From NCBI GenBank assembly GCA_038065175.1, contig JBBTRN010000022.1, positions 1 to 48,395 on the forward strand: 48,395 nucleotides of DNA, given 5' to 3'. The translations under genes and the position numbers were made by a program. Positions 1 to 48,395 of the stretch are shown piece by piece. Below the pieces are notes generated by a model. That model was given only the letters and a program-made list of their open reading frames with translations. It was not told where the DNA came from and did no database searches. This DNA is from Patescibacteria group bacterium. Lineage in GTDB: Bacteria > Patescibacteriota > Doudnabacteria > UBA920. Positions within the stretch are counted from its first letter, which is position 1. Each line of letters begins with the position of its first letter.

Positions 1-3000
1 CGTCGTCCCGATGCCGACGTTGCCGACCTGTGTGACCGTTAAGAGTTGCGTGCCCGTGGAAGACGCAACCACAAACGGATTAAGCCCACCGCTTCCCACC
101 ACAGCCAAAGAAGCAATGGGGGAAGTAGTGCCTATGCCGACATTAGAATTAAATATCGCGGTGTTGTGCGCCACAATGCCGCCGAAGACAACATTTTCGG
201 GGTGCACATCCAAGGAAAGCAGTTTTTTATACAACAGTTTGACTCTGTTTGACAAACCGTTTCCGAACATCATATAATTATGACGCATGAAATTAACACT
301 TAGACTATCTTCTGAAAATCGTTTATCCAGACTATCCGATATTGCCGCCGACATCGGCCAGATATTTTTCGCAACAGTATTTCTTGGTCCGTTCTTTTCC
401 GAAAAAACTAATTGGTGGACAGTATTATTCGGTCTGGTTTTCTCTGCCGCGGCCTGGTTTGCCAGCTTATTATTAACTAAAGAATAATCATGGATACTCT
501 CTCCAACAATATGATTAACGTCTACATCCTCGGTGGTATTTTGCTCATCATCATAATCCTTTTGGGCATCCTGGCCAAGCAGGATAAATAACCCATCTTG
601 ATCATTTTCAGGCCCAAGATCATTTTTTTGATGGTCTTGAGCTTTTATTTTTTCGGTGTTCAGAGCCTGAATATATTGAGCGTAAACCTCCTCTTGTTCC
701 GGAGTTAAAGCCTCGCCTTTTGCAACATCAACATAATGCCCGCCAACAAAGTTGTGGGTGTTTTCTATTTCAATATCATATGTTTGCTCCTTAATTCCTG
801 TTTTATATATGGCAGTAATTGCTTCCCAGCCATCTACTGTCGCGACTAACATCCCTTCACGCAAATATTTTGCCTCTATCCATTTAGCCATTGACATCTC
901 TCCTCTTGACAAGCTAAGAGGGCTATGATCTTGTAAATCTACAAGAGATCGTGTGGGCTGCGAATCCCCGAAAACCTTGTCCGGATGTAACAGTTCTACC
1001 GCCAGGGATTCATTGAAATCCAAGCTGGCCATGGTCTCGAGAAGAACGTCCCTCTGGGGCGTTTTTCGTTTTGTAGCCCTGTTATAGTCCTTGCCTTGAT
1101 AAATTTTATCCAATGGCGTACTATAGTAATAGGCAGGCGAAGAGGATACTCCTGCCGTAACCTGCATTTTATTTTGCTTGACAAATTCTATAATACGCTC
1201 TATACTGAACTTACTGGAATGAGGCAAGCTGGGCTTGACCTCATTCTTTTTTTGTTTCCGCTTAAGTAAAGCTAAAATTCGTCCGGCAATCGGCTTACGA
1301 ACTTCATCAATGCCATCGCGCATAATAAACACCACCGCTCCCAGCAATATATCGGCAAGCTGTAAAAAGGCGCTTCCCTGACTTTCCAAGGGTATAATAT
1401 TTTCAACCATAGGCAAGCTGGCCATTTTCTCAATAGCCTTATCCAACTTTGCCGGGGCGTGGAGGTAGTCGGCAAGCACCGAAACTTTAACTGTTGAAGC
1501 CTTAAGCATCTGCGCCAGCATATCGTGATACTGGTTCCAGAAATGCGCGCCACTCCTTTGCTGGAAAATGCAGGCAAAATCCCAAAATTCACTATAGCGT
1601 TCCAGTATGTCCAATAACTGCGTATAGAACCCGACACTTTGTTTGGTAATATAGCTGAATTTAAATTCAAATGTTTTCTCGTTTTGATTGGGCAGCCTGG
1701 AAGCCGCGTCCAGAAAAATATTTCGCAAATGGTGGTTTATCTCCGAAGCTCTGTCATGGACTACAATACCGCCCACCCCGACAGTATCTTCCCTGCCAGC
1801 CGTAAACAGAGTAATTTCGTCCACAAACATAAAGTGGGCTTTTTTATTTTGAAATTTTTCCTTTTTAGCCGGTAAAATTTCCTGCGATTTTTCCAAAGCA
1901 AAGTAAGGATGATTTCCCGTGGTGCGGATAGCTTTGCCGCTACGGGTAATTAATTTATAGGTTTCCTGCTGACCCATATCCTGAAGAGCCTTAACCCTGC
2001 TCCAGGTAAAGCCACCATCCGGTTCCATGCTCAAAATTTCATCACCCGCCTGGATTTGGTCTATGCGGACTTCTTCCCACTCTTCGATGTATTCATCCGA
2101 TCCATCCGATTTTCTGATTTTCCGGCGTTTGCGCCTGCGCAAACGCGTATCCCCCGTAACACACTGCCCCACCACATGCATAACGCCGCTTGGGGTCGTC
2201 GTCCCGATGCCGACATTGCCGGTACTTGTCAATCTAACCCATTCAGTATTATTCGTTCCAAGAACAAGCGGTTGGCCAGAAAATGTTCCTACCGTGAGAG
2301 GGACGTCAGATGAAGCCTCCATTACCAAACCTGTTTGACCGGCAGTGAAGCCAAATCGTGTGTTTCCTGAAGTACCAATATAAAGCTGTGAACTTGTGCC
2401 TCTCACCAGGCTAAATACATTTCCAGATCCATCTCCAACTTGTAGCTTCGCCCCCGGCACCGCCGTCCCAATTCCGACATTTCCGGTCGCGGTATTAACA
2501 AAAAGAGTGGGGGTTGAAGAAGTGCCGACTGTAAGGTTACCGTAAACATCCAATTTAGACGCGGGGCTGTTGGTGCCAACACCTAAACGGTTATTGCTGT
2601 CATCCCAAAAGAAGTTGGCGTTGTCTTCCAAAATGTTGGACGCGCCCTGGAAAAGTACAGAGCCTTGAGTTAAGCCCGGGTTTAAGCCGGTTACGGTTAA
2701 CCCTGCTATTGTAGTTGAGCCGCTAAAGGTGGCAGCGCCGGAAACGGTAAGTCTTGAGAGGGTAGATGTGGCGGCAGACAGAGTGCCGGCTAAAGCAGTA
2801 TTGCCGGAAACATTGACAGTCTGGGAGTTTAAGATGTTGATGGCGGAATTGTCCGAGGAAAAATAAGTAAACGAACCAATAGTGCCGTTGCCCTGTCCTC
2901 CGGGGTTGCCTAAGTTCACATAACCGATGCTCCACCCGCCTTGTAAGGTGGAGCCGGCGCCGGCCGGGCCTTGCGCGCCAATGTCGCCCTTGCCGCCTTT

Positions 3001-4080
3001 TTCCCCTTTGAATTTTCCTTCAGAGAGATATTGGTTAAGTCGGGAGTCAATAAGCTGGTTTATGTAATTAGGGTCAACTGCGGTTTCGCCGAGGACGCTG
3101 CCCCGGCTGTCATTGCGAGCCCCGGGCGAGGAATCCCTTAAATGGGATTCAAAAGATGATAAGGGATCCCTTGACTGTCTAACATCAACGGATAAGGGAT
3201 TCCTCGACTCTCCGCCCGCTGGCGGATCGCTCGGAATGACAAAAGCAAAATTATTTCCGTAATCAAACTCATTCCTCGCGTACTTGTCCAAAAGGCCGAC
3301 ATTGCCGACAAGGCCATTCCAAACATTTACAGCTAACGATTTGCCTTGATTTTTCTGTTCATTGAATGAAGAAATAATAACATTCCCTCCGGCCAGATAC
3401 GGAGCTTTTATATCAGCCCAAAAATTTATTGCCAGGTTTTCTATTTGGCTTCCTGCATGGCTGGCGAGCGAAATTACCGCGACCGCATCGTTGCTTATTT
3501 CCGCTTTAGTTTTGACGTAAGTTTTTTGAGTTTCCGATTTAAAATGGTTTGAGAAACCTTTTATTTCCCCCAGATCGCTTAAAATATCCGTGCCCAAATC
3601 CAAAATCGCCTCATTCGTTTCAGCTCGGAAATAATGAAGATAATCCCTGGCTTCGGTTAAGGCATACGAAACAGTTTTAGGCGTTTGAAAATTCGCCAAT
3701 AACAGCCTCGGCTGAAAATCCACAAACCGCGAAATGAAAAAGCCTTCGGTGGCTATCATTAACAGGCAAGTGAGGCCTAAAAGAAAGTTTAGGGAGAGGA
3801 AGCCGGCTTGAGTTTGTAAAGCCCGCAGGGGAATCCGCCTGCGGCTCTCCTCAAACTTCCGCATAAGCTTTTTATGTTTTACCTCCTGCCGCAATACATA
3901 ATCCGCCACTATATCGTTGGTGGTATGCCAGTCATTATTCTTTTTTACGCCCGTAATTCGGCCCTTTCTCACCAGAAGCCTTAAATATTCAGCCGAATAA
4001 GGCGTATTCTGCGCGGCTTCGGAAAGCGGAACGAGGTCTGCCTCGCGCTTAACTAAAAGCTCGCGCTGCTGCGCTGTCAT
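1..4080 (-). CDS. Giant surface / tail-fibre-like protein (3' end runs off the window), interrupted by an intein-like insert
   Basis: The minus-strand frame is stop-free from ATG 4080 to base 1. This explains its absence from the supplied track, which appears to list only ORFs with an in-window stop. Translation shows MTAQQRELLVKREADLVPLSEAAQNTPYSAEYLRLLVRKGRITG (HTH-like), a TM helix FLSLNFLLGLTCLLMIA, a collagen-like GEKGGKGDIGAQGPAGAG run, and repeated GNVGIGT(T/A)xP units. The same unit resumes at 1-160 in the same frame. Confidence 0.78.
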   Translation of the reverse strand, partial: MTAQQRELLVKREADLVPLSEAAQNTPYSAEYLRLLVRKGRITGVKKNNDWHTTNDIVADYVLRQEVKHKKLMRKFEESRRRIPLRALQTQAGFLSLNFLLGLTCLLMIATEGFFISRFVDFQPRLLLANFQTPKTVSYALTEARDYLHYFRAETNEAILDLGTDILSDLGEIKGFSNHFKSETQKTYVKTKAEISNDAVAVISLASHAGSQIENLAINFWADIKAPYLAGGNVIISSFNEQKNQGKSLAVNVWNGLVGNVGLLDKYARNEFDYGNNFAFVIPSDPPAGGESRNPLSVDVRQSRDPLSSFESHLRDSSPGARNDSRGSVLGETAVDPNYINQLIDSRLNQYLSEGKFKGEKGGKGDIGAQGPAGAGSTLQGGWSIGYVNLGNPGGQGNGTIGSFTYFSSDNSAINILNSQTVNVSGNTALAGTLSAATSTLSRLTVSGAATFSGSTTIAGLTVTGLNPGLTQGSVLFQGASNILEDNANFFWDDSNNRLGVGTNSPASKLDVYGNLTVGTSSTPTLFVNTATGNVGIGTAVPGAKLQVGDGSGNVFSLVRGTSSQLYIGTSGNTRFGFTAGQTGLVMEASSDVPLTVGTFSGQPLVLGTNNTEWVRLTSTGNVGIGTTTPSGVMHVVGQCVTGDTRLRRRKRRKIRKSDGSDEYIEEWEEVRIDQIQAGDEILSMEPDGGFTWSRVKALQDMGQQETYKLITRSGKAIRTTGNHPYFALEKSQEILPAKKEKFQNKKAHFMFVDEITLFTAGREDTVGVGGIVVHDRASEINHHLRNIFLDAASRLPNQNEKTFEFKFSYITKQSVGFYTQLLDILERYSEFWDFACIFQQRSGAHFWNQYHDMLAQMLKASTVKVSVLADYLHAPAKLDKAIEKMASLPMVENIIPLESQGSAFLQLADILLGAVVFIMRDGIDEVRKPIAGRILALLKRKQKKNEVKPSLPHSSKFSIERIIEFVKQNKMQVTAGVSSSPAYYYSTPLDKIYQGKDYNRATKRKTPQRDVLLETMASLDFNESLAVELLHPDKVFGDSQPTRSLVDLQDHSPLSLSRGEMSMAKWIEAKYLREGMLVATVDGWEAITAIYKTGIKEQTYDIEIENTHNFVGGHYVDVAKGEALTPEQEEVYAQYIQALNTEKIKAQDHQKNDLGPENDQDGLFILLGQDAQKDYDDEQNTTEDVDVNHIVGESIHDYSLVNNKLANQAAAEKTRPNNTVHQLVFSEKNGPRNTVAKNIWPMSAAISDSLDKRFSEDSLSVNFMRHNYMMFGNGLSNRVKLLYKKLLSLDVHPENVVFGGIVAHNTAIFNSNVGIGTTSPIASLAVVGSGGLNPFVVASSTGTQLLTVTQVGNVGIGTT
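249..278 (+). promoter_or_regulatory. Consensus sigma70-type promoter, TTGACA-18 nt-TATAAT
   Basis: TTGACA lies at 249-254 and TATAAT at 273-278. The ATG of the 287..487 ORF is 8 nt downstream, a leaderless-type geometry also seen at lexA, recJ and dnaX in this window. Confidence 0.6.
287..487 (+). CDS. Small membrane protein (66 aa, two predicted TM helices), antisense to the intein-like region
   Basis: The ORF directly follows a perfect promoter. Hydrophobic segments are IGQIFFATVFLGPFF and WWTVLFGLVFSAAAWFASLLL. Confidence 0.5.
   Translation: MKLTLRLSSENRLSRLSDIAADIGQIFFATVFLGPFFSEKTNWWTVLFGLVFSAAAWFASLLLTKE
490..591 (+). CDS. Small membrane peptide (33 aa, one TM helix)
   Basis: The ATG lies 2 nt after the stop of 287..487. 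Translation is MDTLSNNMINVYILGGILLIIIILLGILAKQDK. It is below the length cutoff of the supplied track. Confidence 0.4.
   Translation: MDTLSNNMINVYILGGILLIIIILLGILAKQDK
595..629 (+). terminator. Hairpin plus T7 run closing the + strand mini-operon
   Basis: ATCTTG (595-600) pairs with CAAGAT (615-620), followed by CATTTTTTT. Confidence 0.4.
1300..1835 (-). other. DUF3800-like domain embedded in the intein-like element
   Basis: FMFVDE (N-terminal DE motif) and SAFLQLADILLGAV (QxxD motif) match, from memory, the two signature motifs of Pfam DUF3800. The domain occupies the position where inteins normally carry a homing endonuclease. Confidence 0.5.
3109..3240. repeat. Palindromic MITE-like element (GTCATTSCGAGC ... 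GCTCGGAATGAC termini), in frame in the surface-protein gene
   Basis: The terminal inverted repeats are gtcattgcgagc / gctcggaatgac. The inner IR is cgaggaatccctta / taagggattcctcg and the central palindrome is aagggatccctt. It reads through as VIPSDPPAGGESRNPLSVDVRQSRDPLSSFESHLRDSSPGARND with no stop. Confidence 0.75.
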
Positions 4081-4284
4081 TTTTGTTTGGCTTGCCCCGT
4101 AGTAAACGCCACCGATGATGCCGTTCTACAAAGACAATGTTGTTTATTTTTGTTTCACGCCGGAAATAAAACCTTTTAGCGCGTTTTACTACCGGGGTTT
4201 CTTGATTTTACAAAACCGCTTATTTTGAGCGATTTTGAAATATCCGATTGATACCCGACAGGTATCTGATACTTTTCTACTCTT

Positions 4285-4313
4285 ATTCTAGCAAAAAAAT
4301 CTCTATCTGTCAA
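4285..4313 (-). promoter_or_regulatory. Promoter of the surface-protein gene, TTGACA-17 nt-TAGAAT
   Basis: The reverse complement of 4308-4313 is TTGACA and of 4285-4290 is TAGAAT. About 190 nt of hairpin-rich 5' leader follow before ATG 4080. Confidence 0.55.
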
Positions 4314-6214
4314 CGGCACCCATCTTCTAGGCAATCTTCTAGGCGGTAAAGGTAACCAAATTCATGCTGTTCAGGCAATTCCCCGCCAATCCCCTGCTTA
4401 AGCGGTTCATCAGACAGGACAAAAACCGGCCGGCCATGGGGCAAGGTCTTTTTTAAAACGAAAATGGGCTGGCGGTCGTAAATTTCCATTGTATCCAGGC
4501 CTGACCAATATTGGAAATACAAATGGCCTTTGGGCAAGTTTGGAAAGTTGATAAGGAAAATAGCATCTTGCGTGTATTTTTCTTTAAGCTCCAACGCCGC
4601 CCGCTTGATCTGTTCTTGATATTGGTAACCTTCTCGCGGCTTTATGTCGGAAAGCCGGTTAGCGCGCGCATATGTGCCTAAAATTAAAAATAACGATAAT
4701 ACCATGGCGATTTTTGATCCCTGACCCCGCCCTCCGACTCGCTCCGCTCGCTTTGGCAACATACTATGGAATCCTTTTTCCAATAAACGATAAACCATCC
4801 ACAATGCGGCAAAAAGTAAGGCCGCGTACAGCAAAATCTGAAAGCGCTCAAAAGCGGTATTGGTTTGAAATAAATGATATTTTACCTGCCGCACATCTAA
4901 ACGTATAATGATGTATGATAAAATTGTCGTAGCCGATAAAGCAAACATCGCGGCATAATGTTTTTGTTCCCATAACCGCTTAAACATTAACGCCGTAAGC
5001 ATTAGCATGGCAGGCAAAGCCGCAAAAATAAAATTGGAAATTTTTGTCAGGCCAAAAGACAATGGCACCAAAAACGACAAAACCCAAATAGTCAGAAAAA
5101 AAATTCGCTCTTTACTTAAATACTGTACAGTATTTAAGTTAAAGCTGGATATTGGCTTTTTAAAACCTGCCCACAAACCAAAAATTATCGCGGCTACAGC
5201 AGACACATACAAATACGGCAACAGCATTTCCCGCAAATATATAGTCAGGTAATAATCCCACGGCCTGCCCCAATATTCTAATTCTTTTAATAAGTGCAGG
5301 GTCTGGGTATTTTGCTCAAAATAATATTCAGCGGGATATAGCAAAAACAAGCCAAGCTTTTCCGGCAAGATAATTATTAACATAGTAAGCCCCGCATACA
5401 AAAAATTTAATAATCCGCGTTTCCATCCATCGGCCGTTTTTGACACCATGAACAACGCCGGGAAAAATAGCAACGCCAATCCGCCTTTGCTTAAAAAAGC
5501 CAAGCCGGCAAACACTCCGAACCATAGATAATGCTTTCTCCTTGTCATTCCGAGCGAGCCCGACGGCTTCGAGGGCGAGTCGAGGAATCCCTTATTCGAC
5601 GTATCATCGATATTTAAGGGATCCCTCCACGCCTCTTCGGATGCACTCCTCGTTGGTCGGGATGACAGTTCTGTAATTCTCAAAACCCTACCCAGCGCCA
5701 AAATTCCAAAAAAACAAAACATCAAATCGTGCAAACCCGAAAACTGCCTGCCCTTTACCAATTCAAAAACATAAGGGCTAAAGGCAAACAAGCTGGCTGA
5801 TGTAACGGCAACCGCATACCCGAAATGCCTTCGCGCAACAAAAAAAAGCGCCGTGATCGATATCAAGGCAAATATTGCCGAGGGCAGCCTGAACGCAAAT
5901 AGCGAAGGGTTGATTTTATAAAAAACCGCCTGCAAATACAAAGGCGCTAAAGGTTTATGCACCCAAATATAGTTATTCGTCCAGTCCTGGAAATCTATGC
6001 CGATATCCGTCAAATGGAGCTTTGGCGGCCAAGGATCCTGACTTAAATTTTTCACGACATTGATATGGACAGCCTCATCCCACAAAGTAATGTAATCTGT
6101 GCCTAAATTATTAAAATAAAAATACCCGGACACAGCCAAAACAACCACCAGCGGTATAAGCTGGCCTTTGGGGCTAGCTACGAAAAAAATCCAAAGCTTT
6201 TTTACAAATTCCAC
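4310..6214 (-). CDS. GT39 / ArnT-PMT-like membrane glycosyltransferase
   Basis: Polytopic membrane protein with an N-terminal motif LWDEAVHINVVKNL typical of 4-amino-4-deoxy-L-arabinose/dolichyl-phosphate-mannose-type transferases. I moved the start to GTG 6214 because residues encoded by 6230-6409 belong to a repeat element. Confidence 0.65.
   Translation of the reverse strand: MEFVKKLWIFFVASPKGQLIPLVVVLAVSGYFYFNNLGTDYITLWDEAVHINVVKNLSQDPWPPKLHLTDIGIDFQDWTNNYIWVHKPLAPLYLQAVFYKINPSLFAFRLPSAIFALISITALFFVARRHFGYAVAVTSASLFAFSPYVFELVKGRQFSGLHDLMFCFFGILALGRVLRITELSSRPTRSASEEAWRDPLNIDDTSNKGFLDSPSKPSGSLGMTRRKHYLWFGVFAGLAFLSKGGLALLFFPALFMVSKTADGWKRGLLNFLYAGLTMLIIILPEKLGLFLLYPAEYYFEQNTQTLHLLKELEYWGRPWDYYLTIYLREMLLPYLYVSAVAAIIFGLWAGFKKPISSFNLNTVQYLSKERIFFLTIWVLSFLVPLSFGLTKISNFIFAALPAMLMLTALMFKRLWEQKHYAAMFALSATTILSYIIIRLDVRQVKYHLFQTNTAFERFQILLYAALLFAALWMVYRLLEKGFHSMLPKRAERVGGRGQGSKIAMVLSLFLILGTYARANRLSDIKPREGYQYQEQIKRAALELKEKYTQDAIFLINFPNLPKGHLYFQYWSGLDTMEIYDRQPIFVLKKTLPHGRPVFVLSDEPLKQGIGGELPEQHEFGYLYRLEDCLEDGCR
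5114..5139. repeat. 26-bp perfect palindrome ACTTAAATACTGTACAGTATTTAAGT inside the GT39 CDS
   Basis: Perfect dyad symmetry, read in frame as NLNTVQYLS. Two related copies lie at 46602-46631 and 47174-47199. Confidence 0.85.
5544..5666. repeat. Second copy of the GTCATTCCGAGCG-type palindromic element, in frame in the GT39 gene
   Basis: Sequence gtcattccgagcgagcccgacg...cgaggaatccctta...taagggatccct...cgttggtcgggatgac. It encodes SSRPTRSASEEAWRDPLNIDDTSNKGFLDSPSKPSGSLGMT without a stop. Confidence 0.75.
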
Positions 6215-6229
6215 AAAATAATAATACCA

Positions 6230-6409
6230 GGACTTACGGGTTTGAGCCAAGTTCCCTGCCTGCCGGCAGGCAGGGAGGCATTTTCCGAGGATTTTGAGAG
6301 CCGTAGTCGGACTACGGAGAACAAAACCGCAGCATTTTAACGAAGAAATTGGCCAAATGCCGTCTGGGGTCGGGCTTTGCCCACCCAATGACGGCAATCC
6401 CGTAAGTCC
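6230..6409. repeat. GGACTTACG-TIR structured element, copy 1
   Basis: Perfect 11-bp terminal inverted repeats ggacttacggg / cccgtaagtcc. The conserved core aggcattttccgaggattttgagag-hairpin-gaacaaaaccgcagcattttaacgaagaaattggccaa is shared with the copies at 33671-33830 (inverted) and 42864-43033. Confidence 0.8.
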
Positions 6410-6508
6410 TGAATACCACAAAATCAAGAGCGCGGTGTGTTATGGTCCCAAACCGCGCCCAGTGATAACTTTTAATTTCCTCCTTCATTTCCTCCTTCCT
6501 AGTGATTT

Positions 6509-7336
6509 TTATTTCTTTTCACTCCCGTTTTCCAACACCTTAAGCAGCGCGTACTCGGCGCCGCGAAGAGTGCTGAACCCAAACTCCTCAAAGAGCATTT
6601 TCGCGCCGGTTATGGCCAGAAGTTCGGAAACCCCCGACTCGATTGCGCGGTTAATGCACCCCGCAATCAACCAACGCGACAGTCTTTTTCCCACAAATTC
6701 CGGATGCACAACCAAGCTTCGAATCTCAGCCAATTCTAGGCTATAGGCATCCAAGGCGCAGCAGCCAACGACATTGCCACCGACAACTGCCACCATAAAA
6801 TCCGCCGTTTTCGGCCGGAGGGTCGGATCCTGAACCAACTTTCTAGGGTACATGGCAATCAATTTGGTAATTGACTGCTCATCTCCCTCTTCTGCAGGCC
6901 TGATGATTACGCTTGGAGTCGAAACTGTTGGATAAGGCTGGACACTCGCCATGCTCTTTAACAAAGCGTACTTCTCTTCATTAAAGGTATGGTAGCCCAG
7001 TTTGCCAAAAAATTTCGCATCTCTGGCAATAATCAACAGCTGACGGATCTTTTCCCCCTGTGCTCGGCGCTCGCAGTCTTCAAGAAGCAATTTGGCTACG
7101 GCCCTACCTACCTCCCCCGGTGGATAAGCCAAACTCCAAATTTCTGCCAGTTTCCTGCCATGCGCCTTGAGGGCGCAACAGCCGAGGGTTTCGCCGTAGA
7201 GTTTAACGAGGGTATACTCGTTAAACGAGAAACGGATTCCCTGCTGAAGAGTATCCGAATGCTGCCTGATAAGATCTTCAATTACGGACCGATCCGACTC
7301 CGTCGCTCGCTTTACTAACGCTCGCTGTGCTAACAT
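6509..7336 (-). CDS. Tandem-GNAT N-acetyltransferase (possible short ArgA-like amino-acid acetyltransferase)
   Basis: Two GNAT cores are present (GCCALKAHGRKLAEIWSLAY... and VVGCCALDAYSLELAEIRSLVVHPEF...). The start is moved to Met24 because the longer ORF overlaps the argH terminator. Confidence 0.6.
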   Translation of the reverse strand: MLAQRALVKRATESDRSVIEDLIRQHSDTLQQGIRFSFNEYTLVKLYGETLGCCALKAHGRKLAEIWSLAYPPGEVGRAVAKLLLEDCERRAQGEKIRQLLIIARDAKFFGKLGYHTFNEEKYALLKSMASVQPYPTVSTPSVIIRPAEEGDEQSITKLIAMYPRKLVQDPTLRPKTADFMVAVVGGNVVGCCALDAYSLELAEIRSLVVHPEFVGKRLSRWLIAGCINRAIESGVSELLAITGAKMLFEEFGFSTLRGAEYALLKVLENGSEKK

Positions 7337-7402
7337 TTTTATTTTTGCCCTCACACCGATTGCCGCTATCGACCCGCGGCAACGGGAGCGCTTGCAAAAC
7401 AT

Positions 7403-7444
7403 CAAAAAAATGAAGCTCCTCGCAGCATAGCTACGAGGAGCTTC
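7403..7444 (-). terminator. Rho-independent terminator after argH
   Basis: Perfect 11-bp stem gaagctcctcg / cgaggagcttc (7412-7422 / 7434-7444), followed on the minus strand by T7. Confidence 0.75.
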
Positions 7445-7446
7445 TT

Positions 7447-8625
7447 TTAACCGTATTTTTTGCCGACTATTTTGTAGGCTTCCCTAAAAGCCATACCTTT
7501 TAAAACCAGCTTATAAACTTCATCGGTTGCGTAAATCTCGTCTGTCAAACTCTCTGCGGATCTTTTAGCGTTTACTTTAAGTTTCTTAAAAACTTCATTT
7601 AAAATCTCAAGGCTTTCCAAAGTAATATCTAAAGCCTTAAAGATCGGCTCTTTTAAGAGCTGAACATCGCGGTTATAGCCGGACAGTAAATTACCGACTG
7701 TGCCCCTGACCTGAAATTCCATTGCCGCGACCGTAAAATATTTAGCCCGCAAAAGTTCCAATACATCCGGATTCTTTTTTTGCGGCATTATAGAGCTGCC
7801 TGTGCAAAATTCTGTGGGCAGGTCAAAATAGCCGAACTCCGGCATACTAAAAATTATTAAATCTGATGATATTTTATTGGCATCGAACATAATTTGCCCC
7901 AAAGCATGCAAAATTGCGGATTCGAATTTACCTCTGCTGTTTTGTGTATAGATAGGGTTATTTTGGACTGACTTAAAACCCAATAGCTTTGCGGTAAAGC
8001 GCCTGTCGATCTCAATGGGCAAACCGTAACCCGCAGCTGTCCCTAAAGGCGACTGGTCAATTAAACCATGAGCGTAAGCCAAAGATTTAATATTATCTTT
8101 CATTGAATCCACAAAACTCTCCGTCCACATTCGAATAGAAGAAGGCATGGCTTTTCGGCTGTGAGTATAGCCGGGTAATTTTATTTTGCCGAACTTTTTG
8201 GTAAAATTTTTCAGCGTCCCTGCAAAATTTTCCGCCAATTTCTTACAGTCGGCAAGCTGATCTTTATAAAAAAGCCTCAAAGCCGTTAGAACCTGGTCGT
8301 TTCTCGACCGCGCGGTATGGATTTTTTTGCCTGTGTTTCCAAGTTTTTTGGTTAAATAATTTTCAATTGCCGTATGACAATCTTCATCTTCCGGCAAAAT
8401 TTCGAATTTACCCTTAGAATCCAAAGCAATAATCTCTTTTAACCGGGCTTCCAGCTTTTTAGCTTCCTCTGGTTTTAATACTCCAATCTTAACCAGCATT
8501 TTGGCGTGGGCAATGGATGCCAGGCAGTCATATTTAACCAAGCGCCTGTCCAATATATAATCATTCCCTACCGTAAACTTTTCCACCGCCTTGTTCAGCT
8601 TATATTGTTTTTGCCACAGTTTCAT
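7447..8625 (-). CDS. argH: Argininosuccinate lyase
   Basis: Fumarate-lyase signature GSSIMPQKKNPD, and position adjacent to argG. Confidence 0.9.
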   Translation of the reverse strand: MKLWQKQYKLNKAVEKFTVGNDYILDRRLVKYDCLASIAHAKMLVKIGVLKPEEAKKLEARLKEIIALDSKGKFEILPEDEDCHTAIENYLTKKLGNTGKKIHTARSRNDQVLTALRLFYKDQLADCKKLAENFAGTLKNFTKKFGKIKLPGYTHSRKAMPSSIRMWTESFVDSMKDNIKSLAYAHGLIDQSPLGTAAGYGLPIEIDRRFTAKLLGFKSVQNNPIYTQNSRGKFESAILHALGQIMFDANKISSDLIIFSMPEFGYFDLPTEFCTGSSIMPQKKNPDVLELLRAKYFTVAAMEFQVRGTVGNLLSGYNRDVQLLKEPIFKALDITLESLEILNEVFKKLKVNAKRSAESLTDEIYATDEVYKLVLKGMAFREAYKIVGKKYG

Positions 8626-8626
8626 T

Positions 8627-9877
8627 TTATTTCCTTGCCACCGCTGCCGCCAGCTTCATGGGCAGAGTGTAAATTTCTATGAAGCCGGCGCTGGCATTAA
8701 CATTTAAATTATAACCTTCTTTATTGTTAAAGGAAGCATGGTCCAAAGCGTTTGGCGATTCGACCGCGACAACTGTAGTATTGCCTTTAAACAGTCTAAT
8801 TTTCACACTGCCTGTAACTTTCTGATTCACAAAATCGTTAAAACTGTTTATTGCCTGCATTGCCGGGTCATACCACTGGGCGCCGTAGCACAAATAACCC
8901 CACTCTGTATCCATAGTCTCTTTAAGCTGGTTTAATTGCCGGGTGCAGACATATTTTTCCAGATTCCGATGCGCTTCGATTATTACATGGGCAGCCGGAT
9001 GCTCATACACCCCCCGGTTCTTAAGACCCACCAGCCTGTCTTCGAGCAAATAAACCGTGCCCACGCCGTGCTTGCCCGCCAGTTTATTGAGCTTAACGAT
9101 TAATTCAGCCAGAGGCAATTTCACGCCATTTAAGGCAATTGGCAGGCCTTCTTTGAAATCCAGGGCCACTAACCCGGCCTTGTCCGGCGCATTTTTTGGC
9201 AAAGTGTAAGTGGTTAGAAACTTTTTCTCCGGCACAATTTGGCTCGGGTCTGTAATTTCCCCGCCTTCCCAGGTAATGCCCCACATATTGTCATCGTCGC
9301 TGTAAGGGAAATTTATGGAAGCCGGCACAGGGATGCCGTGCTTTTGCGCGTATTTGATTTCTGCGTTCCTGTCCATGGCCCACTCCCTAACCGGCGCAAT
9401 AATTTTCATATTCGGGTCCAGGCACAAAATATATCCCTCGATTCTTACCTGGTCATTACCCTTGCCGGTACAGCCGTGGGCAATGCAATCCGCTTTTTCC
9501 GCTCTCGCGGCTTCCACCGCCTTTTTCGCCAGAATCGCCCGGCCAATAGGCGTGGAAAGGTGGTACTCCCCCTGGTAAGCCGCGTTAGCTTTTATTCCTT
9601 TAGAAATAAATTCTTCCGCAAACTCCTTACGGACGTCTAAAGTTATGGCCTTCACAGCGCCAAACTTTAATGCTTTTTGTTTTATGGCTTCTAAGTCATC
9701 GTGCTGCTGGCCCAAATTTAAAGTTAAAGCCACGACTTGAGCCTTATAATGGTCTTGGATCCACTTAAGTATAACCGACGTATCGAGGCCGCCGGAATAT
9801 AGCAGTAAAACTTTCTTGACTTTGCCGAGCTTGGCTTCGTGCGAAGCCACTTTCACATAAGACGTTTTTTTGTTCAT
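8627..9877 (-). CDS. argG: Argininosuccinate synthase
   Basis: N-terminal LLYSGGLDTSV PP-loop, and length and sequence typical of ArgG. Confidence 0.92.
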   Translation of the reverse strand: MNKKTSYVKVASHEAKLGKVKKVLLLYSGGLDTSVILKWIQDHYKAQVVALTLNLGQQHDDLEAIKQKALKFGAVKAITLDVRKEFAEEFISKGIKANAAYQGEYHLSTPIGRAILAKKAVEAARAEKADCIAHGCTGKGNDQVRIEGYILCLDPNMKIIAPVREWAMDRNAEIKYAQKHGIPVPASINFPYSDDDNMWGITWEGGEITDPSQIVPEKKFLTTYTLPKNAPDKAGLVALDFKEGLPIALNGVKLPLAELIVKLNKLAGKHGVGTVYLLEDRLVGLKNRGVYEHPAAHVIIEAHRNLEKYVCTRQLNQLKETMDTEWGYLCYGAQWYDPAMQAINSFNDFVNQKVTGSVKIRLFKGNTTVVAVESPNALDHASFNNKEGYNLNVNASAGFIEIYTLPMKLAAAVARK

Positions 9878-9890
9878 AGATTTATTTTTT

Positions 9891-10793
9891 TTAATTATTT
9901 AGCAAAAATAATAATAGGGCTTTAATTGTGTGAAGGCGGTTCTCTGCTTGTTCAAAAACCAACGAACGGTTTGACTCAAATACTTCATCGGATACTTCTT
10001 CGTTCGGGTGCTTAGGCAGGCAATGCATGAACACAGCGTGTTTGGCGGCCGACTTAAAAATTTTTTCATTTACCTGATAGCCTTTAAAGTCACGCCTTCG
10101 AATATCGGTTTCTGCTTCCAGTCCCATACTCACCCAGGTATCGGTATATATCGCGTCCGCTCCCATGACTGCTTTGTCGATGTTATTCGTGATAAAAATC
10201 CTGGCTTTACTTTTAGCCCCTAACCCTTGCGCGGCCTTAACCACTTGCTTTTGCGGGCCATAATTTTTTGGCGTGGCCACCCTAAAATCGAGGCCTAAGG
10301 AAGAGCTTGCCAGCATAAGTGAATTACAAACATTATTTCCGTCACCGATAAAAGCCAGTTTGACTTTGCGTAAATCGCCATATTTTTCTTTTAAAGTCAG
10401 CATGTCGGCCAAGACTTGGCACGGGTGATACCAATCGCTTAGCGCGTTAACTACAGGTACGCGGCAAAATTTGGCAAGCTCCTCTAATGTCGAGTGGGCA
10501 TAGACTCTGGCTACCACAATATCTACCCAGCGCTCTAAGTTTCGGGCAATATCGGCTATTGGCTCTCTGTCCGGAATTTTGCCGTCGTTTAAAACCGAAT
10601 AGCCGCCCATTTGCCCAATGCCGATTTGTAAAGTGAACTTAGTGCGCAAAGAAGCTTTTTCAAACAACAAAGCCACTGTCCGGCCCTTTAAGGCCGACCC
10701 AAAATCCATTGGCCGCGCTTTTATATTGGCACTAAGGTCCAGCACTTCAGCAATCTGTTTGGCTAAAAAATCGTTGTCTTTTAAGTAATCCAT
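9891..10793 (-). CDS. argF: Ornithine carbamoyltransferase
   Basis: SLRTK, HPCQ and HCLP motifs. The start is set at MDYLKDNDF (ATG 10793). The 47-codon upstream extension in the track overlaps the leader terminator. Confidence 0.88.
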   Translation of the reverse strand: MDYLKDNDFLAKQIAEVLDLSANIKARPMDFGSALKGRTVALLFEKASLRTKFTLQIGIGQMGGYSVLNDGKIPDREPIADIARNLERWVDIVVARVYAHSTLEELAKFCRVPVVNALSDWYHPCQVLADMLTLKEKYGDLRKVKLAFIGDGNNVCNSLMLASSSLGLDFRVATPKNYGPQKQVVKAAQGLGAKSKARIFITNNIDKAVMGADAIYTDTWVSMGLEAETDIRRRDFKGYQVNEKIFKSAAKHAVFMHCLPKHPNEEVSDEVFESNRSLVFEQAENRLHTIKALLLFLLNN

Positions 10794-10799
10794 AATTAT

Positions 10800-11104
10800 T
10801 TGTAATAAAATCCGTCCCCAAAAATAACAAAAAATGTTATTTTCAAGGACGGATTTTCGATGCTTCATCGACTCACCGCGGTACCACCTTGGTTTCCTTC
10901 CAATTCTCTCGGAAAGACCCTTAGTCCGGAACAATAATCCCGGTGTTCAATTTTACGGTAGAACTTCCGTTGCCGATTTTGCGGCACATCGGGTCCTGCG
11001 AAGCTTTATGCGAAGCAGGACAGCTTAGAACGCGACTCCCAAGTTTACACCGTTAGAATGACATTCTCTAATGGTGTTAGCGATTTATAAAAATATTCAT
11101 TTGT
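10800..11104 (-). promoter_or_regulatory. T-box-like leader RNA upstream of argF-argG-argH
   Basis: Minus-strand AAGGUGGUACCGCGG (reverse complement of 10876-10888 plus flanks) matches the T-box consensus AGGGUGGNACCGCG at 13 of 14 positions. A long bipartite terminator hairpin (10807-10856) with a U-run lies just before the ATG. Promoter TTGACA (11134-11139 rc)-17 nt-TAACCT (11111-11116 rc). Confidence 0.6.
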
Positions 11105-11154
11105 AAAAATAGGTTACAGGAATATTAAAAACTTGTCAAGTAGGATTTTAAGGG

Positions 11155-11418
11155 CTATCCATACAACTGGCTATGAGTGCCAATAGTAATAAAATAAATG
11201 GTTTTACCGCCTTCGTATTCCTCAAACACGGCGCGATAATCCCCAGTAATATTTATGCTCCGGCAACCCGAGTATTCCCCGCCTAAGGCATGGTTATTCA
11301 GCAAAGGATAAAATTTATCGCCAAGAAACAGCTCCAGCCTGGAAACAAAAGCCAAACGGATTTTAGGCGAACATTTCTTCAAGTCCTTCAAAAAACGCCT
11401 GGAATACTCTATCCGCAT
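11155..11418 (-). CDS. RelE/YafQ-family mRNA interferase toxin
   Basis: 87 aa. C-terminal ...GDYRAVFEEYEGGKTIYFITIGTHSQLY is typical of the RelE/YafQ family. It lies 9 nt downstream of the antitoxin gene. Confidence 0.75.
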   Translation of the reverse strand: MRIEYSRRFLKDLKKCSPKIRLAFVSRLELFLGDKFYPLLNNHALGGEYSGCRSINITGDYRAVFEEYEGGKTIYFITIGTHSQLYG

Positions 11419-11427
11419 ACACTTAAG

Positions 11428-11697
11428 CTACTTAAGATTTTTGACAAAACTCACCGCGTCCTGCAGCTTTTTAAAAGACTGATATTTACCCTGTTGCCTT
11501 TCCTGGCGGGCTTCCTTGATGGCTTCTTTCAAATATTCGCTCGGCTCTTCATGTATAACAATCGCCCCGCTGTTTACTACCTGCCTTAAAGACAAATTCA
11601 CAATATCAGACAGGCTCATGCCCGCGTTTTGCGCGAATGCCTGGGCGCGGCGCTTAAGCGCCGGCTCGGTTTTAATATTGATAGTCGCTGTTTTCAT
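11428..11697 (-). CDS. DinJ/RelB-family antitoxin
   Basis: MKTATINIKTEPALKRRAQAFAQNAGMSLSDIVNLSLRQV is an RHH DinJ-like N-terminus. The start is taken at Met21 of the listed ORF. Confidence 0.7.
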   Translation of the reverse strand: MKTATINIKTEPALKRRAQAFAQNAGMSLSDIVNLSLRQVVNSGAIVIHEEPSEYLKEAIKEARQERQQGKYQSFKKLQDAVSFVKNLK

Positions 11698-11763
11698 ATT
11701 AATAATGGTATTACTTTTAATACATAAAGTATTACATATCAAATTGTACATTGTCAAGCATCT

Positions 11764-13122
11764 TTAAAGTTCTTTCACCCTACCAAATCCCACGCTGTCC
11801 CTAAAGACCTTGCCAGCGGCTAGGATTGGCGCGCGGATGATAGTGAATTCGCCGTATTTGTCGTTAATTTGGTCTAGGGCTCTGGTTAAATTAAGATGTT
11901 TTTCCCGATGGCCAAATAAGCTTAACTGACTGCTTTTAGAACGCAAATTCGCCAGAGTAACACCAATGAGCTTAAAGGCTTGTCCTGATAATTTTAACCG
12001 CTCGAAAATAATCATGGCCTGTAAGAATACATCCCGTCCGTCAGAGACAAAATCCCCCAGCTTTAGGCTTTGCCCAAAGCCGCCGTAATCTCTATCATAG
12101 ATAAAAAAATGCAAAACATTGCCTTCCAAATTTTTCCGCCTTAAACGTCTCCCCACCATTTCGCATAATTTATACAGCACCGGCGCGAAAAATTCGGATT
12201 TGCGAAATTCTTTCGGCAAAGTGTACATATGGCCAATAGACTTAATTTCGTTGTCCTGATGAACATCCGCCTTCCAAGTCGAATCTAATTGGCCCAAATT
12301 ATACAAGTGATGTCCTTGGATGCGGCCAAACCTTGCTACCAAATGGCTCTTAGGGCAATTCTTTAAATCAAGAAGGGTGTGGATGCCTAAAGCGTTAAGG
12401 TTTTTCTCCTGTCGCGTCCCAATTCCAGGTACATCTGTCAATTTCAGACGACCGTACAAATTTTCTTTCGATAATACAAATAAATTATTTTTGAATTTTA
12501 AATTGTAATTTTGAGTTTTGCATTTTGCATTTTGAATTATTGTCAAGCCATCAGGCTTGCGTATGTCCGACCCGATTTTCGCCAATGTTTTATTTTCCGC
12601 TATGCCAATACTGCAAGTTAAATAATCCCCCACCTCGGTTTTCATTCGCCGTTTAATATCCAAAGAAATATTTATAGCTTCTTCAAAAGGATCAATCACC
12701 CCACCCCTTCCCTCCCCCTGGAGGGGAGGGATTGAGGGAGGGGGGCTTTTTGAAATTTGGCATTCGAATTTCGGATTTCTAATATTACATGTTCGTGTAA
12801 TATCCAAAAAAACTTCATCTATACTATATACTTCCACATCATCAGTATAATCAGACACGAGTTTGATTAACCTGCGCGTGTAAAACCGAAACCTCTCGGC
12901 CGTGGTGTGGGTTAAAATAATTTTCGGATAAAGCTTCTTGGCTTCCCACACCGGGGTGCCGGTTTTTATGCCCCATTTTTTGGCTTCTATGCTCGCGGCT
13001 ATAATAATCCCGCCCAAATCCTCGCACACACCCAAAACCTTGCCTCGGTATTCAGGATTATCCTGCTGGAGCACGGAGGCAAAATAACTATTCATGTCGA
13101 GATGGAGGATAATGGACTGCAT
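11764..13122 (-). CDS. dinB: DNA polymerase IV (Y-family) carrying two in-frame repeat insertions
   Basis: MQSIILHLDMNSYFASV, SIDEVFLDIT, SIGIAENKTLAKIGSDIRKPDG and DVPGIG motifs. Start set at Met10, because the first 9 codons are TTGATAA-type repeat sequence. Confidence 0.88.
   Translation of the reverse strand: MQSIILHLDMNSYFASVLQQDNPEYRGKVLGVCEDLGGIIIAASIEAKKWGIKTGTPVWEAKKLYPKIILTHTTAERFRFYTRRLIKLVSDYTDDVEVYSIDEVFLDITRTCNIRNPKFECQISKSPPPSIPPLQGEGRGGVIDPFEEAINISLDIKRRMKTEVGDYLTCSIGIAENKTLAKIGSDIRKPDGLTIIQNAKCKTQNYNLKFKNNLFVLSKENLYGRLKLTDVPGIGTRQEKNLNALGIHTLLDLKNCPKSHLVARFGRIQGHHLYNLGQLDSTWKADVHQDNEIKSIGHMYTLPKEFRKSEFFAPVLYKLCEMVGRRLRRKNLEGNVLHFFIYDRDYGGFGQSLKLGDFVSDGRDVFLQAMIIFERLKLSGQAFKLIGVTLANLRSKSSQLSLFGHREKHLNLTRALDQINDKYGEFTIIRAPILAAGKVFRDSVGFGRVKEL
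12488..12537. repeat. 8-nt-periodic AT-rich repeat arm inside dinB
   Basis: ttttgaattttaaattgtaattttgagttttgcattttgcattttgaatt, translated as NAKCKTQNYNLKFKN. This is extra sequence relative to the E. coli DinB spacing between KPxG and PGxG (from memory). Confidence 0.6.
12697..12790. repeat. GC-hairpin (CCCTCCCC-CTGG-AGGGGAGGG) plus 8-nt-periodic arm, in frame in dinB
   Basis: caccccaccccttccctccccctggaggggagggattgagggaggggggc followed by tttttgaaatttggcattcgaatttcgg. It encodes KFECQISKSPPPSIPPLQGEGRGGV. The same architecture occurs at 17089-17148 and 40524-40591. Confidence 0.8.
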
Positions 13123-13211
13123 GACAGTTAATCGTTGATTGATAATCATAATTGATAACTAATCAGCACTGTCTTGTGTTATAAATTATCAATTATTAAT
13201 TATACTCTTAT

Positions 13212-13229
13212 GGTAAACTATCGTTTACC
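13212..13229. promoter_or_regulatory. Candidate LexA operator (GGTAAAC-N4-GTTTACC) in the dinB promoter
   Basis: A perfect 7+7 dyad lies 8 nt upstream of the minus-strand TATAAT (13199-13204 rc). The same TAAAC-N4-GTTTA core occurs upstream of lexA at 18311-18326. Confidence 0.45.
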
Positions 13230-13281
13230 CTTTGTCAACATAACAAAATTGCAATGCATTGCTTGCTGTTAACTGGCCAAC

Positions 13282-13306
13282 AAAAAAACGGCAACTGCAA
13301 TTGCCG
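13282..13306 (-). terminator. Rho-independent terminator after 13331..13714
   Basis: cggcaa/ttgccg stem with a 6-nt loop, then T7 on the minus strand. Confidence 0.6.
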
Positions 13307-13330
13307 CTTGGCGTACGAAAGTGTGCGTTC

Positions 13331-13714
13331 CTAATGGTGGCGCTGGGCGGACTGCTCATTCCTTATGTAAATATGCCGTTTTTTATGCAAAAAGAACACG
13401 GCAATAAAAATAGACAAATAAGTCCACCAATAATTACTGGACTGGAAAATTTCTTCGCTTAAAAATTGTTTGGCTATGAAAGAATCCAAAATCAGAACAA
13501 TTAAAAGCCAAACTAAAGATACAAAAATCGCCTCCAAGAAATTAATAACCCCCAAACGGCGGGAAATAATTCTTACAAAAATAAAAATTAAAATATAGTA
13601 AACCCAAGCCTGCCAAACCGCGGAAAAAGCCAAAATTTCAAAAAACAAATACTTTTCCGCAATTAAGAAAACCCACAAAATTATTCCAAAGATGGTAATT
13701 TTTCCAAAATGCAT
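13331..13714 (-). CDS. Hypothetical polytopic membrane protein
   Basis: 127 aa and strongly hydrophobic. No motif that I recognise. Confidence 0.5.
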   Translation of the reverse strand: MHFGKITIFGIILWVFLIAEKYLFFEILAFSAVWQAWVYYILIFIFVRIISRRLGVINFLEAIFVSLVWLLIVLILDSFIAKQFLSEEIFQSSNYWWTYLSIFIAVFFLHKKRHIYIRNEQSAQRHH

Positions 13715-13728
13715 AAATTTAGCGCGTA

Positions 13729-14196
13729 TTAAGAAGTCTTAATCCCTGCCTTCTTCCTTAGAATACGCCTTTTAATGGGCGTTGTTTCTCTAATCACCGG
13801 TTTTATTGTCTTTGCCAGGTGCTCCAACTCAAGCACATCTTCCTTTAATTCCCGAGAGAGGCTCTGTACCTTGTTTTCTAAACTATAATTACTCTTCGAA
13901 GACGACCAATATTCCCTCACCAAATGGTCAACAAAGCCGCCGTGGCCTGATTTTTCATAAATAGCCTCATACCATTTTATCCCCAGGGCGATTCCATACC
14001 AAGAACCGAGCATTAAGGCCAATATAAGCGTGAAAAAATCCAAAGCCAAGATTTCTAAATAAGCAACGCCTGAACCAAACAAACCCGGATTAGCAGAGAC
14101 CAAGAGCAAATAAGCAAAGACCAGAAGCCGGTGAAGTATAAGGAACATCAACATGCCTAAAAGCGAACAAAGAAAGATATACAGGGACTTTTTCAT
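13729..14196 (-). CDS. Hypothetical membrane protein with a charged C-terminal tail
   Basis: 155 aa, three hydrophobic segments followed by a coiled, charged tail. It lies downstream of mreB but is not recognisably MreC or MreD. Confidence 0.5.
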   Translation of the reverse strand: MKKSLYIFLCSLLGMLMFLILHRLLVFAYLLLVSANPGLFGSGVAYLEILALDFFTLILALMLGSWYGIALGIKWYEAIYEKSGHGGFVDHLVREYWSSSKSNYSLENKVQSLSRELKEDVLELEHLAKTIKPVIRETTPIKRRILRKKAGIKTS

Positions 14197-14265
14197 ATTT
14201 TTTTGTTTCTAAAAAGTTTAGTTTTTTATATTATAGGACAATTTTTCAAATCAAGCAAGCCAATC

Positions 14266-14380
14266 AATTTCAAATTACGAATATCAAATGTCAAATGAAA
14301 TCCTAATGCTGTAATTTCAAATTTTGGCATTAAATCATTTGGCATTCATTTTATCCGCCTAAGGCGGATGATATTTGGCA
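14266..14380. repeat. Intergenic short-repeat-armed hairpin element
   Basis: 8-nt-periodic arms (caaatgtcaaatgaaat ... atttggcattcatttt) surround a GC hairpin atccgcc-taa-ggcggat (14353-14369). Confidence 0.65.
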
Positions 14381-15388
14381 TTATTTACTGCTCAATATGC
14401 TCTTTTTATAGCTGTCTAAATTATCCAAGGCTATTCCTGTGCCTTTAGCCACGCAAAGCAACGGATCATCCGCGACAAAGCAAGGCACGCCCACATTTTG
14501 GGCAATATATTGGTCCAAATTTTTCAATAGCGCCGTGCCTCCGGTTAGAATCATGCCCTTATCTATAATGTCGCTGGCCAATTCAGGAGGGGTTTCCTGC
14601 AGAACAATTTTTACCGCTTTAATAATATCTTTTAAGTCATCGACAATCGCGTGGACGGTTTCATTTGTGCTTATGCTCACTGCCTTTGGCAAACCGGTTA
14701 AATTGTCGCGGCCCTTTATTTCCATAATTTCTTCCTCGGAAACCGGTAGCGCGCTGCCAATGGAAATTTTTATCTCTTCCGCGGTCCGATCCCCTATTGC
14801 CAGCCCGTGCTTCTTTCTTACATACTCAACAATTGACTGGTCTAAACGATTCCCCGCGACCCTGGCAGAAGTAGAATTTACAATCCCGCCTAAAGACAAA
14901 ACCGCAACATCGGTAGTACCGCCGCCAATATCTATTATTAAGTTCCCGCGGGCTTCGCCGATTGGTATTCCGGCTCCGATTGCCGCGGCAACCGTTTCCT
15001 TAATTACATAGGCACTGCGGGCGCCGGCATTTACGGCCGCGTCTATAACAGCCCGCCTCTCTGTGGAAGTAACGCCGCCGGGCACGCTTATCATGACTTC
15101 GGGCCGAAAAAACCTTACCTTACCCAATGCTTTGTTAATAAAATACCTAAGCATGGCTTCGGTAACACGGTAATCGGCAATTACCCCGTCCTTCATGGGC
15201 CTGGAAGCGACAATGGTTTCCGGCGTCCTCCCAAGCATTTCTTTTGCTTCCTGGCCCACGGCCAAAATCCGATTGTCTTCAATCGAGATTGCCACAACAG
15301 TGGGTTCATTAATAATGATCCCCCTCCTGGGCACGAATACCAGCGTATTGGCTGTGCCCAAATCTATGCCGATTTTATTTTCAAACAT
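14381..15388 (-). CDS. mreB: Rod-shape determining actin homologue MreB
   Basis: IGIDLGTANTLV, DIGGGTTDVAV and full-length similarity to MreB. Confidence 0.93.
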   Translation of the reverse strand: MFENKIGIDLGTANTLVFVPRRGIIINEPTVVAISIEDNRILAVGQEAKEMLGRTPETIVASRPMKDGVIADYRVTEAMLRYFINKALGKVRFFRPEVMISVPGGVTSTERRAVIDAAVNAGARSAYVIKETVAAAIGAGIPIGEARGNLIIDIGGGTTDVAVLSLGGIVNSTSARVAGNRLDQSIVEYVRKKHGLAIGDRTAEEIKISIGSALPVSEEEIMEIKGRDNLTGLPKAVSISTNETVHAIVDDLKDIIKAVKIVLQETPPELASDIIDKGMILTGGTALLKNLDQYIAQNVGVPCFVADDPLLCVAKGTGIALDNLDSYKKSILSSK

Positions 15389-15556
15389 AAATTAAATGAC
15401 AAAAACGACGTAAATGACATAAATAAACAAAAATTTCTGCGGCTATTTTTGTCATTTTTGCTCATTTTTTTAATTTTTGTTCAATAAATCTAAGCTTTAT
15501 TATACCAAACCAGCCAGATTGAAACAACCCTAAAAATCCTATAATATAAGTATATT

Positions 15557-21436: not shown

Positions 21437-21770
21437 ACTTCCTCGTTTCTTTGCAAGCGAATTTCCAGCACTTTATCGCCTGCGTTTGGAATGTGCTACT
21501 GTGCTGGTTGCTTTAAACATTCGGGTCCTTTTGCATTAGCGTACTAGTACAGTGATGCAAAAGGATGCGTAAAATAACCAAAACAAAAACACCTTCCGCA
21601 AAGGGCCGGGAGGTGTTCAAAACTAATATCTGGTATCTATTACCTAATATCTACATATCAAACTCCGGACTTTGCAGGTTTAGCAAAGCCCAGTTCCAGT
21701 TCTTGTTTAATTTAAATACCGTATTTTTCATACTAGCCCAACTATATACTACTCCGAATCCTTTGTCAAT

Positions 21771-21786
21771 AGCGTACTAGTACGCT
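21771..21786. repeat. Third GTACTAGTAC-core palindrome (AGCGTACTAGTACGCT) outside the cassette
   Basis: Perfect 16-bp palindrome, 27 nt downstream of the gpmI stop. Its left flank tcctttgtcaat resembles the arm tccttttgcatt of the 21526-21565 site. Confidence 0.8.
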
Positions 21787-21812
21787 GAAACATGAAAAAA
21801 TTAAAAACCTTG

Positions 21813-23720
21813 CTATTTTAGGGTTGCATTAATTACCGGCAAAAGGCTTATTCCGGTCATTTCTTCAGGCTTGCTTATGCCCATGAGCTCCAAAACCGTA
21901 GGCGCAATGTCGCCTATACTGCCATCCGGAGTTCGGGAAGCCAGGCTCAAAAAATTTAAATCTTTCATTTTGCTGAATTTCAATTCACGGGAAACGATTA
22001 AAAACGGCACGGGATTATTGGTGTGATCCTTATTTATGCCGCCGGTTTTTAAATCTATCATTTGCTCAATGTTACCGTGGTCCGCAGTAATGATTAAACA
22101 GGCTCCTGCCTCCAAACTGGCGTCCACAAGCTTTTTTAACTGGCTGTCTAAAACTTCAACAGCCTTAATCCCGGACTTTAGCGAACCGGTGTGGCCAACC
22201 ATGTCGGCATTGGCAAAATTTGCCACAAAAAAATTAGTTGGGCTGTTAATTATGCTAGCGCTCAATATATCCGCCAGCTCTTCGGCCGACATTTCGGGGT
22301 GGTCAACATAATTTCTTGCGTTGTCGGGACTAGCCACAATTTTTCTTTCCTCTTTGGGAAAGGGATCTGTCCTGCCGCAGTCAAAAAATGAGGTAACATG
22401 CGCGTATTTTTCGCTTTCCGAAATATGGAACTGCGGAAGGTTTTTCTGGGCAAGTACTTCAGCTAAATTATTTTTTAAGTTTACCTGCTCAAAAGCCACG
22501 CGGACTTCGGGCAAATTCTGCGCGTATTCAGTCATTGTGGCAAAATACAGGTTTTTGATAGGCGGGTGGCGATAATTTTCCGGGAGCTTTGGGGGCTGGA
22601 TAAACGCCTGGGTTAGCTGTAATGCCCTGTCCGGGCGGAAGTTGAAAAAAATCACGGAATCATTATCGTCGATTTTTGTAATTGGGTAATTCTGGCCGCT
22701 TTGGCCAATCTCGCATATGACAGTCGGTTTTATCATTTCATCATAAACGCTATTTTGGTAATTCCTCCAAATGCAGTCTTCGGCAGAATGGGCAATTTCG
22801 CCCTCTCCATGGACCAACGCCTTATAAGTAAGGTCAGTCTGGTTCCAGTGCCCGCCCCTGTCCATTGCGTAAAAACGGCCGGATATGGTGGCAATTTCAC
22901 CCACACCGATTTTTGCAATTCTTTCCCTTAACTTTTTTATGGAATCCTGCGCGGCTTTTTCCGCTGTATCCCGTCCGTCCGTAAACATGTGGATGTAAAC
23001 TTTTTTTAAGCCCTTGTCTTCAGCCAAAGCCAAAAGCGCGTATAGGTGTTCGTCCAGGCTGTGCACTCCGCCTTCCGAAACCATGCCTAAAAGATGCAGG
23101 CGGGAATTATTCCGGCTGGCATGGTTTATGGCCTCCAAAAGGGTTTTATTTATAAAAAAATCCCCGTTCTGGATAGCAGCGGAGATTCTTGGCAAATCCT
23201 GCCCCACAATCCTCCCTGCGCCAATATTTAAATGCCCAACCTCACTGTTACCCATCTCCCCCCATGGCAGGCCGACAAGCGGCCCGGAAGCGTGCAGGGT
23301 AAAGCTCGGGTAATTGGCAGCCAAGTAATCTAAAGTCGGGTGCCTGGCACGAAAAATCGCGTTGCCGTGGGAAGGGCTAGCCACGCCAAAACCGTCTAAA
23401 ATTACCAAAACCACCTTTTTGTAAATAACTCTTTCCTCCGTCCCTGTTGTGGGAATAATCTTTTTTTCTTTTTCCTCCCCCTTAGAAGGAGGACTAGCTT
23501 GCCCCGTACCGAATGGTACCGGGGGGGAAGGGTTGGTATTAGACAGAACAGGTTTAGGTACATCCAAAATCGCCGCGGGATGATTTATCGGCCCACTAGC
23601 AGGCGGATGGGGCACAGGCAATCTACCTCCCCCTTTAAGAAAGGAGAAGCCAGGGGGGTTTTGGTTAGGTAAAAAACTCGGCGGGGAGGATAATAAATTT
23701 TGTTTCAAATTATCGGGCAT
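21813..23720 (-). CDS. gpmI: 2,3-bisphosphoglycerate-independent phosphoglycerate mutase with a ~95-aa Pro-rich N-terminal extension
   Basis: The core starts at KKVVLVILDGFG and includes the motifs GNSEVGH, FTDGRD and ADHGN. The extension is encoded by GC-rich, hairpin-containing sequence at 23430-23720. Confidence 0.85.
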   Translation of the reverse strand: MPDNLKQNLLSSPPSFLPNQNPPGFSFLKGGGRLPVPHPPASGPINHPAAILDVPKPVLSNTNPSPPVPFGTGQASPPSKGEEKEKKIIPTTGTEERVIYKKVVLVILDGFGVASPSHGNAIFRARHPTLDYLAANYPSFTLHASGPLVGLPWGEMGNSEVGHLNIGAGRIVGQDLPRISAAIQNGDFFINKTLLEAINHASRNNSRLHLLGMVSEGGVHSLDEHLYALLALAEDKGLKKVYIHMFTDGRDTAEKAAQDSIKKLRERIAKIGVGEIATISGRFYAMDRGGHWNQTDLTYKALVHGEGEIAHSAEDCIWRNYQNSVYDEMIKPTVICEIGQSGQNYPITKIDDNDSVIFFNFRPDRALQLTQAFIQPPKLPENYRHPPIKNLYFATMTEYAQNLPEVRVAFEQVNLKNNLAEVLAQKNLPQFHISESEKYAHVTSFFDCGRTDPFPKEERKIVASPDNARNYVDHPEMSAEELADILSASIINSPTNFFVANFANADMVGHTGSLKSGIKAVEVLDSQLKKLVDASLEAGACLIITADHGNIEQMIDLKTGGINKDHTNNPVPFLIVSRELKFSKMKDLNFLSLASRTPDGSIGDIAPTVLELMGISKPEEMTGISLLPVINATLK

Positions 23721-23810
23721 AGAAATAACAGCCCAAATTTCGCTAATTTTTGGACAAATTTATTATATCAAACAATAAACCCTTTACAAAACCCCGATCT
23801 TATTATAATT

Positions 23811-24494
23811 CTATGACACCCCTTGCAACTTTTCACCCCTCCAAAACTTATAAATTACTGAAATATAAGCGGCGGCAAAAAACGCCCAAATTAAATCTTC
23901 AATAGGTGCTTTTAAAATAATTAAGCCGGAAAGCTTGTCAAGATACCAAACATTTTGCACCCAACCTGGACTAAGCCATTCTGCCCACCAAAACCACAAC
24001 ACTGCCAAAGGTACAGATATGAACCCTATCAATAGCGACGGCAAGATTAAGTCTTTTCTTCTTAACCAAATAAAAAAAATGGCCACCCCAAAAGCTATTA
24101 CAGAACTATAAAAACTATGCAGACTTAAAACAAAAAAAGTAAAGTAATTCAAAAATAAAAACAAAATAATTGTAAAAAATCCAAAAAACCTATTTGTATC
24201 ATCCAGTGAATTTAAAGGCACGGTTTTCTTTTTGAATAATATCTGATAAAGAACGCTCAAGCCTCCTCCCCCGAAAAAACAAAACATGAAATCTTCAATG
24301 CCAAATTTTGTGCCCGTGATTGTTTCGGGATGCCACCAATCAATTAAAAATAGCGGCTGCATTAAATAAGCTGACGCGCCGAATATTGCGGATACCCAAA
24401 GCAATTCTTTCCTTGTGTCTTTCCGCCAGAAAAATATTATTAGCCATGCCGCTACAAAAATTAAGTCAGAAAATAAATAGGCATATTTGTACAT
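23811..24494 (-). CDS. Membrane protein with two lycopene-cyclase-domain-like PxE(E/D) motifs
   Basis: FGIEDFMFCFF and APIEDLIWAFF in a 7-TM-like protein. The family assignment is tentative. Confidence 0.45.
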   Translation of the reverse strand: MYKYAYLFSDLIFVAAWLIIFFWRKDTRKELLWVSAIFGASAYLMQPLFLIDWWHPETITGTKFGIEDFMFCFFGGGGLSVLYQILFKKKTVPLNSLDDTNRFFGFFTIILFLFLNYFTFFVLSLHSFYSSVIAFGVAIFFIWLRRKDLILPSLLIGFISVPLAVLWFWWAEWLSPGWVQNVWYLDKLSGLIILKAPIEDLIWAFFAAAYISVIYKFWRGEKLQGVS

Positions 24495-24503
24495 ACGAAT
24501 TTT

Positions 24504-25038
24504 TTATAGATTTTTTAAAAAATTTTCTAATACAATGTTCATTGCCCATATTCCTGATCCTGCGAATGCCCAAAAAGGCACGCTTAACCAACTGGTAGTT
24601 CTGTTTAATAGTGGAAATTTTTCATAAAGCCATAAATGCCTTCCTCTTATCCCTAAATAAGTCTTACCCACCAATGCCTCAAGTAATGGGCCAAAAATTG
24701 ACCAAAAAAAGAAGATAGCAAATATTTTCATACCTTCAACCTTAAATAAAGGTTCCTCGCAGCAGAGCTGGCGAGGTATTAACTGCAAGGGGAGAACTAT
24801 CATTTCGGAGCAAAGCTCCGAGGTATTAAACCTGTATTAGCTCCTCGGCTCGCAAGATAATCCTTAAGGATTATCTTGACTCGCTCTACGTCGCGAATAA
24901 AAACAAAAATGATATTAACGGCAATATAAAAACTGCCGCATACTCATACCAAAAATATTTCTTTTTATAATGCAAAAAATGAGAGGTTAAAAGAAAACCA
25001 ACGGGTATGGATAATAAGTAAATCAAATGATATTGCAT
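24504..25038 (-). pseudogene. Membrane-protein gene apparently split by a repeat insertion
   Basis: A 50-codon ORF (24886-25038, MQYHLIYLLSIPVGFLL...) starts 1 nt after the pgk stop and ends in TAG inside repeat sequence (24735-24900, which includes gagtcaagataatccttaaggattatcttgcgag). A hydrophobic ORF resumes in another frame (24504-24803). Confidence 0.4.
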
Positions 25039-25039
25039 A

Positions 25040-26269
25040 CTATTTCAAACTTTCAATGCCTGGCAGTTTATTTCCGGCTAAGTATTCGAGCATGGCCCCG
25101 CCGCCGGTCGAGACATGGTCAATATGCTCAAATTGGTGGGTCTGGCGGATAATGTCTACCGTGTCCCCGCCGCCTACCACCACAAAGGCTTTGCCTTTCC
25201 CCCGCCCGCCAATGAGCCTCGCAAGGGCAAAGCTCGCGTGGTGGAAAGGCTTTTTTTCGTACATACCCAAAGGCCCGCTCCAAACTATAGTTTTGGCGGT
25301 TTTAATGTGTTTGGAAAATTCCATAATAGTTTTTGGTCCGGCGTCTAAAATTTGTTCCCGTGGTGATACTTCGTACGGTAAACACACCCGAATACTGTCT
25401 GTATCCATATTTTTATTTGCCACTACCACATCCAGCGGTAAAATTAATTTATTTTTATAGTTTTTCATTATTTGAAAAGCTATCCTATCTTCGCCTTCTT
25501 CGACTTTAGATAAGCCTATTTCATAGCCTTTATTTTTAAACATAAGGCTCGCGACTCCCCCACCGACTAATATTATATCTGCTTTTTTGCCTAAATTTTC
25601 CAAAGCCCCGACTTTTTCAGTCAGCTTAATGCCGCCGGTCATAAGCACCAAAGGCTTTTTAGCGTGTTTTAATACAGCATCCAGAGATTTAATTTCCTGC
25701 TCCAAAAGCAGGCCTGCATAAGAGGACAGGAGCTTCGTAACGCCTACATTCGATGCCACCGGATGATGTGTCTTGGTGAAATCATCGTCTACATATATAT
25801 CTGCCAAACTGGCTAATTTGTTGGCAAATTCCGAATCGTCAGAAAGTTCTTCGGGATAATATTCTAAATTTTCCAAAAATACCACATCTTTTTTTGGAAT
25901 ATTTTTTATTTGCTCTAGATGTTTTTCCTCACGAATGTCGCCGCTATAAAAAATCAAGTGTGGGATTTCATAATCCGGCAAAGCATAATTTGTCGCAATA
26001 AACTTGAAGCCTAAAAGATCAGCCATGCATTCAGCGGCGGGTCTTAGGCTAAATTCTGGAACCGGCTTGCCCTTAGCCCGCTTCATCTTGCCGCAAATAA
26101 TTACTTTATTGCCGTTTGATCTTAAAAATTTCACGGTCGGCAAAAACGAGCGCAAACGAAAATCATCGCTCACCTTACCTTTGGCTAAATCAACCGAGGC
26201 ATCTACACTGCCACGAACTAGAACTGTCTTATGTTGTATCTTTGATGTTTTAAGATACTTTACTATCAT
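25040..26269 (-). CDS. pgk: Phosphoglycerate kinase
   Basis: Full-length similarity to Pgk. C-terminal VSTGGGAMLEYLAG. Confidence 0.92.
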   Translation of the reverse strand: MIVKYLKTSKIQHKTVLVRGSVDASVDLAKGKVSDDFRLRSFLPTVKFLRSNGNKVIICGKMKRAKGKPVPEFSLRPAAECMADLLGFKFIATNYALPDYEIPHLIFYSGDIREEKHLEQIKNIPKKDVVFLENLEYYPEELSDDSEFANKLASLADIYVDDDFTKTHHPVASNVGVTKLLSSYAGLLLEQEIKSLDAVLKHAKKPLVLMTGGIKLTEKVGALENLGKKADIILVGGGVASLMFKNKGYEIGLSKVEEGEDRIAFQIMKNYKNKLILPLDVVVANKNMDTDSIRVCLPYEVSPREQILDAGPKTIMEFSKHIKTAKTIVWSGPLGMYEKKPFHHASFALARLIGGRGKGKAFVVVGGGDTVDIIRQTHQFEHIDHVSTGGGAMLEYLAGNKLPGIESLK

Positions 26270-26270
26270 T

Positions 26271-27290
26271 TTATTTACCTACCATTATTACCTCTTCCAC
26301 CAACCTATTAGAATACCCATATTCATTGTCATACCATGCCACGACTTTCACAAAATTGCCATCTACGACTTGGGTTAGAGAAAGGTCGACTATGGCCGAT
26401 GCAGGGTCGCCGACAATATCAGTTAAAACCAACGGCTCGCTCGATACCTCTAAGAATCCTTTATAGTGCTTGTCTTTAGATGCATCAATAAAAGCCTGGT
26501 TGATTTCTTCTTTGGTCGTGTTTTTCTTTAGGAGGATGGTGAAATCGGACAAAGAGCCAACAGAAGTAGGCACCCTAAAAGCTATGCCATCGAACTTACC
26601 TTTTAGGTCAGGTATAGTTTGTGTAGCCGAGATGGCCGCTCCCGTGGTCGTGGGGATAATATTTATGGCCGCGGCGCGCGCCCTTCTAAGGTCGTTCGAT
26701 TTCCCGCCAGGCGGTGGCCCGTCCACCAAATTTTGTTCTGCTGTATAGCTGTGGATGGTTGTCATAAACGCCTTTTCCACGCCGAATTTTTTATGCAAAA
26801 CATCCAAAACTGGAGCTATACAGTTAGTGGTGCAGGAAGCGTTGCTGATTATGTTTTCGCCATTATATTTATCCTGATTAACTCCAAGTACTATGGTATG
26901 TGTAATCCCTTCGTCTTTCGCGGGAGCGGAAATAATAACTTTTTTTGCCCCGGCTTTAAGGTGTGCCCCGGCTTTTTCGCTGTCTGTAAACCTGCCGGTA
27001 GATTCAATTACCACATCGACCCCCAATTTCCCCCAAGGCAAATTAGCCGGGTCTTTTTCCCCGAACACCAGATACTTTTTGCCGTCAACGATGATATTGC
27101 TTTCATCTGACGAAACATCATGCGGAAACTTGCCGTAATTGCTGTCGTACTTTAAAAGATGCGCTAAGACCGCGGTTGAAGTCAAATCGTTTATGCCTAC
27201 AACTTCCAACTCCGCTTTTTCCAGGGCAATTTTAAACGCCTGCCTACCGATGCGACCAAAACCATTTATTCCAACCTTAATTTTTGACAT
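26271..27290 (-). CDS. gap: Glyceraldehyde-3-phosphate dehydrogenase
   Basis: INGFGRIGR, active-site SNASCTTNC, WYDNEYGYS. Confidence 0.95.
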   Translation of the reverse strand: MSKIKVGINGFGRIGRQAFKIALEKAELEVVGINDLTSTAVLAHLLKYDSNYGKFPHDVSSDESNIIVDGKKYLVFGEKDPANLPWGKLGVDVVIESTGRFTDSEKAGAHLKAGAKKVIISAPAKDEGITHTIVLGVNQDKYNGENIISNASCTTNCIAPVLDVLHKKFGVEKAFMTTIHSYTAEQNLVDGPPPGGKSNDLRRARAAAINIIPTTTGAAISATQTIPDLKGKFDGIAFRVPTSVGSLSDFTILLKKNTTKEEINQAFIDASKDKHYKGFLEVSSEPLVLTDIVGDPASAIVDLSLTQVVDGNFVKVVAWYDNEYGYSNRLVEEVIMVGK

Positions 27291-27299
27291 ATTAATATC

Positions 27300-27530
27300 T
27301 TAATAATTTTTTAATTGTTTATGTAAAATTTCGCGTTGTTTTTTCTGGTTGCTTTTCTTTATTTCCAAATTTTTCCTGGTCTTGGGCATTTCCTGGTACT
27401 CGGCGGCCATTAAGACGGAGGCTTTCCAGCTCAAAACAATCCCGGTGCCCAATACCCCTAAAAAAATAATAATGCAAAACCTTAAAACTATATTCGGCTC
27501 GCGCACCCCTTCGCCAATTAATCCGCTCAT
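27300..27530 (-). CDS. Small membrane protein (76 aa)
   Basis: One TM helix (FCIIIFLGVLGTGIVL) followed by a Lys-rich tail. ORF evidence only. Confidence 0.4.
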   Translation of the reverse strand: MSGLIGEGVREPNIVLRFCIIIFLGVLGTGIVLSWKASVLMAAEYQEMPKTRKNLEIKKSNQKKQREILHKQLKNY

Positions 27531-27535
27531 GAAAG

Positions 27536-28552
27536 TTAGTCGTCTTTCCTTTCTACTATTGCCAATACCTGTTTTTTTACCTTCTCGCTGTCAATAATTA
27601 CTGCTTTAAAATTTTTCATTTTTTTTAGTTTATCCTCAATTTCCTTTTTGGTCAAAAGCCCGGCCTGAGGCCCAACTTTTTGCACTACACTCCCAGCGTT
27701 CACCGGGCCCCACAAAAGAGCCTGGGAATGGGGCAGACCGTAAAAAAGAGCGGAAATATAAGCGGTAGTAAAACCGTCCCCCGCTCCCGTGGCTTCTAGC
27801 CTGGGTCCGGGATATACCGGGGAATAGTAAAAGCCTTCGTGGCTATAACTATACGCCCCCTTCCTGCCGTCTGTAAGAGCCACGGCTTTGGGGCCAAGTT
27901 TTATTAATTTTTTTGACAATTCCTCCGGATCTCTCCCGCATTCCCCCACCCAACTTTGGGCTTCCTCCATATTTAATGATAACACATCGGTCCGCTTTAA
28001 AATTGAGGCATTGGCTTTCGGCCCTGCCCTAAGCATAAAAGTTCCCGGATTAAAACCTAATTTTACTTCATAACGGTCAATATATTTGCAAAGATCAGGG
28101 TAAATTTTTTCAAAGCCCTCTCCCATACTGGTAAGATATGCCCACTGGGAATGAGCCAAAGAAGGAAGCTTGTATTCGCGATGCTGGTGAAAAACTAATA
28201 TTGTTCTTTCACCCTCGTGTGAAATGACAAAAGAAGCATTGGTGCTATGCTTATCATCGATGATTATGTAGCGCTCCGACACGCCTTCCTTTTTCATTTT
28301 ATGCAAAATTTCCCGTCCGCCTACGTCGTGGGCTAAAACAGTGTAAAAACCGGCTTTCATCCCAAGCCTAGATGACCCGACGGCATTATTAGCCGCGTTG
28401 CCCGCGACAGTTTTATACATTTCATCCACGGGCAATTTGTCTCCCCAATTCAAAACCGCCTTTTCCTTGCCATTGATATTTTTTATTTCAATATCTTTAA
28501 CAAACAAAAAGGTGTCTATTGTCGCGTCGCCGATGGAAATAATGTCGAACAT
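27536..28552 (-). CDS. PfkB/ribokinase-family carbohydrate kinase
   Basis: N-terminal IGDATIDTF, C-terminal ATGAGDGFTTAY anion-hole motif. Substrate not assignable from sequence. Confidence 0.8.
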   Translation of the reverse strand: MFDIISIGDATIDTFLFVKDIEIKNINGKEKAVLNWGDKLPVDEMYKTVAGNAANNAVGSSRLGMKAGFYTVLAHDVGGREILHKMKKEGVSERYIIIDDKHSTNASFVISHEGERTILVFHQHREYKLPSLAHSQWAYLTSMGEGFEKIYPDLCKYIDRYEVKLGFNPGTFMLRAGPKANASILKRTDVLSLNMEEAQSWVGECGRDPEELSKKLIKLGPKAVALTDGRKGAYSYSHEGFYYSPVYPGPRLEATGAGDGFTTAYISALFYGLPHSQALLWGPVNAGSVVQKVGPQAGLLTKKEIEDKLKKMKNFKAVIIDSEKVKKQVLAIVERKDD

Positions 28553-28638
28553 ATAATCACAGATCTTTTAAGGCACACGGATTACACAGATTCACATATT
28601 AATTTTAAATTTTGCGCTGTAATTTTACACTTTTCGCT

Positions 28639-29613
28639 TTACATTTTACGCTTTAATACCCTCCTCACAGCCTCCACAACCGCCGCTTTATCCATTTTAT
28701 ATTTTGCCAAAAGTTCTTCCGGCTTGCCGCTTTCGCCAAAAGTATTTTGCATGCCGACCATCTCTACAGGAACAGGATAATGGAGAGCTAAAACTTCAGC
28801 CACAGCCGAACCGCATCCAGCCATAATTTGATGCTCTTCCACGGTTACTACTGCCCCGCACTTTTTTGCCGCGCTTTTGATGGTTTGAATATCTATAGGC
28901 TTAATTGTATGGTTATTTACAACCATACAGCTAATGCCTTCTTTCTCTAAATCTATGGCAGTCAAAAGCGCGTTGTATAAAACTGGACCGCTACCGATTA
29001 CAACAACATCGTCACCTTCCCTAAAAACTTCCGCCTTGCCTACTACAAACGGCGTTTCCACTGTTGTAATCAACGGAGTCTTGGAGCGGCCAACCCTAAA
29101 ATAAGCAGAGCCTTCCATCCGTCCTAGAGCAACCACTGCTTTCCTGGCTTCCACAAAATCACAAGGCACCACCACTGTTAAATTCGGCAAAACGCGGGTT
29201 ATTGCAATATCTTCCAAAGCCTGGTGGGTAGCGCCGTCCGGCCCTACGGAAACCCCGGTGTGCGCTCCCGCGACCTTCACATTTGCCCGGCTATAACAGA
29301 CGCTCACGCGCAATTGGTCCCAACTGCGCCCCGGAGAAAAAACAGCATAAGATGACACAAACGGCACTTTGCCATATAGCGCGAGCCCCGCGGCAATGCC
29401 CATCATATTTTGTTCCGCTACCCCGCATTCTATAAATCGCTGCGGATATTTTTTTGCAAATTCCAATACCTGTGTGCTCTCCGCCAAATCCGCGGTTAAT
29501 ACGACCACTCTTTCATCTTCTAAAGCCAAATCCAAAACTCCCTGGCCATAACCTTTACGGGTAGCTTCCTGCTCAATGTCTTCTTGCCCAATTTTAAGAT
29601 TGAGATTCAGCAT
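28639..29613 (-). CDS. tkt: Transketolase, C-terminal (pyrimidine-binding) subunit
   Basis: FIECGVAEQNMMGIAAGLA and DGATHQALEDIA. It pairs with the adjacent N-terminal subunit. Confidence 0.88.
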   Translation of the reverse strand: MLNLNLKIGQEDIEQEATRKGYGQGVLDLALEDERVVVLTADLAESTQVLEFAKKYPQRFIECGVAEQNMMGIAAGLALYGKVPFVSSYAVFSPGRSWDQLRVSVCYSRANVKVAGAHTGVSVGPDGATHQALEDIAITRVLPNLTVVVPCDFVEARKAVVALGRMEGSAYFRVGRSKTPLITTVETPFVVGKAEVFREGDDVVVIGSGPVLYNALLTAIDLEKEGISCMVVNNHTIKPIDIQTIKSAAKKCGAVVTVEEHQIMAGCGSAVAEVLALHYPVPVEMVGMQNTFGESGKPEELLAKYKMDKAAVVEAVRRVLKRKM

Positions 29614-29640
29614 AATTCCTAATTCATAATTCTTGATTCA

Positions 29641-30495
29641 TTACTCATGTTCACTTTTTATTTGTCCCCTAAGAGTCCTTATTTCATCCAAAGCTAATTT
29701 TGCCTGTGCTTTGTCCGGTGGGCTTCCATGCCATTTGTAGTCCCCTTCCATAAAATCTACGCCTTTGCCGGGGATAGTATGGGCTATTATGACTGTGGGC
29801 TTTTCATAAATTGCTTTGGCTTCATAGCAGGCATCAATTATCTCTTGAAGATTATGCCCGTCAACTTCTAAAACATGCCAATTAAAAGCTTCGTACTTGG
29901 CTTTTAAATTTTCCAAAGGCATAATGTCTTCCGTGTAACCGTCTATTTGGATGTTATTCCGGTCAATAATTGCGGTAAGATTATGGAGCTTATATTTTCC
30001 AGCAAACATTACCCCTTCCCAGGTTTGTCCTTCCTGTTGTTCGCCGTCAGACATAATTAAATACACGCGTTGGGATTTTTTCCTGTCCATCATAAGCCCG
30101 TAAGCAAACCCCACGGACTGCGAAACACCCTGCGCTAAAGGACCCGAGGTAGTTTCGAGCCCTGGCAAAGAGAGGTTGTGCGGATGCCCCTGTAGGCGGG
30201 AGTTTAATTTACGCAAGGTTTTTAGCTCCTCTTTAGGAAAATACCCGGCTTCGGCCAAGCTCGCGTACAAAACCGGGTTTATATGCCCGCAGGAAAGGAC
30301 TAAAAAATCCCTGTCCGGCCACTTGGGAATTTCGGGCTGATGGTTTAAAACATTAAAATAAAGCGCGGTAAACACATCGGCCATGCCCAAAGGCCCGGCC
30401 GAATGCCCGCTTCCTGCTTCTAAAAGCATTTCAATAATGTCTTGCCGGACATCGTTGGCTTTGTATTTTAATTCGTTTATGGATAATTTTTGCAT
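29641..30495 (-). CDS. tkt: Transketolase, N-terminal (TPP-binding) subunit
   Basis: GSGHSAGPLGMAD, SCGHINPVLY, MSDGEQQEG. Confidence 0.88.
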   Translation of the reverse strand: MQKLSINELKYKANDVRQDIIEMLLEAGSGHSAGPLGMADVFTALYFNVLNHQPEIPKWPDRDFLVLSCGHINPVLYASLAEAGYFPKEELKTLRKLNSRLQGHPHNLSLPGLETTSGPLAQGVSQSVGFAYGLMMDRKKSQRVYLIMSDGEQQEGQTWEGVMFAGKYKLHNLTAIIDRNNIQIDGYTEDIMPLENLKAKYEAFNWHVLEVDGHNLQEIIDACYEAKAIYEKPTVIIAHTIPGKGVDFMEGDYKWHGSPPDKAQAKLALDEIRTLRGQIKSEHE

Positions 30496-30520
30496 TTTGT
30501 GATGTCCGAGAGTGTGGGTT

Positions 30521-30980
30521 TTAGCCTTCTCCCTTTAGGGGAGAAGGTGGCCAACGGCCGGATGAGGGTATTAATAGTCTAACAAATTTTTCCTTAATTT
30601 CTCTAAAACTCCTTCTATATTTTTATCAACATCAATATTTTGAAATCTTAAAACTTTATAGCCTTGACCGATTGCATACTGCTGTTTATTTTCATCTTTG
30701 GTTTTTATTTCAGGTTCACTATGCTGACCGCCATCGAGTTCAACAATAATTTTCTTTTCATTACAACTAAAGTCATAGATATAATCCCCAATGACCATCT
30801 GTTTTTTAAATTTGAAACCATAAAATCTTCTGTTTCTCAATCTTTCCCACAGCTTTATTTCCCAAGGAGTTTCTTTTTTTCGTAAGCTCCTGGAAAGGTT
30901 GACAAAATTTTTATCAAGATTTCGCATAAGTCACCCTCATCCGCCCTTCGGGCACCTTCTCCCCGCCGGGAGAAGGCTAA
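30521..30980. mobile_element. DUF559 gene flanked by ~49-bp hairpin-containing terminal inverted repeats
   Basis: Left end: ttagccttctccctttaggggagaaggtggccaacggccggatgagggt. Reverse complement of the right end: ttagccttctcccggcggggagaaggtgcccgaagggcggatgagggt. The element exactly fills the gap between the stop of 30977..31339 and the tkt start region. Confidence 0.7.
30571..30927 (-). CDS. DUF559 (Vsr-like endonuclease fold) protein
   Basis: SRSLRKKETPWEIKLWERLRNRRFYGFKFKKQMVIGDYIYDFSC...IIVELDGGQH...VLRFQN matches the DUF559 pattern. Confidence 0.8.
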   Translation of the reverse strand: MRNLDKNFVNLSRSLRKKETPWEIKLWERLRNRRFYGFKFKKQMVIGDYIYDFSCNEKKIIVELDGGQHSEPEIKTKDENKQQYAIGQGYKVLRFQNIDVDKNIEGVLEKLRKNLLDY

Positions 30981-31339
30981 CTCCCCTGTTCTGCTGAAAT
31001 TGATTGCGCTTTTTTTTTAAAATGCCGCACTAAGCTTAAAACAATAAAAACTACTGCAATCCAAAAAAAAAAGTTCCAGATAAAGCTGTTGGGCAAATAA
31101 AAATAATCGGTAATTGGAAATTTAATTACCATCACGACTTCCCCTATACTAGGAGGGATATGAACTGAAAATGGAAATCCAAAATCTTTAGCATAATACG
31201 TTTGCGTAAAGACCGTATTCTGGCGAACTACATGACCACCAAAAAGAGAGCCAATCAGTAAGATTAAGTTTAATGTCATAGATATGACCACACTCCACCC
31301 CGCCAAATGTTTTTTTGTTTCTAAACTAAAAATTTTCAT
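30977..31339 (-). CDS. Hypothetical membrane protein (120 aa)
   Basis: Three hydrophobic segments. Its stop codon lies inside the right TIR of the DUF559 element. Confidence 0.45.
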   Translation of the reverse strand: MKIFSLETKKHLAGWSVVISMTLNLILLIGSLFGGHVVRQNTVFTQTYYAKDFGFPFSVHIPPSIGEVVMVIKFPITDYFYLPNSFIWNFFFWIAVVFIVLSLVRHFKKKAQSISAEQGS

Positions 31340-31370
31340 TTCGCAATAAATTTCTACAAATTTCTTAATA

Positions 31371-32009
31371 TCAAATAATTTCTGCTTTTAGCTTTTCATA
31401 AGTCTGGTTTATGTCAGCTGATTTCACCAGCGCAGATCCTACGCAAATTAAATCCGCACCCGCGTCTTTACAGCCTTTTATGTTGGTTTCATTCACGCCG
31501 CCATCTACTTCTATTATAGCATGCGGCAATAACTCTCTTAGTTGTTTGATTTTTTGAAGTGTTGACGGGATAAAAGCCTGCCCTTGCTTTCCCGGGACAA
31601 CGCTCATAACGAGATACTGGTCTGCTAAAACATCTTTTAATACATCTACCGGCGTATCGGGATTAATTGCCACTCCGGTCTTAAGACCCATAGATTTAAT
31701 GTTTGTAAGCGCTGATAATAATTCTTTTACTGATGGGAAAGCCTCGTAATGCAGGATCAAAGTCTTAAACCCGCAAATCTGGTAGTCTAAAAAGTCTTCA
31801 GGCGCTTTGACCATTAAATGCGCCTCCCAAGTAAAAGCCGGGTTTAGGGTATCCATATCTCCAGCCTCTAAAAGATGGTTCTCAATAAATATGCCGTCGC
31901 CAAAATCCACCTGGATCCTTTCGATTCCAGGAATTTTTGTAACCAAAGAAATCTTTTCCAAAAACCCTTCTTTGGTCTTTTCTAGAATGGCAGGTACAAT
32001 CATTGGCAT
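31371..32009 (-). CDS. rpe: Ribulose-phosphate 3-epimerase
   Basis: Similarity across the full length (212 aa). IQVDFGDG, HLMV, VDGGVN. Confidence 0.85.
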   Translation of the reverse strand: MPMIVPAILEKTKEGFLEKISLVTKIPGIERIQVDFGDGIFIENHLLEAGDMDTLNPAFTWEAHLMVKAPEDFLDYQICGFKTLILHYEAFPSVKELLSALTNIKSMGLKTGVAINPDTPVDVLKDVLADQYLVMSVVPGKQGQAFIPSTLQKIKQLRELLPHAIIEVDGGVNETNIKGCKDAGADLICVGSALVKSADINQTYEKLKAEII

Positions 32010-32036
32010 AGATAAACATTAAACAAAACTACAGTA

Positions 32037-32501
32037 CTACATAGTACTGGAGTTTTTTCCAACTTCAATTTTTGTTATCTTTTCTATCCTCCTCTTGTGC
32101 CTATCGCCTTCGAATTTTGTTTCCAACCATAAATCAACCGCCTGTTTGGCTTCGTCCTCCGATAAAAACCTTGCGCCCAAAGACAGTACATTTGAATCGT
32201 TATGTTGGCGGGATAATTTAACAATTTCTAAATTTCCCCCGTAATACACAGCCGCCCGTATGCCTTTTACTTTGTTAGCAACAAGCGCTTCACCCTGCCC
32301 GCTATAGCCTATTACAATACCTCGATTAGATGATCCAGCCGCGACTTTTTGCGCGCATGGATAAATAAAATCCGGATAATCGTCATCTTGATTAAAAACA
32401 GTTGCCCCGCAATCCTCTACTTCCAAGCCTTTTGATTTCAAATAATCAATAAGCTGATTTTTTAATTCAAACCCCGCGTGGTCGCTTGCGATAAATATCA
32501 T
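32037..32501 (-). CDS. rpiB: Ribose-5-phosphate isomerase B
   Basis: MIFIASDHAGFELK start (Met12 of the listed ORF), plus GIVIGYSGQGEALVANK. Confidence 0.85.
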   Translation of the reverse strand: MIFIASDHAGFELKNQLIDYLKSKGLEVEDCGATVFNQDDDYPDFIYPCAQKVAAGSSNRGIVIGYSGQGEALVANKVKGIRAAVYYGGNLEIVKLSRQHNDSNVLSLGARFLSEDEAKQAVDLWLETKFEGDRHKRRIEKITKIEVGKNSSTM

Positions 32502-32567
32502 AGTGGTCAGTGGAAAGTGGTCGGTGACTAGCAATCTTTCTGATCACTATTCACTACTCACTGTGCA

Positions 32568-33269
32568 CTAATAATTAATAATTTGATTAAAATGGCTGGC
32601 AATTAAACTCGCGCCCCCCACGAGCAACCCGTCCACATTCCTCTGGTCTAAAAAACTCTTAGCATTTGATGGGTTTACACTGCCCCCGTAAAGAATTTTT
32701 GATGCCTTAAATTTAGCCTTGATAAATATCGCGATTTTTTCGGAATGTTCTGGCGTTGCGATCTTTTTTGTGGCATAAGGGTCACCGGAAGAAATCGCCC
32801 ACACCGGCTCATAAGCAACCACGACTTTAGATGCATCAACATCCTTCAAATCGATATTCAGCTGATCACGCAAAACATCCGCCACTTCCAAATCGTCCTG
32901 TTCCACGGTGGTGCCAAAGCCTACGCATAAAATTGGCGTTATTTTATTTTCAATACACGCCTTCACTTTCGCATTCACCATCTCATCTGTATCACCCACT
33001 GCCCGCTTTTCGCTGTGACCAACAATACAATATTTAATTTTTAAATCCCTAAGTTGGGATGCGCTAGTTTGTCCCGTAAAAGCGCCTTTCGCTTCCCAAA
33101 AGCAATCCTGGGCGCCTAAGCTAGAATAATCTATTTGCGATAAATAGATAGTCGGTGGGCACAAAATCACGACATTCTTTTCAGTATGTCCGATGGATGA
33201 CGCGAGCTTTTGTGCGTCTTTCAGGCTTGTAGGATTAAGTTTCCAATTTGCGATTATCAATTTTTTCAT
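32568..33269 (-). CDS. tpiA: Triosephosphate isomerase
   Basis: IIANWKLN, CIVGHSEKR, YEPVWAI, YGGSV. Confidence 0.92.
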   Translation of the reverse strand: MKKLIIANWKLNPTSLKDAQKLASSIGHTEKNVVILCPPTIYLSQIDYSSLGAQDCFWEAKGAFTGQTSASQLRDLKIKYCIVGHSEKRAVGDTDEMVNAKVKACIENKITPILCVGFGTTVEQDDLEVADVLRDQLNIDLKDVDASKVVVAYEPVWAISSGDPYATKKIATPEHSEKIAIFIKAKFKASKILYGGSVNPSNAKSFLDQRNVDGLLVGGASLIASHFNQIINY

Positions 33270-33327
33270 AAAAAAATCGAATCAACGAATCCGGACGAAT
33301 CTGCGAATGACTACGAATATACGAATT

Positions 33328-33732
33328 CTAATTTTTACGCAATATTCGATGTGGTAAGGCAGACCGTGCCCAAAAGTTTACTAATAAACCTAAATCAAGA
33401 TTAAGAATCTGTAAATATCTCTGAACTTGCGTATAGTCATCCTGGCTTAAAAATGGCTTTGCTTTAATCTCAACAAGAATTTTATCATAAACAATTAAAT
33501 CAATCCGGTTACCTGTATTACCTGCCACCAATTCTCTTCTGCATGGAATAGTTAGTTCTCCAAACCTTACCACCATTATATCACCATATTGTTTTTCTTT
33601 AGCAAAGCGGCCTAATCTCTTTTGCGCGTAGAAACAAACTCCTGCAATCTGAAAGGATTCATCTGCATCAGGACTTACGCACCGCCGCTTTTTAGTCAGG
33701 CCAAGCCTGACTTGCAAAGCGGCTCTGGCCAA
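33328..33732 (-). CDS. GxxExxY-family (PD-(D/E)XK-like) protein; the only in-frame start lies inside a repeat
   Basis: FQIAGVCFYAQKRLGRFAKEKQY...RIDLIVYDKILVEIKAKPFL...GLLVNF. The first ~24 codons come from the nested repeat at 33671-33830. Confidence 0.6.
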   Translation of the reverse strand: MARAALQVRLGLTKKRRCVSPDADESFQIAGVCFYAQKRLGRFAKEKQYGDIMVVRFGELTIPCRRELVAGNTGNRIDLIVYDKILVEIKAKPFLSQDDYTQVQRYLQILNLDLGLLVNFWARSALPHRILRKN

Positions 33733-33830
33733 CTTCTTCGTTATTTTCCTGCGGTTTTTGTCGTCGTAGTCTGACTACGCCTCCAAAAATCCTCGGAAAA
33801 TGCCTCGAATTTGGCTCAGTGCGTAAGTCC
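33671..33830. repeat. GGACTTACG-TIR structured element, copy 2 (inverted relative to copies 1 and 3)
   Basis: Termini ggacttacgca / tgcgtaagtcc. The core aligns with copies 1 and 3 after reverse complementation. Confidence 0.8.
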
Positions 33831-33916
33831 TGTGCATATAAAACCTTCTCTTTATCGACTTTATAATTCGTCATATTCGCAGCCATTCGCAGATTCGTTC
33901 CATTCGCAGATTCGAT

Positions 33917-34990
33917 TTACTCTTCCCCTCTCAAAAACTTCGCGCTCACCTCGGGCAAAATCGGGTTCACCGGAATGCCGGTGGCGTATTCAAAACCTGC
34001 CCAAATGGTTATGCGCGGAAAAATGGTTAAATGCCAGCGGTAGACGCGCGGATCATAAGTTTTACTTTCCCTTAAAAGCGGCATAGTGTGAATATAAAAA
34101 TTCAAAGGCGGGTCGCTTAATTTTGTATAAAGTTGCCCGAGCATAACTTTTAACACGAACGATAAATGGTGAATTTCCTCCTCCGTGGCTTCCTCAAACC
34201 TCGCGCACTGCCTTTTGGGCAAAATCCAGGTTTCAAAAGGCTTCCTCGACGCGTAAGCGCTCAAAACCACAAAATGCTCATCCTCATAGACTATCCTTGT
34301 TTTTACATCCCGCTCTTCTTTTATTATATCACCATATATGTCAGATTGGTGGGATTGGTAATAATGTTGGCATCCCATAATTTCGGCGTGGATATGCGGA
34401 GGCACTATGGGAGTGGCGAGCAGTTGGTAATGGGGATGGATTATGCTGGCTCCTGCATCCCGCCCGTGGTTATGGAAAATCTGCACGTACGCCGTTTCCG
34501 GATGCTTAGAAAGCTCATTAATGCGCTGGATAAAACACCTTAAAGACAATTCAACGGTGGCAATCGACTGCAAAGCCACGGGTTCGTTATGCTTGCGCGT
34601 GATAATTACTTCGTGGTCGCCTGCGCCGGGAGAAGAAATATAAAATTCTTTATGGCGGTGCAAAGCCGTATGCTCCAGGGAAGGGAACTTATTGGGGATT
34701 ACCCTAAGCTCCCAATCTTTATTTTGTAAACCCTTTTGCAGTTCCGGGACAAAAGCCTGTTTACCCAAATGCTTTTGGTGGTTGTCCGCCATTCGGGCTA
34801 AAATATCCGAAGTATAACGGCCAATCTCCGGATTTAGATGTTCGTTGCCAACGCAAAAAACGCAATTTTTATCTTCTTCAGGCACACCGTGCATGACAGA
34901 ATAAGTTTTGTATTCATCCGGCCTTTTGCCCCTGGCCGGCGCCATAAGCACCCAGGCTTTGGTTATTGGATTTTGTCGGAATTCAGACAT
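33917..34990 (-). CDS. galT: Galactose-1-phosphate uridylyltransferase (HIT superfamily)
   Basis: CVFCVGNEH zinc motif and the HPHYQL (HxHxQ) active site. Confidence 0.85.
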   Translation of the reverse strand: MSEFRQNPITKAWVLMAPARGKRPDEYKTYSVMHGVPEEDKNCVFCVGNEHLNPEIGRYTSDILARMADNHQKHLGKQAFVPELQKGLQNKDWELRVIPNKFPSLEHTALHRHKEFYISSPGAGDHEVIITRKHNEPVALQSIATVELSLRCFIQRINELSKHPETAYVQIFHNHGRDAGASIIHPHYQLLATPIVPPHIHAEIMGCQHYYQSHQSDIYGDIIKEERDVKTRIVYEDEHFVVLSAYASRKPFETWILPKRQCARFEEATEEEIHHLSFVLKVMLGQLYTKLSDPPLNFYIHTMPLLRESKTYDPRVYRWHLTIFPRITIWAGFEYATGIPVNPILPEVSAKFLRGEE

Positions 34991-35136
34991 TTTATTATAT
35001 AGAATGGAGTCCCTCCTAAGCTTTAGCGAAGGATGGGTCGAAACTCTGACATAAATATTTTATAGAGTGGAGATCCGCCGTAGCTTTCCTGTCCGCCGAA
35101 GCTTCAGCGAAGGAGGAAGCGAAGGCTGGACGGAAT

Positions 35137-36006
35137 TCACTCATACCGATCCGAATGACCCGAATCATTATCCGAATTATCCGAATTTCCACTTCGGGTC
35201 ATTCGGGTATAATTCGTAGATTTGGGTCGGTTTAAATAATTTTGCAAAATTATCTGCGCGGCTAAACTGTCTTTATTTTTATCTCCGCCCGGCAAATTCT
35301 TGGTCATTGCTGATGATAATCTTTCATCCATAACCTCAACTTTCAAACCCGTTTTACTTTCCACTTGCACCTTGAACCTTGCAACTTCTTTTGTCTTCTC
35401 TGTTTCTTCTCCGCTCATATTCAAAGGCCAGCCAAGAACAATGGTGGTAATCTGATGCTGGCCGATGATTGATGGTATTTGTTTCCAAAATTCTTTGGGA
35501 GATAAAATAGTTAGCTCTCTAGCCAAAACCTGCGATTCATCGGAAATTGCCAAGCCGATCCGTTTTTCTCCATAGTCGATTCCTAATGCCCGACCCGAAT
35601 TACCCGAATTTGAATCCGAATTACCCGAATTAAAAGCGCTATTTAATACTCTTTTTGGTTTTAAATGGGAATCGCGAAAATTTACAATCATACCCAACTC
35701 AAGATTAGCTCCAAATAAATACCTTAGCATCTGATAATAATCTTCTTTGGTGATATAATTTTTGGCTTTAAAATCAACTAATATCTTTTGAGCTATATAA
35801 AAATCGACTTTATTCCCTGCTGGTGATTTGGGATTTAGTTGGACGATATTATATTCCCTTTTATAATTCACTTTCTCGAACTTTAATAAATCTTCAAATT
35901 CATCACAATATTGCCTCTCTCTACAAAATCGCCCCAACTTTCTTTGCACACGAAAACACAAACCTGTAATTTGATAAGATAAATCTTTTTCTATAATTCG
36001 GGACAT
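35137..36006 (-). CDS. ruvX: In-frame fusion: GxxExxY PD-(D/E)XK-like domain + RuvX/YqgF resolvase-like nuclease + repeat-encoded tail
   Basis: N-terminal part: MSRIIEKDLSYQITGLCFRVQRKLGRFCRERQY...VDFYIAQKILVDFKAKN...GMIVNF. Linker NSGNSDSNSGNSG is encoded by CCGAAT repeats. The RuvX core is RALGIDYGEKRIGLAISD...IVLGWPLNMSG. The tail is NYTRMTRSGNSDNSDNDSGHSDRYE. No canonical start codon precedes the RuvX core. Confidence 0.65.
   Translation of the reverse strand: MSRIIEKDLSYQITGLCFRVQRKLGRFCRERQYCDEFEDLLKFEKVNYKREYNIVQLNPKSPAGNKVDFYIAQKILVDFKAKNYITKEDYYQMLRYLFGANLELGMIVNFRDSHLKPKRVLNSAFNSGNSDSNSGNSGRALGIDYGEKRIGLAISDESQVLARELTILSPKEFWKQIPSIIGQHQITTIVLGWPLNMSGEETEKTKEVARFKVQVESKTGLKVEVMDERLSSAMTKNLPGGDKNKDSLAAQIILQNYLNRPKSTNYTRMTRSGNSDNSDNDSGHSDRYE
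35146..35230. repeat. Cargo-less CCGAAT/ATTCGG short-repeat hairpin at the 3' end of ruvX
   Basis: ccgatccgaatgacccgaatcattatccgaattatccgaatttcc / cttcgggtcattcgggtataattcgtagatttgggtcgg. Confidence 0.65.
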
Positions 36007-36037
36007 TCGGATAAAATTCGTAGATTCGGGTCGGTTA

Positions 36038-37285
36038 TCACTTGGCTTCGCCAAGTACAACCCTCACTGCCTTTTCCTTGCCTTTGGAATACACCCGCAA
36101 AGCAATTGTTTCTCCGACATCTTTATTTTTTAACTGCCCGGCAAATGTCACATTCTTGTCCAATTTCACCCCATCGATTTCTAAAATAATATCGTTTTCC
36201 AGCAAACCAGCTTTATCTGCCGGACTTCCCGGGATAACCGCAAAATCCACCGCGGAGTCTCCCCGAACCAATAAAGCCCCGAAATCCTTTGGTAATGCTT
36301 CGGTTTCCGCCAAAGCTTTAGTTATCATTATATAACGGACACCAATAAACGGCCGAATAATTTTGCCCAGCTTGCGAAAACTATCCAAAGCTTTTTGCGC
36401 GTCATTTGAAGGGATAGCAAAACCCACCGCTTGCCCATTGAGGTCCACGGCCGTGTTAATTCCAACCACCTGGCCGGCGGTATTTAAAAGCGGGCCCCCG
36501 GAATTTCCCGGGTTAATTGCCGCGTCAGTTTGGATTACCCCCTCGAGCGATTCAAAACCCCCGGCTCCTCCGGCGGTAATGCTCCGGCCAATCCCCGAAA
36601 CCACTCCCGTAGTCACGGTATTTTGGTACTGGCCTAAAGAATTGCCAATGGCCACCACCTGCTGCCCGATTTGGATTAAGCTGGAATCCGACAATTCTAA
36701 AAATTTAGCCCCGGTTATTTCAATCTTCATTATTGCCAAATCATTCCCCGGATCAGCCGCGACAACCTTGCCTTCATGCTCCTTCCCGTCATTGGTTATT
36801 ACCGTGTAACTGGCCGCGGAATCCGAAACCACATGCTTGTTAGTCAAAATCAACCCATCTGCGGAAACAAAAAATCCGCTTCCCGCGCCAACCCTCTGGA
36901 CATTCGGCTGGTTAGCTTCCGGCAAATCAAAAAATGGGAAAAAGGGGTTAAACTGGAGAAGCCTGTTTAAATCTTTAGTAATAATAATAGAAACAACCGC
37001 GGGACTGGCCTTGTTTACCACTCCAATAACCGCGGATTCTTCCGACAAAATAATACTCTGGTTTACGGCCTCTGGCTCATTCTGTGTTAAGCCCAAATAT
37101 TTTTGCAAAAACGGGTTCTTCAAAACATAAATCCCGCCAAAAACCCCCCCGACTATCCCGAAAACCAAAGCTAAAATAATTATCAAAACCACTGACTTCA
37201 CGCCCGCGGTTTTAGTATGGTCATATAAGCCTTGTGTTAAAGATTCGGTTTTTATTTCTTTTAATTCAGGCATATTTTTCAGCAT
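36038..37285 (-). CDS. HtrA/DegP-family serine protease with a PDZ domain
   Basis: N-terminal TM helix, TNKHVV (His), DLAIMKI (Asp), GNSGGPL (Ser), and a C-terminal PDZ-like GSPADKAGLLENDIILEIDG. Confidence 0.88.
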   Translation of the reverse strand: MLKNMPELKEIKTESLTQGLYDHTKTAGVKSVVLIIILALVFGIVGGVFGGIYVLKNPFLQKYLGLTQNEPEAVNQSIILSEESAVIGVVNKASPAVVSIIITKDLNRLLQFNPFFPFFDLPEANQPNVQRVGAGSGFFVSADGLILTNKHVVSDSAASYTVITNDGKEHEGKVVAADPGNDLAIMKIEITGAKFLELSDSSLIQIGQQVVAIGNSLGQYQNTVTTGVVSGIGRSITAGGAGGFESLEGVIQTDAAINPGNSGGPLLNTAGQVVGINTAVDLNGQAVGFAIPSNDAQKALDSFRKLGKIIRPFIGVRYIMITKALAETEALPKDFGALLVRGDSAVDFAVIPGSPADKAGLLENDIILEIDGVKLDKNVTFAGQLKNKDVGETIALRVYSKGKEKAVRVVLGEAK

Positions 37286-37375
37286 AATATATTTATTATA
37301 GCAATAAAATTCAGTATTTCAAAATCATTAGGCATCATTGTAAAACAATGATGCCTAATGAAAAAATATATATTT

Positions 37376-39061
37376 TTATGGATTCTCTAGGGACACCGGG
37401 TCATTTGGCAATACCGTACAGCCCCTTGGGTATTTGGCACATTCCTGCTCCAGCAAATCTTCTTGCGTCGGTGGAAGAGGCGGCTGTTGGTACACGCTCG
37501 CGTCAATCGGCAATACCGGAGCGAGCTGCGCCGCGGCTAAACAAGTTTTTTGTTCTTTGAACACTCCCAAGGCTCCATTTTGGGGAACAGCCCCGCGGAA
37601 CACAAATTTATTTATTAGAGTCTGGGTAAGCTGGGAGACAAAACCGCTAATAAAACTTTTGGAATTGCTGATCCCCAAATTCATTAACGCGTTCAAGCTT
37701 GCCCTGGAAGCGCCGATAATATTATTAACCGAAATCGCGATAGCGCTATTGACCGTATCTCTCGGTGTTTTAAGCCCCGGGCTGGTTAATTCCCTTTCAG
37801 CGGCTTTTTCCGCTTCAGACTTGGCAATTTGCGCCTGGCCTTCGTAAAACTGCTCCCATCCAAAGGGGCTCGACAAATAATCGCCCACCCGGGCCAATTT
37901 AGAATAATATTCCGGATCCGAAGGGCTCAAACTTTTTACATCAAAACCTAAATACTCCTGAGCCTTTGCCTGGAAAACAGGCCTTAGGTTCCCAATATTT
38001 CCTCCACAATTAAATTGCGGGATAAACCGCTTGATTATTTGACGGTCAAACTGGCTGCTCACATATTTCTCCAAATAGTCATCCGTATATTGCCCGGCAA
38101 CAAGCGCGTCTGTGTAGTATAAAAAATTTGCGATTAAATAATTTCCTTCAATTTTCGCAATAAACTTATTAAGCATCGCGCCCATAAACTGCGAAAAGGC
38201 GGTAACCAAACCCTCTTCCAAAGCTTCTTTAATTATTCTCGGTATGTCGCCGACGGTTATGGTAACCTCGCCAATCCCCAAAAAAGCGTGAGCTTGTTTA
38301 ATAATGCGGGTTTCGGAATCATCCCCTGAAAAAGCATAGATGGGATAAATCTCCGCCCTTGCTATTTGATATTTTTCTGCCAATCTCCCCACCTCCTGGC
38401 CTGCGATTTTAAACTGCTCATTTATAACGGAATATTCATTGTATAACCTAGGCCAAGGTTGGGTACTTTGGTTTTCGGCATATTCCAAAGAACCTGCAAT
38501 TAGTTCGCCATATGACGCAAAAGCCTTAGCTGTTGCCTCCTGTAATTTGCGGACATCGCTGGGCGCTGCCAGGCTTAACACCTCTTCCAAAGTTTTTTCC
38601 TGCTGGTTTCTTAACCGATTTAGGCTGTTTACATCTTCCGTAAATAAGGCCGAGTTATCTACTTTAACCATAGTGTTAAAATTCAAAGCGCTGCCCGTAA
38701 GCCTAGCTAAATAATCCACCACGGCTTGCTGCCCGGAATCAGTAGACCGCGCGAAACGCGACGCGTCTATTGGCGCTTCTATTACAGGGTTATTCACGCC
38801 CAACTCCGTTTCCACTTCATTTCTAATTTCCTGCTCGGTTAAAATCTCTTCAAACAGCGCCTTGCTGGCCTGGGTATCGATTTTTAGGCTGTCCAAATAC
38901 TCCAAATATTTTTGCGCGTCAACCCCGCTTTGGCCGGAACCGATGGACGAAGGCTTTTCCCGGAATAAAAAATCCGGCTTGCTGGTTAAAGTAATTATAG
39001 ACAAAATTAAAACCAGCACCCCGGCTCCCAATAGTGTTTGTTTTTGTTCGGCATCTAACAT
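37376..39061 (-). CDS. Hypothetical secreted/anchored protein (561 aa)
   Basis: N-terminal TM helix LLGAGVLVLILSIITL. No recognisable domain. Confidence 0.55.
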   Translation of the reverse strand: MLDAEQKQTLLGAGVLVLILSIITLTSKPDFLFREKPSSIGSGQSGVDAQKYLEYLDSLKIDTQASKALFEEILTEQEIRNEVETELGVNNPVIEAPIDASRFARSTDSGQQAVVDYLARLTGSALNFNTMVKVDNSALFTEDVNSLNRLRNQQEKTLEEVLSLAAPSDVRKLQEATAKAFASYGELIAGSLEYAENQSTQPWPRLYNEYSVINEQFKIAGQEVGRLAEKYQIARAEIYPIYAFSGDDSETRIIKQAHAFLGIGEVTITVGDIPRIIKEALEEGLVTAFSQFMGAMLNKFIAKIEGNYLIANFLYYTDALVAGQYTDDYLEKYVSSQFDRQIIKRFIPQFNCGGNIGNLRPVFQAKAQEYLGFDVKSLSPSDPEYYSKLARVGDYLSSPFGWEQFYEGQAQIAKSEAEKAAERELTSPGLKTPRDTVNSAIAISVNNIIGASRASLNALMNLGISNSKSFISGFVSQLTQTLINKFVFRGAVPQNGALGVFKEQKTCLAAAQLAPVLPIDASVYQQPPLPPTQEDLLEQECAKYPRGCTVLPNDPVSLENP

Positions 39062-39157
39062 AATAGGCTGATTCCTTAAAACACACGGATTTTACTGATC
39101 ACACTGTGTTTTCTTACCAAAAACATTAAACCTGCAACATTCCTGTCAATTTTGTGA

Positions 39158-40783
39158 TTATTCTATTAATTCTCCGCCAAATACCTGCAAAACATCCACC
39201 AGCGCCCCGGCCTGTGCCTTTTCCGGCTCTTGGCGCACGGCTACTTCGCCCCCCACTGCCAAATTTTGCCCGTAAGTTTCCCTTAAAATCTTTACGATGC
39301 TTTCTTGGTTCTTGGCGTGTTCCAAATTTTGCTTGTGGAATTTATATTTGACGCTTACAATTACGCGAGCGCCGTCCACTCTTGCCAAAGGCGCAGTCCT
39401 TAACAGCTGGGCAAGGGGACCGTTTACGTCTTTTAATTTTTCAATCACCCGGGGCCATTCTGCCGCGATTTGCTCGAGCGTGATGTTGGTTAACGCTGAC
39501 TCAATACCAGCTTCCTTGGCTTCTACCCAACTCTTTCCAGCAACTTCCAAAGCACTACCGGAAACCTCAACCTTGAGCCCGGGCCCTATGGTTGATTTTA
39601 CCGGCTTATGATTTGGCGCCGGCTGGTTATTGCTATTACCGAGTTTTCGCATAGAAGCTTCGACTCCGGCGAGTAGCACCGGCAGATCCGGGCTAGGCGA
39701 CGCAGTCTGCTCTTTGAGTGACCTTAAAAATAACCTCATAATATGGATGATTTCATTCTCGGTTACGCGGCCGACCGACTGTTGTGCTTTACTCAAATGA
39801 TTTTCTGAAAAAAATGAATTGTCTTCCGGACTAATTTTTAAGACTAATATTTTACGCAAATATTCCAAAAAATCCCGGTTAAATACGGTAAAATCAACGC
39901 CTTTCTCTAAAAGTTCATTTAAAAATTCCGGGATGCCGCCTAAGGACGAGTCTATAATTAAATCTAAAAATTTCTCTGATATTGCTATGTCAGTTATTCC
40001 GATTAACTGCAAAACTTCGTCTAAGCCAGGATTATTGCCCAAAGTCAAGACTTTATCCAGCAGGGACATTGCGTCCCTTAAGCCGCCCCCCGCGTTCTCG
40101 GCAATAAGTTTAATTGCTTCTTTTGGCAGCTCGGCATTTTCCCGACCGATAACGAGCAGTAATTGCTCCTCAATTTCCTTTACAGACAAACGCTTAAAAT
40201 CAAACCTCTGGGTCCTGGAAATAATGGTTGCCGGCACTTTTCCGATCTCCGTGGTGGCAAGGATAAAAATCGCGTGGCGGGGAGGCTCTTCTAAAGTTTT
40301 CAACAGGGCGTTAAAAGCGCCTTTGGAGAGCATGTGGATTTCGTCTATGATAAAAATTTTATACGCGCCGCCGGAAGGCGCGAACCTTACATGTTCAATA
40401 AGCTCCCTAACATTATCTACGCCTGTGTTCGATGCCGCGTCGATTTCAATAAGATCAATATAATTCCCAATTTGGATGGCCTTACACACCCCGCATTCCC
40501 CGCACGCATCCCCGGCAGAAATTCCCTCTCCCTGGGGGGGAGGGTTAGGGTGGGGGGATTCCTTAATGCTTGATGCTTGATGCTTGATGTTATTCTGACA
40601 ATTCACAGCCTTAGCCAAAATCCTTGCCACGCTCGTCTTGCCAACGCCCCTTGTGCCCACGAACAAATAGGCGTGCGAAGGGTTCCCCGACGCTACCTGG
40701 TTTTGGAGGGTTTGGATGATGGATTGTTGCCCTACGACTTGCTTAAAAGTCTGTGGCCGATATTTCCTATATAAAACTGGCAT
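39158..40783 (-). CDS. dnaX: DNA polymerase III subunit gamma/tau with an in-frame repeat insertion
   Basis: YRKYRPQTF, GTRGVGKTS, CGECGVCKAI zinc module, IIDEIHML, SRTQRF. The insert reads IKHQASSIKESPHPNPPPQGEGIS. Start at Met12 with TACAAT 9 nt upstream. Confidence 0.9.
   Translation of the reverse strand: MPVLYRKYRPQTFKQVVGQQSIIQTLQNQVASGNPSHAYLFVGTRGVGKTSVARILAKAVNCQNNIKHQASSIKESPHPNPPPQGEGISAGDACGECGVCKAIQIGNYIDLIEIDAASNTGVDNVRELIEHVRFAPSGGAYKIFIIDEIHMLSKGAFNALLKTLEEPPRHAIFILATTEIGKVPATIISRTQRFDFKRLSVKEIEEQLLLVIGRENAELPKEAIKLIAENAGGGLRDAMSLLDKVLTLGNNPGLDEVLQLIGITDIAISEKFLDLIIDSSLGGIPEFLNELLEKGVDFTVFNRDFLEYLRKILVLKISPEDNSFFSENHLSKAQQSVGRVTENEIIHIMRLFLRSLKEQTASPSPDLPVLLAGVEASMRKLGNSNNQPAPNHKPVKSTIGPGLKVEVSGSALEVAGKSWVEAKEAGIESALTNITLEQIAAEWPRVIEKLKDVNGPLAQLLRTAPLARVDGARVIVSVKYKFHKQNLEHAKNQESIVKILRETYGQNLAVGGEVAVRQEPEKAQAGALVDVLQVFGGELIE
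40524..40591. repeat. GC-hairpin plus (GCTTGATG)x3 arm, in frame in dnaX
   Basis: ccctctccctgggggggagggttagggtgggggg followed by attccttaatgcttgatgcttgatgcttgatgtt. Confidence 0.8.
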
Positions 40784-40886
40784 AGTAAAAATATTGTACC
40801 ACCTTTGGACAAACAAAAAAAGCCCTAAGGAACGGGCGGTTTTTTTAAACTTTTACCTACCTTTACTATTATTTTAAATCTATTAT

Positions 40887-41567
40887 CTACTTCCTAAACA
40901 CAAACACCTTATAACCCGTAAAATTCCATACTAGTGAAAAAACCGTGGCGAAAATTTTTGCCAAATTCTTGTTTAAGTCCAAATTTTCCGTAATCGGCCA
41001 ATATTGGGTAATTAACGAGACTAAACCGCTGTTGATTAATGTGCCAATGGCGCTTACCAAAATAAAAGCTAAAACTGTGTGCGCCACGGTATTTTGGGTA
41101 TTTTCAAACCAGCCAAGGGCAAAACTTTTCCAAACCACAATTTCAACCAAAGTTAACACTACCAGCACAGTTAAATAATAAGAGGGATTCGCCTGGGCCC
41201 TACCCCCCACCACAGCTAAAATAATTCCCAAAACTCCAATAGAACCCACTAAAATTGTCCTCCAAAATAGCCTGAACGCGGACACGCCCCCGCTCAAGCC
41301 AAAAGTCCAATTGCCGTTCCAGGCATAACTGTGCGCCAGGGAAATGCCGAAAGTAAGGGCGTTTACGACCCCTAATTTTAGGCCTGTGCTTATGCCATAA
41401 GATTTAGAAATAAGGTTCAAGAGCAAAAAATCCAAAGCCGTAGTCAGAAAACCAATTCCCGCGAACTTCAAAAACTGCAAAATCACTGGCTTAGATTCCA
41501 GCAAACCAGTGATTTTTTGGGTAAGTGATAAATTATTGATTGTTGGTGGGTTAGATAAATTTTCCAT
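40887..41567 (-). CDS. GtrA-like membrane protein
   Basis: FLKFAGIGFLTTALDFLLLNL and a C-terminal WNFTGYKVFVFRK, typical of the GtrA family. Confidence 0.65.
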   Translation of the reverse strand: MENLSNPPTINNLSLTQKITGLLESKPVILQFLKFAGIGFLTTALDFLLLNLISKSYGISTGLKLGVVNALTFGISLAHSYAWNGNWTFGLSGGVSAFRLFWRTILVGSIGVLGIILAVVGGRAQANPSYYLTVLVVLTLVEIVVWKSFALGWFENTQNTVAHTVLAFILVSAIGTLINSGLVSLITQYWPITENLDLNKNLAKIFATVFSLVWNFTGYKVFVFRK

Positions 41568-41600
41568 GGTTCATGCTTCAGGGTTCAAAGTTGTTTGGCT

Positions 41601-42218
41601 CTACAACTCCTCGTCGTCATTAGAGAGCAGCCTGGACTTTGTCGGTTTGCTTTCCAACTCTACATCCGCGGCATTTGTGGAAGCGCCTTGTTTGATTACA
41701 TTTTCCACAGCTGCCCATTCTGCCTCGCCCTCCTGGGGAAGCACAATGGTAACTTCGTCTCCCGGTTCAGATTTAAAATAAGTTAAAGAAGCAGTAAGCA
41801 CCCTGTAAGATTTACCCTCGGCCACAACTTTAAAATCCCCTCTTTCGTCCGCAGACAGTACCCCAAGAATTTTTTTCCTTTCCACAGGTCCAATTTGCTT
41901 ATAAATAAAAGATCCGTCGTCGGAAATAGTCAACTTCAAAACATCGCCGACAACTAATTTGGATTTAGAAGCGTAATTGGCAGGCACAGGGTACTGCTTG
42001 CCGTCCGGGCCTACCATGTTCTGTCCGTCAAATACGCCTTCAATTATTTTTCCGCCTTCGGAAACGGAAAGACCCTGGGCTTTGTCCGCGAAATTAATAG
42101 ACGCGCGGAGAGGCGCCCCGCCAATAATTTCCCTTAAGAGCTGCTTGGCTGACTGGATATTCTTTTCAGCCGAATCTATCATTTGCGCAATAAGCGCCAA
42201 ATTGGAAAGTTTGTCCAT
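41601..42218 (-). CDS. Hypothetical protein (205 aa)
   Basis: ORF with two beta-rich repeats (…VVGDVLKLTISDDGSFIYKQI… / …FKVVAEGKSYRVLTASL…) and an acidic tail. Confidence 0.5.
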   Translation of the reverse strand: MDKLSNLALIAQMIDSAEKNIQSAKQLLREIIGGAPLRASINFADKAQGLSVSEGGKIIEGVFDGQNMVGPDGKQYPVPANYASKSKLVVGDVLKLTISDDGSFIYKQIGPVERKKILGVLSADERGDFKVVAEGKSYRVLTASLTYFKSEPGDEVTIVLPQEGEAEWAAVENVIKQGASTNAADVELESKPTKSRLLSNDDEEL

Positions 42219-42342
42219 ATTTTTCTTTATTTTTCGATGATTTTAGCGAGCTTTACCTTTTTTGTTTCAAAAAATCCTATCTAAAGCAAACTTATTATAA
42301 ACTATAATAGGAAATTGCGCAAATCGCCAATCCACAAGCAGA

Positions 42343-42609
42343 TTAATGCGCGACCGCGGGGGCATGCCCCCCGCCGCCACCACCGCCACCGCCGCCCTTA
42401 CCTGAAAAAGGTGCGCCAAAAAAATCTAAAGTTTTAGTGGCTTCATTTATTAGGTCGGATACTCCTTCTCTGTTAAAGACTCCAAAAAGCATGGATCCAA
42501 ATAAAAACAAAGGGGAAGTTTCTGCAAGCTTTCGCTGCCAATTCCCTTTGCCTCCTCCTGCCTTGGTTTCTTGTTTTGGGGCTCCCCCCAGTTCCGCAGC
42601 GCTCGCCAT
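42343..42609 (-). CDS. Small Gly-rich protein with a G12 tract
   Basis: One hydrophobic segment (SPLFLFGSMLFGVF). C-terminal GKGGGGGGGGGGHAPAVAH is encoded by (GGN)n at 42361-42396. Confidence 0.45.
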   Translation of the reverse strand: MASAAELGGAPKQETKAGGGKGNWQRKLAETSPLFLFGSMLFGVFNREGVSDLINEATKTLDFFGAPFSGKGGGGGGGGGGHAPAVAH

Positions 42610-42612
42610 AGT

Positions 42613-42843
42613 TTAATTAAATTTATGGTTAATATCCATTAATTGGTTCCGTAAAGTTTTCAGCTCCCAATAATACCCCACATACTTGTCTATAAATTTT
42701 ACCAAATCCTCCCTGCTTTTAACCTGTTCGCAAACCGGCTCAAAAGCCTTCATAATTATTACCATGTCTTTCAGTGAAATTTTCTGATCCTGCAAAAGCT
42801 TGCCGATAAATTTTGAAAAAATATTAATGTAATTTTCTTCCAT
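42613..42843 (-). CDS. Hypothetical protein (76 aa)
   Basis: ORF only. Its stop lies 3 nt before the next start. Repeat copy 3 ends 20 nt upstream of its ATG. Confidence 0.45.
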   Translation of the reverse strand: MEENYINIFSKFIGKLLQDQKISLKDMVIIMKAFEPVCEQVKSREDLVKFIDKYVGYYWELKTLRNQLMDINHKFN

Positions 42844-42863
42844 TTTACGCTTTGACTTTTATA

Positions 42864-43033
42864 GGACTTACGCGCTTGGCCAAGAATGAGGCATTTTGTG
42901 AGGATTTTGAGAGGCGTACTTTGCGTACGCCGAACAAAACCGCGGCAAAATAACGAAATTATTGGCCAAGCCCTTGCGGTTCCAACCCTTAAGTTCCGGC
43001 TTTGCCGGACTTTGAGTTGGAACGCGTAAGTCC
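42864..43033. repeat. GGACTTACG-TIR structured element, copy 3
   Basis: Termini ggacttacgcg / cgcgtaagtcc. Conserved core aggcattttgtgaggattttgagag-gcgtac-tttg-cgtacgc-cgaacaaaaccgcggcaaaataacgaaattattggccaag. Confidence 0.8.
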
Positions 43034-43053
43034 TATTTTAGCTTTACAGCTTT

Positions 43054-45609
43054 TTACAAGCCGCGTTCAATGCTGGGCAATGCTTCGGACATATTCTCCG
43101 CGACCTGGCTCGCTTCCAAAAGCTCCTTTTCCACTTCTGCGCGGGGGCGCCCATATTTTAACCTGGACAGTTGCCTAATGGCTTCAGCAATTTCCTCGCT
43201 ACCTTCTCTCCTGGGCGGCATGGTGGCCATATTAAACGGCTTACTGGCCGTGCCGTTGACCATAAGCTTTACATAAGCATTATATCTGTCTATATTAACC
43301 AAATCAAATTGGTTAAAAGTCGGCGCGAATTCCTTGCCTAAAACTTCGCTGTCTTCCGCGCCGGTCCTGAATACGACCATACTGCCCACATTGCCGAACA
43401 CGGCATCCCGTAAATCTTTGGTGCTCGCGCCTTGCGCCCCGGCCTGGGTTTCCAGTTGGCCTAAATACTGATGCGCAATAATCAGATTTAATTTATATTT
43501 CCTGGCTTCTGAAAGAATCGACGAGAAAGCGTCAGTAATGAAATTTTGGAACTCATCGACATACAAATAAAAGTCTTTGCGTTTTTCTTCAGGCATATCC
43601 GCTCTGGATAAAGCGGCGATTTGGATTTTAGAAACTAAAATTAATCCCAATAATTTCGCGTTAATTTCACCCGTGCGGCCCTTAGACAAATTTACCAAAA
43701 GCACCTTCCCCTCGTCCATTACGCGCCTAAAATTAAAACCGCTCTTCGGCTGGCCAATAATGTTGCGCATCATGGTATTTTCCACAAACCTGCCGACTTT
43801 GGAAATTAAATAGCCGAGCATTTCGCTCTTGTGGAAGTCCGAAGTTTTAGCCATTTCTTTTTCCCAAAACAGCCTCACCACAGGGTCTTTAACTTTGGAA
43901 AGTTTATAGCGCTGAAATTCAGTGTCAGTAAAAATCCTTGGGATGTCTGCCACCGTTCCGGGATGCTCTTCGTCTGCCATAAGCGTGAGCATGGCGTTCC
44001 TCATATTGTGCTCGAACATAGGCCCAAGCATTGCCGGGTCAGTCACCAGTTTATAAAAAATAGAAATCATTTCCTGCACTGCGAAATCTTTTTGCTCCTC
44101 GCTGTCGACTTCGAGCATATTTAAACCAATGGGCCTGTCCATGTCAAACGGCTCTAAGACTATTATGTCTTCCGCCCTTTCTTTTGGGCAATTAAGTAAA
44201 ATATCCTGGATTAAATCCCCGTGCGGGTCAACAACGCACAAGCCTTCACCGTTTTTAATATCCTGGATAGCCATGTTGGCAAGCAGGACTGATTTGCCGC
44301 TGCCTGTCCTGCCTAAAATATAAGTGTGTCTGCGCCTGTCTTCGCGGCCCTGGTAAATCGGCGTTTCCATATTTCTATAAATATTTTTGCCGATTAATAA
44401 TCCTTCCTGATAAACATTTATGGGAGGCGGCGCTTTTTTGGAAATCAGCCATTTGATATTTGGCGTTTCTATATACGGAGTGGGTAGATGCCACAAAGAA
44501 CACATTTCTTCCGTGTTAATGATATTGGTATTTCCGTAATCCCTAAAAACGCGAAATATATAATCTTTCAATATATCGTCTTTGCTCCTTCTTTTAACCC
44601 TAAAACCGTTAAATGGAGGCATGTTAAATTGCAAAAAACTGGACATAAGGTTGTGCATATGGGTCTTGGCATTTCCCGGAATTGCCGATGATGTAATCAA
44701 TCTAATATTTGCCTTATAGCCCGGACGGCTGGCTTTTTCTTCTAATTTTTTCACAATCTCCTGCTGCATTGGAGTCAATTGGATAGGCGCGGCATAACCG
44801 GTTAAATCCTTATGGATATGGGATCCCGAAGACTGGCCTTTGCTCACAGTGCCCGTTATGGCTCCGGCAAAAAATCTTCTAAACCCCACAAAAAACCTAT
44901 AAATATGCCCCCGTTCTATTAGTTCCGGATTTTTTCCCTGTTGGACTTCCAGTGCCATATGTCTCGGCGTAGCCTGCCAACCGGTGCCAGCAGGGCTAAT
45001 AACATACTGAATAGCCGCGCCTTCATTCTCCTGCAATTTCGACATAGCGTTAGTAAGGGCATTTAGAGGGTCAGTCTCCGTGATTTTATAAGTCCTAAAA
45101 GGGTAAACATATTTTTTATTCAGGCACAGTTCGCGAACTTCCACCTCCGCGCCTTTTTGAAATGGATTATAGCCGCGAACCTGTTCCAAAAACGCGTGCG
45201 GGTACTGGGCCTGCAGCTGCTTTTCCACCAATTGTTGCAAATGTTTCGGGCAATTAATAAAAAATGAAATCTTTTTTTCAGTGCAGGCGATTTCAAAACT
45301 GTAATAATCCTTGCCCTTAAGCCAACCCCTTGAATTCCCCGATTCCGACAAAGTGGTAAACAACTGCTCCCCTACCGAGATCATATGTTTTTTTTCTTCC
45401 TCTGCTTTTACGCGCTGCTGCTCCTTTTCCTCACTGCTCTCTTTGGGCATTTGGATTTCCAAAAACACCCAGTCCATTGTACGGGGTATAATGTGACCCT
45501 TGTGGTAAATATGCCGCTTGAAATAATAAAAAAACACGGCCAGGAAGACTATTACAAGGCCAATTAGCAACGATATAGCGATTTGCACCGCGCTCAAATC
45601 AACCGGCAT
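43054..45609 (-). CDS. TraD/VirD4/TrwB-like (type IV coupling-protein-like) P-loop ATPase with an N-terminal TM helix
   Basis: TM helix IAISLLIGLVIVFLAVFFYYF. Walker A ILGRTGSGKS, Walker B FYLYVDEFQNF, IIAHQYLGQL. Confidence 0.65.
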   Translation of the reverse strand: MPVDLSAVQIAISLLIGLVIVFLAVFFYYFKRHIYHKGHIIPRTMDWVFLEIQMPKESSEEKEQQRVKAEEEKKHMISVGEQLFTTLSESGNSRGWLKGKDYYSFEIACTEKKISFFINCPKHLQQLVEKQLQAQYPHAFLEQVRGYNPFQKGAEVEVRELCLNKKYVYPFRTYKITETDPLNALTNAMSKLQENEGAAIQYVISPAGTGWQATPRHMALEVQQGKNPELIERGHIYRFFVGFRRFFAGAITGTVSKGQSSGSHIHKDLTGYAAPIQLTPMQQEIVKKLEEKASRPGYKANIRLITSSAIPGNAKTHMHNLMSSFLQFNMPPFNGFRVKRRSKDDILKDYIFRVFRDYGNTNIINTEEMCSLWHLPTPYIETPNIKWLISKKAPPPINVYQEGLLIGKNIYRNMETPIYQGREDRRRHTYILGRTGSGKSVLLANMAIQDIKNGEGLCVVDPHGDLIQDILLNCPKERAEDIIVLEPFDMDRPIGLNMLEVDSEEQKDFAVQEMISIFYKLVTDPAMLGPMFEHNMRNAMLTLMADEEHPGTVADIPRIFTDTEFQRYKLSKVKDPVVRLFWEKEMAKTSDFHKSEMLGYLISKVGRFVENTMMRNIIGQPKSGFNFRRVMDEGKVLLVNLSKGRTGEINAKLLGLILVSKIQIAALSRADMPEEKRKDFYLYVDEFQNFITDAFSSILSEARKYKLNLIIAHQYLGQLETQAGAQGASTKDLRDAVFGNVGSMVVFRTGAEDSEVLGKEFAPTFNQFDLVNIDRYNAYVKLMVNGTASKPFNMATMPPRREGSEEIAEAIRQLSRLKYGRPRAEVEKELLEASQVAENMSEALPSIERGL

Positions 45610-45633
45610 TTGTTTTTATTTTAGCCGCGTTAG

Positions 45634-46023
45634 TTAATTCAGGTTGGGGTTTTCTTGGTTTTTTTCAGAGGCATTTAGGATTCTCTCTAAAGCACTAGCT
45701 GGGTCGTTAATATCACCCCCCTGCAACATATCTAAAAAATGCTGAAGTTCTGCGCGCGGTTCAGCCACGCCGCCAGTTTCATGACTGATTGCCTCTTTAG
45801 CTTCTTTCAAAATCGCCGGGTCCACCAAGGAAACCTTGCCTGCCTCAATGGCTTCAATTTGCTTTTTGAGTATAGCCTCAAGATCCTTGGAAGATTGGAC
45901 TGAGCCCCGCCCCTCCCCCCTTTCTTCAGTTCGAGGTCTAAGATCAAAGCCCAGCTCACCAGGGTTAGGTTCTTCTTTTGCCACTGATTTTTTTATAATT
46001 TCTGATATATTTGGTTGATCCAT
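45634..46023 (-). CDS. Hypothetical acidic protein (129 aa)
   Basis: ORF only. Confidence 0.4.
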   Translation of the reverse strand: MDQPNISEIIKKSVAKEEPNPGELGFDLRPRTEERGEGRGSVQSSKDLEAILKKQIEAIEAGKVSLVDPAILKEAKEAISHETGGVAEPRAELQHFLDMLQGGDINDPASALERILNASEKNQENPNLN

Positions 46024-46137
46024 AATATAAATTATACCACAAAATTAATTTAACTCCAAATTTTACACTGTTTTTGTAAAAATGTCAACGCACCGGGATT
46101 TATCTGTGTCATCTGTGATAGTCTGTGTATCTGTGGA

Positions 46138-46581
46138 CTAAACCTTCCCTTCTTTCTCCCATTTTCTCTCAAGCTTCCTAATTTTCGCCTCATCAAACCC
46201 AAAATGGTGCCCAATCTCGTGCCAGACTACCCGGCGGACAAGACTCCTAATCGCCAATTCTTCATCACCGGCCGATAAGCCCTGAGCTTGTGGTTCGGCG
46301 TTGCTCACCACCTGACCACCATGAGTTTGTCGAAATGGTCGGAGGGCAAACTTCTCAATCGTCGCTTTATAAATAGTAATCTTGTCAGGCAGGGTTGGAT
46401 TCATGCCATAACTGGACCCTCGGCGGGCTTGCGAAATGCCGTGGTATAAACCGAACAAAGAATTATTCGGCGACTCGCCCTCTTCTAAAACAATACCGAC
46501 ATTATCCATCTTTTTCCGAATGGACGAGGGCAAAGCTTCAACCGCTTGTGCGATTAAATTTTCAAATTCCTGCTTCTCCAT
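46138..46581 (-). CDS. Zincin-like metallopeptidase family protein (DUF1025-like)
   Basis: N-terminal FENLIAQAVEALPSSIRKKMDNVGIVLEE and the HEIGHHFG zinc motif. Confidence 0.65.
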   Translation of the reverse strand: MEKQEFENLIAQAVEALPSSIRKKMDNVGIVLEEGESPNNSLFGLYHGISQARRGSSYGMNPTLPDKITIYKATIEKFALRPFRQTHGGQVVSNAEPQAQGLSAGDEELAIRSLVRRVVWHEIGHHFGFDEAKIRKLERKWEKEGKV

Positions 46582-46601
46582 ATTTGAACAATAAATTTTC
46601 C

Positions 46602-46631
46602 GTACTTAAATACTGTACAGTATTTAAGTAC
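46602..46631. repeat. 30-bp perfect palindrome GTACTTAAATACTGTACAGTATTTAAGTAC
   Basis: Perfect dyad. It supplies the TAA stop of the YerC-like gene and sits 20 nt upstream of ATG 46581. Confidence 0.85.
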
Positions 46632-47157
46632 CTTCCTTACTTTGCCTTAATAAAACTTTCAACTCCTGAGCTAATTTGGTTTTTTCTTTCATTTGATTGA
46701 CTACATTCAGTAGTTTCTGCTTTTCTTTTTTATTTGCAGAACTGACAATCTGCTTTAGCAAAATTTGTGGCCAAAAATACATCGGGTAACTATGCTTTAA
46801 GCGATCCCAAGGCAAACTTTCTTTTTCAATCTTTCTGGACTGTCTTGTCCTCTCTATAACCATGCGGAAACCATCGCCATAATTCTGTAGCCAAGTTTGA
46901 ACTCTGGATATGGTCGGATCACTCACCTTTATTTCTTCCCTGATGTCTGCATAAGTGAGGCCGTCATTTAAATAGCGCGCAATCTGAAGTCTTCTAGCAA
47001 GCATAATGGCCTCCTGTTCCGAAAGTAAATCTCGGATTAAATTCGCTGCTTCAATAGAATTTTTAACACTTGAAATCGCTACGGCAAATTCAACGAATAA
47101 AGCTTCGACATCCTCCTTATTTAATTTTTTGTGATTTGTAAATTTGCCCATTTGCAA
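46624..47157 (-). CDS. YerC/YecD (TrpR-like) family DNA-binding protein with a C-terminal extension
   Basis: EEAIMLARRLQIARYLNDGLTYADIREEIKVSDPTISRVQTWLQ matches the TrpR-like YerC/YecD helix-turn-helix. Confidence 0.65.
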   Translation of the reverse strand: MQMGKFTNHKKLNKEDVEALFVEFAVAISSVKNSIEAANLIRDLLSEQEAIMLARRLQIARYLNDGLTYADIREEIKVSDPTISRVQTWLQNYGDGFRMVIERTRQSRKIEKESLPWDRLKHSYPMYFWPQILLKQIVSSANKKEKQKLLNVVNQMKEKTKLAQELKVLLRQSKEGT

Positions 47158-47173
47158 AAAAAAATATGCCTTT

Positions 47174-47199
47174 ACTTACATACTATACAGTATTTAAGT
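47174..47199. promoter_or_regulatory. Imperfect copy of the 26-bp palindrome, 17 nt upstream of the YerC-like ATG (candidate operator)
   Basis: acttacatactatacagtatttaagt has 2 mismatches to dyad symmetry. It overlaps a minus-strand TATAGT -10 candidate and supplies the TAG stop of the HAD gene. Confidence 0.4.
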
Positions 47200-47797
47200 A
47201 TGTGTCAATTATATATTTTGTGGAGTTAAAATCCTTATGAAGCTGTGCGTTAAAACCAAAAGCCTTTGCCGAAGCAATTACTGAGGGTGTGTCATCGATT
47301 ACCAAAACTTCAGCTTTTCGCACTTTTGGGATTCTTTTATGCGCCTCTTGCCAAAATTCCACTTGAGGTTTTAAGAATCCCAGCTCAAACGAAGCCAAAG
47401 TGCCGTTTAAAAATTCACTCAAACCCACCATACTCCACAAATACCTCACCCGATACTTTTCATTATTGGTCGAGAGATAACACGCAATACCTTTCTGGCG
47501 GAGAACCTGAATGTATTCCAACATTCTCTTGTCCGCATCCGCCTCGCCACTAAACCAAAAATCTAATAATTCTTCTAAAGATTTATCCCAACCCCAAGCG
47601 CTAATTCTGCCCGCCAATTCCTCCTTTAAATCGGCCTTGCCAGTTTCACACAACAAAAATTCTTTGCCAAAAAAATCATGAATTTTTTTGGCATCTAATT
47701 CAATACCTAAATCCATCAAACGCGCACTAAAATATTTTTCCCTCCTAATGATCGGCCCGTCGCAGTCAAATAAAATAACTTTGATCATAAAATTCAA
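47183..47797 (-). CDS. HAD-superfamily hydrolase
   Basis: ILFDCDGPII (DxDG motif I), STNN, and VIDD near the C-terminus. Confidence 0.75.
   Translation of the reverse strand: MNFMIKVILFDCDGPIIRREKYFSARLMDLGIELDAKKIHDFFGKEFLLCETGKADLKEELAGRISAWGWDKSLEELLDFWFSGEADADKRMLEYIQVLRQKGIACYLSTNNEKYRVRYLWSMVGLSEFLNGTLASFELGFLKPQVEFWQEAHKRIPKVRKAEVLVIDDTPSVIASAKAFGFNAQLHKDFNSTKYIIDTYLNTV

Positions 47798-48395: not shown

Follow-up and report, generated by a model that had tools for sequence, protein, structure and literature searches.

What an intein-like element with a nuclease-like middle is doing inside a giant surface-type protein gene is the question raised by one end of a 48,395-nucleotide stretch of DNA (contig JBBTRN010000022.1; hereafter the window) from an uncultured, ultra-small, CPR/Patescibacteria-like bacterium. 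Our favoured answer, held with moderate confidence, is that it is a canonical class-1 intein belonging to a family of inteins in GNVGIGTT-repeat proteins, and that its DUF3800-type domain is most likely its homing nuclease.

Translation of the minus strand of window 1–4080 gave 1360 codons with zero stops, as an earlier note on this DNA had read it, from an ATG at 4080 and remaining open past window base 1. The encoded protein is giant, GNVGIGTT-repeat-rich, membrane-anchored and of surface type. Its N-extein (residues 1–639; 2164..4080, minus strand) comprises an HTH-like N-terminal segment (matched in position by a MerR HTH in the homologue P0013), one hydrophobic span at residues ~95–117 and then GNVGIGT-type repeats, ending in ...GNVGIGTTTPSGVMHVVGQ; its relatives are repeat proteins of Patescibacteria, Doudnabacteria and Saccharibacteria. 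The C-extein (1..162, minus strand) starts with Thr1307, the +1 nucleophile (window 160–162), followed by AIFNSNVGIGTTSPIASLAVVG..., and the GNVGIGTT-type repeat is back in frame from residue 1313, the gene extending beyond the window. Assemblies often break in repeat-rich genes, and the ends of many related contigs fall within genes of this kind, so that the contig might be a chimaera of repeat units, or part of the element (the insertion between blocks F and G, described below) mis-assembled. However, an independent low-coverage assembly (L001, ENA ERZ1300416) carries the same intein, long C-terminal insertion included, at 98.85% identity over 6 kb, and its reading frame carries on for at least 497 aa past the intein with host repeats included; related inteins from many samples also share the architecture, and the window frame is open throughout, so that we give an artefact of assembly or reading a negligible chance.

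The gene neighbours in the window are chromosomal (the arginine biosynthesis genes argG/argH/OTC, DinB, MreB, RecJ and iPGM). In view of these neighbours, and of the lack of any family member in scans of IMG/VR, we rejected a phage origin. An Rfam search, which also covered the RNA motifs that Weinberg et al. linked to DUF3800, returned no RNA element.

Motif positions and the in-frame return of the repeat place the complete, 667-aa intein at window 163–2163 exactly (minus strand; Cys640–Asn1306), and every motif quoted in the earlier note was found. The Hint N-lobe (intein residues 1–92; 1888..2163, minus strand; AF2 pLDDT ~80–90) contains blocks A and B; it opens at VVGQ/CVTGDTRL (the slash marking a splice junction), with Cys640 at window 2161–2163, and block B reads TTGNHPYF (residues 720–727, window 1900–1923), its T-x-x-H being T721-G-N-H724. 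FMFVDE (residues 750–755) and FLQLADILLGAV (residues 905–916) lie in the middle of the element. The Hint C-lobe through block F (...WIEAKYLREGMLVATVDG...TYDIEIENTHNFVGG; 739..909, minus strand; AF2 pLDDT ~80) follows, with WIEAKYLREG at residues 1067–1076 and THNFVGGHYVD, which includes block F, at residues 1108–1118. The element closes with FGGIVAHN/T (residues 1299–1307), in which block G, GIVAHN (163..180, minus strand), supplies the penultimate His1305 and the terminal Asn1306 (window 163–165); block G is modelled by AF2 as a strand (intein residues 658–666, pLDDT ~85), and GI[VI]AHN is kept family-wide.

Profile searches matched this element as an intein far beyond chance. Pfam Intein_splicing scored 40.9 bits (E=2.3e-10; cut-off 35.8), its match reaching intein residue 474, and TIGR01445 intein_Nterm scored 26.5 bits (cut-off 24.5), while TIGR01443 intein_Cterm, covering block F at intein residues 461–477, scored 15.6 bits, equal to its cut-off of 15.6. 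Structure prediction of 163–2163 gave the same picture: Foldseek with the full-length AF2 model matched PI-PfuI, hedgehog Hint, the gp41-1 intein and many mini-inteins, those of DnaB and DnaE among them, and in a phmmer search of the PDB the C-lobe aligned with the CDC21 and DnaB inteins around block F.

The class-1 residue set is complete (Cys1, TGNH of block B, THNF of block F and AHN/Thr+1), and splicing chemistry can be predicted from these motifs. An N-S acyl shift at Cys640, helped by T721 and H724 of block B, would be followed by trans-esterification onto Thr1307 and by cyclisation of Asn1306, helped by His1305, after which an O-N shift would join ...HVVGQ to TAIFNSNVGIGTT....

The earlier note had seen in this locus the pattern of bacterial intein-like (BIL) domains. 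As a BIL domain the element would cleave, or splice inefficiently, and thereby diversify a hypervariable surface protein. The host does resemble BIL hosts, being a repeat-rich surface-type protein and not a replication or repair enzyme; A-type BIL domains are likewise Hint domains with a Cys start and a His-Asn end, housed in bacterial proteins that are variable, secreted or located at the surface, and weak phmmer and Foldseek matches in the PDB include the BIL structures 2lwy and 6y75. But BIL domains are said to have no nested endonuclease and usually no +1 nucleophile, whereas the window element has a nested nuclease domain, passes the cut-offs of Intein_splicing and TIGR01445, keeps its terminal His-Asn, is followed by a return to the host sequence type and has a Thr at +1, as do 45 of 45 complete family members. 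Since the Thr is present together with all the class-1 residues, the motifs identify a canonical class-1 intein and not an A-type BIL domain, a reading that we consider very improbable here. The T-x-x-H of block B was present in all 57 verified relatives, which had themselves been selected on T-x-x-H.

Within this intein, a nuclease-like domain of ~205 aa (intein residues 106–310; 1234..1848, minus strand) occupies the usual endonuclease slot between blocks B and F, block B ending at intein residue 88 and the Hint C-lobe beginning at about residue 419. The suggestion that the middle is a DUF3800-like segment stood, although the ~180 aa first allotted to it was too short, and the domain is followed by a 108-aa linker (intein residues 311–418; 910..1233, minus strand) that is predicted to be disordered (AF2 pLDDT ~30) but is partly conserved, with 68% identity over 63 aa to the relative P0002; a Pfam search of the linker gave no match. 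The conserved carboxylate motifs are D754/E755 (FMFVDE), E805 (FEFKF), D871 (LADY) and Q907/D910 (LQLAD), so that the carboxylate set of the putative nuclease (D754, E755, E805, D871 and D910) is complete and the invariant DUF3800 columns D14, E15, E65, Q167 and D170 are all kept. The direct match to PF12686 stayed below the gathering threshold of 21 bits (16.4 bits with the whole intein, 18.6 bits with the isolated domain), and homology was therefore established through intermediate sequences and the predicted fold: exhaustive phmmer with the domain found 72 relatives (best E=4.9e-37), all 26 relatives tested matched PF12686 (best 1.5e-12), and a sister DUF3800 intein in P0030 reached 22.1 bits over profile positions 1–148 of 149. 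Because its own score is sub-threshold, we file the domain as DUF3800-like, a divergent homologue and not a curated member.

The AF2 model of the domain (pLDDT 88.7, pTM 0.86) had RNase HII/H2A as its best Foldseek matches in the PDB (E ~6e-4, probability 1.0, TM ~0.44), followed by RNase HIII, integrases and RNase HI, and the PADLOC defence candidate PDC-M04A matched over the full length (E=5.9e-12). By sequence and model, then, the middle domain is a divergent DUF3800 with a predicted RNase H (RNase HII-like) fold; published work has independently described DUF3800 as RNase H2-like (PMC7736814, PMC10910872). No Pfam match to the LAGLIDADG, HNH, GIY-YIG, His-Cys box, PD-(D/E)XK or EDxHD folds was found in the intein.

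The second departure from a compact intein lies close to its end. A 186-aa insertion (H1115–G1300; 181..738, minus strand) separates block F from block G in the hairpin that joins them, as defined by alignment to insertion-free relatives; the stretch had earlier been described as about 150 low-complexity residues, and it is real but longer. In order, it consists of an entry motif (GHYVD..ALTPEQE), a long helix, a core of ~100 aa modelled with low confidence, return helices and an exit motif (VVFG), with AF2 placing helices at intein residues 488–515 and 620–650 on either side of the low-confidence residues 516–619. The closest relatives (P0002, P0022 and L103) have no such insertion, and in them blocks F and G are adjacent as THNFIGNGIVAHN. 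As these blocks are normally adjacent and are here split, THNFVGG and GIVAHN are blocks F and G, respectively, of one Hint C-lobe, and the duplication that the earlier note had proposed at the C-terminal end, with a degenerate block and an intact one, falls away.

About 10% of related inteins carry an F–G insertion with conserved boundary motifs (homologous in P0008, P0018, L053/L119, L059, L063 and L068), with lengths ranging from 50 to 190 aa. Alignment of the window insertion with those of P0008, P0018, L053 and L068 is limited to the boundary motifs; the insertion alone gave no Pfam match and no homologue by word-index search. A nested second intein was rejected, as there is no Cys or Ser start, no Hint match and no Pfam match. 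An origin as mobile DNA with a target-site duplication was also rejected: a 12-nt similarity, GGCGG(G)CATTRTG, is present at both boundaries but was judged to be chance because the four other insert-bearing loci have no such repeat and no second copy of the insertion lies within the window.

Such expansions could indicate a decaying or domesticated intein that is vertically inherited and whose nuclease is inactive or irrelevant. The insertion and linker would then be neutral growths by which splicing may be slowed or lost, so that the Hint and nuclease regions stay permanently in the surface protein. Of the 667 residues, about 290 are either predicted disordered or modelled with low confidence, the F–G insertion is deviant in GC3 (0.285 versus ~0.48) and without detectable homologues outside the family, and in many family members the middle is short or of low complexity, as is typical of degenerating endonuclease domains. 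We nevertheless think decay improbable, since the splicing residues (C1, the T and H of block B, the H and N of block G, and T+1) and every conserved DUF3800 carboxylate are intact, and the nuclease domain folds confidently in AF2. The F–G boundary motifs, moreover, are conserved in inteins whose modules differ, which speaks for selection, and the insertion point is presumably that at which engineered S11-type split inteins, with a C-fragment of 6 residues, still splice. The 186-aa insertion and the disordered linker could still impair splicing of the intein.

A further accessory feature is a basic/acidic beta-hairpin just past block A (RLRRRKRRKIRKSDGSDEYIEEWEEV; 2065..2145, minus strand), recognised from the junction table and from AF2, which models strands at intein residues 7–17 and 23–33 (pLDDT ~85). 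Its sequence, CVTGDT[RK]LRRRRRK, is kept across a sub-lineage of inteins with DUF3800 or NYN middles, and the hairpin is a candidate nucleic-acid-binding arm. This poly-Arg hairpin and the helical/disordered F–G insertion are accessory elements, which probably help to bind nucleic acid or are simply tolerated.

The window intein belongs to a large family. At least 120 metagenome matches to GQ/CVTGDT were found, and 57 inteins were verified among 85 such matches; the hosts are GNVGIGTT-repeat proteins, from Patescibacteria/CPR wherever the source gives a taxon. One insertion site is used family-wide, GNVGIGTTxPxxxLHVxGQ/C...HN/T-Y/A- (the last slash separating alternatives), and about 50 of the 57 verified inteins have a recognisable repeat motif upstream, the rest mostly lying at contig ends or after variant sequence. 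The middle module varies: NYN in 17 of the 57, DUF3800 in 1 and other modules, in several sequence clusters, in 39, with about nine further DUF3800 inteins among representative matches. Up to four inteins occur in one open reading frame (L103) and three in P0030, with differing modules within one protein. NCBI annotates relatives as 'NYN domain-containing protein' or 'hypothetical protein' and misses the inteins. In the literature that we searched, no paper joined an intein with DUF3800, the NYN domain or Patescibacteria, and the family was absent from the titles and abstracts of the candidate phyla radiation papers found; this is thus a large intein family that swaps nuclease modules and has no report in that literature.

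The spliced junction can be compared with intein-less repeat sites. Those of L016 (...KLHVVGD-GYFTADVGIGTA) and L006 (...ALTVVGD-GYFTGNVNIGQN) align without a gap across the junction with the spliced window sequence, ...VMHVVGQ/TAIFNSNVGIGTT, and so join at the position expected from the intein boundaries, these being homologous repeat sites and not orthologous alleles of the window gene. At the DNA level the intein-less junction is ...CATGTGGTGGGCCAG/ACCGCGATATTT..., with a consensus of ...CTNCAYGTNGARGGNCAR/ACNTAY.... A scan of GTDB with the N-extein gave only distant relatives, at 29–50% identity, among which no orthologous intein-free allele was found, and none of 34 related GTDB loci held the intein; that the empty sites are homologous repeats rather than a true orthologous allele counts against our preferred explanation. 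Repeats next to inteins differ from free repeats, having His at position 15 at a frequency of 0.82 versus 0.19 and a second GNVGIG motif after 26 of 45 inteins versus 4 of 240 free repeats, and these differences are compatible with a specific target or, alternatively, with a mobile cassette that takes flanking extein codons along.

Between its blocks B and F, a classical intein has a homing endonuclease of the LAGLIDADG or HNH type, and the position of the DUF3800-like domain in that same slot makes a role in homing or maintenance a reasonable inference, as had been proposed. In such a mechanism, the DUF3800-type nuclease would cut intein-less, repeat-coding target DNA and repair of the cut copy would copy the intein in, NYN (PIN-like) or other modules filling the slot in sister inteins. 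Homing is the most likely function of the RNase H-like domain. What the data show is the anatomy of the element, its family membership, its fold and conserved site, and that intein-less sites exist, while we infer splicing itself, nuclease activity with its DNA specificity, and homing.

A less probable competitor is a true splicing intein whose DUF3800 (RNase H2-like) domain does not home at all: once freed, the nuclease would act on RNA or RNA/DNA hybrids in a defence or toxin-like role or, if the host segment is extracytoplasmic as predicted, in scavenging of nucleic acid after its release at the cell surface. The closest solved folds are indeed RNases acting on RNA/DNA hybrids and not site-specific DNA endonucleases; the NYN domain of sister inteins belongs to a predicted RNase family; and the intein lies downstream of the single predicted membrane span, so that a spliced nuclease might find itself outside the cell, away from the chromosome. 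DUF3800 has been described as an effector-like partner in retron type VII and Cas12a2 systems (PMC7736814, PMC10910872), and these defence-type contexts, from which, with PADLOC PDC-M04A, DUF3800 and NYN are otherwise known, also count against homing. No signal of recent co-conversion was seen in the synonymous-site identity of GNVGIGTT codons, which was 0.34 just upstream of an intein and 0.41 in intein-free repeats, a comparison that is negative or uninformative at the divergence of these sequences and that would suit a non-homing or a decaying intein. Against the non-homing reading, the nuclease lies exactly in the homing slot, and one conserved site, several copies per gene and swapped modules are what selfish homing elements would be expected to display. 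Many DNA nucleases, moreover, have an RNase H or a PIN fold, and the window neighbours of the host gene form no defence island. We consequently still favour homing.

Comparison with known systems places the window element among the class-1 inteins while setting it apart in several respects. The architecture of PI-SceI and PI-PfuI type class-1 inteins combines a HINT, a homing endonuclease and an accessory domain (PMC8966425). The window intein shares with class-1 inteins the Hint fold, Cys1, the TxxH of block B, block F, the terminal His-Asn and the +1 nucleophile, as well as a nuclease between blocks B and F, accessory segments within the Hint and an in-frame position at a conserved site. It differs from the PI-SceI and PI-PfuI type in that its nuclease is DUF3800/RNase H-like and not LAGLIDADG or HNH, it sits in a membrane-anchored surface-type protein rich in repeats and not in a conserved ATPase or enzyme of replication or repair, its target motif recurs many times within a gene and within a genome, with up to four inteins in one frame, and a long insertion parts blocks F and G. 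With DUF3800 (PF12686) proteins the middle domain shares the N-terminal F-x-D-E, FEFKF, ADY and Q-x-x-D motifs, a length of ~200 aa and a predicted RNase H2-like fold; however, DUF3800 domains elsewhere, as in retron type VII, Cas12a2-associated TPR-DUF3800 and PDC-M04A, occur on their own or as fusions with a reverse transcriptase or TPR, whereas the window copy is nested in an intein, divergent and without a defence-gene neighbourhood.

Close counterparts are the NYN (PF01936) sister inteins of GNVGIGTT-repeat proteins, whose Hint parts are 46–56% identical to those of the window intein and which share its insertion site (LHVxGQ/CVTGDT...AHN/TY), its poly-Arg hairpin and, in P0008 among others, the same F–G insertion; the middle module differs, being NYN (PIN-like) there and DUF3800 here. 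Where a taxon is given for these sisters it is Patescibacteria, and their NCBI label is 'NYN domain-containing protein' only. The combination of Hint and nuclease in large, repeat-rich exported proteins also recalls PT-HINT (PF07591) of polymorphic toxins, to which family relatives give weak matches. In PT-HINT proteins, however, the toxin is C-terminal to the Hint, at the end of the protein, whereas the window nuclease is inside the Hint and the host repeats go on for the ≥497 aa seen in L001.

To our knowledge, the endonucleases described in inteins so far are of a few types, mostly LAGLIDADG and HNH. With an intact RNase H-fold DUF3800 in that slot, and with NYN and several further modules at the same site in sister inteins, the range of homing nucleases would grow, and DUF3800, known so far only from defence-type associations, would gain a testable biochemical role. 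The natural F–G insertion of 50–190 aa marks a permissive site relevant to the design of split or conditional inteins. Host and target are uncommon ones for an intein: the motif is repeated within giant surface-type proteins of Patescibacteria-like bacteria, and one gene holds up to four inteins, which makes the spread of inteins among paralogous repeat sites testable. Current annotation overlooks the family. A broader proposal, which we advance tentatively and rate at rather less than even, is that DUF3800 and the sister NYN domains are previously unrecognised families of intein homing endonucleases that drive this large intein family of Patescibacteria-type metagenomic and MAG sequences and target the short repeated coding motif GNVGIGTT...LHVxGQ/TY of giant surface proteins; in a more radical variant, splicing would free the nucleases at the surface of an episymbiont for scavenging of, or attack on, nucleic acids. 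If the proposal is true, one intein lineage could spread to numerous sites within a gene and across a genome and exchange nuclease modules.

Translation of the minus strand across window 1–4080 gave 1,360 codons with zero stops, in a host ORF that starts at an ATG at 4080, has stops upstream of its start and is open off the window edge at base 1. The element lies in this frame exactly where an earlier note had placed it, with all of the motifs quoted there: 667 amino acids, filling window 163–2163 (−), run from Cys640 (2161–2163) to Asn1306 (163–165) and are followed by Thr1307. Pfam Intein_splicing covers intein residues 31–474 (E = 2.3e-10, 40.9 bits against a cut-off of 35.8) and TIGR01445, for the intein N-terminus, reached 26.5 bits against 24.5; TIGR01443, for the C-terminal region, scored at threshold and was placed on block F, one of the conserved Hint/intein motifs (A, B, F and G). 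The class-1 residue set is complete, and splicing would proceed by the standard four-step pathway via Cys640, Thr1307 and Asn1306. The affinity to BIL domains that the earlier note had read from the surface-type host was not borne out; with this residue set and Thr1307 at +1, a BIL domain is very improbable.

An independent low-coverage assembly, L001 (ENA ERZ1300416, 13.5 kb), is 98.85% identical to the window over 6 kb, with differences that are mostly single-base indels. Because this second assembly carries the same intein, long C-terminal insertion included, we take the element to be real, and the chance of an artefact to be negligible. L001 adds 497 residues of C-extein (the host sequence after the intein), with further GNVGIGT repeats. 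Within L001 8212–13500 (coverage ~2x), 34 single-base gaps relative to the window break up the host gene, which is called as two ORFs; P0001, one of the two, ends ...FALKIAGNFTG; these gaps are probably sequencing errors, not pseudogenization.

In an AlphaFold2 run on alignment A2, and in intein numbering (all parts on the minus strand), the Hint N-lobe (1–92, pLDDT ~85) holds block A, a basic/acidic beta-hairpin and block B (TTGNHPYF). Then come a compact alpha/beta, DUF3800-like domain (106–310, pLDDT >90), a linker predicted to be disordered (311–418, window 910–1233, pLDDT ~30), the Hint C-lobe ending in block F (TYDIEIENTHNFVGG; 419–476, pLDDT ~80), a 186-aa insert between blocks F and G (476–661, host aa 1115–1300, window 181–738) and block G (GIVAHN; 662–667, pLDDT ~85). 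PDB matches of the full model were PI-PfuI, hedgehog Hint, the DnaB, DnaE and gp41-1 mini-inteins, and also RNase HII. In the hairpin directly after block A (window 2065–2145, −) a poly-Arg/Lys strand, RLRRRKRRKIRK, pairs with a Glu-rich strand, EYIEEWEEV; it is kept as CVTGDT[RK]LRRRRRK across the NYN/DUF3800 sub-lineage, has LLPI... in its place in another, and is a possible nucleic-acid-binding arm. Despite its predicted disorder, the linker shares 68% identity with the related protein P0002 over a stretch of 63 aa (RATKRKTPQRD..SLDF.ESLA.ELLH...SQPTRS...SPL.LSRGEMS).

The DUF3800-like domain (host aa 745–949) occupies the slot where inteins normally hold a homing endonuclease. Its assignment to DUF3800 in the earlier note stood, but not by direct Pfam score: PF12686 reached 16.4 bits within the intein and 18.6 bits on the isolated domain, under the gathering threshold of 21. 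Seventy-two relatives (6 at E ≤ 1e-30, best 4.9e-37) came from an exhaustive phmmer search over 1.84 billion cluster representatives. They are mostly free-standing proteins of about 200–250 aa, and PF12686 was matched by 26 of 26 aligned relatives (best 1.5e-12). All of the invariant alignment columns (D14, E15, E65, Q167 and D170) and the near-invariant D131 are kept in the window copy, at FMFVD754E755, FE805FKF, LAD871Y and LQ907LAD910. The AlphaFold2 model of the isolated domain (pLDDT 88.7, pTM 0.86) had its best PDB matches in RNase HII of archaea and in human RNase H2A (probability 1.0, E about 6e-4, TM about 0.44); next came RNase HIII, integrases of retroviruses and RNase HI. This RNase HII-like model agrees with published descriptions of DUF3800 as RNase H2-like, in the partner of retron type VII (PMC7736814) and in a Cas12a2-associated protein (PMC10910872), and the PADLOC defence candidate PDC-M04A matches the domain over its full length (E = 5.9e-12). 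Because homology via intermediates, kept residues, model fold, published descriptions and the PDC-M04A match all agree, the middle domain is, as judged from sequence and model, a divergent DUF3800 homologue with a predicted intact RNase H-like catalytic set. Its closest free-standing relative, P0020 (39% identity), lies on a Hainich groundwater contig (L036, ENA ERZ1292632) with a PBP-type transglycosylase gene on one side and a gene for an rve-type IS transposase on the other; the free-standing copies may themselves be mobile.

It is highly probable that the element is a canonical intein and that the domain in it is of DUF3800 type, with an RNase H fold. The domain would be the homing nuclease of the window intein; for its driving homing we see an even chance, and the combined reading, canonical intein plus homing by this domain, is somewhat favoured. 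The main rival, release of a nuclease that would act on RNA or hybrids for defence, as a toxin or in scavenging, is unlikely; the RNase H2 and NYN affinities, the relatives in a defence context and the predicted extracytoplasmic position of the host segment, past a single membrane span, speak for it, and the endonuclease slot, together with a single conserved insertion site, speaks for homing.

This site is shared by all inspected relatives. Word-index homology search and inspection showed that the Hint parts share 41–61% identity with inteins housed by other GNVGIGTT-repeat proteins, from Patescibacteria where the source gives a taxon (Andersenbacteria, Sungbacteria, Kerfeldbacteria and Giovannonibacteria), inserted as ...GNVGIGTTxPxxxLHVxGQ | CVTGDT[RK]LRRRRRK ... 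THNF[IV]GN[GD]I[VI]AHN | T[YFA][LI]xGNVGIGTT; the consensus target, GNVGIGTT...LHVEGQ|TYISGNVGIGTT, lies in a repeated motif. The modules between blocks B and F, nucleases among them, are interchangeable: NYN (PF01936) in many members, DUF3800 in others (P0021, P0022, P0029, P0030, P0036, P0040, P0045, P0048 and P0058) and further ones without an assigned family. P0030 (2,084 aa) holds three inteins, with a module without an assigned family, NYN and DUF3800, the last passing the Pfam threshold (22.1 bits, profile 1–148 of 149).

A metagenome scan with a degenerate DNA pattern for GQ|CVTGDT gave at least 120 matching stretches, and the module and completeness counts rest on 85 matches in 80 loci among them. 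Fifty-seven of these 85 were verified inteins (NYN 17, DUF3800 1, other 39) and 45 were complete, all 45 with Thr at +1. The sole DUF3800 intein (431 aa, sharing 40% identity with the window intein and lacking the F–G insert) is on L103 (Ga0209211_10009243), where one ORF holds four inteins; an ORF of L062 holds two, and modules differ within one protein. Clustering of 44 middle regions gave six multi-member clusters (NYN 13, then 7, 4, 3, 2 and 2) and 13 singletons; the 7-member cluster, to which L114 and two inteins of L103 belong, had no Pfam match, and of the non-NYN clusters, at least five in number, several look like candidate nucleases. The same pattern found no family member in IMG/VR.

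The earlier note had seen one degenerate and one intact C-terminal block. These are better described as one motif, THNFVGG plus GIVAHN, split by a recurrent accessory insertion of 186 residues in the F–G hairpin. Blocks F and G are contiguous in the closest relatives (THNFIGNGIVAHN|T in P0002, P0022 and the DUF3800 intein of L103), and comparable insertions occur in P0008 (an NYN-type intein), in P0018 and in 5 of the 45 complete inteins from metagenomes (about 140 aa in L053 and L119; also L059, L063 and L068). They share an entry motif, HNFxxGH[YFLW][VIM].., often with ..LT.E[EQ]E, and an exit motif, [FY]GGI[IV]AHN, around a variable, low-complexity core. In the window, a long outgoing helix (488–515), ~100 low-confidence residues and returning helices (620–650) were modelled; the insert alone gave no Pfam match and no detectable homologue by word-index search. 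GC3 is 0.285 in the insert and about 0.48–0.50 elsewhere in the gene, which points to another regime of mutation or selection. A 12-nt likeness of its DNA boundaries, considered as a target-site duplication, was not repeated in other loci and was rejected. The insert lies at what we take to be the S11 split site. Engineered inteins split here keep splicing with a C-fragment of 6 residues, and an insertion need not abolish activity. A decaying or domesticated element is somewhat less likely than the RNA-directed role. The poly-Arg hairpin after block A and the F–G insert may be accessory, DNA-recognition-type elements, and archaeal VMA inteins, with their accessory domains, would offer a parallel (PMC8966425).

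The window intein was absent from all 34 GTDB loci related to the N-extein (the host sequence before the intein), and these held no true orthologous empty allele. In two of them, repeat units align gap-free across the spliced junction (GNVGIGTTTPSGVMHVVGQ|TAIFNSNVGIGTT; as spliced sequence also ...GGCAATGTCGGCATCGGGACGACG...CATGTGGTGGGCCAG|ACCGCGATATTTAATTCTAATGTCGGCATAGGC...), as GNVGIGTTNPTEKLHVVGD-GYFTADVGIGTA in L016 and GNVGIGTTTPGYALTVVGD-GYFTGNVNIGQN in L006, so that these intein-less, homologous repeat sites join at the same position and not, as would have told against the earlier note, at a different one. Repeats associated with an intein differ from intein-free repeats of their own contigs: His stands at repeat position 15 in 0.82 of the former versus 0.19 of the latter. 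For 26 of 45 inteins a further GNVGIG motif lies no more than 16 aa past the element; among free repeats, only 4 of 240 have one 20–32 aa downstream. These differences would be consistent with a specific recognition site, or else with a mobile unit that includes about 20 flanking extein codons; a co-conversion test was negative or, at this divergence, uninformative (synonymous-site identity of upstream GNVGIGTT codons 0.34 by inteins versus 0.41 intein-free).

The window is chromosomal, with genes for a PMT_2 glycosyltransferase, GNAT, argH, argG, OTC, DinB, MreB, RecJ and iPGM nearby, and the best N-extein relatives are in MAGs of Doudnabacteria, Saccharibacteria and other Patescibacteria. 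At the start of the host protein (aa 1–117, window 3730–4080, −) an HTH-like segment comes first, with no Pfam match in the window copy; the homologue P0013 matches MerR (PF00376, 5.9e-9). A single hydrophobic span follows, FLSLNFLLGLTCLLMIATEGFFI (aa ~95–117), preceded by basic residues. Such a layout, an odd one, points to a DNA-binding head in the cytoplasm, joined by a membrane anchor to a giant ectodomain of repeats. The PMT_2 family glycosyltransferase (705 aa, E = 5.9e-10; window 4310–6427, −), directly upstream on the same strand, may glycosylate the surface protein.

In the literature searched, no paper pairs inteins with DUF3800, the NYN domain or Patescibacteria, and among those that pair them with the candidate phyla radiation neither title nor abstract mentions this family. 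An intein with a nested nuclease is a kind of element already known. What appears to be new is, first, the kind of nuclease, which is DUF3800/RNase H-like in the window intein and NYN in its sisters; further, the number of inteins per gene, the recurrent F–G insertion, and the host and target, namely giant surface-type proteins (from Patescibacteria where the taxon is given) and a motif repeated in them.

What the first reader, a model, noticed from the sequence alone, without database searches (positions are those of the whole stretch)
249..629. Complete antisense mini-operon (perfect promoter, two membrane peptides, terminator) embedded in the intein-like region
Seen on the + strand: TTGACA-18 nt-TATAAT, with an ATG 8 nt after the -10. 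A 66-aa ORF with two TM helices follows. A 33-aa single-TM ORF starts 2 nt after its stop. Then comes a hairpin plus T7.

The opposite strand stays stop-free through all of this. There it encodes only low-complexity, acidic sequence, located between the degenerate and the intact C-terminal splicing blocks.

Inference: the low-complexity stretch of the intein-like ORF may exist mainly to keep the host reading frame open across a selfish cargo. The cargo could be holin-like or toxin-like membrane peptides that help the element persist.
Basis: partly seen in the sequence, partly recalled or inferred. Interest (0 to 1): 0.65.

Follow-up and report, generated by a model that had tools for sequence, protein, structure and literature searches.

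The report
Antisense membrane-peptide operon nested in intein
A conserved two-gene operon for small membrane peptides, typical of Patescibacteria (CPR bacteria), lies on the opposite strand inside the intein of a giant surface-protein gene, and the host reading frame is kept open across it as a filler that would be spliced out with the intein.

Summary
The + strand mini-operon is real, not a chance antisense ORF.

- **ORF1** (287-487, 66 aa, two TM segments) has 78 relatives in an exhaustive HMMER search. The best is E = 2e-17, 61% identical and full length.
- **ORF2** (490-591, 33 aa, one TM segment) matches a 29-35-aa peptide that follows the ORF1 homologue in all 25 Patescibacteria cassettes examined.
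- **Promoter**: its -10 box ends 8 nt before the ATG, which implies a leaderless mRNA. At least 12 relatives share this layout.

The cassette lies in a 561-nt, 187-codon insertion. The insertion splits one C-terminal splicing motif, THNFVGG | IVAHNT (blocks F and G), of a 667-aa intein. Related inteins, and insert-free contigs in the same groundwater metagenomes, read THNFVGNGIVAHNT.

Substitutions between cassettes fall at + strand wobble positions. The minus-strand peptide is therefore a passive shadow. It is nevertheless in frame and stop-free (chance about 7e-5), so the host frame is under selection.

No evidence supports a holin, toxin or addiction role. Expression, splicing and function are untested.

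Verdict: a real and unusual arrangement, a new variant of nested or overlapping genes.

The parts
249..278 (+). Sigma-70-type promoter: TTGACA, 18-nt spacer, TATAAT. The -10 box ends 8 nt before the ORF1 ATG, which implies a leaderless mRNA.
   Evidence: the only 12/12 match in the window, 0.01 expected by chance. At least 12 of the other 24 related cassettes have a -10-like hexamer ending 5-9 nt before the ORF1 ATG. The -35 region GTTTGACAAA is shared with L026.
287..487 (+). ORF1: a 66-aa protein with two TM segments, a member of a Patescibacteria small-membrane-protein family distantly like Pfam DUF6722.
   Evidence: 78 hits at E <= 1e-3; the best is 2.2e-17, 61% identical and full length; the motif LSxIxxDIGQxFFAxxFxGP...NW...GL.LS...W..SLLL and the conserved residues I19, P35, G49 and W57 are present. 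DUF6722 E = 7.7e-4, below the gathering score; two TM-like segments.
490..591 (+). ORF2: a 33-aa single-TM peptide, the conserved partner of ORF1, starting 2 nt after the ORF1 stop.
   Evidence: every ORF1 homologue examined is followed within -11 to +35 nt by a small ORF, 29-35 aa in all but one locus. Family consensus: MNxxxNxMINxYILGALLAIAIILLxILAKK. The window peptide is 73% identical to L026 and 70% to L002.
595..656 (+). Intrinsic-terminator region on the + strand. There are two alternative hairpins: 595-620 followed by T7, and the stronger 615-639 stem followed by TTTTATTTTTT. The reverse complement has no T-run after the stem, so it should not terminate the host transcript.
   Evidence: MFE -17.7 kcal/mol, z = -3.0. 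No minus-strand terminator-like site lies in 1-900. The point about direction is read from the sequence.
178..738 (-). 187-codon in-frame, stop-free insertion between intein blocks F and G. The middle part (about 250-633) is the antisense shadow of the cassette.
   Evidence: The Pfam intein model match stops at block F, model position 148 of 155. The AF2 model shows no secondary structure for residues mapping to window 250-633, at low confidence.
178..241 (-). Left flank of the insertion: minus-strand coding sequence (..RVKLLYKKLLSLDVHPENVVFGG) shared with insertion variant V.
   Evidence: variant contigs match 169-241 with 13 differences. Of the 5 differences listed, 4 fall at minus-frame third codon positions.
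641..738 (-). Right flank of the insertion: minus-strand coding sequence (HYVDVAKGEALTPEQEEVYAQYIQALNTEK..) shared with variant V.
   Evidence: positions 704-744 are identical in V. The preceding 30 nt of V translate in the minus frame to TEEQEAVYYEY, against TPEQEEVYAQY in the window.
739..780 (-). Intein block F (YDIEIENTHNFVGG).
   Evidence: The consensus of related inteins is YDIEVEGTHNFIGNxIVAHNT.
160..177 (-). Intein block G (IVAHN) and the +1 Thr of the C-extein.
1900..2163 (-). Intein N-terminal splicing domain (Cys1, CVTGDTRL ... TTGNHPYF).
   Evidence: Pfam Intein_splicing 38.3 bits, above the 35.8 cut-off.; pLDDT 83-93.
1..4080 (-). Host gene: a giant GNVGIGTT-repeat surface protein of a Patescibacteria-type genome. 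It runs off the left end of the window.
   Evidence: L001 continues it for a further 440 aa.

Best explanation
**What it is**

A two-gene operon that is widespread in Patescibacteria lies on the + strand. It has its own consensus promoter and its own terminator. It encodes a leaderless 66-aa two-TM protein and a 33-aa one-TM peptide. The operon is nested in the loop between splicing blocks F and G of a 667-aa intein, and that intein interrupts a giant surface-protein gene on the minus strand.

**What is shown**
- The two + strand ORFs carry the conserved, selected protein sequences.
- The minus-strand reading of the same DNA is a hydrophilic, acidic shadow with no conservation of its own.
- That shadow is in frame, its length is a multiple of three, and it is stop-free well beyond chance.
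- Both flanks of the insertion are ordinary minus-strand coding sequence. A cassette-free variant of the same loop insertion shares them.
- Insert-free relatives have an uninterrupted F-G motif.

**What is inferred**
- The host precursor is translated through the cassette. The shadow forms a disordered loop at a position of the Hint fold that tolerates interruption. The whole intein, loop included, is removed by protein splicing, so the mature surface protein is unchanged.
- The intein therefore acts as a safe harbour. The only constraint on the nested DNA is that the minus frame has no stop and no frameshift.
- The cassette is probably transcribed from its own promoter, convergently with the host gene, to make two small membrane proteins that act together. 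Their function is unknown.
- It most likely arrived by illegitimate recombination into a pre-existing F/G-loop insertion.
For: **The cassette is real**
- Exhaustive phmmer of ORF1 gives 78 representatives at E <= 1e-3. The best is 2.2e-17, and most hits are full-length proteins of 55-76 aa.
- The family motif and invariant residues are intact.
- In 24 of 25 cassettes a 29-35-aa partner follows; in L014 the downstream ORF is 58 aa.
- The promoter is unique in the window, with 0.01 expected by chance.
- The -10 box close to the ATG is a family trait.

**Selection is on the + frame**
- ORF2 differences between the window and L026, by + codon position 1/2/3, are 8/3/20. Against L002 they are 9/5/21.
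- The antisense words NNKLANQ and EKNGPR.T.AKNI.P recur in stand-alone L002, where the minus frame has 6 stops.

**The host frame is maintained**
- Probability of being stop-free: 0.83 over ORF1 and 0.036 over ORF2 under synonymous resampling.
- By shuffling, the probability is 0.094 and 0.026 for the non-ORF parts. The product is about 7e-5.
- The insertion is 561 nt, which is 187 codons.
- Cys1, the block B His, His-Asn and the +1 Thr are all intact.

**It is an insertion**
- P0002, P0003, P0006, P0010 and P0013 have F and G contiguous.
- Contigs joining 181 to 742 through 'TT' read THNFVGNGIVAHNT in runs X2, X3 and X5.
- Variant V shares both junctions, with a 255-nt core in place of 462 nt, and is also in frame.

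**It is not an artefact**
- The identical sequence occurs in an independent ENA assembly.
- It is held by groundwater metagenome runs from 4 studies, at single-copy depth across 242-703.

**The shadow looks unstructured**
- The AF2 model has no secondary structure for residues 511-638, which map to window 250-633. This is weak evidence because confidence is low.
Against: - There are no expression data. No RNA run holds the region, so + strand transcription, translation of ORF1 and ORF2, and host translation through the insert are all untested.
- Splicing competence with 187 residues between blocks F and G is inferred only. AF2 does not dock block G confidently (pLDDT about 50-59), and the DUF3800-like domain also scores low, so the model has little discriminating power.
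- A codon-usage model trained on the window's genes scores the minus frame as coding (+0.29 nat per codon) and the + ORFs as slightly antisense-like. The same bias appears for ORF1 in 7 of the other 24 cassettes, so this test is uninformative for ORF1.
- Only one population carries the arrangement, with no polymorphism across 53-1503. Post-insertion selection on the + ORFs therefore cannot be measured.
- The stop-free state could have been selected at the moment of insertion rather than afterwards. The closest stand-alone relatives are already stop-free in that antisense frame.
- The function of the cassette is unknown.
Confidence: 0.72

Rival explanations
1. Dead passenger. The cassette copy inside the intein was captured recently and is not expressed or needed. 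Only the host frame is under selection, and the + ORFs are intact simply because too little time has passed.
For: There are no expression data. There is no sequence variation in the population. The closest relatives were already stop-free in the antisense frame, so little adaptation was needed. The window's ORF2 has the most antisense-like codon usage of all 25 cassettes.
Against: The promoter is a perfect 12/12 consensus, better than in any stand-alone relative. All family-invariant residues and both ORFs are intact. Differences from the nearest relatives fall at + strand wobble positions, although this measures the whole lineage and not only the time since insertion.
Confidence: 0.14
2. Selfish addiction or lysis cargo. 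The two membrane peptides are toxin-like or holin-like and stabilise the intein or help it spread.
For: The products are small hydrophobic peptides driven by a strong promoter. The family occupies variable genomic positions with no conserved neighbour. Two copies occur in one MAG (L004 and L019). Two of 44 neighbouring genes are IS200-like transposases.
Against: There is no match to PADLOC, PHROGs or NCBIfam. None is found in viral contigs. The neighbours are housekeeping genes such as RuvB, EF-Tu, MetK and FtsW, not lysis or mobile-element genes. The strictly conserved two-protein architecture is unlike type I toxins. Paralogous inteins in the same community lack the cassette.
Confidence: 0.08
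3. Broken host gene. The insertion inactivated the intein or the surface-protein gene, and the open minus frame is a coincidence of composition.
For: Frame A opposite ORF1 is almost automatically open (P = 0.83). Long antisense ORFs are common in this window: 62 + strand ORFs of at least 66 aa. Block G is not docked confidently in the model.
Against: The joint chance of an in-frame, stop-free 187 codons is about 7e-5. All catalytic residues are intact. Variant V is also in frame at 118 codons. Its flank differences fall at minus-frame third positions.
Confidence: 0.04
4. The + strand ORFs are chance antisense ORFs, or the region is an assembly chimera.
For: The antisense of acidic codons is hydrophobic by the structure of the genetic code. 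The word-based protein search found nothing for ORF1.
Against: Homology to a large family, with a conserved partner gene. The same sequence occurs in an independent assembly and in runs from four studies.
Confidence: 0.02

Closest known systems
Inteins carrying a nested homing-endonuclease domain (and nested inteins)
   Same: Foreign coding DNA is lodged inside the intein and removed from the host protein by splicing. The host frame must stay open. The intein serves as a tolerated insertion site.
   Different: Known intein cargo is encoded on the same strand and in frame, as part of the intein polypeptide, usually between blocks B and F. Here the functional genes are on the opposite strand with their own promoter and terminator, they lie between blocks F and G, and the same-strand reading is only filler. 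The central domain of this intein is DUF3800/PDC-M04A-like, not LAGLIDADG or HNH.
Rickettsia palindromic elements (Ogata et al. 2000, Science; cited from memory) and other in-frame selfish insertions in ORFs
   Same: A DNA segment inserted inside a protein-coding gene remains in frame and stop-free, and is translated as extra, tolerated peptide.
   Different: Those elements are 100-150-bp palindromic repeats with many copies and no genes. This segment has no inverted repeats and only one copy in 48 kb. It encodes two conserved proteins on the other strand, and its peptide would be removed post-translationally.
Antisense overlapping (ambigrammatic) coding, for example the reverse ORF of narnaviruses (PMC8316113)
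   Same: About 300 nt are stop-free on both strands. One frame carries the conserved protein. The other is kept open without conservation of its own amino acids.
   Different: This case is bacterial DNA, not an RNA virus. The open reverse frame has an evident reason: it is part of a host gene.
Pfam DUF6722 small membrane proteins
   Same: About 60-70 aa with two TM helices. There is a weak profile match over positions 7-49 of 49 (E = 7.7e-4). Seven of 32 family members match, the best at 4.6e-5.
   Different: The score is below Pfam's gathering cut-off (20.1 against 27 bits). The Patescibacteria family is at best a distant branch. No function is known for either, and no paper mentions DUF6722.
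Split-intein site before the last beta-strand (the engineered 'S11' split inteins with a 6-residue C-intein; Appleby et al. 2009, J Biol Chem; cited from memory)
   Same: The chain is interrupted at the loop before the final IVAHN strand. Engineered inteins tolerate a break at this position.
   Different: Here the chain is continuous with a 187-residue loop, and nothing has been tested experimentally.

Membership tests
Intein (Hint-fold protein-splicing element) | Nucleophile (Cys, Ser or Thr) at intein position 1, and block B TxxH | tested here: met
   CVTGDTRL at 2163-2140 and TTGNHPYF ending at 1900. These residues are invariant in the alignment with 17 related inteins.
Intein (Hint-fold protein-splicing element) | Profile match above the curated threshold | tested here: met
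   Pfam PF14890 Intein_splicing: 38.3 bits against a cut-off of 35.8, E = 1.5e-9. The match ends at model position 148 of 155, that is at block F.
Intein (Hint-fold protein-splicing element) | C-terminal His-Asn followed by Ser, Thr or Cys at +1 | tested here: met
   IVAHN | T at 177-160.
Intein (Hint-fold protein-splicing element) | Blocks F and G adjacent (typical, as in all relatives) | tested here: not met
   They are separated by 187 residues. The relatives read THNF[IV]GN[GD]I[IV]AHNT.
Intein (Hint-fold protein-splicing element) | Actual protein splicing | not testable with these tools
   This needs an in vivo or in vitro splicing assay.
Patescibacteria two-gene small-membrane-protein cassette (DUF6722-like protein plus 1-TM peptide) | Full-length sequence similarity of ORF1 to family members | tested here: met
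   phmmer E = 2.2e-17 and 61% identity over residues 5-65. The motif and the residues I19, P35, G49 and W57 are present.
Patescibacteria two-gene small-membrane-protein cassette (DUF6722-like protein plus 1-TM peptide) | A 29-35-aa single-TM partner directly downstream | tested here: met
   Window ORF2 lies 2 nt downstream and is 73% identical to the L026 partner. The partner is present in 24 of the 25 cassettes examined; L014 has a 58-aa ORF instead.
Patescibacteria two-gene small-membrane-protein cassette (DUF6722-like protein plus 1-TM peptide) | Own promoter with the -10 box 5-9 nt before the ORF1 ATG | tested here: met
   The window distance is 8 nt. At least 12 of the other 24 cassettes have the same layout, several with TGn-extended -10 boxes.
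Pfam DUF6722 | Score at or above the Pfam gathering threshold | tested here: not met
   20.1 bits against 27. Seven of 32 family members match at E < 0.01.
Phage holin or lysis cassette | Match to holin families, adjacency to endolysin or phage genes, presence in phage genomes | tested here: not met
   No PHROG hit for 32 family members. No relative in viral contigs. The neighbours are housekeeping genes.
Type I toxin-antitoxin or known defence systems | Match to known toxin or defence models | tested here: not met
   PADLOC gives no hit for ORF1 or ORF2. NCBIfam gives none.
Type I toxin-antitoxin or known defence systems | Toxicity on expression, and an antisense RNA antitoxin | not testable with these tools
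   This needs an expression test.
MITE- or RPE-like in-frame repeat element | Terminal inverted repeats or a palindromic structure | tested here: not met
   No terminal inverted repeats in 100-850. There is only a 9-10-nt direct repeat, GGCGG(G)CATT, at the two junctions (175-183 and 735-744), read from the sequence.
MITE- or RPE-like in-frame repeat element | Many copies per genome | tested here: inconclusive
   One copy in the 48-kb window. Two diverged copies in one MAG (L004 and L019). The whole genome is not available.

The most novel reading that the evidence does not exclude
The clade of cassettes closest to this one (window, L026, L027, L004) is pre-adapted, or selected, to be stop-free on its antisense strand. 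That lets it settle inside other genes' reading frames in antisense orientation.

- It has done so at least twice. One case is the intein loop described here.
- The other is L026, where it lies in the N-terminal region of a Zn-ribbon/PD-(D/E)XK nuclease ORF, in a 743-codon stop-free frame.

If this is right, it is a new way for a small operon to hitch-hike inside coding DNA. Inteins would be ideal hosts because they erase the filler peptide from the mature protein.
Probability: 0.22. Interest if true: 0.85.

Novelty: new variant of a known kind. Interest (0 to 1): 0.66.

Why it matters
Inteins are known to shelter same-strand homing endonucleases. I found no report of an independent, opposite-strand operon with its own promoter and terminator nested inside an intein (literature searches).

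- **Inteins as safe harbours.** If the host protein still splices, inteins can carry unrelated genes. The only cost is a stop-free filler, and that filler is removed post-translationally.
- **A clean natural case of dual-strand coding.** About 300 nt are read on both strands, and one can see which strand is selected for sequence and which only for openness.
- **A blind spot in annotation.** Gene callers took the long minus ORF and missed both small genes. ORF1 of this locus is absent from a 5.8-billion-protein collection. Embedded copies of small-protein genes will be missed systematically.
- **An unstudied protein pair.** The analysis brings to light a widespread, uncharacterised pair of small membrane proteins in Patescibacteria.

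Tried and rejected
**Searches that found nothing**
- The word-indexed protein search found nothing for ORF1 or for the 187-aa minus-strand insert. Only the exhaustive search revealed the ORF1 family.
- RNA runs: none hold the region, so there is no test of transcription.
- PDB sequence searches with the ORF1 and ORF2 family profiles: nothing.
- Literature: no paper mentions DUF6722. No paper on antisense genes in inteins was found.

**Ideas tested and rejected**
- The left end of the insert as a diverged duplicate of block F: DNA and protein local alignments are no better than shuffles.
- A transposon or MITE: no terminal inverted repeats. An 18-nt imperfect direct repeat (194-211 and 650-667) brackets the cassette but may be chance.
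- A conserved neighbourhood as a clue to function: 44 flanking proteins of stand-alone cassettes share no family.

**Tests that were uninformative**
- Codon-usage coding potential favoured the minus strand. It proved uninformative because stand-alone ORF1 homologues show the same bias.
- dN/dS within the population is impossible: the second assembly, L001, is identical across 53-1503.
- The AF2 model of the whole intein (mean pLDDT 48) is confident only for the N-terminal and F-block subdomains. It cannot settle whether block G docks.

- The first alignment for locus finding was too diverse.
- The full sequence of variant V could not be recovered.
Full report
**1. The observation**

The + strand carries TTGACA (249-254), an 18-nt spacer and TATAAT (273-278). 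Eight more bases follow before an ATG at 287. A search for TTGACA-N16-18-TATAAT finds this site and no other on either strand of the 48,395-base window; 0.01 matches are expected from shuffles.

ORF1 (287-487) encodes 66 aa with two hydrophobic 19-residue segments. ORF2 (490-591) starts 2 nt after the ORF1 stop and encodes 33 aa with one very hydrophobic segment. ORFs of this length are common on the + strand: 62 are at least 66 aa long. Only 2 of the 254 + strand ORFs of at least 30 aa have two TM-like segments.

A stronger alternative is a 10-bp stem at 615-639 followed by TTTTATTTTTT (MFE -17.7 kcal/mol, z = -3.0). The reverse complement has no T-run after the stem, so the host transcript should pass through it. 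That point is read from the sequence.

**2. The minus strand**

One minus frame is open from 4125 to the left end of the window. The gene, starting at ATG 4080, encodes a GNVGIGTT-repeat surface protein. Its relatives are all from Patescibacteria (CPR bacteria).

An intein runs from Cys640 (2163-2161) to Asn1306 (165-163), followed by Thr at +1. It has block A (CVTGDTRL), block B (TTGNHPYF), block F (YDIEIENTHNFVGG, 780-739) and block G (IVAHN, 177-163). Pfam Intein_splicing scores above its cut-off, but the match stops at model position 148 of 155, at block F.

The central domain is not a classical homing endonuclease. It matches DUF3800 weakly and PADLOC PDC-M04A at E = 3.4e-10.

**3. A 187-codon insertion splits one motif**

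Related inteins read THNFIGNGIVAHNT, THNFVGNDIVAHNT and similar, with F and G contiguous. The window reads THNFVGG, then 187 residues, then IVAHNT. A direct test for similarity between the two regions gave nothing above shuffles.

The junctions carry a 9-10-nt direct repeat, GGCGG(G)CATT, at 175-183 and 735-744. There are no terminal inverted repeats.

**4. The + strand genes are real**

The word-indexed search found nothing for ORF1. The exhaustive HMMER search against 1.84 billion representatives found 78 proteins at E <= 1e-3. The best is 2.2e-17 and 61% identical over residues 5-65, and most hits are 55-76 aa long. The alignment gives the motif LSxIxxDIGQxFFAxxFxGP......NW.....GL.LS...W..SLLLxK. 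The window protein has all invariant and near-invariant residues. The Pfam match to DUF6722 is sub-threshold and is shared by 7 of 32 members.

I examined 23 distinct related loci from ENA assemblies, GTDB genomes and JGI metagenomes, excluding the duplicate contig L003 and the divergent L014. In every one, the ORF1 homologue is followed within -4 to +35 nt by a 29-35-aa single-TM peptide with the consensus MNxxxNxMINxYILGALLAIAIILLxILAKK. The window's ORF2 fits it, at 73% identity to L026 and 70% to L002.

At least 12 of the related cassettes have a -10-like hexamer ending 5-9 nt before the ORF1 ATG, often with a TGn extension. The leaderless layout is therefore a family trait.

**5. Which strand is selected**

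In ORF2 the two frames are codon-aligned, so + position 3 is minus position 1. Differences between the window and L026, by + codon position 1/2/3, are 8/3/20. Against L002 they are 9/5/21, and against L004 12/9/21. Change is concentrated at the + strand wobble position, which is mostly non-synonymous in the minus frame.

Over ORF1, the minus-frame translation of stand-alone L002 contains the same words as the window (NNKLANQ, EKNGPR.T.AKNI.P) together with stops. The minus peptide is therefore a mirror image of ORF1 and ORF2. Its acidic, low-complexity character follows from reading TM codons backwards.

The data show the reverse.

**6. The minus frame is kept open**

Holding the ORF1 and ORF2 proteins fixed and resampling synonymous codons from the window's own usage, the minus frame is stop-free with P = 0.83 over ORF1 and P = 0.036 over ORF2. 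ORF2 uses none of TTA, CTA or TCA, although TTA plus CTA make up 37% of Leu codons in the window.

The non-ORF parts are stop-free with P = 0.094 (178-285) and P = 0.026 (592-738) by shuffling. The product is about 7e-5, before requiring a length that is a multiple of three.

The window's ORF2 also has the most antisense-like codon usage of all 25 cassettes. All catalytic intein residues are intact.

Stand-alone cassettes in GTDB genomes are closed on the minus strand just outside the cassette.

**7. Population evidence**

An independent ENA assembly (L001) is identical across window 53-1503. Groundwater metagenome runs from four studies hold the sequence. Depth across 242-703 is single-copy and equals that of the intein body, while both ends are multi-copy.

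Two other forms occur in the same samples.
- **Insert-free form.** Contigs join 181 to 742 through 'TT', which reads THNFVGNGIVAHNT. These are paralogues or alleles without the insert (runs X2, X3, X5).
- **Variant V.** It shares 704-744 exactly and 169-241 with 13 differences, but has a 255-nt core in place of the 462 nt at window 242-703. It is present in X1, X5 and X7 and absent from X4.

V's insertion is 354 nt, or 118 codons, so it is also in frame. Four of the five listed flank differences fall at minus-frame third positions. The 30 nt before 704 translate to TEEQEAVYYEY, against TPEQEEVYAQY in the window. The 30 nt after 241 are GC-rich and unlike the cassette promoter.

So the insertion flanks (178-241 and 641-738) are ordinary minus-strand coding sequence belonging to a variable F/G-loop insertion. 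The cassette proper is about 242-640. BLAST against L026 likewise limits homology to 287-599, with weaker protein-level similarity extending to 639.

The low-confidence AF2 model places helices in both flanks and no secondary structure at residues 511-638, which map to window 250-633.

**8. Function of the cassette**

Function is unknown.
- Neighbours of the stand-alone cassettes are unrelated housekeeping genes (RuvB, EF-Tu, MetK, FtsW, S1 and others), with no recurring partner.
- There are no PADLOC, NCBIfam or PHROG matches.
- No relative occurs in viral contigs, no relative has a solved structure, and there is no literature on the family.

The holin, toxin or addiction idea therefore has no support, though toxicity was not tested. 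The most economical reading is a pair of interacting small membrane proteins of Patescibacteria physiology, present here as a copy lodged in an intein.

**9. Mechanism proposed**

Shown:
- A conserved + strand operon.
- A minus-strand shadow.
- A host frame that is selected to stay open.
- An insertion at the F/G loop.

Inferred:
- The host precursor is translated through the filler, which forms a disordered loop before the last beta-strand of the Hint fold. Engineered split inteins tolerate a break at that site (from memory, not tested here).
- Splicing then removes the intein and filler together.
- The cassette is transcribed convergently from its own promoter, which could also dampen host-gene expression.

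**10. Rivals**

- A silent, recently captured copy (0.14).
- An addiction or lysis cargo (0.08).
- A dead host gene with a coincidentally open frame (0.04).
- Chance ORFs or an assembly chimera (0.02, refuted).

**11. Comparison and novelty**

The closest known arrangements are these.
- Inteins with nested same-strand homing endonucleases.
- In-frame selfish repeats such as Rickettsia palindromic elements.
- Ambigrammatic reverse ORFs (PMC8316113).

None combines an independent opposite-strand operon with an intein host. I rate this a new variant of a known kind.

**12. An open lead**

The closest relative, L026, also sits antisense inside a 743-codon stop-free frame that continues into a Zn-ribbon/PD-(D/E)XK-like protein. 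The stretches outside the cassette are stop-free with P = 0.003 and P = 0.033.

All four closest cassettes are stop-free in one antisense frame. This may mean that this clade repeatedly lodges inside ORFs.

Noticed in passing
window about 1195-1830 (minus strand; host aa 751-962): The intein's central domain is not a LAGLIDADG or HNH homing endonuclease. It matches PADLOC PDC-M04A (E = 3.4e-10) and, weakly, Pfam DUF3800. Related Patescibacteria inteins carry NYN domains (PF01936) instead.
   Followed up: partly
L026:2608-4839 (JGI contig Ga0080064_1001854): The closest relative of the cassette (ORF1 67% and ORF2 73% identical) also lies antisense inside a 743-codon stop-free frame. That frame continues into a Zn-ribbon plus PD-(D/E)XK-like protein. 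The flanks outside the cassette are stop-free with P = 0.003 and P = 0.033. No start codon lies near the Zn-ribbon.
   Followed up: partly
window 169-744, in runs X1, X5 and X7: Variant V of the F/G-loop insertion has the same junctions as the window form but an unrelated 255-nt core, GC-rich at one end. It occurs at a depth similar to the window form and is absent from run X4. Only 30 nt at each end of the core could be read.
   Followed up: partly
window 1-6000: Promoter-like sites are in excess: 21 against 9.4 +/- 3.0 in shuffles. They include TTGACA-17-TATACT at 1178-1206 (+) inside the intein. There is also a 12-bp-stem terminator-like hairpin at 1041-1067 (+).
   Followed up: no
window 11516-11767 (+): This is the only other + strand ORF with two TM-like segments (83 aa). 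It lies in a gap between minus-strand genes and may be a real small membrane-protein gene.
   Followed up: no
window 1-52 and 2190-2225: DNA encoding the GNVGIGTT repeat reaches depths of hundreds to thousands in groundwater metagenomes and produces many spurious joints. L001 differs from the window at a run of positions spaced three bases apart within 10-52, probably because repeat copies were mixed during assembly.
   Followed up: no
window 194-211 and 650-667: An 18-nt imperfect direct repeat (14 of 18 identical) brackets the cassette core. It could be an insertion signature or chance.
   Followed up: no
L026:770-1132, 1492-1947, 2191-2562: Three paralogous ORFs of 120-151 aa lie downstream of the nuclease-like gene. 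From memory they resemble four-helix-bundle proteins of 23S rRNA intervening sequences. They were not tested against Pfam.
   Followed up: no
L001:8212-10317 (P0001): The ENA assembly of the same genome (coverage about 2x) has many single-base deletions relative to the window. These break the host gene into two called proteins. They are probably assembly errors, not biology.
   Followed up: partly

Follow-up and report, generated by a model that had tools for sequence, protein, structure and literature searches.

What are the three short repeats that lie in this stretch of Patescibacteria DNA, and is their folded interior of any consequence? Genomes of this group are very small and gene-dense and are often said to contain little mobile DNA, and to our knowledge almost no non-coding RNAs are known in them. 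A preliminary description of the window, by which we mean the whole 48,395 nt analysed here, had read the repeats as a structured MITE or as a mobile non-coding RNA gene. All three copies of the ~160-180-nt element that it reported were present. It had located them correctly but drawn them too narrowly, the true ends lying 2 nt further out on each side, and the terminal inverted repeats are perfect, as it had stated, but 13-14 nt long instead of 11 bp. The three repeats are very probably MITE copies with ISPlag1-group termini. They lie, together with their target-site duplications and neighbouring genes, as follows.

6228..6411, plus strand: MITE copy 1, 184 nt, with the 13-nt perfect terminal repeat CAGGACTTACGGG/CCCGTAAGTCCTG
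6223..6227 (left) and 6412-6416 (right): target-site duplication of copy 1 (AATAC)
6254..6275, plus strand: insert of ~20-22 nt in the left arm of copy 1, a perfect palindrome CCCTGCCTGCCGGCAGGCAGGG that neither other copy has
33669..33832, minus strand: MITE copy 2, 164 nt, in the opposite orientation to copies 1 and 3, inside a PDDEXK_3/GxxExxY gene
33664..33668 and 33833-33837: target-site duplication of copy 2 (TGCAT)
33328..33886, minus strand: split PDDEXK_3 gene, codons 1-18 at 33886-33833 and the remainder at 33668-33328
42862..43035, plus strand: MITE copy 3, 174 nt, in a 31-nt spacer between two minus-strand genes
42613-42843, minus strand: 76-aa ORF, neighbour of copy 3
43054-45609, minus strand: T4SS coupling-protein-like gene, neighbour of copy 3
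42857..42861 and 43036-43040: target-site duplication of copy 3 (TTTTA)

Aligned over their full length, the three homologous copies have a mean column identity of 75%. The sequence GGACTTACG was found exactly six times in the window, always at one of the six termini. The terminal inverted repeat that bounds each copy is YAGGACTTACGC/G, the consensus ends of the element read YAGGACTTACG...CGTAAGTCCTR, and the loose ends of metagenome contigs coincide exactly with the copy 1 boundaries at 6228 and 6411. When the window was searched with R1, a covariance model of the left arm described below, only these three copies were matched, with 98.1 bits for copy 2, 93.1 for copy 3 and only 43.7 for copy 1, and no fourth was found. 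A near-match at 12560 lies inside an ORF and was rejected as a further copy. No tRNA or tmRNA was found in the window. The element has no protein-coding capacity: the ORFs within the copies are short (32-58 aa in copy 1), and the longer ORFs that overlap them merely enter from a flank.

Target-site duplications, which the preliminary description had proposed as a check, are present as exact 5-bp repeats at all three copies. The junctions read AATAC-CAGGAC...GTCCTG-AATAC for copy 1, TGCAT-CAGGAC...GTCCTG-TGCAT for copy 2 and TTTTA-TAGGAC...GTCCTA-TTTTA for copy 3. The duplications are AT-rich and lie at one common offset, for which the chance probability is ~1e-7, and 5 bp at that offset is the sole combination of offset and length of at least 4 bp that fits all three copies.

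The insertion of copy 2 was traced in the gene that it splits. It interrupts the PDDEXK_3 (GxxExxY) gene at codon 18/19, and the excision of the element together with one duplication in silico gave an in-frame ORF of 129 aa from the ATG at 33886 to the end at 33328. The restored protein was recognised by Pfam PDDEXK_3 (E=1.9e-15). Its alignment with a window paralogue (35644-36021) extends over the junction, at 37% identity and E=1e-21. The ORF that enters copy 2 begins with TTG, and the native ATG at 33886 lies upstream of the insertion. Since the excised site restores the gene, the idea that copy 2 donates the only in-frame ATG of this ORF was wrong. Among contigs that encode the neighbouring triosephosphate isomerase, only one other contained the site, from groundwater (L255), and there it was also filled.

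Copy 1 gave evidence of mobility in the source community. In a groundwater metagenome that contains its locus, the k-mer depth was 70-160 over copy 1 and 7.7 in the flanks, so that copy-1-like sequence reaches about 10-20 times the flanking depth. In the same run, positions 6228 and 6411 are the exact junctions to several different flanks. The excess depth and the varied flanks indicate many near-identical copies elsewhere in that community. A joint that skips the element, as expected of an empty site, was not seen in four metagenome runs. We conclude that the MITE family is recently active, common in groundwater Patescibacteria and spread over several of their classes, namely Saccharibacteria, Doudnabacteria and Microgenomates.

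The termini point to the transposase group. ISPlag1 of Planktothrix agardhii is a 1306-bp element of the IS701 group with a 337-aa transposase and the inverted repeat CAGGACTTACGCAAGCACGCTATATATAG, and Planktothrix also carries 197-bp ISPlag1 remnants, short non-coding derivatives bounded by these repeats (PMC2464740). A full ISPlag1 copy on a Planktothrix plasmid (L122:40031-41334), annotated as 'IS701-like element ISPlag1 family transposase' and carrying Pfam DDE_5, has the termini CAGGACTTACGCA.../...TGCGTAAGTCCTG and confirms the published inverted repeat. All 13 terminal nucleotides of copy 2 (CAGGACTTACGCA) are identical to those of ISPlag1, and copies 1 and 3 each differ from them at 2 positions. 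A full-text literature search for the 12-mer terminus returned the description of ISPlag1 as the sole relevant paper, in which the present element is not described, and no literature linking MITEs with Patescibacteria was found.

One genome per species was scanned for the pattern AGGACTTACG-N135-165-CGTAAGTCCT, which yielded at least 120 loci. The matches listed come from Cyanobacteria, Poribacteria, Chloroflexota, Patescibacteria (Saccharibacteria, Doudnabacteria and Microgenomates), Gammaproteobacteria, Bacteroidota and one archaeal bin. These elements are ~155-185 nt long and have only the 12-13 terminal bases in common, their interiors being unrelated. Among the matches listed, 76 of 123 elements from many phyla are flanked by a perfect 5-bp duplication at the same offset and at this length only, and a control shifted by 20 nt gave 1 match among the 123. 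The Patescibacteria-type copies listed agreed with the window, with a 5-bp duplication in 53 of 101 and a match at 4 of 5 positions in 21 more. In the 59 copies aligned below, AGGACTTACG is invariant at the left end and the final TCCT at the right end. The ISPlag1 transposase family comprises more than 7258 homologues, the best 120 of them at 64-100% identity, and so large and conserved a family fits with one terminus that is kept across phyla.

The transposase itself was searched by tblastn in the window and in ~1.75 Mb of loci, about half of them Patescibacteria-type scan loci, and only Planktothrix plasmids were matched. A search of 120 listed loci for the signature motif of transposase C1 found nothing. 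An autonomous partner in Patescibacteria is therefore putative. Pairs of inverted repeats 250-4000 nt apart were considered as autonomous elements and rejected, because they belong to neighbouring MITEs. At L040:5710-6934, an EamA-like gene is enclosed between two separate MITEs.

The interior of the element was analysed for its fold. Each window copy is predicted to fold into a Y shape, with z-scores of -7.3 for copy 1, -11.4 for copy 2 and -8.9 for copy 3. A metagenome scan with a left-arm pattern provided at least 120 further loci, among them 93 distinct full copies. Fifty-nine copies below 93% identity were aligned by plain MAFFT (alignment A3) and folded by RNAalifold, and the consensus consisted of a terminal helix and a long hairpin P2-P5 of ~97 nt. 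The parts of the fold in the window are as follows.

6266-6358, plus strand: conserved left-arm hairpin P2-P5 of copy 1, match of the R1 model
33723-33818, minus strand: the same hairpin in copy 2, match of the R1 model
42876..42971, plus strand: the same hairpin in copy 3, match of the R1 model
42972..43021, plus strand: variable 3' hairpin of copy 3 with the cap GGC-TTT-GCC

The helices listed in the preliminary description were all recovered, including the change from 4 to 5 T in GGATTTTG/CAAAACC, and they covary in the 59 public copies. Standard pairs fill 95.7% of the pair cells, compared with 80.4% when partners were shuffled and 26-42% when partners were slid by 1-3 columns. Double changes occur at 24 of the 38 pairs, and a single position can show as many as 6 kinds of standard pair. 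The covariation score was reached by 0 of 500 shuffles, a statistic which overstates independence because the copies are related by descent. In P5, dissimilar sequences still pair (CCGTAG/CTACGG, GTCCCG/CGGGAT, CCATAG/CTATGG, ACGTAC/GTACG). The P3 tetramer is fully complementary in 90 of 93 copies, mainly as AAAT/ATTT, AAAC/GTTT or TTTT/AAAA. By contrast, the apparent compensation at the outermost position, C-G versus T-A, carries no meaning, as the end bases vary nearly independently in the 123 elements (T/A 65, T/G 20, C/G 19, C/A 16).

Two purine-rich internal loops with the form of tandem G.A pairs are also conserved. In loop 1, RA precedes an invariant GGC and is opposite AAC-RAA; in loop 2, next to P5, G-A faces G-A. 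Their conservation is 92-100%. The pattern of the arm scan itself imposed RAGGCA and TAACRAAR, but in the scan with the termini only, both motifs were present in 18 of 19 aligned Patescibacteria-type copies, the exception being the poorly aligned L070. These loops give the aligned strand the higher stability in 89 of 93 copies (mean advantage over the complement, 8.2 kcal/mol), which counts effectively as one inherited feature and not as 89 independent ones. The interiors of the other subfamilies that have these termini show much less structure, with a median z of -2.3 compared with -5.9 for the Patescibacteria subfamily.

Copy 1 departs from this picture. It appears to be a chimera, in which helix P3 is unpaired (TTTT/ATTT), and its palindrome CCCTGCCTGCCGGCAGGCAGGG falls into an alignment gap of the other copies; the same 20-mer was found once elsewhere, at L155:1790-1809. 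Since this high-copy variant carries a broken P3 and the palindrome insert, full pairing is not needed for transposition, nor, most likely, is the hairpin.

The fold could be without function, its compensation having arisen from template switching or gene conversion in quasi-palindromic DNA or from a few ancestral subfamilies. Many of the double changes are common to large blocks of copies; four adjacent flips from A-U to U-A in P3, probably one event, recur in 23-24 of the 59 sequences. Of the singleton changes at paired columns, 14 disrupt pairing and 12 preserve it, and copy 1 multiplies with its P3 broken. Template switching, however, does not account for the conserved unpaired purines, which are strand-specific. 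A functionless fold also fits poorly with covariation at 24 of 38 pairs, with P5 pairing in entirely different sequence versions, and with the low structure of the other same-termini subfamilies. We therefore regard a functionless fold as unlikely, and conclude that the interior of the Patescibacteria subfamily is no random remnant.

The hairpin, stable but imperfect, strand-asymmetric and with unpaired bases that are conserved, is also reminiscent of hairpin-dependent mobile systems that act on single-stranded DNA, such as REP/RAYT, the palindrome-associated elements of the IS200/IS605 type and integron attC. The 5-bp duplications and the long perfect terminal inverted repeats found here are absent in those systems, the termini match a DDE insertion sequence, and inspection of the 59-copy alignment showed no conserved attC-like RYYYAAC/GTTRRRY pair. 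A system of this kind is very improbable here. By inspection, the loops also depart from the canonical patterns of the K-turn, the hairpin ribozyme and attC, and these were rejected.

No match to Rfam was found at the gathering score in the window, at E<=1 in the elements of L040, L022 and L027, or in the Poribacteria- and Nostoc-type loci, and at E<=10 copy 2 gave chance hairpin matches only. The preliminary description, which did not recognise the family, had said that an Rfam or IS-database hit to a known element would refute it. This applies in part: a known IS group has these termini, whereas for the whole element Rfam contains no matching family.

The element is built from modules. A short form of ~120 nt contains the arm and lacks the whole 3' hairpin, which is thus an optional part. 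The cap GGC-TT(T/G)-GCC, said to be always present on this hairpin, is found in the three window copies, but in the family GGC-TTN-GCC occurs in 51 of 93 members and the looser GGC-N2-4-GCC in 72 of 93. L140 contains a diverged arm whose flanking termini have diverged as well. In a second repeat family with other ends (L125, L129, L232), an apex hairpin of weak similarity was observed.

The modular build bears on the origin of the arm, which may have been the structured 5' leader, or the 3' end, of an ISPlag1-group insertion sequence from Patescibacteria, with the MITE subfamilies as its internal deletions. Selection on the fold would then have acted in the parent element, for example through control of transposase translation. 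MITEs commonly originate by deletion. The arrangement as terminus, arm and terminus in the short form, to which the long form adds the 3' hairpin, and the diverged arm between the diverged termini of L140 are in line with such an origin, but a transposase gene follows in 0 of 142 arm-containing matches and the left end of ISPlag1 has no resemblance to the arm. We take this origin of the arm to be possible, if somewhat doubtful.

The genomic setting of the copies suggests that they are transcribed. The median distance to the genes on both sides is 27 nt, and with such short spacers most copies are likely co-transcribed with their neighbours. Of the copies between co-directional genes, 38 have the aligned strand antisense to them and 16 have it sense (p=0.004), which argues against a simple model of a sense RNA in an operon. 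This bias could reflect selection against the stabler sense fold within operons, an insertion preference of the transposase, or an outward promoter at the left end, though such a promoter was seen at copy 1 only. In four metatranscriptomes, related copies were found only as parts of longer unstranded contigs, for which DNA carry-over is possible, and no RNA run contained copy 1.

Signals for transcription were inspected at the copies. Copy 1 contains a -35-like TTGGCT at its left end; 18 nt away, a TATTAT in the flank immediately precedes the start of the downstream gene. Copy 3 has no such promoter at its left end, only a different, internal one, and nothing resembling a promoter was seen at copy 2. 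Of the 59 copies, 12 have a changed -35-like TTGGC. An outward promoter was rejected as a property of the element, since the hybrid -35/-10 site is confined to the left end of copy 1. The 3' hairpin was likewise rejected as an intrinsic terminator, as it lacks a following T run in the first two copies and has only a weak tail in copy 3.

These data could also be read in favour of a non-coding RNA gene or a cis-regulatory RNA that is primarily useful to the host, its inverted repeats being the closing helix and mobility being secondary. The conservation of the loop bases GGC and AAC-AA and of the two tandem G.A motifs at 92-100%, the strand-asymmetric stability, the biased orientation relative to genes, the hybrid promoter upstream of a gene start at copy 1 and the related copies in metatranscriptome contigs would fit an RNA gene of the host. 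Copy 2, however, destroys the coding sequence in which it lies, and the genes flanking the copies have nothing in common. The invariant 13-nt ends are common to unrelated interiors in other phyla, which indicates a protein-binding site rather than a helix. Moreover, the variant with the broken P3 has the highest copy number, Rfam gave no match, and the promoter is not repeated at copies 2 and 3. We consider a primary host function quite unlikely.

Taken together, the duplications, the ISPlag1 termini, the split gene, the copy number and the covarying fold uphold the structured MITE of the preliminary description, the first of its two alternatives; the element may also be an RNA gene in its own right. 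In the MITE reading, an ISPlag1-like DDE transposase supplied in trans would bind the 13-nt termini, cut the target with a 5-bp stagger and insert the element. When co-transcribed with the tightly packed flanking genes, the hairpin would act as a single-stranded fold, most probably as RNA, and the fold would be selected in the lineages that propagate. It may make insertions in short operon spacers tolerable, or it may be the legacy of a regulatory leader, itself structured, in the parent insertion sequence.

A further and rather speculative proposal, which we hold to be improbable, is that the ~97-nt arm is a functional RNA module that has spread through Patescibacteria by hitch-hiking on transposon ends, with the transposon as its vehicle. 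The arm could be a protein-binding or regulatory element built on the two tandem G.A loops that modulates expression in the packed operons of these reduced genomes. The diverged arm of L140 and the apex hairpin of L125, L129 and L232 would fit a module that outlives one set of ends, on thin evidence.

The finding matters in several ways. Transposases of the ISPlag1 type probably serve MITEs with the same 10-13-nt termini in at least 7 phyla. Copies break assemblies and create false ORF starts, and two ORFs appear to begin inside the window copies. Insertions can inactivate genes, as copy 2 did. With its covariation and its strand-specific purine loops, the arm is a defined structured-RNA candidate, and the R1 covariance model can be used to annotate the family.

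Among known systems, ISPlag1 is the closest by its ends. Copy 2 has exactly its 13 terminal nucleotides, and the short non-coding derivatives of ISPlag1 in Planktothrix are bounded by these repeats too. The window element differs in its host, Patescibacteria instead of Cyanobacteria, in the missing transposase gene, in an interior that is unrelated to the ISPlag1 ends and in the covarying hairpin that this interior contains. Six full-length ISPlag1 copies showed no clean 5-bp duplication, so that a length of 5 bp for the parent group is taken from the MITEs only. The emerging ISAba11 group, which is related to IS701, has 13-bp inverted repeats and a 6-bp target duplication (PMC7519801), and here the likeness in inverted repeats and short duplication is one of description and the relation nominal.

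The Nostoc/Calothrix, Poribacteria and Chloroflexota subfamilies have the same termini, the 5-bp duplication and a length of 155-185 nt, whereas their interiors are unrelated and on average less structured, as given by the median z-scores above. Small non-coding intergenic elements with inverted repeats, which form long hairpins and are co-transcribed, are also known as ERIC/IRU in enterobacteria, as Correia in Neisseria and as RUP and BOX in pneumococci, and for ERIC compensatory substitutions that preserve an RNA fold have been reported. The window element resembles them in size, in being non-coding and intergenic, in its inverted repeats and in its hairpin folding. It has no sequence similarity to them and belongs to a different transposase family, and its fold is a local arm with conserved purine loops, not a pairing of the two halves of the element.

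The MITE arm, a conserved ~97-nt interior hairpin with the helices P2-P5, may have relatives outside the family. At the public locus L140:5900-6050 a diverged arm scoring 32.6 bits is flanked by diverged inverted repeats, TAGAAATCTTTCACG/CGTGAAAGATTTCTA, an arrangement that points to a sister lineage of MITEs whose termini have changed. Three further public loci carry a second repeat, quasi-palindromic and ~185 nt long:

L125:5524-5712
L129:1808-1990
L232:7744-7873

The ends of this second repeat are unlike those of the MITE and are themselves covarying (GAGCTCATTTCAAAACCC vs TGAGATGGTTTCAAAAACC). Its apex hairpin CGTAGTAGTAACTACGGTGAGG is weakly similar to P5 of the MITE arm, and the repeat received 27-29 bits from the covariance model built from the arm.

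MITE copy 1 contains an inserted palindrome, which was found once in an unrelated groundwater contig (L155:1790-1809):

6254-6275: perfect palindrome CCTGCCTGCCGGCAGGCAGG, 20-22 nt

The mechanical ORF calls at 4310-6427 and 33328-33732 start inside MITE copies, with TTG at 6427 and 33732, and a call of this type is also present in L255, a groundwater contig with the same filled copy 2 site. Genes that adjoin the copies are therefore liable to be extended, or given a wrong start, by gene callers.

Other repeats in the window bracket ORFs:

20412-20442, 21526-21554 and 21757-21787: ~30-nt motif CAGTGTACTAGTACGCTAGTGCAAAAGGA, around the ORFs at 20640-21436
30538-30569 and 30933-30964: GC-rich inverted repeats of 32 nt with 88% complementarity
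33295-33320 and 33873-33898; 35193-35232 and 35997-36036: repeats rich in ATTCGCAG/CGAATCTGCGAAT, flanking both GxxExxY/PDDEXK_3 genes

One copy of the CAGTGTACTAGTACGCTAGTGCAAAAGGA motif is oriented one way and two are inverted. The GC-rich repeats enclose a 118-aa ORF at 30571-30927, whose counterpart in L255 matched Pfam DUF559; this ORF and its repeats may form a small mobile cassette. At the GxxExxY/PDDEXK_3 genes, the repeats of one pair are inverted and 26 nt long, while those of the other are direct, 40 nt long and 90% identical; both genes may themselves be cassette-like.

The non-coding stretch 24744-24903 is 73-87% identical to Doudnabacteria loci (87% to L027:55-137, 73% to L072:763-910). 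It contains three hairpins, two of them each followed by GGTATTAA. The Rfam search gave no match for this stretch; it may be a conserved RNA, or one more family of repeats.

A perfect or near-perfect palindrome occurs three times:

5113-5140, 46603-46630 and 47173-47200: 28-nt palindrome TACTTAAATACTGTACAGTATTTAAGTA

All three are placed shortly upstream of minus-strand ORFs. The palindrome looks like a repressor operator, with a core, ACTGTACAGT, similar to a LexA-type box.
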